The notes beneath the pieces were generated by a model. It ran no database searches. It saw only the letters and a program-made list of their open reading frames with translations, and was not told the DNA's origin. A stretch of DNA of 13,776 bases from Candidatus Altiarchaeota archaeon (GTDB taxonomy: Archaea > Altiarchaeota > Altiarchaeia > IMC4 > SCGC-AAA252-I15). Below, in pieces: positions 1 through 13,776 of the stretch (position 1 is the first letter of the stretch; each line of letters opens with the position of its first letter). The stretch covers positions 1-13,776 of the forward strand of contig JAPKXP010000112.1 of assembly GCA_026394745.1 (NCBI GenBank). Reading direction: 5' to 3'. The translations under genes were made by a program, and so were the position numbers.

Positions 1-596
1 CCTTCCTGGATGAACCGCGTCACCAAACCATCCTGCTCCATCTGGATTGTGATGGAGTCCGTGTTGACTACGATGTCCGGCTGGCGTACTGGGGAACGCT
101 GCGCCTTCTGCGGTCCTGATACTGCAATCTGCGCGAACTCGTAGCTGCCGGTCTTGTCGGCAAGACGTAAGGCTCTTCTTGCGGGGTCTCCGGAAAGCTC
201 CACGTAAACGTCAATCTCGTCCATGTTCTTCGGGAGCTGGGTCGTGGTCTCGTATACGACGACGTGCGTGCCCTTCCGTGGGCCGGAGTATTCGCTCTGC
301 ATGTTGGTATACCCTATCTCGCTCGGCCTCCCATCCTTCACCTTCTCCACCTTCAGGCCTGAAGACTCCATGAGATGCCTCGTGATTGCGACGAGAGTCG
401 ACTTCTTGGATGCTGGAGGGCCGGTGAACAACACGTTTAGTGGACGCCCCAAAGATTCCTGCTTTAAAATAGCCTCTCCGATGAGCCTGCCGACCTCATT
501 CAAGTCTGCCCTGAGTTTCATTAATTCGGGGTTTAATTCTTTAGGAGGTAATCCTTCGAATCCTGCGGAGGATTCTTTAGGGGGGTGTAGTGCCAT
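1..596 (-). CDS. P-loop/AAA+-like NTPase-fold protein, N-terminus complete (ATG at 596-594), C-terminus runs off the window edge; deviant Walker A 'LFTGPPASKKST'
   Basis: Hand reverse-translation of 1-596 gives about 198 codons with no stop: MALHPPKESSAGFEGLPPKELNPELMKLRADLNEVGRLIGEAILKQESLGRPLNVLFTGPPASKKSTLVAITRHLMESSGLKVEKVKDGRPSEIGYTNMQSEYSGPRKGTHVVVYETTTQLPKNMDEIDVYVELSGDP... An in-frame stop at 603-605 bounds the 5' end. It is absent from the ORF track because no stop lies inside the window. 'hhFxGPPxxxKST' resembles the AAA+/RFC-box Walker A but has A and K where the two glycines should be. Confidence 0.5.
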   Translation of the reverse strand, partial: MALHPPKESSAGFEGLPPKELNPELMKLRADLNEVGRLIGEAILKQESLGRPLNVLFTGPPASKKSTLVAITRHLMESSGLKVEKVKDGRPSEIGYTNMQSEYSGPRKGTHVVVYETTTQLPKNMDEIDVYVELSGDPARRALRLADKTGSYEFAQIAVSGPQKAQRSPVRQPDIVVNTDSITIQMEQDGLVTRFIQE

Positions 597-735
597 GGTA
601 GATTATACTCAGTATCTGGAAAAAAGCGTCTTAGAGATTAAGCTGAAGCTGATTTTGAGTTGGTTAGTGTGTAATTTAATAGCACATTGTCGTTAGTACC
701 ATGATTATATTAGTGTAATACTGTTACACATTAAA

Positions 736-1230
736 TCACACATAGTTCTCGACCATCACACGACAAGTATCATACTGAGTCTTGTTGCTGGAGAACATAC
801 CGCAACCGTCAAGATTCTTCCACAAGCCGAACGCGGACTGATAACAAACGTACCTGCCGCGGTCATTACTCATGCCCTCGCACCTGGACGGCTCGTTCCT
901 CGAAACAGCATTGCATATCACGCGGTCGTCGGCATTCCCGTATTCATTACACAAAGAAGGCTGCTTCAGCAAAGTCGCCCTGCATGCAGCATTAGCGTTG
1001 TCGCTGGTCTTTTCGCAAAGCGAAACATCATCACTCCACAAAGCCTTCTTCCAAAAGCAAACGTCCCTTGAATTAGAATCCAACGCATTACAGTCCCAGA
1101 CTTTCGGCTTCAAAGTGGTCGTAGACGATTTCAGCGTCGATACGGTAGTATCATCGCCATCTGGAGTCCCACAGCAGATGCAACCACCGAAAAAAACAAG
1201 GAGGATGACAAGCACAAAAACCAAACGCAT
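736..1230 (-). CDS. Cys-rich secreted/membrane-anchored protein with five tandem 'C-x11-13-C' repeats and an N-terminal hydrophobic anchor followed by GGCICCG
   Basis: ATG at 1230-1228, TGA at 738-736. The N-terminus MRLVFVLVILLVFFGGCICCG is a signal/anchor. The body has the repeats DCNALDSNSRDVC / LCEKTSDNANAAC / LCNEYGNADDRVIC / RCEGMSNDRGRYVC / GCGMFSSNKTQYDTC. A TATA-like TTTTTATC lies about 23-30 nt upstream. Confidence 0.6.
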   Translation of the reverse strand: MRLVFVLVILLVFFGGCICCGTPDGDDTTVSTLKSSTTTLKPKVWDCNALDSNSRDVCFWKKALWSDDVSLCEKTSDNANAACRATLLKQPSLCNEYGNADDRVICNAVSRNEPSRCEGMSNDRGRYVCYQSAFGLWKNLDGCGMFSSNKTQYDTCRVMVENYV

Positions 1231-1305
1231 AAAGAAGTATTGTAATTGAAGATAAAAACCGATATTTTTAGCCTAGCACAGAGAAATATTTAAGGGTGAA
1301 TCCAA
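1231..1305. promoter_or_regulatory. Divergent A/T-rich promoter region between two Cys-rich protein genes
   Basis: 75-nt AT-rich spacer. On the minus strand TTTTTATC sits about -25 from the ATG at 1230. On the plus strand AAATATTTAA is followed by GGGTGA, an SD-like match to GGAGGTGA, 7 nt before the ATG at 1306. Confidence 0.3.
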
Positions 1306-1641
1306 ATGAAAAATAAAATACTTCCGGCGTTCTTGATACTACTGCTCGCAGGCATCGCGCAGGCAGCAAGCCAGCAATGCGAGACAAACTATGACGAATG
1401 CATAACAACATGCTGCGAAAACTGCGGCTCCCATACGGACTACGACAACAAGGGCGACTTAGTCTGCGACGTAGGCAGCACACAAAACCTAAAGCAGGAA
1501 TGTATTGAAGAATGCCTGCCATGCAGCACGGAATACCAGGACTGCGCAAGCCAGCCAGACAACGAAGGCGCTGGTTGCTGCTGCATCTCCATCGTGGTGC
1601 CATTGGTAACACTACTCACGGCGGCAATCGCAAAAGCGTAG
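1306..1641 (+). CDS. Small Cys-rich secreted protein (13 Cys in 111 aa) with signal peptide and C-terminal 'GCCC-hydrophobic-KA' membrane tail
   Basis: ATG at 1306, TAG at 1639-1641. N-terminus MKNKILPAFLILLLAGIAQA-ASQQ is a signal peptide. The C-terminus is ...GAGCCCISIVVPLVTLLTAAIAKA*. An SD-like GGGTGA lies upstream. Only 27 nt separate it from tspO, so the two are probably co-transcribed. Confidence 0.6.
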   Translation: MKNKILPAFLILLLAGIAQAASQQCETNYDECITTCCENCGSHTDYDNKGDLVCDVGSTQNLKQECIEECLPCSTEYQDCASQPDNEGAGCCCISIVVPLVTLLTAAIAKA

Positions 1642-1668
1642 AATAGAAGACGGTATGTCCATTGCCCC

Positions 1669-2154
1669 ATGGAAAGAACAAGCTTCAAACTCGATGACAT
1701 CGTAAAGCTTATCGCATGCGTGCTAGTCTGCGAGCTCGCGGGGGTAGTAGGCTCGATATTCGCCATATCCGCCATCCCGACTTGGTACGCCGGCTTGAAT
1801 AAGCCGTTCTTCACGCCGCCGAACTGGGTTTTCGCGCCAGTTTGGACCGCACTCTACCTGCTGATGGGAGTATCGCTTTACATCGTCTGGAAACGCGGTT
1901 TTTCAGGAAACATAGCAAGGCTTGCTTTTGCGATACAATTAGTGTTAAACACCTTATGGTCGGTGGTATTCTTCGGCCTCAAGTCCCCTCCAGCAGGCGT
2001 CGTAGTGATAGTAATGCTGTGGACAGCAATCCTGGCGACAATCATAGAATTCCGGAAAACCTCGAAAACCGCGGCCGCGCTGCTCGCACCGTACCTGCTA
2101 TGGGTGAGCTACGCGACATTACTGAACATATCAGTAGTGCTGCTGAACCCGTAA
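1669..2154 (+). CDS. tspO: TspO/MBR family tryptophan-rich sensory protein (five-TM tetrapyrrole-binding membrane protein)
   Basis: Carries the hallmark 'FFTPPNWVFAPVWTALYLLMG' and 'LLAPYLLWVSYATLLN' motifs of the TspO family. ATG at 1669; size and hydrophobicity profile are typical. Confidence 0.88.
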   Translation: MERTSFKLDDIVKLIACVLVCELAGVVGSIFAISAIPTWYAGLNKPFFTPPNWVFAPVWTALYLLMGVSLYIVWKRGFSGNIARLAFAIQLVLNTLWSVVFFGLKSPPAGVVVIVMLWTAILATIIEFRKTSKTAAALLAPYLLWVSYATLLNISVVLLNP

Positions 2155-2189
2155 GAAGAAGGATTGCCCGCAACCACTCCAGAAAAGGA

Positions 2190-2297
2190 CTACCTCTTCG
2201 CAGCCCCGTAAGAACCCCTCTTGCCTTCTTTCCTAGCCTTCATCCGCTTCTTCAGCTTCTGACGGTCCCGGAAACTGTTCTTTCTTTGCTTTGTCAT
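2190..2297 (-). CDS. Candidate 35-aa highly basic peptide, leaderless: MTKQRKNSFRDRQKLKKRMKARKEGKRGSYGAAKR
   Basis: Hand translation on the minus strand: ATG at 2297-2295, TAG at 2192-2190, with an in-frame stop just upstream at 2303-2301. An A7 tract at 2324-2330 lies about 27-33 nt upstream and is TATA-like. Caveat: the minus strand here is purine-rich, which alone can produce K/R-rich open frames. Confidence 0.2.
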   Translation of the reverse strand: MTKQRKNSFRDRQKLKKRMKARKEGKRGSYGAAKR

Positions 2298-2373
2298 GTT
2301 CTATTTATTGCAGCATGGGATTAAAAAAACAATTGATGACTCCCTAAAGTTAAATGCTTTAACTCCCTTTATT

Positions 2374-2426
2374 ATATGCAATCACATTTGATTTTTTAAA
2401 AGTAAAAATTTAAGTGATTGCATATA
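2374..2426. promoter_or_regulatory. Perfect 13-bp inverted repeat TATATGCAATCAC ... GTGATTGCATATA with a 27-nt A/T-rich spacer
   Basis: Read directly: the arms sit at 2374-2386 and 2414-2426. The spacer atttgattttttaaaagtaaaaattta contains a T6 run. It lies in the 333-nt tspO-ICMT intergenic region. Confidence 0.7.
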
Positions 2427-2428
2427 TC

Positions 2429-2468
2429 GAATTGCCTAATAAAAAAAGTTCAATTATTTAGGCAATTC
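2429..2468. promoter_or_regulatory. Perfect 11-bp inverted repeat GAATTGCCTAA ... TTAGGCAATTC (18-nt spacer), immediately upstream of a weak TATA for the ICMT gene
   Basis: Arms at 2429-2439 and 2458-2468. It sits 3 bp after the first palindrome and about 30-70 nt upstream of the ATG at 2497, overlapping the expected BRE/TATA position (TATTACA at about 2471-2477). Confidence 0.7.
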
Positions 2469-2496
2469 GCTATTACATCAAAACTGTTTGATTACG

Positions 2497-3189
2497 ATGA
2501 AAACCTACCGCATGGCATACTTAACGGTATTGTGTCTGGCTCTCGTGCTGCTGTTGCCCTCATTGTTCGAACACTTCCTGTGGCTTAGCGGGGGTAAGGG
2601 GCTGCGCTATATCTTCAGTGGCAGGTGGGATATCGCAGCCATGAACATAGTCTTCTTCGGCTTGTTTCTAGTCCTAGTCTCTTACAGAAGGCGGGTCGAC
2701 TGGCGTTCGAAGGGAATATACTCCGCGTTCATAATCGCATTGTTCGCCGAGATGTACGGGTTCCCGCTTACGGCATACTTCGTATCCAACTATTTTGGGG
2801 TCGTTGACGTTGACTACAGGCCGTTGTATACCGTCTCGTTCAGCTTTCTTGGGGTTTGGTACAAGCTATCGACAATGATGATGATAGGCGGTATCGTAAC
2901 GGTCATGGGACTTATACTCATAATACTGGGCTGGCGGGAGATATACAAGAACAAGAACGAGCTCACCACGACGGGAATCTACAAGTACTCGCGCCACCCG
3001 CAGTACCTCGGCATCCTGATGGTCGCGTTCGGCTGGCTGATACACTGGCCGACGGTGCTGATAATAGCCATGTTTCCTATTCTAGCCTACTCCTACGTCC
3101 AGCTGGCAAGGAAGGAAGAGGAGGAGGTCGGTAAGAAATTCCCTAAAGAATTCGAGAAATACGAGAAAGAGACTCCGATGATGCTGTAA
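2497..3189 (+). CDS. ICMT/PEMT-family membrane methyltransferase
   Basis: The C-terminal region 'ELTTTGIYKYSRHPQYLGILMVAFGWLIHWPTVLIIAMFPILAYSYVQLARKEEEEVGKKF' matches the ICMT family signature (TxGxYxxxRHPxY...EE). Multiple TM helices. The ORF-track start at 2488 is TTG. The first ATG is at 2497, with an alternative at 2512. Confidence 0.85.
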   Translation: MKTYRMAYLTVLCLALVLLLPSLFEHFLWLSGGKGLRYIFSGRWDIAAMNIVFFGLFLVLVSYRRRVDWRSKGIYSAFIIALFAEMYGFPLTAYFVSNYFGVVDVDYRPLYTVSFSFLGVWYKLSTMMMIGGIVTVMGLILIILGWREIYKNKNELTTTGIYKYSRHPQYLGILMVAFGWLIHWPTVLIIAMFPILAYSYVQLARKEEEEVGKKFPKEFEKYEKETPMML

Positions 3190-3306
3190 GCAAGAGACCA
3201 GACAGCACGATTATTTACTGATTCCTGCGCGGTTTTGATAATACTCTTCTTCACGTACTATATTTCAGTGGCAAAGGGGTGGAATTTCAAGAGGAGGTTT
3301 TTGGAG

Positions 3307-3390
3307 ATGGCGGCGATTAGTCTTGGGTTTTCAGGGTTGACTTTTGTCATAGGGTACGTTGTGAGGATATTTCTGGGTGTGGATGTGTGA
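3307..3390 (+). CDS. Candidate 27-aa single-TM micro-protein MAAISLGFSGLTFVIGYVVRIFLGVDV
   Basis: A strong Shine-Dalgarno GAGGAGG (3291-3297) lies 9 nt before the ATG at 3307. Stop TGA at 3388-3390. A TATA-like TACTATATTT sits at 3255-3264. The peptide is entirely hydrophobic with one internal Arg. It is below the ORF-track length cutoff. Confidence 0.3.
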   Translation: MAAISLGFSGLTFVIGYVVRIFLGVDV

Positions 3391-3414
3391 TTAGATAGTT
3401 CAACGTTAACGCAC

Positions 3415-3468
3415 ATAAAAAAGGGGGGTATATAAAACAATGTGCAATAATAAAACACACTATTGCAC
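3415..3468 (-). terminator. Hairpin GTGCAATA-N11-TATTGCAC overlapping the serpin stop codon, followed on the minus strand by oligo-T tracts (TTGTTTTATATACCCCCCTTTTTT)
   Basis: The perfect 8-bp arms sit at 3443-3450 and 3461-3468, spanning the serpin TAG at 3460-3462. Downstream on the transcript come a T4 and a T6 run plus a C6 homopolymer (G6 on the plus strand at 3423-3428). This is consistent with archaeal oligo-U termination. Confidence 0.4.
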
Positions 3469-4821
3469 TGGATTCTCCAACCTGCCCATGAACAATATGT
3501 TCCCGCTCTTCCTATCTTGTATTACGAACACGAACGGATGGTCTGCATTGAAAACAGTCTGCGGGCGCACTGAAGTGAGGGCGACAATAACCGCAGTAGC
3601 CGCCGCAGCCTCAGTACCCTCCTCGTTCACGTCCACGTAAGCCTTGTGTATCACGTCGCTCACGTAAAGATTCCTCGAGCCGTCCATGCCGGAAAAGTCT
3701 GCGGCGCCCGGGTCAAAGGCAGAGCGCATGCCAAGCGCAGAAAGCTTCTGCGGCAGGGAGTACTGCGTCTCAAGCCTGAACTTAGGGATGTACACGTTAA
3801 CCTGCCCGGAATGTAGCATACTCCTGACAGCCTGAATCTTTTCCAACGTAAGTGCATCCTCCATATCCGATATTGAACCCTTAGGCAGGAGGATAAGCAT
3901 GGAAGTCTCGTTGCCGTCGTACAAAAGCTCCAACGCCTGAAGCTCGTCAGTCTCGGCGTAGTTGAAGACCGCATCCTTCCCAGTACGCCTCATCATCTCG
4001 GCCTTCACGGTCTTTCCGGGGGAGACGGTGAAGTCCTGCACGCTAGTCTCGTCGGCGTTAAACTGCTTAAGCCAAGTGCCCTTAAAGTATATCGCGTTGG
4101 TGAGAACTAGGCGCGTCATCTGATTCAACGCGCCGGCGGGAATCAAGTCCCGAATCTTGTCGTTAGTCTTGTCCTCCACCCACGAGTTAATCGTCTTCCT
4201 CGAACCCTCAGCGTCGCCGACGTAGTCCAAGGCTGACACCTCGCCGCCGTAATATTCCCTGACCACCTGCACGTACTCGCCCCGGAAGAGATAATCCTTC
4301 TGAGGCCACAGCGCGTTCGCGGTGTAAAGCTGGTATCCGGACTTTACGGAATTGATTCCCAAAAAAAGAGACTTAAAGCTTTCCCTACGCGCCGCATCGT
4401 CAGCCGGCAGGTGCAGGACTGCCATCATCTCATCGGCGGTCCCTCCGCGCGCGCCCTCGAAAGTCATCGCCAAAGCCGCGGAAACGCTGAACGGGGAGAA
4501 GAAAACGTTCCCGCCGCCAAGCTTCTTGTACAGTTCGAGCGCGAAACGGTTGTTAGCCTCTACGACGCTCAAGCCCTCGTCGCACCTTGGAGGGCTGGCG
4601 CACCCGCACTCGTCCACGACGCCGGGAATTATGGTGCCGTTAACGCACCAGCCGGGCGCGGGCGATGAGAGCATAGGACACTCGCCGCAGCCGCCTCCCG
4701 GAGGCAGCGTAGGCATGGGTAGAGTAGATGAAACTGGGGGAGATGGACTCCATCCTGAAAAAACAAATCCTAGCACGCACAAACCCAAAACAGCCAACAC
4801 GACGACAAAACGCAAGTCCAT
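3460..4821 (-). CDS. Serpin (inhibitory type) with N-terminal membrane anchor, Pro-rich linker and a 6-Cys module preceding the serpin core
   Basis: The C-terminal 'FNADHPFVFVI' is a perfect fit to the PROSITE serpin signature. The hinge 'EEGTEAAAATA' (P17 E, P15 G, P14 T, P12-P9 AAAA) indicates an inhibitory serpin. Helix-A-like 'EANNRFALELYKKL' is present. The N-terminus is MDLRFVVVLAVLGLCVLGFVF (anchor), then SPSPPVSSTLPMPTLPP, then CGECPMLSSPAPGWCVNGTIIPGVVDECGCASPPRCDE. Confidence 0.9.
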   Translation of the reverse strand: MDLRFVVVLAVLGLCVLGFVFSGWSPSPPVSSTLPMPTLPPGGGCGECPMLSSPAPGWCVNGTIIPGVVDECGCASPPRCDEGLSVVEANNRFALELYKKLGGGNVFFSPFSVSAALAMTFEGARGGTADEMMAVLHLPADDAARRESFKSLFLGINSVKSGYQLYTANALWPQKDYLFRGEYVQVVREYYGGEVSALDYVGDAEGSRKTINSWVEDKTNDKIRDLIPAGALNQMTRLVLTNAIYFKGTWLKQFNADETSVQDFTVSPGKTVKAEMMRRTGKDAVFNYAETDELQALELLYDGNETSMLILLPKGSISDMEDALTLEKIQAVRSMLHSGQVNVYIPKFRLETQYSLPQKLSALGMRSAFDPGAADFSGMDGSRNLYVSDVIHKAYVDVNEEGTEAAAATAVIVALTSVRPQTVFNADHPFVFVIQDRKSGNILFMGRLENPVQ

Positions 4822-4885
4822 AACAAAAGATTAAACAGCGACGTTAAAAAACACGATAGGGATAGTAAGGGAAAAACCGGAACAA

Positions 4886-6985
4886 TTATGATTTGATTAT
4901 TGCGGCGGCTAGTGCCGTTATTAGTATTGATATTGCTGGGAAGCAGCATGTTGTTGGTGTTTGGCCTTGTGTTTTTGTGTCTGGGCCGAGGTCCGTGTTC
5001 CATTGCAATGTTGTGTTTTCTGGCGTGTTGTAGGGTTGGTCTTTGTGCGTTCCAGTGGGTTTTAGGTTGAATGTGTGGGTGTCGAAGTAGTTTTGGTTGT
5101 CTGGCGTGGAGTAGTATTTTTGCCGGTATTCCTTGGTCGTTATTGAATATGTTTGCTGCGCCGTGTAGTCTTGCGAGTCGGGTTTGACTGTTAGGGTTGC
5201 GTCGACGTCGTCTGGAAGGGGCATGAGGTAGAGTAGTCCCTGCCGTACTTCAGTGTCGTACTCGTAGTCTTTGCCGTCCGCAGGGTTGTTGTAGTGTACG
5301 GAGACCTTGTAGTAGTGGACCTCTGTGTCAGGTACTTTTATGAACGCCTTGGGTATGTAGCCTGCGGTCTCCCGGAGGGGTCTTTCGTAGTTGGATGCCT
5401 TGCCGATTTTCTCGCCGGCGTTGTATGCCATTTGAGTGCGGTTGTCCGGAACGCCGTAGTCCACGAAGAATTCTCCGACTTCGTACATGCTGTTGTTTGC
5501 CGGCGGCGGGCTGTCCCTGTAAGGCTCGAATGCGTCGCGAGCGTGATTTCCTTCGCCTGTGTCAGCGAAGAATCCGTGCTCTATGAAGATTTTGTCTATG
5601 GCGTCCGCCTTGCCGGGGAATGCCGTCCTGAATGCGGTGTAGTATTCGTAGAAGTTCTTCCTTTTCACTTTTAGTATCGGCCACATCTGGCTTAGGTTGA
5701 GCGTCACCGTGTCGCCTTGGTCGTTGTTTTTGTCGTAGAGGTCCCATAGGACGCCGCATACGGCAAACTCTTCTGCGGCGCCGGTGCTGTCCCAGCTGCG
5801 GTAGTTGTTTTCCATGCTGCCGAAGCTGGCGTAGTGCTCAGGGTCGCGGTCGCCTCGGTAGTCTGAGATTGCCAGGGTCATGAATTCGGCGAAGCCTTCG
5901 ACGAAGGAGTCGCCGGTAGAAGGGTTGATGTACCCTGCGTGGTTTCGGCTGCCAGCCAGGGTGAATCCGTCAGGCCAGCCGCCGTAGGACGCGTACATGA
6001 GGTGGTGTGCAAACTCGTGGTATTCCCTGTTTTTCGGCTTGTTTGTTGAGCCGTAGGCGCTGTCGGAGAGTCCTATCGCCACCGAGGCGTCATTTGAGCT
6101 GTAGTATGTCTTTTGCCCGCTGGGGTCGATCCTCCTGTCTCCGATGACCGCCTTGACTGGGAGGTTGTAGTCTATGTTAGCCTTGAGATTTTTTATTGAA
6201 AAGTCCACTGCCTCGTGCATGTGGCGGTATATGGCTGCTATGTTCTCCACCTCAGATAGTTTTACGGTGGATTCTATTTTAGTGTCGTTGACTGTCAAGG
6301 TTTTGACTCCTGCGGGAGCATTAATCTTCAGGTCTATGTTTTGCGCAAGGTCCTGCTCCTCCCTGAGCTTGAACTCCTTTTTGAATGACTCGGGAGTCGA
6401 CACCCCCATGAGGCCGCCGCCCAGGGATATTCCGTGATTGACTGTGAAATAGTTTTTTTCGTTCCTGAAGTAGGAGAACTCGGCTGTTAGAGTAATCTTC
6501 ACGGGGTTGGTCTTGTTGTAGTGGAATTTTCCTAGTTGTATGACGTAGCTCCCGTTCTCGTTCGTTTCGTTGTATTGGCTGCTCAACGGCATGTCGGCAG
6601 TGACTGTCATGTATGGCAGGGGATTCCCGTGGCCGTCGGTTATCCTCCCTTTCAGAGCCCACTCTTTAGGTAGTGTCGTTGTGGTTGTAGTCGAGGTTGA
6701 TGTCGTCGAAACTTCGCCTGGGCAGGGTATGTTGGGGCGGACGCAGTAGTGCATGCTCGGGCATAGGGGGTCGTCCGGCGGTTTGACGCATTCCTTAGTC
6801 AGTTCGACGTTCTTTTTACAGTTGACGTTGTCGTACATGCACACGTAATCGACGCACTTGCCTACGCTTTCCTCCCAGCTGCGGCCGGGTGGACACTGCT
6901 GCCATCCGAGGGTTGTGTTTGAAAGAGACGCTATGAGAAGTAGGATAATCGCTATTTTAGTGCCTTGCTTTAGGCGAGCCATCAT
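4886..6985 (-). CDS. Large secreted/surface HExxH protein (putative zinc metalloprotease): signal peptide, Cys-rich module, Thr-rich linker, carboxypeptidase-regulatory-like beta-sandwich, HEFAHH domain, C-terminal 'CC-hydrophobic-KS' anchor
   Basis: N-terminus MMARLKQGTKIAIILLLIASLS. About 9 Cys lie in residues 30-90. The linker is STTSTSTTTTTT. 'GRITDGHGNPLPYMTVTA...NENGSYVIQL' is a CarboxypepD_reg-like motif. 'NREYHEFAHHLMYASYGGWPDGF' contains HExxH. There are many N-x-S/T sequons. The C-terminus is ...TPTTCCFPAISILITALAAAIIKS*. TATA-like AAATATAA lies about 20-28 nt upstream. Confidence 0.8.
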   Translation of the reverse strand: MMARLKQGTKIAIILLLIASLSNTTLGWQQCPPGRSWEESVGKCVDYVCMYDNVNCKKNVELTKECVKPPDDPLCPSMHYCVRPNIPCPGEVSTTSTSTTTTTTLPKEWALKGRITDGHGNPLPYMTVTADMPLSSQYNETNENGSYVIQLGKFHYNKTNPVKITLTAEFSYFRNEKNYFTVNHGISLGGGLMGVSTPESFKKEFKLREEQDLAQNIDLKINAPAGVKTLTVNDTKIESTVKLSEVENIAAIYRHMHEAVDFSIKNLKANIDYNLPVKAVIGDRRIDPSGQKTYYSSNDASVAIGLSDSAYGSTNKPKNREYHEFAHHLMYASYGGWPDGFTLAGSRNHAGYINPSTGDSFVEGFAEFMTLAISDYRGDRDPEHYASFGSMENNYRSWDSTGAAEEFAVCGVLWDLYDKNNDQGDTVTLNLSQMWPILKVKRKNFYEYYTAFRTAFPGKADAIDKIFIEHGFFADTGEGNHARDAFEPYRDSPPPANNSMYEVGEFFVDYGVPDNRTQMAYNAGEKIGKASNYERPLRETAGYIPKAFIKVPDTEVHYYKVSVHYNNPADGKDYEYDTEVRQGLLYLMPLPDDVDATLTVKPDSQDYTAQQTYSITTKEYRQKYYSTPDNQNYFDTHTFNLKPTGTHKDQPYNTPENTTLQWNTDLGPDTKTQGQTPTTCCFPAISILITALAAAIIKS

Positions 6986-7029
6986 TTACTAATCCGTGGT
7001 GTGGCTTATATTTGACTTTATTACGGCAT
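6986..7029 (-). promoter_or_regulatory. Putative leaderless promoter for the HExxH-protein gene
   Basis: Only 44 nt separate the mat stop from the protease ATG. The minus strand reads ...GTCAAATATAAGCCACACCACGGATTAGTAA-ATGATG, with a TATA-like box about -27 and no SD. Confidence 0.3.
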
Positions 7030-8103
7030 TTAGAAGCATTCGGCTTTTCCTGTGAGGCAAAGCTGCGTCATCTTTTGTATGTCGGCGAGCCACTTGTCCG
7101 CTATTTCTTTTGCCTTCTTTTCAATCTTCCTGTCGCCCACTACCTGGATGTCCGCGCAGAGCGGCTGGTCGATGGGCTTCCCGATCTGGCTCATCAGCCG
7201 CACGTACACCTGCTCCGCTCCTTCGTTTGCTATGTCTCGGGCACCGTTCGCGCGGTTTCCTCTGCCTACGCTTCCGTCGTCTCCCATCTCGCCGCTCGTA
7301 CCAGTAACAGTCAGGAATACTGAGCCTGCGCGGTAGTCGTCTGCGGTGTTTATGTCGACGACGACTTTTTCGTCTGTTATGCCTGCGATGCTGTCGAGTA
7401 TAAGCTTCTTTTCCTCTGCCATGACAACCTCGTACTCCTTGATGTTCTTGATGTGGCGTGAAACCATCGCGTTAGCGACAGTTAAAGTAATCTTGTTCTT
7501 ATATCTGACGCCCATCACCTTCACGTCTTCGCCGCTGCCCCGAATCTTCTTCTTCATCACGCCGTTGATGTACTTCTCGGTCTTGTAGACGAGCTCCTCA
7601 GTCAGTGAGAACGGAGCGTAGCTTACGCCGAATGACGTGTCATTGGACTTGGGCATTCCAGTACGACCGAACACATCCCTTAGGTCTGTTGAGCCTAGAC
7701 CAATCTTCTGGTCTACAGTCACGCCTGAAGAAACGTCTATGTGCGGGAAATTCTGTCTTAAGTAATCCCTGGCAGCCTTAATCGCGATGTCGCCGACTGG
7801 AATAAATTCGTCATCGACTTCAGTCGTTGCGCGGCCGCTCAAGAGGATGTAGATTGGCTTGATGACGCTTCCGGAACCGAATAATGGACTGCTCCTGCCG
7901 CCGACGAGCTCCACCTGGTCGGTGTTGTGGTGCATGATGTGGCCGTAGCGCTTCACGTACTCGTTGGAGAGTGCGCGGCTTACTGCTTCAGCCAGGCCGT
8001 CGCAGATGCTGTCTGGGTGTCCGATACCCTTACGTTCCACAAGCTCGACGTCTTGTTTCGCCACGGGAACGGAGTCTACGAATTCGACGGTGATGTTTCT
8101 CAT
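7030..8103 (-). CDS. mat: Archaeal-type S-adenosylmethionine synthetase (methionine adenosyltransferase)
   Basis: N-terminal 'VERKGIGHPDSICDGLAEAVSRAL...HHNTDQVELVGG' and 'LTVTGTSGEMGDDGSVGRGNRANG' are diagnostic of the archaeal MAT family and align by eye with M. jannaschii MAT. ATG at 8103-8101. Confidence 0.9.
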   Translation of the reverse strand: MRNITVEFVDSVPVAKQDVELVERKGIGHPDSICDGLAEAVSRALSNEYVKRYGHIMHHNTDQVELVGGRSSPLFGSGSVIKPIYILLSGRATTEVDDEFIPVGDIAIKAARDYLRQNFPHIDVSSGVTVDQKIGLGSTDLRDVFGRTGMPKSNDTSFGVSYAPFSLTEELVYKTEKYINGVMKKKIRGSGEDVKVMGVRYKNKITLTVANAMVSRHIKNIKEYEVVMAEEKKLILDSIAGITDEKVVVDINTADDYRAGSVFLTVTGTSGEMGDDGSVGRGNRANGARDIANEGAEQVYVRLMSQIGKPIDQPLCADIQVVGDRKIEKKAKEIADKWLADIQKMTQLCLTGKAECF

Positions 8104-8131
8104 GCTATAGATATCGGAATCATCCTTTATA
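8104..8131 (-). promoter_or_regulatory. 28-nt radA-mat spacer carrying TATAAA directly after the radA stop (about -22..-28 from the mat ATG)
   Basis: The minus strand reads TGA-TATAAAGGATGATTCCGATATCTATAGC-ATG. The spacing fits a leaderless promoter; alternatively the two genes are co-transcribed. Confidence 0.3.
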
Positions 8132-9067
8132 TCATTTAGCGTCGCGTATTCCGTCAGTCAAAACCTCGAAAACGCATTCTGCGTCTGGCATGCTGGGGCT
8201 GTCTATCATTTCGGCAATCCTCTTGCTTGCCTTGCCCTTCTTGAGGTAGACTCTGAAGGTGGAGTGGTGGCCTACGATGTGGCCGCCTACGGGGGTTGTG
8301 GGGTCGCCGAACATGATGTCCGGGCGTGCCATGACTTGGTTTGTCACCATGACTGCTGCGTTGTGCAGGTCCGCTATCTTCCGCTGGAGGGTGTGCATGT
8401 GGCGGTTCAGTTTTTGTTGTCTTGAGGCTAGCGTGCCCCTGCCCGTGTATTCGGCACGGAAGTGCGCGATTAGCGAATCTACTATGACTAGTTTTATGTT
8501 CTTCTCCTGCATTAGCTCTGATGCTTTTTCTGCGAGGAGCATCTGGTGGTCGCTGTTGTATGCCCTTGCGACTTGGATGTTTCCTAGAACCTCTTTAGGG
8601 TCGAGTTTCAGGGCTTTTGACATCTGTTGGATTCTTTCGGGGCGGAACGTGTTTTCGGTGTCGATGTATATTGCGCCGGCTTCCAGGCCGCCTTTATCCT
8701 TGGGTAGTTGAACGTTGACTGCGAGTTGGTGTGCGACTTGGGTTTTTCCTGAGCCGAATTTACCGAACATCTCGGTTATGGCTTGGGTTTCTATGCCGCC
8801 GCCGAATAGTTTGTCGAACTCCTTGCTGCCGGTGGAGAGTTTTCCTATTTGCTCTCTTTTTGCTAGTACTTCCAGGCCGGATTCGAAGCCCATTTGTAGT
8901 GAGTCTCTTGCTGCGTTGATTATTTTTTTGGCGCTGGCTTCGCCGAGGCCGACGTCAACGAGCTCGCCGACTGCGGCTGCGGCTATCGCCTCGATGCTTA
9001 CGTATCCTGCTTCCCTGAGTTTTTCGGCGATGGTTTCGCCTACTCCAGGTAGTTCTTCTAGGTCCAT
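8132..9067 (-). CDS. radA: DNA repair and recombination protein RadA
   Basis: The N-terminal helix-hairpin-helix '[20 protein letters not shown]' is followed by a RecA fold with Walker A 'GKFGSGKTQ' and '[15 protein letters not shown]'. 311 aa, no intein. A TTTTTAAC box lies about -30 upstream. Confidence 0.95.
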
Positions 9068-9160
9068 TTTGGTACGTAATTAATGAGAGTTTTCGTTAAA
9101 AAGCCAGCCCACAGAGTGCGTTGTAAAAGTGTTCGCTTTGAACTTTGACGCTTTAGTTAC

Positions 9161-11113
9161 TCAGTCGACTATCTTCTCCATCTTTTTTATTATTTCGGAG
9201 CCGTCGACTAGGGAGTATTTGAGGACGTCGATTAGGGTTTTCGCAGTCCTTATTATTATTTTGCCTTCGTATTTTTTCTCTAGGAGGACGTCCTTCATGT
9301 TGCTTTCCGGGATTATGACTTCTTTCATGCCTGCTTCGGCTGCGGCTTCTATTTTCTGGGTTACGCCGCCGACCGGCAGGACTTCGCCTCTGACTGTGAG
9401 CGAGCCGGTCATTGCTACTTCCTGTTTTACGCCCACGCCTTCGATGGCGGATATGACTGCGACTGCGACGCTCACTGATGCGGAGTCACCTTCCACTCCC
9501 TCGTAGGTCTGGAGGAATTGTATGTGTATGTCGTGCTTGTAGATGTCTTTCCCGCTTACGTTCTTGAACAACGCGGAGACGTTGGTGACCGCCTCTTTGG
9601 CAATCTCCCCGAGTTTTCCTGTCGCGTAGATTCTAGCGCTCTCCTTGCTTTGGGCTGGAGCGACTTCGGCGACGATTGGTAGGACCGTTCCGCCTTCGCC
9701 GAATACTGCAAGGCCGTTGACGCGCCCCACCTTCTCTCCGCTCGTTATGAGTATGTTGTATTCCTTCTTGCGTTCTAGTATTACGTCGCCGACCTGCTGC
9801 TCCATTGTCCTTGCTGACTTCTTGCCTTCGAGAACATCCTCGGTCGTCACGTACTTGTGCTTCTTTTCGCTGGCTATGTCGCCTGAAGCGCGGATGAGCC
9901 CTCCAATCTCCCTGAACCGGAGGGTGATTTTGTCGCGCATGCCAGCCTTCCTTTTAGCTTCCTTGATTATCTCTTCCACTGCCGTTTTTGTGAAGTGCGG
10001 GATTTTACCGTCCTTCCTGACTTCCTGAGCGACGAACTGCACGAACTTCTTCCGGTTTTCGTCTGTGTCGTCTATGTTCTCTTTCATGAACACCTCGTAG
10101 CCGTAGCCCCTGATTCTGGAGCGTAGTGCGGGGTGCATGTTCTCTACGACGTGCACGTTGCCTGCCGCCACGAGGATGAAGTCGCATGGAACCGGGTCTG
10201 TTATGACCATCGCGCCTGAGCTCATCTCGCTCCTTCCGGTTATTGAAAGCTGCTTCTCCTGCATCGCAGTCAAAAGGTCGATTTGCGAGTTCCCGAGCGC
10301 CCCGACCTCGTCGATGAACAAGACGCCCTTGTTGGCCTTGTTGATTAGCCCGGCGACGACGCGAAGGTGCGCTGGGGTTCCGAGTCCGCCGGTCTGAAGC
10401 GGGTCGTGCTTTACGTCGCCGAGGAGCGCGCCTGCGTGGGCGCCTGTGCCGTCGTAGAACGGAGCCATCTTTTTCCTCTCGGCGTTGTCGACTATGACCC
10501 TGGGAATCAACGTCTTTGTTGAGCCCATCATGCCGCGGATGTTGACTCCGAACAGCAGGAAGAATATTATGCCGAATCCCATCCAAGCCGCTATGACTAT
10601 GCCATCTTTTATCAGCCCGAACATGTAGGCCGTAAGCGGGAGAACGAAGAACAGTAGCAGCATCGTCAGGACTCTGCCTCCGCCGTCTCTCCCGCCGTCC
10701 ACATCCTTCTCGCGCTCTGCCTTGATTATCTTCCTGCCTTCGCCTGCTGGGAAGACTTTTATCTTCGGGTTGTTCTCGTCCTCGAGGTTTGGTATGGACA
10801 GGATGTCGACGAGCGCCTCGCAGGGCAGTAGTTCGGCCATGGCGTTCGCGAGCATGCTCTTCCCGGTTCCGGGGTCGCCGATGAGGAGTATGTGCCTCCT
10901 CTGTTTGGCGGCCTTGCGTATGGTGTCGACCGCCTTCTCCTGGCCGATGACCTGGTCGATCAGCTTTTCAGGGACTTTGATGTTCTCAGTAGTCTCGAAG
11001 TCACTCCATTTGCTCATGGAGACTGCATCGATAAGCTTTTCAGCGCTTGATGCTGCCTTGACGGGCTCTACCCTGGCGTCCTGCTTGGACTGTCTTCCCT
11101 TTTTCTCCTGCAT
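9161..11113 (-). CDS. lonB: Archaeal membrane-anchored Lon protease (LonB): AAA+ module with inserted TM hairpin and a Ser-Lys protease domain
   Basis: Walker A '[10 protein letters not shown]'. The TM insertion is '[43 protein letters not shown]'. Catalytic 'GDSASVSVA' and '[11 protein letters not shown]' are present. The ORF-track start at 11119 is GTG; the first ATG is at 11113-11111 (MQEKKGRQ...). Confidence 0.95.
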
Positions 11114-11115
11114 TT

Positions 11116-12102
11116 TCACTGTTTGCCGACGCTTTCAGGCAGCTGGTATATCATCTGGTTTGATGGTAGCGCTACGAAGTTCGTGTTCGGGTTCGTGTAG
11201 AGCTCCTCCATTATCTGAAGTTGCTTGAAGCTGTATGCGTTAGGGTTCGCCTTGATTGTGTCTGCTACCGTCTTCAGCGCCTCGGCCTCGGCTTTAGCTA
11301 CTATGATTTTGGATTCAGCCTCCCCTCTGGCAATCGCAATCTTGGCCTTAGCCTCGCCTTCTGCTATCGCGACCTGCTGGTTTGCGATTCCCTCGCCCTG
11401 AATCTTCAGCCGCTCGGCCTCCTTCTGCGTAAGCTCCAGTTCGTACTGTTTCTTGAATGCCTGCTGTTCCATGGCCTGCTTGTCTTCTATCGCGCTGGCT
11501 ATGTCGGTTGGCATTGCGACTTCCCGGACTAGCACGTCCTCGATTATGAATCCGTCCTTCTCGAACAGCGGCTTCAGCTTCACGAACGACTCCTGCTGGA
11601 GCCTTTCCCTGCCTGGGCCGTATATGTCTGTCACGGACATGTTGCCTGTGACTTCCCTTATGACGGCGCGTATCTCAGGAATCAAAGTGCCTTTACGGTA
11701 TTCTGTGGTAAGCTCCTGCACGATTGACGGCGCGGCTGATGCCCTCGTCTTGTAGAGCACTGAAACGTCGGAAGTGACGATAAGGCCCTCCTTTGTCGGG
11801 GCTGATATCGCTATGTCGTCCCCGCCGGGGTGCAGGTTTATCGTGTCTCTCGCAGTCTGCACTAGGTAGACTGACTGGACTAATGGTAGCTTGAAGCTCC
11901 ATCCGGGATTGCGGACTGAATTCATGCTGATTCCACCCCATGCCGTGTAGTCTACGCCTACAAATCCTGCTGGTATGATAACGAGTATGTCGCCGACTAC
12001 CGATAAGACGACGATAAGGAGGATGAAACCGACGAACAATCCTACCCCGGACTTGAACAAAGACGAAAACATGCCGCTGACATCATCGTATTTGGTTGCC
12101 AT
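11116..12102 (-). CDS. SPFH/band-7 (stomatin/prohibitin-like) membrane protein
   Basis: N-terminal TM '[18 protein letters not shown]' is followed by an SPFH domain and a C-terminal coiled-coil Ala/Glu/Lys-rich region ([33 protein letters not shown]). ATG at 12102. SD GGAGGG lies 7 nt upstream and a TATA-like TCTATATAAC at about -23 to -30. Confidence 0.9.
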
Positions 12103-12157
12103 AAGAGACCCTCCGTATTTTAGTTATATAGATTACTATTACGGCGCTTGCTTAAAT
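12103..12157 (-). promoter_or_regulatory. Promoter for the SPFH-lonB pair (TATA TCTATATAAC plus SD GGAGGG)
   Basis: The 55-nt spacer after the kae1 stop reads, on the minus strand, ...GTAATAGTAATCTATATAACTAAAATACGGAGGGTCTCTT-ATG. Confidence 0.4.
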
Positions 12158-13132
12158 TCACCAGACGACTTCAATGTCGTCGGTCCTCTGACTCTGCTTT
12201 ACGACAGTATCTTCGATTCCCATCCGGACTCCCGCATCGTGCATTTTAAGGCCGAGCATCGCTATCATCACGCCGTTGTCGCCCATGTACTTCGCTGGAA
12301 AGCTGAATTTGGCGTTGTGTTCTTCGGCGACTAAACGTACCATCTCCTGCAGGCGCTTGTTGTTTCCGACGCCGCCTGTGAGAATCACTTCCTTTGCCTT
12401 CACGTGAGCTAGAGCTCGCTCAGTCACCTCGCAGAGCATCGCAAAGGAGATCTCCTGTATGCTGTAGCAGAGGTCTTCGAGCGGAACGCCCTTCTCGAAC
12501 TTCTGCAATGCCGCCGTGAGCATTCCGGAAAACGACAGGTCAGTGCCCTTGACGACGTAAGGAAGTTCAATGAAGTTTTTTCCGTTCCTCGCGAGCTCCT
12601 CAATCTTGGGTCCTGCTGGATGCGAAAGGCCGGCTTCTCTCCCGAACTTGTCGAGCATGTTGCCTATGCCGACGTCGAGCGTCTCGCCGAAGACCCTGTA
12701 TCTGCCGTCCTTCAGCTTTATGACTTGGCTGTTTGCGCCGCTGACGTAGAGCACTAGCGGGTCCTTGAATCCGGAGAGCACGTTGCCTACTTCGATATGT
12801 GCTATGCAGTGGTTGACTCCGATAACCGGTTTATGGTAGGCTAGCGAGAGTGTTCTTGCAGCGGTCGCTATAGTCCTAAGGCACGGGCCGAGGCCAGGCC
12901 CCTGGCTGAACGCGATTAGGTCTACGTCCTCCATTGTCAGTTTAGCCTGCTCTAGCGCCGCATCCAATGCAGGCCTCATGTTGTCGACCATGTGCTGGGA
13001 CGAGTCCCGCGGGTGGATTCCGCCCTTCTTTGGAGCATAGCTCTTCCGGACGTCAGCTAGGACATTGAATTTTCCGTCATTCAAACCTACGCCGAGCGTG
13101 TGGGCTGTGCCCTCAAGTCCTAATACAATCAT
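12158..13132 (-). CDS. kae1: tRNA N6-adenosine threonylcarbamoyltransferase Kae1 (KEOPS catalytic subunit), not fused to Bud32
   Basis: 'MIVLGLEGTAHTLGVGL...', 'GIHPRD', 'FSQGPGLGPCLR', 'VIGVNHCIAHIE' and 'LTGGVGNNKRLQEM' are the Kae1/TsaD family ASKHA motifs. 324 aa. Confidence 0.95.
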   Translation of the reverse strand: MIVLGLEGTAHTLGVGLNDGKFNVLADVRKSYAPKKGGIHPRDSSQHMVDNMRPALDAALEQAKLTMEDVDLIAFSQGPGLGPCLRTIATAARTLSLAYHKPVIGVNHCIAHIEVGNVLSGFKDPLVLYVSGANSQVIKLKDGRYRVFGETLDVGIGNMLDKFGREAGLSHPAGPKIEELARNGKNFIELPYVVKGTDLSFSGMLTAALQKFEKGVPLEDLCYSIQEISFAMLCEVTERALAHVKAKEVILTGGVGNNKRLQEMVRLVAEEHNAKFSFPAKYMGDNGVMIAMLGLKMHDAGVRMGIEDTVVKQSQRTDDIEVVW

Positions 13133-13208
13133 CGGGTTAATTAAAGGTTTTTCAGTCTATAAACCCGCCGGCATTATATTAAATAATAAGTAGTTTAATG
13201 TATTCAAC
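13133..13208. promoter_or_regulatory. Bidirectional promoter region between kae1 (-) and endA (+) with two opposed TATA-like boxes
   Basis: 76-nt spacer cgggttaattaaaggtttttcagtctataaacccgccggcattatattaaataataagtagtttaatgtattcaac. TTTATAGA on the minus strand sits about -28 from the kae1 ATG. ATTATATTAAATAATA on the plus strand sits about -25..-35 from the endA ATG. Neither gene has an SD. Confidence 0.4.
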
Positions 13209-13724
13209 ATGGCCGTGGGGATTCTTTCCGGTACGAAAGTCCTTGTGGGGGACAGCGACAGCAAGAGTCAGCTTAAGGAGCGCGGCTTCGGAGAGGAGGA
13301 CGGTAAACAGTTCTTCATCTCTCTTATCGAGGCCTGCTACCTTGTGGAGAGCGAGAAGCTGGATGTCGTCAAGGCAGACAAGAAGGTTTCTTTTGAGGAG
13401 CTTGTGAAGGTAGGCGGCAAGCATGAGAACGAATTCTACAACAAGTTCCTGGTCTTCAGGGACCTGCGGAACAGGGGCCTTCTGGTAAAGACTGGTCTCA
13501 AGTTCGGCACGGACTTTAGGATATACGACAGGGGCACGAAAGACGTGAGCGAAAAGCACTCCAAGCAGCTCGTCCACGTTGTTCCTGAGGAGTACACGTG
13601 CAGCTTCCCGGAGATGGCAAGAGCCCTGCGACTTGCAAAGAACGTGAACAAGGACATGATTTATGCGATAGTGGATGAGGAAGGCGACGTCACGTACTAT
13701 CTCGTGGACAGGGTCAGGCTCTAG
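13209..13724 (+). CDS. endA: tRNA-splicing (intron) endonuclease EndA, short (~171 aa) homotetramer-type subunit
   Basis: The C-terminal catalytic domain 'FRDLRNRGLLVKTGLKFGTDFRIYD...HSKQLVHVV' is typical of archaeal EndA. Its length matches the alpha4 type. Confidence 0.88.
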   Translation: MAVGILSGTKVLVGDSDSKSQLKERGFGEEDGKQFFISLIEACYLVESEKLDVVKADKKVSFEELVKVGGKHENEFYNKFLVFRDLRNRGLLVKTGLKFGTDFRIYDRGTKDVSEKHSKQLVHVVPEEYTCSFPEMARALRLAKNVNKDMIYAIVDEEGDVTYYLVDRVRL

Positions 13725-13776
13725 CTGAAGAAAGTATTCTCGGTCATGTTCAACACAGGCATCTTGCCTTCAGTGT

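Follow-up and report, generated by a model that had tools for sequence, protein, structure and literature searches.

Introduction

Exported or extracytoplasmic alpha/alpha solenoids with a pair of cysteines in each hairpin are represented by HcpB and HcpC of Helicobacter and by mitochondrial COA7. The latter is a Sel1-like protein with five repeats and 13 cysteines, and intra-repeat disulfides are found in COA7 as well as in the Hcp proteins (PMC8892353). TPR/PPR-type helical repeat proteins and the bacterial TPR lipoproteins NlpI, LpoA and YbgF/CpoB are also among the systems closest to the protein described here. Short tandem cysteine units in secreted proteins are further known from, e.g., TIGR04201 (Myxo_Cys_RPT), the Pfam Dumpy DPY module, EGF-like modules and Galaxin-like repeats.

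Lipobox proteins are, by prediction, widespread in Euryarchaeota and DPANN and, outside the haloarchaea, mostly Sec-dependent (PMC12462473). The strict form of the motif has [L/V/I] at position -3, [A/S/T/V/I] at -2 and [G/A/S] at -1, followed by C at +1, and in Haloferax volcanii lipobox proteins carry thioether-linked archaeol in a manner that depends on AliA/AliB (PMC12462473). We found no study of lipoprotein processing in Altiarchaeota.

Here we analyse a small protein encoded in a stretch of 13,776 nucleotides (the window) from a Candidatus Altiarchaeota archaeon (GCA_026394745.1 JAPKXP010000112.1:1-13776), following up an earlier note on the same DNA. The protein consists of a hydrophobic N-terminus that runs into FFGG-C17-I-C-C-G, a Thr/Ser-rich linker, and ten cysteines arranged as five pairs. 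In principle it is similar to surface scaffolds of the TPR/Sel1 type, without belonging to either family. With HcpB, HcpC and COA7 it shares a predicted exported alpha/alpha solenoid with one cysteine pair per hairpin, the likely common logic being disulfide-stapled hairpins that form a binding surface. Membership of the Sel1 family was rejected in the absence of a match to Sel1 (PF08238) and with units of 22-26 residues as against the Sel1 repeat of ~36 residues; the TPR family, defined by a profile match, a 34-residue repeat and small residues at positions 8, 20 and 27, was likewise rejected. The TIGR04201, DPY, EGF-like and Galaxin-like modules are unrelated in sequence to the units described here, and none of them matches the helical unit. 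The anchor resembles that of the Haloferax volcanii lipoproteins in that the signal peptide ends in a small residue followed by cysteine; the canonical archaeal lipobox has a single cysteine, whereas [LIV]-C-C comes next in the subfamily of the target. We consider it probable that the protein is a small Sec-exported, lipobox-anchored, disulfide-stapled helical scaffold or binding module.

The gene and its start

The translation of the open reading frame, of 164 aa from an ATG start, is identical to that of the earlier note. The sole exact database entry is the NCBI protein 'MAG: hypothetical protein NTU61_03235', annotated with a GTG start at 1213-1215 and 159 aa. The ATG (Table 1) is the preferred start over this GTG, five codons downstream, because homologues begin with M-[RK]. 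In an alignment of the target with 11 orthologue-like proteins (A1; MAFFT, 12 sequences, 23-31% identity), 9 of the 11 others share the MR n-region. Moreover, the N-terminus conforms to a PS00013-type lipoprotein rule (see below) from the ATG, not from the annotated GTG.

The minus strand of the spacer upstream of the gene has A/T-rich, TATA-like boxes (ctaaaaatatc and ggtttttatc) 20-40 nt before the ATG and no Shine-Dalgarno sequence, so that a leaderless mRNA is possible. On the plus strand, GGGTGA is found 5 nt before the ATG at 1306. No sigma-70-type sites were found in the spacer, as expected for an archaeon.

Table 1. Features of the target gene and its surroundings in the window (residue numbers refer to the 164-aa protein)
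Feature	Coordinates	Strand	Residues and remarks
Whole gene	736..1230	-	164 codons; stop at 736-738, ATG at 1228-1230
Signal peptide	1183..1230	-	residues 1-16, MR + hydrophobic core LVFVLVILLVFFGG; read from sequence
Lipobox-like F14-G15-G16-C17	1180..1191	-	conforms to PS00013-type rule; G16 and C17 invariant in A1
C17-I-C19-C20, motif G-C-[LIV]-C-C-[GSA]	1171..1182	-	extra cysteines directly after the lipobox cysteine
Thr/Ser-rich disordered linker	1099..1170	-	residues 21-44, GTPDGDDTTVSTLKSSTTTLKPKV
Repeat unit 1, long type	1027..1098	-	residues 45-68, C47/C58; predicted helix 52-66
Repeat unit 2, short type	961..1026	-	residues 69-90, C72/C83; predicted helices 69-74, 77-88
Repeat unit 3, short type	892..960	-	residues 91-113, C94/C106; predicted helices 91-96, 100-110
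Repeat unit 4, long type	814..891	-	residues 114-139, C117/C129; predicted helices 114-119, 123-136
Repeat unit 5, terminal capping unit	739..813	-	residues 140-164, C143/C156; predicted helices 140-146, 150-162
Divergent intergenic spacer	1231..1305		75 bp; sequence reading
Antisense ORF	872..1249	+	
111-aa Cys-rich protein	1306..1641	+	divergent neighbour
PEMT/ICMT-family membrane protein	2488..3189	+	1.3 kb from target
Serpin	3460..4821	-	
699-aa secreted protein	4886..6985	-	HEFAH metalloprotease-type motif, read from translation
Left-end gene	1..~600	-	runs off left end of window; downstream of target, same strand

A family of variable repeat number

An exhaustive phmmer search of 1.84 billion cluster representatives retrieved 59 proteins at E<=1e-3, the target's own entry included. 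Five were at or below 1e-10, namely this entry and four relatives, and the best non-self matches range from 3e-13 to 1e-10. Identity to the nearest relative (P0008) is 38% across part of the sequence, and it is 26-34% for the best matches over the full length. A word-indexed homologue search recovered only the target itself from the single sequence, and 7 and 5 proteins from alignments A1 and A2, respectively; a single-protein search of GTDB species representatives found no relative, and a search for contigs encoding the annotated 159-aa form gave no match. In A1, M1, G16, C17, A108 and eight of the ten domain cysteines are invariant, and the remaining two cysteines are nearly so.

Every name given to the relatives in the sources is 'hypothetical protein'. 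Neither Pfam (E<=1) nor NCBIfam has a model that matches the target, Pfam at E<=0.01 matched none of 47 relatives scanned, and no family was matched by more than one member. This is in keeping with the earlier note, to which the protein was not obviously part of a common domain family. Curated Cys-rich repeat models match, below thresholds, only unrelated N-terminal parts of single family members.

The unit consensus is D-P-S-L-C-E-K-I-x-D-x-x-x-R-D-x-C-Y-x-x-V-A. Family-wide, the distances between neighbouring cysteines have sharp peaks at 12, which separates Cys1 from Cys2, and at 14 and 11, which separate Cys2 from the Cys1 that comes next and define the unit as long (14) or short (11). The number of units, counted as chains of regularly spaced cysteines, runs from ~2 to 15.5 with a median of 7, and within the close group alone from ~4 (P0028) to ~8 (P0023). 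A comparison of repeat number among orthologues had been proposed at the outset, and the count does vary. The target carries the family pattern D-x-S-x-C-[EDN]-k-I-x-D-x3-R-D-x-C-[YF]-x2-v-A with Cys1-Cys2 distances of ~11-13, and has significant sequence similarity to other members in the phmmer search. The target is a five-unit member of a large family in which the number of repeats varies and for which there is neither a curated model nor a name.

The distribution of the family was sampled in species-representative genomes by scanning the DNA for a pattern that stands for two 'C-E-K-I' unit starts in succession. The pattern yielded at least 120 loci and favours AT-rich genomes, such that the counts that follow describe a biased sample and no census. 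At least 32 loci among 120 listed encode proteins with three or more unit matches. Archaea account for 21 of these 32 confirmed loci, with 15 from DPANN (Woese-, Pace-, Micr-, Iain-, Aenigm-, Nano- and Nanohalo-archaeota), one each from Altiarchaeota, Hydrothermarchaeales and Methanosarcinales, and three unclassified. The other 11 among the loci listed are bacterial: eight from CPR/Patescibacteria, two unclassified and one from a Bdellovibrionales bin. Among the loci listed, which are a biased sample, the repeat family is found mostly in ultra-small archaea and bacteria. The Bdellovibrionales MAG (L059) and a Candidatus Pacearchaeota MAG (L110) carry near-identical family proteins, with 4 differences in the first 70 residues printed, which probably reflects a binning error in one of the two.

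Five repeats in the target

The target has its units in the order long-short-short-long-terminal. Expressed as position differences within a pair and to the next pair, the cysteines are spaced 11/14, 11/11, 12/11, 12/14 and 13. The spacing C-x11-13-C proposed in the earlier note is one residue too many, as it gives the position difference; the actual intervals are x10, x10, x11, x11 and x12. The accompanying motif, C[NE]x4-6[ND]x2-4C, describes units 1-3 and does not, as written, describe units 4 and 5.

The placement of the ten domain cysteines at 11-14 residues from each other is far from random (p ~5e-6). Likeness between the units of the target outside the cysteines is not significant in a BLOSUM self-alignment with the cysteines held fixed (z 0.9), and the target sequence taken alone therefore displays only a periodicity of cysteines. 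A unit model built only from distant relatives matches the target four times. When the five unit sub-alignments of A1 were compared with hhalign, the mean score was 13.6; column shuffles that left the Cys columns in place gave 5.0 +/- 0.9 (z ~9.8), and full shuffles 3.6 +/- 0.8. Because the scores exceed those of the Cys-fixed shuffles, the internal periodicity of the target is significant beyond the cysteines. The five tandem cysteine-pair repeats claimed from the sequence are thereby borne out by the regularity of the cysteines, the four matches of the unit model and the profile-profile comparison.

A predicted helical solenoid and the pairing of its cysteines

AlphaFold2 gave a poor model from the single sequence (pLDDT 55). 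With A1 as input, pLDDT exceeds 90 from approximately residue 45 to 160, and all five models agree. In this model, short and long helices alternate with one cysteine per helix (Table 1), and the predicted helix-turn-helix units stack into a solenoid. A Foldseek search with the predicted structure against PDB and BFVD returned nothing at E<=0.001, and a sequence search of the PDB with the target protein gave no match. A Csp-type bundle was rejected as a description of the fold, the Foldseek matches to this copper storage protein having E 4.1-5.3 and TM ~0.18 and the predicted structure being an open solenoid, not a four-helix bundle.

The consensus places both cysteines of a unit on the hydrophobic face of the helices (L-C-x-x-I and C-Y-x-x-V-A). 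Helix-register arithmetic on the predicted helices points to no clear preference between pairing of Cys1 with Cys2 and of Cys2 with Cys1 of the next unit. In relatives, degenerate units from which both cysteines are missing together were recognized by eye from long Cys-Cys gaps in P0005 (residues 82-119), P0054 and P0058, and insertions of up to ~20 residues between Cys1 and Cys2, with both cysteines kept, are seen in P0056, P0042 and P0057. Because of this paired loss and the insertions tolerated between the two cysteines, the most likely arrangement is one disulfide per unit, closing each hairpin.

Altiarchaeota are described from anoxic subsurface habitats (PMC4975002), and such a habitat makes extracellular disulfides in the target less self-evident. 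The cysteines could instead be a ladder of functional thiols, with one core-facing cysteine per helix lining the solenoid at the surface of an anaerobe in sulfidic water, and serve in the binding of metals (Cu(I), Fe, Zn, thiophilic metals) or in thiol/polysulfide redox reactions. The position of the cysteines on the hydrophobic face would suit such a role, as would the anoxic setting, the presence of both cysteines in 328 of 328 scored units, though scoring favours Cys and the unit HMM recovers only two-Cys units, and the appearance of the Cys-lined Csp among the Foldseek matches. We nevertheless consider it unlikely: the Csp match is not significant, metal motifs of the CxxC or CxC type are missing from the domain, no His, Met or Asp is conserved along with the cysteines in A1, and many members of the family live in oxic or varied habitats and belong to varied taxa. 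In relatives, the cysteines vanish as intra-unit pairs, as expected for disulfides.

The predicted N-terminal anchor

A PROSITE PS00013-type rule for lipoproteins combines a positive n-region, an uncharged h-region and the motif [LIVMFWSTAG](2)-[LIVMFYSTAGCQ]-[AGS]-C with the cysteine at position 15-35. The target conforms to this rule as coded here, with R2, uncharged residues 3-16 and F-F-G-G-C17, and Cys17 is predicted to carry the lipid and to begin the mature protein. The signal peptide has a predicted helix at residues 3-14, and its architecture is conserved in A1. A class III (pilin-type) signal peptide was rejected, as the hydrophobic stretch is not preceded by a charged-Gly cleavage motif. 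The linker is predicted to be disordered, with pLDDT below 50 at residues 25-27 and 29-36 and a mean of ~50 over 21-40, and the homologues in A1 have Thr-rich linkers of variable length.

Family-wide, 28 of 65 members conform to the PS00013-type rule, and many others in the GTDB sample, bacterial for the most part, have a hydrophobic segment but no lipobox at the N-terminus; for these two reasons, the repeat module looks like a tethered surface domain. The A1 profile has only weak matches among PDB sequences, to lipoprotein N-termini of pullulanases, and a search of NCBIfam with the N-terminal 44 residues of the target gave nothing at E<=10.

The members without a lipobox also bring up the alternative that the N-terminus of the target is an uncleaved signal anchor, which would make it a type II membrane protein and no processed lipoprotein. 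G-C-I-C-C-G would then lie at the membrane interface, and the cysteines there could be acylation sites, link molecules by disulfides or be without a role. In line with this, the target departs from the strict lipobox with F at -3 and G at -2; the strict form was matched by 5 of 12 close homologues tested, all with L-S-G-C or V-S-G-C. On the other hand, the hydrophobic segment ends in an invariant G-C in 12 of 12 orthologue-like proteins, canonical L-S-G-C among them, the hydrophobic stretch before Cys17 is only ~14 residues and short for a stable transmembrane helix, and a polar Gly- or Thr-rich linker comes next, as is usual for lipoproteins. An uncleaved anchor is for these reasons improbable, and we favour a lipoprotein signal peptide.

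Extra cysteines after the lipobox

The lipobox-type junction followed by extra cysteines had been noticed from the sequence, and the comparison agrees with it: the PS00013-type rule places the junction at Cys17, G16-C17 is invariant, and C-[LIV]-C-C recurs in at least eight separate 90%-identity clusters. It is carried by the target, P0003, P0010 (Candidatus Altiarchaeales), P0018, P0023, P0028, P0047 and P0060; a C-x-C form is present in P0007, P0008 and an extended P0024 (Altiarchaeota). The annotated start of P0024 (L011 ~9866..10672 (+)) seems too far downstream; the in-frame codons upstream encode VKHSPTVCYFVLIPVLLCGCICID, a signal peptide whose lipobox reads G-C-I-C. Members from other phyla, as found here, lack the C-x-C-C extension. 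Among the loci and members compared, the Cys-x-Cys-Cys after the lipobox is confined to the target's own subfamily, and it is the most unusual detail of the protein. Across all fetched loci there are 65 lipobox-like ORFs; eight have C-[LIVMF]-C, all in loci of the target subfamily, and two of the eight are not obvious family members. The first of these two, at L010 5735..5971 (+), has 78 aa (SGCLCCTPP...) and a single C-x10-C unit; the second, of 239 aa at L002 3567..4286 (+) (LGCVCMPGGGG...), is encoded immediately upstream of P0060.

Other cysteine clusters abut membrane segments in the same region. The 111-aa protein has 13 cysteines and the C-terminus GAGCCC-ISIVVPLVTLLTAAIAKA, and the 699-aa protein ends in TTCC-FPAISILITALAAAIIKS; in both, Cys-Cys(-Cys) is followed by a hydrophobic tail that runs into a short basic end. 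These tails have the look of an exosortase/archaeosortase-type signal for sorting or anchoring at the C-terminus; they gave no NCBIfam match at E<=10, and the tail was seen in no other fetched locus. The PEMT/ICMT-family protein of the window is isoprenylcysteine carboxyl methyltransferase-like, and a second ICMT-family protein is encoded at L011 14842..15534 (-), ~4 kb from P0024 on an Altiarchaeota contig. The two have no tblastn similarity to each other. The nearness of ICMT-family genes to the target and to P0024 may be coincidence, yet it is notable beside cysteine clusters that abut membrane segments.

A speculative and quite unlikely possibility is that G-C-[LIV]-C-C-[GSA] is an extended lipobox specific to Altiarchaeota-like archaea, in which two or three cysteines would be lipidated or the extra cysteines would be a sorting signal and which, together with the Cys-Cys tails and an ICMT-family enzyme, would belong to an undescribed cysteine-based membrane-anchoring system. 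The Altiarchaeota cell is described as having two membranes, and an extended lipobox, if real, could tether or route surface proteins in such a cell.

Genomic context

The window is typically archaeal, with genes for an archaeal-type AdoMet synthetase, RadA, LonB, a Band 7 protein, Kae1 and a tRNA-splicing endonuclease, and also encodes TspO, the PEMT/ICMT-family methyltransferase and a serpin. The serpin has an N-terminal membrane anchor and a small Cys-rich insert and lies directly downstream of the HEFAH-motif protein; the two may be a surface protease/inhibitor pair. The product of the left-end gene has a degenerate Walker-A-like GPPASKKST and no Pfam match. A 'TTTL[KP]'-like motif recurs in Thr-rich linkers of unrelated secreted proteins on Altiarchaeota-like contigs, i.e. 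in the linker of the target, the 699-aa protein and the L001 proteins at 2569..3603 and 6601..8709, and these linkers may be O-glycosylated stalks.

The divergent arrangement of the target with the gene for the 111-aa Cys-rich protein is real, as first observed, and gave rise to the idea that the two are co-regulated. They could be working partners, e.g. as co-regulated surface proteins, given their head-to-head genes and the short spacer, and both are secreted, Cys-rich and membrane-tethered, one by an N-terminal cysteine cluster and the other by C-terminal CCC and a hydrophobic tail. However, no relative of the 111-aa protein was found in the seven distinct loci with close relatives of the target (L001-L004, L008, L010 and L011) or in the other fetched loci, and a tblastn search of all fetched loci with the neighbours of the target (the genes for the 111-aa, 699-aa and ICMT-like proteins and the left-flank genes) was without a match. 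The neighbourhoods of the homologues are heterogeneous and resemble neither the window nor one another, except that P0007 and P0008 are syntenic (SpoU methylase, gene, DUF87); no conserved gene neighbourhood was found among the fetched loci. As a consequence of the missing 111-aa relatives and the differing neighbourhoods, the idea of co-regulation is without comparative support. Codon usage is also unlike between the two genes (+0.28 for the 111-aa gene, -0.33 for the target), and we regard a functional pair as very unlikely.

The synonymous-codon score of the target equals background expectation (z 0.2), compared with +0.03 to +0.35 for ten reference genes of the window, and its GC of ~0.49 is below their ~0.51-0.56. 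Based on these two properties, the gene is compositionally atypical for its contig. The odd codon usage and GC suggest recent acquisition or fast evolution; the adjacent 111-aa gene has normal codon usage. The earlier note had named lack of orthologues together with lack of a coding signature as grounds for giving up the protein. The codon-usage part of that concern has materialized, and the ORF stands despite it because homologues exist, 59 of them in the phmmer search. That the ORF is a shadow of the antisense frame, which scores +0.10 and shares third codon positions with the target frame, or a chance frame in a low-GC spacer without a close orthologue, is hardly credible and was rejected in view of protein-level relatives with invariant cysteines, a conserved signal peptide and lipobox and a confident predicted fold, the more so as the antisense product has no recognizable feature and would extend into the divergent promoter region, and NCBI annotation also places the gene on the minus strand. 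By its conservation, the ORF is a real gene under protein-level constraint.

Conclusion

The proposed course of events for the target is as follows. The MR and hydrophobic N-terminus would direct the protein to the Sec translocon. By analogy with the AliA/AliB pathway of Haloferax, the cysteine of FGG-C17 would become thioether-lipidated and the signal peptide removed, leaving Cys17 as the lipid-bearing N-terminus; the lipid is archaeol in the one archaeon studied. A stalk of ~24 Thr/Ser-rich residues, predicted to be disordered and probably glycosylated, would hold the domain off the membrane. Residues 45-164 are predicted with high confidence to form a right-handed-type alpha-solenoid of five units of 22-26 residues, each with a short helix carrying Cys-1 and a longer helix carrying Cys-2, and the two cysteines would most likely staple the hairpin by a disulfide. 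Like other surface proteins with helical repeats, the solenoid would then offer its elongated surface as a scaffold or for the binding of a ligand.

Surface proteins with helical repeats are already known, as is anchoring by a lipobox, and in kind the protein is not new. The particular unit of 22-26 residues, a short helix and a long helix with an essentially invariant cysteine pair, is not in Pfam or NCBIfam and has no relative among solved structures. Contact with other cells is generally regarded as essential to DPANN and CPR organisms, most of whose surface proteins are uncharacterized. With a defined model of the family, many such proteins could be annotated, and studies of structure and binding would have a manageable target. 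For archaeal lipoprotein biogenesis, where the first enzymes were not identified until 2024-2025, the subfamily-specific Cys-x-Cys-Cys is a concrete peculiarity that can be tested.

Follow-up and report, generated by a model that had tools for sequence, protein, structure and literature searches.

The window, i.e. the whole stretch of DNA analysed here (13,776 nucleotides), is a contig from the MAG of an uncultivated Candidatus Altiarchaeota archaeon. The phylum Altiarchaeota is widely distributed in the subsurface, and its cells are unusual in having a double membrane and bear grappling-hook appendages (PMC6098224). The genes and features of the window considered in the following are:

736–1230, minus strand: 164-aa Cys-repeat protein (open reading frame)
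1168–1230: N-terminus of the 164-aa protein, MRLVFVLVILLVFFGGCICCG, a lipobox-like signal peptide closing in a Cys cluster
1306–1641, plus strand: secreted 111-aa protein with 17 Cys, a signal peptide and, at its C-terminus, a hydrophobic helix (open reading frame)
1576–1638, plus strand: tail of the 111-aa protein, CCCISIVVPLVTLLTAAIAKA (translation; 1576–1641 with the stop codon)
2488–3189, plus strand: ICMT/PEMT-superfamily membrane methyltransferase (Pfam PEMT, 37.5 bits; ICMT, 29.8 bits)
3460–4821, minus strand: membrane-anchored serpin (Pfam Serpin, E=2.8e-115)
4886–6985, minus strand: secreted HExxH zinc metalloprotease of 699 aa (open reading frame and translation)
4889–4954, minus strand: C-terminal tail of the protease, TTCCFPAISILITALAAAIIKS (translation; 4886–4954 with the stop codon)

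From its N- to its C-terminus, the protease consists of a signal peptide, a Thr-rich stretch, a CarboxypepD_reg-like beta domain recognised by a weak match to PF13620 in Pfam, a thermolysin-fold catalytic domain, a C-terminal beta domain, a linker and the cysteine tail. A total of 116 homologues was found, and H322-E323-x-x-H326 is invariant in the protease alignment. Thermolysin, aureolysin and gentlyase were the top Foldseek matches (E between 1e-5 and 5e-4) of an AlphaFold2 model with a pLDDT of 73.8, in which a disordered linker at residues 672–678 is followed by a single terminal helix at residues 680–697. The first-pass annotation of this DNA had assigned N-terminal signal peptides to both the 111-aa protein and the protease. 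Inspection by eye agreed with this, Sec-type signal peptides being read on the two proteins (MKNKILPAFLILLLAGIAQA/AS and MMARLKQGTKIAIILLLIASLSNTTLG). Likewise, the two tails are present in the translations exactly as that annotation gave them (1576–1641, plus strand, and 4886–4954, minus strand).

In an in-register alignment with more than 20 orthologue tails, the window protease tail is a positional orthologue and a divergent copy of a conserved Altiarchaeota module. Approximately 25 Altiarchaeota relatives, with a core identity of 40–50%, carry the matching end. One to three cysteines, arranged as CC, CxC or CCC, directly abut the motif [LI]-P-x-L-[PT], or [LIF]-P-x-[LI]-[PTS] in its wider form across the tails. 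The first Lys or Arg lies 16 residues past the last Cys in 17 of 29 tails and 17–18 residues past it in five more. Usually, the basic part comprises one Lys or Arg (the window tails end K-S and K-A), and with 0–6 residues beyond it the cytoplasmic end is almost absent. Within a 19-sequence alignment, the last Cys (C680), the Pro (P682) and the Leu/Ile at position 684 are conserved at 95, 89 and 95%, respectively, whereas conservation of the linker columns is only 22–47%. This linker is variable, flexible, rich in Gly, Asp and Thr, and unalignable between homologues. Loss of the cysteine cluster from orthologues had been named beforehand as an argument against a signal. Since the cluster persists in the orthologues despite the drift of the linker preceding it, this argument does not hold. 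The tripartite sorting-signal layout ascribed to the protease tail is supported. The consensus first proposed, CC-helix-K-[AS], was wrong and has to be replaced by C-x-C or CC, [LI]-P-x-L-[PT] and 16 residues to the Lys or Arg. The consensus of the tail HMM is G-C-x-C-[LI]-P-x-L-[PT]-x2-[LI]-L-A-x-L-A-x4-K. The NTU61 assembly, GCA_043800705.1, GCA_043813075.1, SpSt-1148 and PPR_0001 are tail-bearing MAGs.

Relatives of the protease from other lineages end in a PGF-CTERM-like sequence, in a plain helix with an Arg/Lys run or in zinc ribbons. A tree of the family groups the proteases with a cysteine tail into one clade and places the PGF-type, helix-plus-Arg/Lys and zinc-ribbon ends in other clades. 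The Cys/Pro motif is missing from paralogues whose helix leads into a zinc ribbon in the cytoplasm or into a long basic stretch. A PGF-type tail used as a control (P0063) matched Heimdall-CTERM (E=2.7e-4), Loki-CTERM and PGF_CTERM. The module is situated where homologues have known sorting signals.

The specificity of the motif was assessed with a leave-out profile that comprised protease tails of other genomes only and included neither window tail. The window protease tail scored 10.0–10.6 bits with this profile. Among 10,338 unselected ORF ends serving as the control set, a single one reached at least 10 bits, the maximum being 11.6 bits. Independent tails, namely those of L048, L069, the second L212 paralogue and an FG-GAP protein, scored 18–30 bits with the protease-tail profile. 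The FG-GAP protein (P0118) is unrelated to the protease and was never seen by the profile; it has a canonical tail (30.2 bits) and was found at E=3.8e-5 among 1.84 billion representatives. It is a fragment and originates from another sample than the window. Carriers are firmly established for just two families: that of the protease and, by a single fragment, that of the FG-GAP protein. A 156-aa tail carrier at L076 was rejected as an independent family, as it is homologous to the C-terminal domain of the protease (hhalign probability 93%). Taken together, the sequence comparisons show that the protease tail is a real conserved element beyond chance, and that purifying selection acts on the module, which is confined to its lineage and can be carried by an unrelated protein.

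No further carriers were present in approximately 270 kb of Altiarchaeota flanks. A tail-only profile run against 5.8 billion proteins returned one protease fragment, a result that says little because only 2,219 word-matched candidates were scored. Searching for related loci with the tail alignment matched 21 viral stretches, none of which was confirmed, and in a local test default tblastn masked the tail as a low-complexity region. Written as a degenerate DNA pattern, CC[LI]PxLPx[h][LI]A gave nine matches in viral sequences, all due to chance, and at least 120 loci in metagenomes; among the matches listed for the latter all were chance, the best scoring 13.7 bits. CC[LI]PxLP strings turn up by chance within other hydrophobic ORFs.

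The 111-aa protein has a cysteine content of 15%. It matched only itself among 5.8 billion proteins, had no match in Pfam or NCBIfam and gave no tblastn match in 82 loci, so far as these searches go an orphan. Both window tails consist of a last Cys, 16 uncharged residues, Lys and one small residue, and the same spacing and Lys-plus-one end recur in P0007, P0014 and P0015. The pairing of the two tails in the first-pass annotation holds for layout and spacing but is weak. It does not extend to recognition by an independent profile, as the 111-aa tail scored −1.6/−1.7 bits with the leave-out profile and is devoid of [LI]-P-x-L-[PT]. Moreover, cysteines beside the helix are not rare in a protein with 15% Cys. 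A recent duplication was ruled out, since the DNAs of the two tails are identical at 33 of 69 positions and thus are not recent copies of each other. The 111-aa tail resembles the protease tail in layout only, and its membership in the tail class is unproven.

A mirror image of this arrangement had been pointed out at the N-terminus of the protein encoded at 736–1230, which indeed begins MRLVFVLVILLVFFGGCICCG as stated. Compared with the lipobox [LVI][ASTVI][GAS]C, it reads F-G-G-C followed by I-C-C. Weak homologues of the 164-aa protein adjoin the protease gene in three loci (L004, 1–402; L044, 8970–9638; L213, 4852–5928). The N-termini FFCGCCFCCGGG and LLSGCLCNP place FFCGC and LLSGC at the lipobox position, and the L044 homologue has a signal peptide without cysteine. 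Lipobox-type N-termini were counted in 11 of approximately 250 genes of the Altiarchaeota loci, several of them with CGC or Cys clusters, and neighbours with canonical LLAGC and LLSGC are common there. Archaeal lipobox cysteines carry a thioether-linked archaeol added by AliA/AliB, the lipid having been seen in Haloferax (PMC12462473). By analogy, cysteine lipidation is plausible in Altiarchaeota.

The serpin gene is the immediate downstream neighbour of the protease gene and shares its strand. A serpin of 51% identity is found beside the protease homologue in L024, and the serpin is a conserved neighbour of the tail-bearing protease. The ICMT-like gene is located between the two window tail genes. 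Its NCBIfam score as isoprenylcysteine methyltransferase (28.8 bits) is far under the cutoff of 160, and the best PDB sequence match of its product is the ICMT structure 4A2N with E=0.15; its similarity to ICMT is only distant. An ortholog with 57% identity occurs in L044 near a protease paralogue ending in a plain TM+RRRKK. Because of this plain-anchor paralogue and because the methyl donor is cytoplasmic, a link between ICMT and the tails is unsupported and was rejected.

As the first-pass annotation had stated, no archaeosortase gene is present in the window, and the Pfam/NCBIfam scan of the window likewise revealed no CPBP or rhomboid gene. The co-occurring archaeosortase or rhomboid that it had suggested looking for was found neither there nor in the neighbourhoods examined. 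When ten multi-helix neighbours were searched with Pfam for a processing enzyme, only AI-2E, BacA, DUF7544 and LPG synthase were retrieved. PF02517 (CPBP), PF09721 (exo/archaeosortase) and PF01694 (rhomboid) were absent from the gene lists around seven homologues. One SPP (PF06550) lies 3 kb from P0021.

We know of no C-terminal sorting signal described for Altiarchaeota, and the literature holds no paper connecting the phylum with archaeosortase or CAAX. No NCBIfam or Pfam model matches the protease tail, and the cysteine tail is not described in any database. Our best reading is that the protease tail is a cysteine-type tripartite sorting/anchoring signal with MYXO-CTERM and CGP-CTERM as its nearest relatives in kind. 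In its full form, this reading has the 3′ end of the protease gene encode an Altiarchaeota-specific C-terminal anchoring/sorting module that is lipidated and then cleaved, a tentative proposal to which we give slightly less than an even chance. The protein would leave the cytoplasm by the Sec route, directed by its N-terminal signal peptide, and the C-terminal helix would stay in the cytoplasmic membrane with the Lys inside. Hence, the cysteines would come to lie at the outer membrane face. A cysteine thiol might then be lipidated in analogy to MYXO-CTERM and CGP-CTERM, the lipid likely being a thioether-linked archaeol as on lipobox proteins. Finally, an intramembrane protease would remove the helix to leave a lipid-anchored surface protease. 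We infer the lipidation, the cleavage and the enzyme by analogy with these systems; the 111-aa tail may use the same route.

Alternatively, the tail might be a permanent type-I membrane anchor whose helix is never removed and whose cysteines have another role. We regard this as unlikely, yet it has to be taken seriously. The cysteines could engage in intermolecular disulfides, e.g. with the Cys-cluster N-terminus of the neighbouring lipobox protein, bind metal or undergo reversible S-acylation. Conservation of a small Cys-cluster protein beside the protease gene would fit an encounter of the two partners at the face of the membrane. A processing enzyme was found neither in the window nor in the neighbourhoods, and the weak basic end is unlike that of known cleaved signals. 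As to metal, MerT and MerE contain a metal-binding CCxxP helix, and one tail faintly matches MerE (E=0.1). The chance occurrence of CC[LI]PxLP strings in other hydrophobic ORFs also speaks for a permanent anchor. However, no mer genes are present in the window. More generally, a permanent anchor has no need for a conserved Cys-x-Cys-[LI]-Pro motif or a fixed spacing of 16 residues. Paralogues with clearly permanent helices, recognisable by cytoplasmic domains or long Arg/Lys runs, do without the motif, and other lineages have PGF-type sorting signals at the same position.

It is rather improbable that the tail is nothing more than a C-terminus passed on within one protease clade and no general signal common to unrelated proteins of this genome, the helix of the 111-aa protein being ordinary and its resemblance a coincidence arising from 15% Cys. 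The confinement of the cysteine-tail proteases to a single clade is consistent with this idea, as are the −1.6 bits of the 111-aa tail, the lack of another carrier in the Altiarchaeota flanks and the single protease fragment returned by the tail-only search of 5.8 billion proteins. Yet the power of the large searches was low for a motif of only 25 residues. The canonical tail of the FG-GAP protein argues against a family-specific end, and so do the spacing and the Lys-plus-one end shared by the 111-aa and protease tails, given that plain anchors of the family have Arg/Lys runs.

With still lower probability, the Altiarchaeota might operate their own CaaX-like pathway outside the cytoplasm: vicinal cysteines at the outer membrane face would receive a thioether lipid, an intramembrane protease would cut off the helix and the lipid-anchored protein would be handed on to the outer membrane or cell surface. 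More than one Cys may be lipidated in that case, and the mirror-image lipobox Cys clusters would use the same chemistry. If the ICMT-like methyltransferase had a part in such a pathway, the tails would be the first class of natural substrates of archaeal ICMT/Rce1 homologues. The earlier proposal of a divergent PGF/PEF/VPXXXP-type archaeosortase signal, with the enzyme encoded elsewhere in the genome, is very improbable: the tripartite layout is identical and homologues of other archaea have PGF-type ends at this position, but no tail matches the archaeosortase-signal models (PGF, PEF, VPXXXP, PIP) as the PGF-type control does, the defining residues are Cys-x-Cys-L-P instead of P-G-F, no archaeosortase occurs in the window or the examined neighbourhoods, and a link between Altiarchaeota and archaeosortase is absent from the literature.

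C-terminal sorting signals determine which proteins remain on the cell surface, and every new one has led to a new enzyme, be it sortase, exosortase, archaeosortase, rhombosortase or myxosortase. The compact, conserved Cys-x-Cys-[LI]-Pro tail provides a search handle for the Altiarchaeota surface proteome, a target for phylogenetic profiling aimed at the enzyme and one more case in the nascent class of cysteine-type signals. If the tail is merely a permanent anchor, it amounts to a minor annotation detail.

Among known systems, MerT and MerE resemble the tails in that a membrane helix opens with a CC pair and then Pro. They are, however, small multi-helix mercury transporters encoded in mer operons, whereas the tails here are single terminal helices of large secreted proteins; the match to MerE is limited to one tail and insignificant. 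In eukaryotic CaaX proteins, a C-terminal Cys is lipidated to prenyl-Cys, the downstream residues are cut off by the CPBP protease Rce1 and the new carboxyl group is methylated by ICMT with cytoplasmic S-adenosylmethionine as methyl donor. A C-terminal Cys and the ICMT-superfamily gene between the two window tail genes are reminiscent of this pathway. However, the CaaX Cys is the fourth residue from the C-terminus, whereas the cysteines of the window tails are 19–21 residues from the end and are proposed to lie at the outer membrane face.

PGF-CTERM, processed by archaeosortase A, a Cys-protease-like exosortase homologue, is alike in position and layout, and homologues of the window protease carry PGF-type ends. 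Its motif contains no cysteine, and its HMMs do not match the tails. Lipid attachment and ArtA-dependent cleavage are coupled processes in Haloferax volcanii (PMC6098224). Lipobox lipoproteins, the substrates of AliA/AliB, also have a cysteine where a hydrophobic helix meets the mature protein. Their topology is mirrored, the helix being N-terminal to the Cys and removed by signal peptidase, and AliA is not known to act on motifs at a C-terminus.

The archaeosortase parallel drawn in the first-pass annotation thus has to be corrected in favour of the cysteine-type signals MYXO-CTERM and CGP-CTERM, which are cleaved by CPBP/Rce1-like myxosortases and not by archaeosortases (bioRxiv 10.1101/2023.06.07.544157; PMC11980579). 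In a scan of eight tails with the models of NCBIfam 20.0 (E≤10), none matched a curated CTERM HMM, including the MYXO-CTERM model TIGR03901 and the CGP-CTERM model TIGR04288, whereas the PGF-type control did match. In common with MYXO-, CGP-, JDVT- and Synerg-CTERM, the Altiarchaeota tails occupy the extreme C-terminus of proteins with a signal-peptide-like N-terminus and have a near-invariant Cys (95%) abutting the helix without a spacer. The Arg-rich cluster that follows the helix in these signals is replaced by a usually single Lys or Arg. MYXO-CTERM of the Myxococcota is likewise a tripartite C-terminal signal of Sec-exported surface proteins (PMC11980579; 10.1101/2023.06.07.544157). Its invariant Cys, often one of two, abuts the helix after a disordered linker, and its host has two membranes. 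MYXO-CTERM carries a 'GCGC' motif, its cleavage by the CPBP protease MrtX is cysteine-dependent, and the lipidation step of cysteine-type signals is still open even in Myxococcus (PMC11980579). In contrast to the Altiarchaeota tail, MYXO-CTERM is bacterial, has an Arg-rich end, does not contain [LI]-P-x-L-[PT], is found on dozens of carriers per genome and has a known cognate CPBP protease, of which no counterpart was found in the window or the examined neighbourhoods. CGP-CTERM differs in its single Cys within a fixed C-G-P, its basic cluster and its restriction to the Thermococcales, for which the enzyme, archaeomyxosortase MrtA, is predicted by genomics only (10.1101/2023.06.07.544157). Like the tails described here, it is archaeal and very short, with Cys and then Pro at the start of the helix, and the tail of P0003 reads CCGPALP.

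On this 13.8-kb contig of a Candidatus Altiarchaeota MAG (locus tags NTU61_), gene identities were assigned with Pfam and NCBIfam as follows:

736–1230, minus strand: small Cys-repeat protein (164 aa)
1306–1641, plus strand: Cys-rich protein, 111 aa
1669–2154, plus strand: TspO
2488–3189, plus strand: ICMT/PEMT-superfamily membrane methyltransferase
3460–4821, minus strand: serpin
4886–6985, minus strand: HExxH protein, 699 aa
7030 onward: housekeeping genes (archaeal SAM synthetase, RadA, LonB, band-7 protein, Kae1, tRNA-splicing endonuclease)

No archaeosortase, CPBP or rhomboid gene was found in the window with these databases, which confirms the first-pass annotation as to the archaeosortase. 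The membrane-anchored serpin is encoded directly 3′ of the 699-aa thermolysin-fold metalloprotease on the same strand, and in another Altiarchaeota MAG (L024 240–3662) a 51% identical serpin adjoins a protease homologue. The pairing is puzzling, given that the targets of serpins are serine and cysteine proteases rather than metalloproteases. On two Altiarchaeota contigs, a TspO/MBR tryptophan-rich sensory protein is encoded a few kb away from the protease (the window copy and L004 5779–6255; 56% identity). The minus-strand LonB (9161–11119) and band-7/SPFH (11116–12102) genes may be translationally coupled, as their 4-base overlap (11116–11119) suggests.

The C-terminal tail of the protease is conserved within its family. 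The protein has 116 homologues, and its AlphaFold2 model (pLDDT 73.8) matches thermolysin-family proteases in Foldseek (E 1e-5 to 5e-4) and ends in a disordered linker (residues 672–678) followed by one terminal helix (680–697). The same tail architecture occurs on approximately 25 homologues with cores 40–50% identical, and all of these that carry an organism name are Altiarchaeota. An unalignable Gly/Asp/Thr-rich linker leads to CC, CxC or CCC, then to [LI]-P-x-L-[PT], a hydrophobic stretch and Lys/Arg, as in CPCLPLLPLVLAGLASALLKF, CFCIPLLPMLLAGLATLLAKA and CCCLPLLPLIIAGLLSVVFRRLP. Column conservation in a 19-sequence alignment reaches 95% for the last Cys, 89% for the Pro and 95% for the following L/I, and is 22–47% in the linker. 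The distance from the last Cys to the first Lys/Arg is 16 residues in 17 of 29 tails and 17–18 in five more, with 0–6 residues remaining thereafter. Locus L212 encodes tandem protease paralogues (7009–9966 and 10001–12988), both with CPC-[LM]PLL tails. In locus L076 the protease gene is split into a catalytic part (9233–11170) and a separate 156-aa ORF (11172–11642) with its own signal peptide, a C-terminal beta domain and the Cys tail (hhalign probability 93%).

The tail is also specific and restricted to one lineage. Members score 19–45 bits with the tail profile and all other ORF ends at most 15 bits. The controls were homologue-containing loci of many lineages (1.23 Mb), metagenome loci selected by pattern (0.54 Mb) and viral loci (79 kb). 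A simple regular expression matched 10 of 1,687 ORFs in Altiarchaeota loci versus one of 4,894 elsewhere, the latter a protease homologue from an Anstonellales MAG ending CCLPALL... This DPANN protein (L074 9179–11350, ending EEEVCCLPALLCVGILTVASLSSIGTCKKGLQ) reaches only 5–8 bits with the profile; its end may represent a diverged form of the motif in an archaeon other than Altiarchaeota. DNA-pattern scans for the motif yielded chance matches alone among the matches listed. In a neighbour-joining tree of the protease family, the Cys-tail proteins form one clade. The tail exchanges its position with known signals: another clade carries a PGF-type signal, and this control tail matches the Heimdall-, Loki- and PGF-CTERM models. 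Further clades end in a plain helix with an Arg/Lys run, a Lys-rich tail around a conserved KPHLKKA motif, or zinc ribbons. The Cys/Pro motif is missing from paralogues that continue past the helix into a cytoplasmic zinc ribbon or an extended basic run; some of these are nested in the Cys-tail clade, and the rest come from additional Altiarchaeota loci. Thus, the motif is associated with helices that lack a cytoplasmic extension.

Portability is shown by the FG-GAP repeat protein P0118, which is not related to the protease and ends GGGLCCLPLLPAVLALAFSLMAGTAVKLS. It was one of 10 matches (E≤0.001) when 1.84 billion representative proteins were searched with a profile, a type of search with little power for a 25-residue motif. 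With a profile trained on protease tails alone it scored 30.2 bits, against at most 11.6 bits for 10,338 unselected control ORFs. The 156-aa carrier in L076 was rejected as an independent family, being a split-off protease-family C-terminal domain, and two carrier families only are firmly established.

The first-pass annotation had reported a shared tail on two unrelated secreted proteins, the protease (4889–4954, minus strand) and the 111-aa protein (1576–1638, plus strand), and had read it as a candidate sorting or anchoring signal. Translation reproduced both tails exactly (CCCISIVVPLVTLLTAAIAKA and TTCCFPAISILITALAAAIIKS, each before a stop), Sec-type signal peptides read by eye start both proteins, and both tails end with the last Cys, 16 uncharged residues, Lys and one more residue. 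The tail DNAs are identical at only 33 of 69 positions, which rules out a recent duplication in either direction. When both tails were left out of the profile, the protease tail scored 10.0–10.6 bits, in register and over its full length, a value matched by about 2 in 10,000 control ORFs. The 111-aa tail scored −1.6/−1.7 bits and lacks the [LI]-P-x-L-[PT] motif. Hence sequences and layout stand and the homologues' Cys clusters favour a signal on the protease, whereas the pairing with the 111-aa protein is not borne out by the profile. This protein is 15% cysteine, so that helix-adjacent cysteines would arise by chance in an estimated 6% or so of such proteins, and it has no homologue among 5.8 billion proteins. 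Its 16-residue spacing and Lys-plus-one end recur in the window protease and in the tails of P0007, P0014 and P0015, unlike the plain anchors of the protease family, which end in Arg/Lys runs. We put its membership in the protease-type tail class at roughly even odds.

The 164-aa protein, described earlier as an N-terminal mirror image of the tails, begins MRLVFVLVILLVFFGGCICCG. Three other loci carry weak homologues right next to the protease gene; two of these begin FFCGCCFCCGGG and LLSGCLCNP, and the L044 copy has a signal peptide without cysteine. This secreted C-x(9-12)-C repeat protein (window; L004 1–402, L044 8970–9638, L213 4852–5928) has a lipobox-like N-terminus with extra cysteines in three of four copies, L044 being the exception, and may act as a protease partner or regulator. 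Lipobox-type N-termini occur in 11 of approximately 250 genes (~4%) of the Altiarchaeota loci, several with CGC or Cys clusters. Unusually many have C-G-C or more cysteines straight after the lipobox Cys (L002 8835–9965, L004 6331–7032, L007 19564–19980 and 13800–14711, L044 6013–6921 and 12023–12487, L064 4155–4685, L076 7602–8045). Their frequency suggests that cysteines are lipidated on the outer side of the membrane in this lineage. The lipobox lipid of Haloferax is a thioether archaeol added by AliA/AliB (PMC12462473). L076 also encodes a 412-aa secreted Cys-rich protein (7972–9210) that weakly resembles group XII secretory phospholipase A2 (PF06951, E=3.9e-5, under the gathering score); such a protein would be unusual in an archaeon.

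The best-supported reading, which we hold tentatively, is that the protease tail serves as a tripartite C-terminal signal of the cysteine type for sorting or anchoring. The protease would leave the cytoplasm via Sec and be held transiently by its C-terminal helix, with the Lys inside; a cysteine would be lipidated at the outer face and the helix then cut away by an intramembrane protease. The chief alternative is that the tail anchors the protein permanently; its cysteines would then bind metal like the MerT/MerE CCxxP helix or engage in disulfides, possibly with the Cys-cluster lipoprotein encoded nearby. For the sorting signal, lipidation, cleavage and an enzyme are what we infer, and no processing enzyme was found in the window or in the gene neighbourhoods examined around protease homologues. 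The contig of P0021, a single-Cys variant of the tail-bearing protease, encodes a signal-peptide-peptidase/presenilin-type intramembrane protease (PF06550, 15395–16285 of the locus) 3 kb away, a possible candidate for helix removal. The ICMT-superfamily gene between the window's two Cys-tail genes is suggestively placed, because CaaX processing ends with ICMT. A functional link to the tails is nevertheless unsupported: the similarity to ICMT is distant (Pfam ICMT 29.8 bits; best PDB match 4A2N, E=0.15), a 57% identical orthologue in L044 lies close to a protease paralogue that has a plain TM+RRRKK terminus, and the methyl donor of ICMT is cytoplasmic whereas the cysteines would be outside. The L044 orthologue (3224–4299, from an archaeal MAG) lies directly 3′ of an MsrB-like ORF.

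Eight tails gave no match to the NCBIfam 20.0 C-terminal sorting models at E≤10, although the PGF-type control did, and the tail has no match in Pfam. In NCBI the carriers are annotated as 'hypothetical' or as 'carboxypeptidase-like regulatory domain-containing', and no paper linking Altiarchaeota to archaeosortase or CAAX proteases was found. The closest parallels are cysteine-type signals. In MYXO-CTERM, with its 'GCGC' motif, cleavage by the CPBP protease MrtX requires the cysteines (PMC11980579), and its working model is the same lipidation-then-cleavage route as proposed here; that route has also been proposed for CGP-CTERM of Thermococcales (10.1101/2023.06.07.544157). By this analogy, the Altiarchaeota tail may work like the cysteine-type signals, yet it belongs to no described family: its cysteines are vicinal or C-x-C and precede a helix start that contains Pro, its spacing is fixed at 16 residues, and its basic residue is single.

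Follow-up and report, generated by a model that had tools for sequence, protein, structure and literature searches.

A thermolysin-fold, metalloprotease-like surface protein and an adjoining serpin of a Candidatus Altiarchaeota genome: probably two separately acting extracytoplasmic proteins

Two co-oriented genes on a 13776-bp contig of a Candidatus Altiarchaeota MAG (the window, from whose first letter all positions are counted), which encode a 699-aa surface protein bearing an HExxH motif and a serpin, were analyzed in-silico to gain insight into their folds, families and neighbourhood. The reading that we favour, with a probability of about 0.6, is that the products are two separately acting extracytoplasmic proteins whose genes are chance neighbours in a tightly packed genome. 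The rarity of the adjacency elsewhere, the typical character of the serpin, the T runs and TATA-like box between the genes and the equally tight packing of unrelated genes are counted in favour of separate action, while the recurrence of the gene pair in a second Altiarchaeota MAG with a 72-nt spacer and the shared membrane face are counted against it.

The two genes and the serpin

The original prediction had placed a 699-aa HEFAHH protein 64 nt upstream of the serpin on the same strand, and this arrangement was confirmed to the nucleotide: the serpin gene occupies 3460-4821 (minus strand; 453 aa and a stop, from ORF, translation and Pfam), and the gene of the thermolysin-fold, metallopeptidase-like surface protein occupies 4886-6985 (minus strand). 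Both genes are real, with products that have numerous homologues and are identical to NCBI proteins encoded on a contig of Candidatus Altiarchaeota. The 64-nt spacer (4822-4885, minus strand) contains a T5 and a T6 run and, about 25-32 nt ahead of the ATG of the serpin gene, a TTTTTTAA box. In archaeal transcription T runs can serve as terminators and an A/T box as a TATA element, and these signals suggest separate transcription of the two genes. The gap in itself is uninformative on co-function, because unrelated same-strand housekeeping genes of the contig (Kae1, SPFH, LonB, RadA and AdoMet synthetase) are equally tightly packed, with gaps ranging from a 4-nt overlap to 93 nt.

Judged from its sequence, the serpin is complete and bears every mark of the inhibitory type, as had been claimed from a perfect C-terminal signature and an EEGTEAAAA hinge. 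The core domain (3469-4560, minus strand; aa 88-451) covers positions 1-370 of the 370 of Pfam PF00079 (E 2.8e-115) and was modelled by AF2 with pLDDT above 93; the closest solved structures are SERPINB1 4ga7 (E 9e-82) and the prokaryotic serpin 8gxv, in alignments that cover residues 87-451. The hinge at residues 400-408 fits the inhibitory P17-P9 consensus ExGTEAAAA (PMC8233489), with Thr at P14 and small residues at P12-P9. Numbering by the 17-residue hinge rule puts the reactive-centre loop (RCL), P17-P7', at 3553-3624 (minus strand; aa 400-423, EEGTEAAAATAVIVALT|SVRPQTV), whereby Thr416 would be P1 and Leu415 P2 and the predicted scissile region would be Leu415-Thr416|Ser417. The length of the loop up to FxADHPF reads as that of SERPINB1-type serpins, and FNADHPFVFVI at residue 424 matches, as a regular expression, the PROSITE-type C-terminal serpin signature. 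Residues 402-415 of the loop are modelled as a strand of sheet A, which shows no more than that insertion would be plausible on steric grounds.

Ahead of the core, both the N-terminal hydrophobic segment and the 6-Cys module of the original prediction were found. The former (4759-4812, minus strand; aa 4-21, FVVVLAVLGLCVLGFVF) has a Kyte-Doolittle 19-residue window mean of up to 2.72, lies within a helix predicted by AF2 at residues 3-21 and, as a signal-anchor or signal peptide, would tether or export the serpin. The module (4582-4689, minus strand; aa 45-80) is preceded by a Pro/Ser-rich linker and contains Cys 45, 48, 59, 72, 74 and 80, with C15 as a further Cys within the hydrophobic segment; its pLDDT is below 50, and therefore no fold could be assigned.

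These N-terminal features had been called unusual and archaeal serpins rare, neither of which was sustained. More than 8000 matches at E<=1e-30 include Woesearchaeota, Aenigmarchaeota, Methanomicrobiales and Halobacteriota. In the closest 120 homologues, EEGTEAAAAT is nearly universal, an N-terminal signal, lipobox or anchor is present in most and Cys-rich N-terminal modules occur in several; P0120, P0121, P0123, P0131 and P0225 are homologues that carry other Cys-rich N-extensions. Hydrophobic RCLs are generic within the clade, and N-terminal transport peptides are present in most prokaryotic serpins (PMC8233489). The protein is thus an ordinary prokaryotic serpin with features typical of its relatives.

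With the "hub-like" inhibitory serpins of prokaryotes (Tk-serpin of Thermococcus kodakarensis, Pnserpin of Pyrobaculum neutrophilum, the surface lipoprotein serpin miropin of Tannerella forsythia) it shares the complete serpin fold, the ExGTEAAAA hinge, the FxADHPF signature and the N-terminal export/anchor segment; it differs from them in its own 6-Cys module, without a confident fold, between anchor and core and in the unusual predicted P1 Thr. It is about 50-60% identical to thousands of prokaryotic serpins from metagenomes, and its top PDB similarity is to clade B, e.g. SERPINB1. A literature search found no paper naming both Altiarchaeota and serpins. Outside the cytoplasmic membrane it would act as a suicide-substrate inhibitor of a cysteine protease or of a serine protease resembling subtilisin, chymotrypsin or elastase, and would thereby shield envelope proteins in general.

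Conservation of the adjacency

The functional pairing implied by the original prediction found little echo among related loci. A serpin was found at 1/84 other HExxH-family loci, namely a second Altiarchaeota MAG (L020), and was absent at the other 83; the HExxH family was found at 0/82 serpin loci, and no protease family was enriched among the immediate neighbours at the serpin loci surveyed. At least 2.5 kb of downstream sequence was available at 53/79 HExxH-family genome loci. The closest homologues of the 699-aa protein (P0002, P0004/L001 and P0006) have unrelated genes downstream, the slot being filled by a phosphatase-domain gene at the closest genome locus, L001. Given how seldom the two genes adjoin at other loci, they are unlikely to be a dedicated protease/inhibitor unit.

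A functional module at the cell surface, with metalloprotease and serpin acting indirectly on each other, is an unlikely reading. The thermolysin-fold enzyme might cut the hydrophobic RCL and switch the serpin off, or the serpin might protect both the tethered metalloprotease and the envelope against a serine protease. The L020 locus speaks for such a module in that it repeats gene order, strand and orientation with a short spacer of 72 nt, although its protease and serpin are non-sister to the window's counterparts in both families; so does the prediction that both window proteins are membrane-tethered and extracytoplasmic, on one and the same side of the membrane. Medium-sized hydrophobic residues, which thermolysin-type enzymes prefer (PMC9890683), abound in the RCL stretch AVIVALTSV, and thermolysin, aureolysin and pseudolysin cut alpha-1-antitrypsin within its RCL (PMC8907207), where likewise a thermolysin-fold enzyme and a hydrophobic-RCL serpin share a compartment; that inactivation is, however, inter-organism (pathogen versus host) and not genetically linked. 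Anchored inhibitors beside secreted peptidases are known as well, and a protective surface role has been proposed for miropin (PMC9890683). The absence of the pairing at nearly all other loci of either family and the unrelated downstream genes of the closest homologues weigh on the other side, as do the T runs and promoter-like box of the spacer, suggestive of separate transcription, and the generic nature of hydrophobic RCLs in the serpin clade. The L020 proteins also differ in architecture from the window pair, the protease having a TM segment and a zinc-ribbon tail and the serpin lacking the Cys module.

The juxtapositions in the window and at L020 look independent, and the chance of two such events is low, with an expectation roughly estimated at 0.05-0.1 for the loci examined. 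That they mark an Altiarchaeota surface module, with cleavage of the serpin RCL or non-canonical, non-covalent serpin action on the metalloprotease, is quite doubtful; if true, it would be the first case among prokaryotes of a metalloprotease and a serpin that form a genetically linked regulatory pair.

The 699-aa protein as a metalloprotease-like surface protein

Under the favoured reading of separate action, the 699-aa protein would work by itself at the cell surface. Its HEFAH zinc-binding/catalytic motif (6005-6019, minus strand; aa 323-327, extended to HEFAHH by H328) is accompanied by Glu363 in an EGFAEF motif (5897-5899, minus strand). None of H323, E324, H327 and E363 varies across 93 aligned homologues of 22-50% identity, and HExxH occurs in 114/116 matches, the two exceptions being short (403 and 448 aa). 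In the AF2 model (pLDDT 83.7) the two-subdomain thermolysin-like catalytic fold is present, and the top structural matches are thermolysin, LasB, M1, M36 and M61, which places the HExxH region in a peptidase-type fold and not in a non-peptidase one. E363 lies on the helix (358-376) after the HExxH helix (318-334) and is a putative third zinc ligand of the gluzincin kind, analogous to Glu166 of thermolysin and to the Glu of the M1 NEGFA motif. Going by this model, the protein is metalloprotease-like, with a thermolysin fold and an invariant HExxH and Glu; His323, His327 and Glu363 would bind zinc, Glu324 would be the general base, and degradation or processing of extracellular or surface proteins and peptides would be the most likely activity.

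An incidental HExxH in a non-catalytic surface or adhesin-type protein is very improbable, given the invariance of the four residues across homologues of such low identity. It could be argued from the sequence searches: no Pfam peptidase family, M4, M1, M36 and MA_2 included, was matched by the protein or ranked, at E<=1, among the 25 families most often matched by 33 members, no NCBIfam model matched the protein, and PDB searches with the single sequence, the profile and the active-site segment gave no peptidase match, returning for the protein only Ig- or transthyretin-like adhesin domains. Its beta-sandwiches and Thr-rich linker are likewise typical of surface proteins.

Membership of M4, the thermolysin family proper, was rejected, no significant similarity to Peptidase_M4 or Peptidase_M4_C having been found. 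Compared with the gluzincins of clan MA(E) (M4 thermolysin/LasB/aureolysin, M36 fungalysin, M1), the protein has 7% identity to thermolysin in structural alignment and a HExxH-to-Glu spacing of 35 residues with an inserted beta-hairpin, versus spacings of 19 (thermolysin) and 18 (M1). It further differs in its flanking beta-sandwiches, its C-terminal membrane anchor, its mostly archaeal distribution and the lack of an FTP/PepSY propeptide domain, which Pfam found neither in it nor in the 33 members, the N-terminus being Cys/Thr-rich and followed by a beta-sandwich. The family comprises about 500-900 clusters at 50% identity, goes unrecognised by the curated family libraries, is mostly archaeal, predicted to be cell-surface and annotated as "hypothetical" or "carboxypeptidase-regulatory-like", and under the usual criteria it would be a new peptidase family in clan MA.

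The signal peptide-like N-terminus (6905-6985, minus strand; aa 1-27, MMARLKQGTKIAIILLLIASLSNTTLG; AF2 helix 7-20) would export the protein, which would then display, in order, a variable Cys-rich module, the Thr-rich linker, a transthyretin-like beta-sandwich, the thermolysin-fold domain and a second beta-sandwich. The module and linker lie at 6674-6895 (minus strand; aa 31-88 and 92-104). Eight Cys were counted at positions 31-88, where nine had been claimed, the others being C410 and the CC pair near the C-terminus (680-681); the Thr-rich stretch STTSTSTTTTTT, at about residues 92-104, is present as predicted. Residues 22-102 have pLDDT below 50, homologues differ in how long and how Cys-rich their N-terminal regions are, and direct comparison found no similarity between the Cys modules of the serpin and the 699-aa protein.

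The claimed carboxypeptidase-regulatory-like domain stood in part: the CarboxypepD_reg match is weak in the protein itself (E 2.3e-4, below the gathering score), but 32/33 family members match and a Transthyretin/CarboxypepD_reg-like beta-sandwich is modelled at aa 108-207 (6365-6664, minus strand). The thermolysin-fold catalytic domain follows at 5366-6301 (minus strand; aa ~229-540), and then the C-terminal beta-sandwich at 4976-5344 (minus strand; aa 548-670; from AF2 secondary structure, pLDDT ~94). A CC-F-P motif, common to the protein and its 15 closest homologues, and a hydrophobic anchor end the chain (4889-4948, minus strand; aa 680-699); residues 677-699 have Kyte-Doolittle window means of up to 2.27 with an AF2 helix at 682-698, and no NCBIfam sorting-signal model matches this C-terminus. 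The protein had been called secreted; its N-terminus is indeed of export type, but the C-terminal transmembrane anchor (677-699) implies that it is not simply secreted but tethered, the Cys-Cys-x-Pro and hydrophobic stretch presumably holding it at the surface.

Inhibitor/peptidase operons and wider meaning

Serpins act by covalent trapping of an acyl- or thioacyl-enzyme intermediate, and zinc metallopeptidases, which form none, are incompatible with this mechanism. A true cassette in the manner of the potempin/KLIKK-peptidase operons, with the serpin as a direct inhibitor of the neighbouring metalloprotease, is hardly credible in view of this mechanism, the unconserved adjacency and a 64-nt spacer with T runs, in spite of the adjoining genes and shared localisation; the caution already voiced against a protease/inhibitor cassette was correct. 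The precedent in Tannerella forsythia is similar in that a gene for a membrane- or surface-anchored inhibitor adjoins that of its secreted or surface target metallopeptidase, including a thermolysin-type (M4) enzyme (PMC9890683). There, potempin genes lie upstream, overlapping or at most 5 bp away (with one exception, 876 bp upstream), are co-transcribed and are matched to the peptidase class (PMC9890683), whereas the window's inhibitor gene lies downstream.

The serpin adds little, because thousands of comparable prokaryotic serpins exist. A functional role for the rare linkage, which the evidence does not now favour, would make the pair a tractable model in prokaryotes of how metalloproteases control serpins. 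More is gained from the 699-aa protein, whose family is a candidate extracellular protease for Altiarchaeota, DPANN archaea and Methanosarcinales.

Predicted metallopeptidase family of the 699-aa protein

The main new information from this analysis is that the "hypothetical" neighbour of the serpin is predicted to be one of a sizeable group of surface-anchored metallopeptidases with a thermolysin fold, an uncurated family found mostly in archaea. Both reading frames lie exactly where the original prediction placed them on the minus strand (serpin, 3460-4821; 699-aa protein, 4886-6985), their products match NCBI entries from a Candidatus Altiarchaeota metagenome-assembled genome (MAG) at 100% identity, and the observation of two neighbouring genes with their respective features was confirmed with small corrections. 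The window itself makes up one whole contig (13776 bp) of this MAG.

No peptidase family was matched by the 699-aa protein in Pfam or NCBIfam, nor by 33 members of its family in Pfam at E ≤ 1, and no peptidase was retrieved from PDB sequences either by phmmer and profile hmmsearch of the protein or with its 64-aa active-site segment. Fold comparison alone assigned the protein where these sequence-based searches failed. The HEFAH motif (residues 323-327) is nevertheless not the incidental match that the original prediction allowed for: 114 of the 116 hits contain HExxH, and the two without it are short (403 and 448 aa); H323, E324, H327, H349, E363 (EGFAEF), E405, H470 and R538 are invariant in 93 homologues of 22–50% identity. 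Two lines of evidence, of which this conservation is one, show that the HExxH motif genuinely belongs to an active site. If thermolysin and M1 enzymes are taken as a guide, His323, His327 and Glu363 would act as zinc ligands and Glu324 as the catalytic base.

The architecture comprises a signal peptide, a variable Cys/Thr-rich region with a Thr-rich stretch, a transthyretin-like beta-sandwich, the thermolysin-fold domain, a second beta-sandwich and a C-terminal anchor. The predicted Cys-rich module is present, although with eight cysteines (residues 31-88) and not nine. The protein falls outside the sequence criteria of family M4, whose propeptide is absent here; the most fitting description is that of an uncurated family inside the thermolysin-fold clan. 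With the catalytic domain alone as query, 872 cluster representatives among 1.84 billion were found at a cut-off of E ≤ 1e-3, and 516 at the stricter E ≤ 1e-10, with named members from Altiarchaeota, Methanolobus, Methanosarcina, Woese- and Nanoarchaeota and a few bacteria. EF-hand calcium-binding fusions were observed in distant catalytic-domain homologues (P0089, P0095-P0103), P0089 also carrying a thioredoxin domain.

The C-termini differ by clade. In the 699-aa protein a CC motif precedes a hydrophobic anchor (residues 677-699), a feature absent from the original prediction; the closest Altiarchaeota relatives carry the same CC-x-P anchor, others carry PGF-CTERM, and further clades end in a TM segment with a Lys-rich or zinc-ribbon tail. 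Taken together, all these C-terminal types indicate putative tethering of the family at the surface. The motif of the closest clade, Cys-(x)-Cys ... Pro ... Leu with a hydrophobic tail and then a short polar end (window 4889-4948, aa 680-699), is common to the 699-aa protein and its 15 closest homologues (P0002-P0015, P0017 and P0041 named), is replaced by PGF-CTERM in seven more distant homologues, and had no match among NCBIfam CTERM sorting-signal models; it resembles a sorting or anchoring signal specific to this clade. Cytoplasmic zinc-ribbon ends occur in P0021, P0039, P0070 and at locus L020. At least two MAGs hold two or more paralogues (L003/L004; L020/L074), and such expansion by duplication complicates orthology calls. 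Two copies, or a second large CarboxypepD_reg-containing gene, lie near the homologue at loci L008, L021, L050 and L166.

An ordinary prokaryotic serpin

The serpin covers the whole Pfam PF00079 profile (E 2.8e-115), its residues 87-451 align with SERPINB1 and other solved serpins, and its AlphaFold model has pLDDT >93 throughout the core. Both claimed marks of an inhibitory serpin, the EEGTEAAAA hinge and the FNADHPFVFVI signature, are present. Its N-terminal segment, FVVVLAVLGLCVLGFVF, is strongly hydrophobic, and six cysteines lie at residues 45-80. On comparison, no similarity was found between this Cys module and that of the 699-aa protein; the modules are unrelated, and AlphaFold folds neither with confidence.

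The N-terminal anchor and Cys module had been regarded as unusual, a view that the homologues do not bear out. Database proteins matching the serpin at E ≤ 1e-30 exceed 8000; nearly all of the 120 nearest homologues have the EEGTEAAAAT hinge, most carry an N-terminal signal peptide, lipobox or anchor, and several have Cys-rich N-terminal extensions of other kinds. The hinge and N-terminal features are in line with a phylogenetic survey by Spence et al., where most prokaryotic serpins have an ExGTEAAAA hinge and N-terminal transport peptides, their functions being still obscure (PMC8233489). The window serpin is a standard member of a very large prokaryotic group resembling clade-B serpins.

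The 17-residue rule predicts Thr416 as P1, flanked by a Leu (P2) and a Ser (P1'). As a weak indication, this region suggests targets of the subtilisin, elastase or chymotrypsin type, the enzyme types inhibited by characterised archaeal serpins (PMC8233489). In the AlphaFold model the reactive-centre loop (RCL; window 3577-3618, aa 402-415) is a beta-strand beside strand 5A rather than an exposed loop, a loop-inserted (latent or relaxed-like) topology that may reflect prediction bias and is no certain guide to the native state.

Relationship between the two genes

Independent function of the serpin and the metallopeptidase is judged the most likely reading (probability about 0.6) because their linkage is rare. 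The protease-side survey covered 79 genome loci (53 with at least 2.5 kb downstream) and five further contexts, and a serpin lay near a metallopeptidase-family gene at L020 only, a locus of another Altiarchaeota MAG where a serpin with an N-terminal anchor and no Cys module is encoded 72 nt downstream on the same strand. From the serpin side the pairing recurred nowhere: the metallopeptidase family was absent from the 80 closest metagenomic serpin loci and from the loci of serpin homologue P0121, and no protease family was enriched among the immediate neighbours of the 80 nearest serpins. A serpin (P0211) and an HExxH homologue (P0052), maybe from one 83298-bp Woesearchaeota contig, were rejected as a case of adjacency, neither lying within 8-10 kb of the other.

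Beside the nearest 699-aa homologues, the downstream gene encodes an AAA-type kinase (P0002), an unknown protein (P0006) or, at the closest genome locus (L001, Altiarchaeales SpSt-1148), a DSP-phosphatase-domain protein occupying the slot of the serpin. In L001 (5779-6255) and the window (1669-2154) alike, a TspO gene is found about 3 kb downstream from the metallopeptidase-family gene, the two TspO proteins being 56% identical. The synteny that is left here is weak and does not include the serpin.

Oligo-T runs (T5, T6) lie in the 64-nt spacer, as does a promoter-like TTTTTTAA box some 25-32 nt ahead of the serpin start codon (ATG), and a AAATATAA box likewise lies upstream of the metallopeptidase gene, consistent with separate archaeal transcription units. 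Spacing within the tight minus-strand string (Kae1, SPFH/Band-7, LonB, RadA, AdoMet synthetase, 699-aa protein, serpin) varies between a 4-nt overlap and a gap of 93 nt; the 64-nt gap is therefore typical of the contig and, taken alone, no operon sign.

An indirect functional module is unlikely, with the rarity of linkage, the T runs and the TTTTTTAA box counting against it. Conceivably, the thermolysin-fold enzyme cuts the hydrophobic RCL and inactivates the serpin, as thermolysin, aureolysin and pseudolysin do with alpha-1-antitrypsin (PMC8907207); it is also conceivable that the serpin shields the tethered metallopeptidase and the envelope from serine proteases, a protective role of the kind proposed for miropin (PMC9890683). 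The L020 pair is not simply orthologous to the window pair, since its metallopeptidase is 48th out of 77 by distance from that of the window and differs in C-terminal architecture, and none of the 65 serpins compared is more distant than its own. Two independent same-order juxtapositions by chance are somewhat unlikely (expectation <0.1 for the loci examined, a rough estimate resting on assumptions about how many genes and serpins a genome carries rather than a computed statistic), which keeps a functional link under consideration. The original interpretation as a whole is partly supported; the two genes probably do not form a dedicated unit.

Serpins form no covalent acyl-enzyme with a zinc metallopeptidase and hence cannot trap one, so a classical potempin/KLIKK-type cassette is ruled out, in keeping with the caution of the original prediction. 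In those Tannerella forsythia operons, the inhibitors are lipoproteins class-matched to, and co-transcribed with, their peptidases (PMC9890683).

Further observations on gene context

At 17 of the 80 nearest metagenomic serpin loci (L108, L117, L121, L122, L124, L127, L130, L136, L137, L142, L148, L150, L151, L154, L156, L157, L164), a divergent ORF of ~327-355 aa, combining an N-terminal membrane segment with a long helical region, lies ~300-400 nt upstream of the serpin. No Pfam family occurred in more than five of 117 serpin neighbours, and thus no Pfam match is common to the 17 ORFs; their presence is probably lineage synteny within one group.

The archaeal-type AdoMet synthetase of the contig (7030-8103, minus strand) has just 357 aa, aligns with the 395-position Pfam profile in two separate pieces (positions 1-289 in the best one), scores under the NCBIfam equivalog cut-offs and appears about 40 residues short of its family. 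The SPFH/Band-7 (HflK/C-like) gene (11116-12102, minus strand) overlaps by 4 nt the GTG start of LonB, a membrane AAA+ protease (9161-11119, minus strand), which suggests translational coupling; the pair is reminiscent of the bacterial HflK/C-FtsH arrangement, but with LonB as the protease.

Follow-up and report, generated by a model that had tools for sequence, protein, structure and literature searches.

Archaea lack FtsH, and LonB is their only membrane-bound ATP-dependent protease. A conserved operon joining lonB to a gene of the SPFH type would therefore have been a direct lead on how LonB is regulated, or on what SPFH proteins do where FtsH is missing. Such a pair of genes lies on contig JAPKXP010000112.1 of a Candidatus Altiarchaeota archaeon (the window, by which we mean the whole stretch of 13,776 nt that was analysed), and an earlier note on this DNA had read it as a "hard-wired" SPFH-LonB operon pointing to a regulatory complex like those of bacterial and mitochondrial SPFH proteins with their AAA proteases. 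Here, we asked whether the adjacency reflects a conserved design or a local gene order. The genes concerned are as follows:

12158..13132, minus strand: kae1/tsaD (tRNA t6A synthesis, 324 aa; Pfam TsaD 9.8e-80)
11116..12102, minus strand: SPFH (Band 7) gene, prohibitin/HflKC-like, 328 aa (Pfam Band_7 5.1e-30)
11111..11119, minus strand: SPFH-lonB junction, GTGAAAATG (read from the sequence)
9161..11113 (9161-11119 if started at GTG), minus strand: lonB, membrane ATP-dependent Lon protease, 650 aa (TIGR00764, Pfam, PDB)
8132..9067, minus strand: radA (Pfam Rad51 6e-93), downstream member of the kae1...lonB-radA-MAT block

The two membrane proteins

Both gene identities given in the earlier note stand up to profile searches. 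The SPFH protein belongs to the SPFH / Band 7 superfamily, its residues 42-228 scoring 105.3 bits on Band_7 (PF01145; gathering score 23.6, E 5.1e-30). An N-terminal TM helix spans residues 20-43 (nt 12045-11974), and the AF2 model (pLDDT 82.4) consists of a helix (6-39), the SPFH domain (40-196) and a second helix of ~87 residues (199-285). In a phmmer search against PDB sequences the best match is prohibitin-2 (PHB2, 5.8e-10), with HflC at 2.9e-6, while the top Foldseek matches of the model are PHB2 (1.9e-17), PHB1 and HflC; stomatins rank below PHB/HflC, the P. horikoshii stomatin core 3BK6 standing no higher than rank 49 among the Foldseek matches. The modelled architecture (TM helix, SPFH domain, long helix) is of the prohibitin/HflKC type, and close relatives carry the NCBI name "prohibitin family protein". 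The protein lies far under the HflK and HflC equivalog cut-offs (TIGR01933, TIGR01932, NF008259), none of which it reaches, with 44.9 bits against the HflK model (cut-off 159.4), and 24.9 (134.4) and 25.4 (427) against those of HflC. Charged residues around the TM helix are biased across 14 homologues (34 K/R and 15 D/E on the N-terminal flank, 0 K/R and 8 D/E on the C-terminal flank), and by the positive-inside rule we infer an N-in/C-out (type II) topology with a predicted extracytoplasmic SPFH domain.

The SPFH gene has no NfeD family gene beside it, its neighbours being Kae1 and LonB, and none was detected by Pfam in the neighbourhoods of its relatives, in keeping with the contrast that the earlier note drew with the classic NfeD partner of archaeal SPFH genes. 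The stomatin-NfeD pair, by comparison, is widely conserved (229/353 SPFH1 members; PMC2636767). Like the window, the stomatin-NfeD operon of Pyrococcus horikoshii (PH1511/PH1510) pairs an archaeal SPFH gene, in operon-like fashion, with the gene of a membrane serine protease. In the window, however, the partner is LonB rather than an NfeD/ClpP-like protease, the SPFH protein is prohibitin-like, and the pair is not widely conserved. The protein may also be compared with the stand-alone prokaryotic prohibitin homologues that Hinderhofer et al. 2009 (PMC2636767) class as SPFH4 or "p-prohibitins", with which it shares the prohibitin-like sequence, the lack of an NfeD partner and a variable gene context; that survey reports no Lon neighbour for any SPFH subfamily.

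The neighbouring protein is, by its sequence, a canonical archaeal LonB. It scores 841.8 bits against the NCBIfam LonB model TIGR00764 (cut-off 516.6), carries the Pfam domains Lon_C and LonB_AAA-LID, and matches PDB 3K1J, the LonB of Thermococcus onnurineus, at 5.7e-215. It matches canonical LonB over the full length, with the Walker A (79-86) and Walker B (264-269) motifs, the GDSAS serine motif (542-546), the lysine motif (582-591) and, within the AAA+ module, the TM hairpin insertion (148-168 / KDG / 172-190; nt 10672-10544). Its one notable difference is a K/E-rich N-terminal extension of ~35 residues, common to other Altiarchaeota. The external loop of the hairpin amounts to three residues, KDG, and both an extracytoplasmic domain and an SPFH-interacting motif are absent.

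Distribution of the SPFH-lonB adjacency

One adjacency does not lend itself to a formal chance statistic, and what counts is whether it is conserved. Across Altiarchaeota, the region has the order endA(-) / kae1 / [variable slot] / lonB / radA / SAM synthetase (MAT), in which kae1, the co-directional gene upstream of the SPFH gene in the window, serves as the anchor of the synteny block and stands upstream of lonB in L021, L024, L025, L026 and L027. The SAM synthetase gene of the window's contig has an odd 33-codon in-frame deletion. Among ~15 SPFH relatives with usable flanks, the SPFH gene lies beside lonB only in the sister lineage of the window's (L003/L021), and tblastn of LonB against the fetched SPFH loci finds LonB in the same two only. 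The adjacency is absent from L001, L002, L004, L005, L022, L023, L028 and the P0003 contig, and likewise from L008-L010, L015, L024-L027 and L050-L052.

The SPFH gene occurs in at least three contexts other than lonB in the phylum: with NUDIX(-)/MCM(-) downstream and CorA, H+-PPase or EPSP synthase upstream (L001, L002, the P0003 contig and L023), beside unknown genes and an ABC transporter (L022), and beside LPG_synthase_TM (L028). Conversely, kae1 and lonB can be separated by a 39-nt gap (L026), by a 146-aa ORF, with the SPFH gene ~18 kb off (L025), or by three unknown soluble proteins (L027); in L024, kae1 and lonB stand together, and the SPFH gene lies ~8-10 kb off on the other strand. We considered whether the slot genes of L025 and L027 could be membrane or protease partners as well, and rejected this, their products being soluble and without a Pfam match. 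As to reach, many of the 18 loci that an SPFH alignment recovered from metagenomes ended before any neighbouring gene, and a single SPFH protein used as query against genome contigs recovered two relatives only, where an alignment query would go further.

No LonB was found within 6 kb of the more distant SPFH relatives (L008-L010, L015; 37-52% identity). In other archaeal orders, no Band_7 gene was found within 4 kb of lonB in Pyrococcus sp. NA2, Geoglobus acetivorans or a Thermoplasmatota MAG. The sample from outside Altiarchaeota is small, at three LonB loci and a few SPFH loci of DPANN-like type, and rare independent SPFH-lonB adjacencies may exist beyond the phylum. A LonB alignment used as query against viral contigs found 19 Lon-like genes of 30-36% identity with no SPFH gene near; these are not orthologues, and we set them aside as uninformative.

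Conservation of the adjacency across archaeal genomes, which the earlier note had put forward as a check on its reading, is thus missing in the other Altiarchaeota examined and in the loci from three other orders. The word "hard-wired" does not suit a pairing confined to the window lineage and its sister, a distribution that the note had itself set against its proposal. Such a restricted pairing is what an ordinary local rearrangement would leave, and it is weak evidence for a scaffold-protease machine. We therefore consider it probable that two housekeeping membrane-protein genes were joined by a lineage-specific rearrangement, and that their co-expression is recent and local rather than a conserved design. 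The window proteins and those of L021 are sisters in NJ trees of both LonB and SPFH (identity between the two lineages is 86% for LonB and 71-75% for SPFH), so that a single event is enough to account for the adjacency: the SPFH gene would have moved into the kae1-lonB slot in the common ancestor of the two lineages, a direction that we infer. Recent horizontal acquisition of the gene was considered and set aside, there being no GC or skew anomaly; composition is uniform along the contig, including the SPFH gene. Close packing in itself argues little. The better conserved order kae1-lonB-radA-MAT links functionally unrelated genes (radA has no functional relation to lonB, and in L027 the RadA and MAT genes overlap by 20 nt), and a shared function accordingly does not follow, in this phylum, from genes of one direction being closely packed.

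Three considerations weigh against rearrangement as the whole account. The SPFH-lonB pair has persisted since the window and sister lineages diverged. In the window the genes stayed together while the spacer between them was lost, as selection for co-expression might bring about, provided that the difference arose by loss in the window lineage rather than by gain in the sister lineage. Finally, both proteins are part of membrane protein quality control, and partnerships between SPFH proteins and AAA proteases are recurrent, so that a functional link would come as no surprise. As a one-off rearrangement in a narrow lineage of Altiarchaeota, the adjacency itself offers at most a weak hypothesis.

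A possible SPFH-LonB complex

The chief alternative is that a ring or cage of the SPFH protein in the cytoplasmic membrane confines LonB hexamers and adjusts their activity, in the way of HflK/C with FtsH and of prohibitins with m-AAA; the joining of the genes would then reflect selection for stoichiometric co-expression, and the partnership would exist genetically unlinked in other archaea. The resemblance to HflK/C-FtsH and prohibitin-m-AAA goes this far: a single-pass SPFH protein with a long C-terminal helix, predicted to be N-in as in HflKC and PHB, is encoded beside a membrane hexameric AAA+ protease. Several observations fit this alternative: the SPFH protein comes closest to prohibitins and HflC both by sequence and by modelled fold, no NfeD partner adjoins it, the gap is 2 nt with no clear lonB promoter, and the sister lineage retains the adjacency. 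So does the view, taken in reviews (PMC4343526) and echoed in the earlier note, that in archaea LonB probably takes the functional place of FtsH.

The same comparison exposes the differences. The window has one SPFH gene instead of a heteromeric pair, its protease is a Ser-Lys Lon instead of a Zn-metalloprotease, and the gene linkage is not conserved. Binding in both PHB-m-AAA and HflKC-FtsH needs the extracytoplasmic (IMS) domain of the protease and an SPFH-interacting motif (SIM), and removing that domain abolishes SPFH binding (PMC13376388), whereas LonB of the window has neither and exposes KDG only. The ATPase and protease domains of LonB, moreover, lie on the membrane face opposite the one predicted for the SPFH domain. 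Given the three-residue loop and the opposite faces, any contact between the two proteins would be TM-TM or passive confinement, and the mechanism of the analogous complexes that the earlier note invoked is not transferable as stated.

Further evidence runs the same way. The adjacency is missing in every other Altiarchaeota examined and in three other orders, and the spacer of the sister lineage holds separate promoter-like and terminator-like elements. No SPFH-LonB fusion was found by hmmsearch of an SPFH profile against 150 LonB representatives (50% clusters, E<=10), and no Band_7 domain by Pfam in 10 N-terminally extended LonB-like representatives. In the literature searched, no link between LonB and SPFH, stomatin or prohibitin proteins in archaea was found. 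Taken together, we hold a dedicated SPFH-LonB complex to be unlikely. A bolder form would make prohibitin-type SPFH proteins the missing archaeal scaffold of LonB, fencing its hexamers in microdomains by TM-TM contacts or passive enclosure and dispensing with extracytoplasmic docking, with the joined genes revealing a partnership unlinked elsewhere; this we regard as somewhat less likely still. The SPFH-lonB pair is a convenient natural co-expressed construct in which SPFH-LonB interaction can be tested.

Expression signals and the start of lonB

Under the preferred reading, a local rearrangement, co-expression of the two genes would be a consequence of their junction. On the minus strand, the SPFH stop TGA (11118-11116) and the lonB ATG (11113-11111) are separated by 2 nt, or the genes overlap if lonB starts at GTG 11119-11117; the ORFs and the junction sequence confirm this geometry as first described, and both reading frames are intact across it. 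No tRNA or Rfam match was found in the window when RNA elements at the junction were considered. Promoters and terminators were searched for with a simple scan for AT-rich octamers and oligo-T runs, as sigma-70 scanners do not model archaeal promoters, and the candidates are:

12158-12151, minus strand: second candidate box AATTTAAG, kae1-SPFH spacer; putative promoter
12103..12157, minus strand: kae1-SPFH spacer, 55 nt, free of oligo-T runs (read from the sequence, with AT-rich 8-mer and T-run scan)
12131-12124, minus strand: TATA-like CTATATAA, kae1-SPFH spacer; putative promoter
12114-12110, minus strand: SD-like GGAGG, kae1-SPFH spacer
11147..11154, minus strand: ATGATATA, weak candidate internal promoter at -41 from the lonB ATG
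9098..9102, minus strand: T5 run, the first that the sense strand shows past the kae1 start; candidate archaeal terminator

The earlier note had given a TATA box and an SD to the SPFH gene only. Both elements exist, and lonB has neither a strong TATA-like box in the octamer scan nor an SD before ATG 11113; as parts of one transcript, however, the two fit poorly. The centre of CTATATAA lies ~25 nt before the SPFH ATG, a spacing that predicts a near-leaderless mRNA from which the SD would be excluded, while a transcript from AATTTAAG would contain GGAGG. The T5 run at 9098-9102 falls in the 93-nt lonB-radA spacer, within TATA-like CTTTTTAAC upstream of radA. With no spacer between the genes, no oligo-T before 9102 and no strong TATA before lonB, co-transcription of SPFH and lonB with translational coupling is the likely and most economical reading.

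The sister lineage helps to place this arrangement. In L003 and L021, 80 nt separate the SPFH gene from lonB, including a T-run and a TATA-like box of lonB's own, and ~72 nt of the spacer present in L003 are absent from the window junction. Therefore, lonB in the window is most likely read from upstream promoters, which would be that of the SPFH gene, that of kae1 or both, with termination-reinitiation at UGAAAAUG as its most likely mode of translation. SPFH and LonB are thus probably co-expressed in this organism, which says little about complex formation.

Alternatively, the genes could be adjacent and uncoupled, lonB being transcribed from the internal promoter ATGATATA (11154-11147) or translated from Met33 (ATG 11017). 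The sole AT-rich octamer between -60 and -15 of the lonB ATG, ATGATATA resembles the putative SAM synthetase TATA box ATGATATAAA at -32; the missing SD before ATG 11113 would also suit this account, and NCBI annotates LonB as a 618-aa protein (P0060) from Met33, which leaves a 98-nt gap to the SPFH gene. Yet ATGATATA encodes MIY of SNQMIYQLP, a conserved motif of the SPFH protein, and the same bases occur in L003 ~120 nt before lonB, so that coding explains them; an internal promoter would, in any case, supplement read-through from upstream rather than exclude it. As for Met33, neither an SD nor a TATA-like element precedes ATG 11017. LonB orthologs conserve a motif, (L/I)D(V/A)xx(M/L)KxW, that spans positions upstream of and including Met33, and LIDAVS of the window fits it. 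Many of them have no Met at the equivalent position (QLKTW in the sister lineage; ELKKW, DLKSW or TAKKW in others), which means that translation must start further upstream. The only in-frame starts upstream of the motif in the window are ATG 11113 and GTG 11119, and by this comparison of sequences the true start is one of these, not Met33. We accordingly judge uncoupled expression to be rather improbable.

An assembly artefact, in which a chimeric metagenomic contig joins unrelated regions, is highly improbable. For it speak the 13.8-kb length of this fragment of a MAG and the SAM synthetase deletion that it bears; against it, the order kae1-SPFH-lonB-radA-MAT recurs in the independent L021 (ENA assembly) and L003 (JGI contig) from other samples, and intact frames and uniform composition cross the junction.

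A point of annotation also follows from the conserved motif, in that PGAP starts of LonB in Altiarchaeota (617-619 aa) are probably ~30 residues too short.

Genomic distribution of the SPFH–lonB adjacency

In this 13,776-bp contig from a Candidatus Altiarchaeota MAG, the SPFH/Band-7 gene belongs to a co-directional minus-strand array:

12158-13132, minus strand: kae1/tsaD (ORF and Pfam reading)
11116-12102, minus strand: SPFH/Band-7 gene (Pfam Band_7, 5.1e-30)
9161-11113, minus strand: lonB (TIGR00764, 841.8 bits)
8132-9067, minus strand: radA (ORF and Pfam reading)
7030-8103, minus strand: archaeal SAM synthetase gene, MAT (ORF and Pfam reading)
4886-6985, minus strand: unknown gene, 699 aa (sub-threshold CarboxypepD_reg match only)
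3460-4821, minus strand: full-length serpin gene, 453 aa (Pfam, 2.8e-115)

At the loci encoding the closest genomic SPFH relatives, L001 (73% identity) and L002 (70%), both Altiarchaeota, NUDIX and MCM come after SPFH, both encoded on the other strand, and CorA or H+-PPase lies upstream. This context recurs at L023 and on the contig of the database protein P0003; L022 has different neighbours, and at L028, whose SPFH is sister to the pair of the window and P0004 in the tree, the gene comes after an LPG-synthase-like gene. A tblastn search with LonB against all retrieved SPFH loci, L004, L005 and the remoter L007-L015 among them, placed LonB near SPFH only in L003/L021, the sister lineage, where L021 has the window order endA(-)...kae1-SPFH-lonB-radA-MAT.

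The neighbourhood of lonB is arranged differently elsewhere. At L026, which encodes the next-closest LonB (81% identity), lonB directly follows kae1 with a 39-nt gap and the slot between them is empty. It is also empty in L024 (the L001 contig, kae1-lonB-radA-MAT), where SPFH lies ~8-10 kb off on the other strand, while in L025 (the L002 contig) it holds an unrelated 146-aa ORF, with SPFH ~18 kb off. In L027, where radA and MAT overlap, the slot is filled by genes for three uncharacterised soluble proteins of 250, 728 and 300 aa; no occupant at L025 or L027 has a Pfam match. Only the window and L021 hold SPFH there. Because slot content differs among these loci, the conserved feature is a block of functionally unrelated genes, kae1-(variable slot)-lonB-radA-MAT, of which SPFH is one of several occupants. 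Judged from L024-L027, L021 and the window, what is inserted between kae1 and lonB varies among Altiarchaeota.

Outside the phylum, no Band_7 gene was found within 4 kb of lonB in Pyrococcus sp. NA2, Geoglobus acetivorans or a Thermoplasmatota MAG, a small sample of three loci, and none of the best 150 LonB representatives of 50%-identity clusters carries an SPFH domain. Our literature search found LonB together with SPFH in archaea nowhere; SPFH proteins go unmentioned in two reviews of archaeal membrane proteases, and Hinderhofer et al. (PMC2636767), who surveyed SPFH operons in prokaryotes, never name Lon. The earlier note had proposed a hard-wired SPFH–LonB operon, to be given up if the adjacency proved confined to close relatives. 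Conservation across archaea was seen neither in the other Altiarchaeota loci examined nor in the three outside LonB loci, and the confinement seen here, to the window and L003/L021, is the outcome named there as refuting that proposal.

We therefore consider it probable that a neutral rearrangement explains the adjacency: two ordinary genes would have been joined by a recent, lineage-restricted event. The window and L021 are sisters in neighbour-joining trees of both LonB and SPFH, so that a single translocation of SPFH in their common ancestor would suffice; GC content across the SPFH gene is unremarkable.

Type of SPFH protein and the protease analogy

A true functional module of SPFH and LonB is an unlikely alternative. 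For the SPFH protein, PDB sequence matches rank prohibitin-2 first (5.8e-10), followed by a second prohibitin entry (6.8e-08), HflC, PHB1, QmcA and erlin-2; its scores on the equivalog models for HflK and HflC fall far under their cut-offs. In the AlphaFold2 model (28 homologues, pLDDT 82.4) the SPFH domain (40-196) lies between a TM helix and a helix of ~87 residues, and the model's top Foldseek matches are PHB2, PHB1, HflC and erlins. Summed over 14 homologues, the 15 residues ahead of the TM helix contain 34 K/R and 15 D/E, against 0 and 8 in the 15 residues after it, a charge bias that predicts an N-in/C-out topology, as in HflK/C and prohibitins. Ranking, architecture and predicted topology together support, in line with the earlier note, a prohibitin/HflKC-like protein rather than the stomatin-NfeD type; no NfeD gene adjoins SPFH in the window or in any relative's neighbourhood inspected.

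LonB itself scores 841.8 bits against a cut-off of 516.6 for the LonB equivalog TIGR00764 and matches the T. onnurineus LonB structure 3K1J at 5.7e-215. In HflKC-FtsH and PHB-m-AAA complexes, the SPFH cage holds the protease by a domain situated in the periplasm or intermembrane space, together with an SPFH-interacting motif, and deletion of that domain abolishes binding (PMC13376388). The window LonB, in contrast, has a TM hairpin (residues 148-168 and 172-190) that is K/R-rich on both flanks and joined by the linker KDG, so that essentially none of it would be exposed on the outer face, the predicted side of the SPFH domain. The analogy thus meets a structural obstacle, and a partnership would need another mode, for example TM-TM contacts or passive confinement within a fenced patch of membrane, which is possible but unsupported.

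The junction and its expression

On the minus strand the junction reads GTGAAAATG, with GTG at 11119-11117, TGA at 11118-11116 and ATG at 11113-11111, as previously described. The NCBI annotation of LonB (P0060, 618 aa) starts at Met33 (ATG 11017), which would widen the gap from 2 to 98 nt. Among 65 LonB orthologues whose N-termini we compared, non-PGAP gene calls mostly carry a 20-45-residue N-terminal extension closing with the conserved motif (L/I)D(V/A)xx(M/L)KxW(D/S)(D/E)F(K/E)TT, and many have no Met at the Met33 position (QLKTW in the sister lineage; ELKKW, DLKSW, DIKNW, TAKKW or SEAKSW elsewhere), so that the conserved residues upstream of Met33 are translated. Since no in-frame start codon other than ATG 11113 and GTG 11119 precedes this motif in the window, the tight junction is real. 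PGAP calls of 617-619 aa in Altiarchaeota, begun at a conserved internal Met, are probably N-terminally truncated, ortholog comparison indicating a true start ~20-45 residues upstream.

Putative promoters and terminators were read by inspection and by a scan for AT-rich octamers and T runs. Most window genes have an AT-rich box beginning ~22-36 nt ahead of the ATG, as is usual for archaeal mRNAs that are leaderless or nearly so. These boxes, with two further elements ahead of the SPFH gene, are:

minus strand: AT-rich box of kae1, TTTATAGA (sequence scan)
12158-12151, minus strand: alternative TATA-like box ahead of the SPFH gene, AATTTAAG (sequence scan)
12131-12124, minus strand: AT-rich box of the SPFH gene, CTATATAA (sequence scan)
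12114-12110, minus strand: SD-like GGAGG ahead of the SPFH gene (sequence reading)
minus strand: AT-rich box of radA, CTTTTTAAC (sequence scan)
minus strand: AT-rich box of MAT, GATATAAA (sequence scan)
minus strand: AT-rich box of the serpin gene, TTTTTTAAC (sequence scan)

The TATA box and SD previously ascribed to the SPFH gene are both present, but their joint use is not supported: CTATATAA is centred ~25 nt ahead of the ATG, so its transcript would have a 5' end close to the ATG and lack GGAGG. The SD would be meaningful only with read-through from kae1 or initiation at AATTTAAG. The spacing suggests two expression modes: transcription from the SPFH gene's own promoter into a leaderless mRNA, and translation that uses the SD when transcripts read through from kae1.

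Expression of lonB independently of SPFH is rather improbable. The sole AT-rich octamer in the interval scanned ahead of lonB, -60 to -15, is ATGATATA at -41 (11154-11147); it encodes MIY within the conserved C-terminal SPFH motif SNQMIYQLP, and is equally found in the sister lineage, there ~120 nt from lonB. From the start of kae1 through the end of lonB the sense strand has no run of at least five T; such a run first occurs at 9102-9098, within the lonB-radA spacer. In L021, SPFH stop and lonB ATG are 80 nt apart; this spacer contains TTCTGTTTGTTTTTAAG, then an AT-rich stretch, with a TTTTTAAG box at -35 to -28 relative to the lonB ATG, plausibly a terminator and a separate lonB promoter. 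For the window, the simplest reading remains the coupled single transcript proposed earlier, possibly including kae1, with reinitiation at UGAAAAUG, and SPFH and LonB are likely co-expressed. That the junction is an assembly artefact is scarcely credible, because the kae1-SPFH-lonB order is common to independent assemblies.

Other genes of the window and LonB homologues

Multi-pass membrane proteins with an HExxH-like HEAGHG/HEAGHI motif are encoded just upstream of kae1 in L021 (2146-2979) and L025 (4371-5147 and 5698-6474). They have no Pfam hit on record and may be membrane metalloproteases. The window has no such genes; endA abuts kae1 there. Its SAM synthetase (7030-8103, minus strand) has 357 aa versus ~390: compared with the L024 orthologue, 33 internal residues between GRGNRANG and ARDI are missing in frame. 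The deletion could be real, and possibly inactivating, or an assembly error. The serpin gene (3460-4821, minus strand) lies downstream of the 699-aa gene (4886-6985, minus strand); archaeal serpins are uncommon.

LonB-like AAA+/Lon_C proteins with 30-36% identity to that of the window are encoded on nineteen viral-classed IMG/VR contigs (L031-L049), several of them exceeding 100 kb, and none has an SPFH gene nearby. Some LonB homologues (P0105, P0166, P0180, P0185-P0189) reach ~1,050-1,160 aa and align to the query as two separate segments; P0105 and P0166 have a PF14890 hit, which we take to be an intein-splicing domain, and in several clusters the LonB AAA+ module bears insertions.
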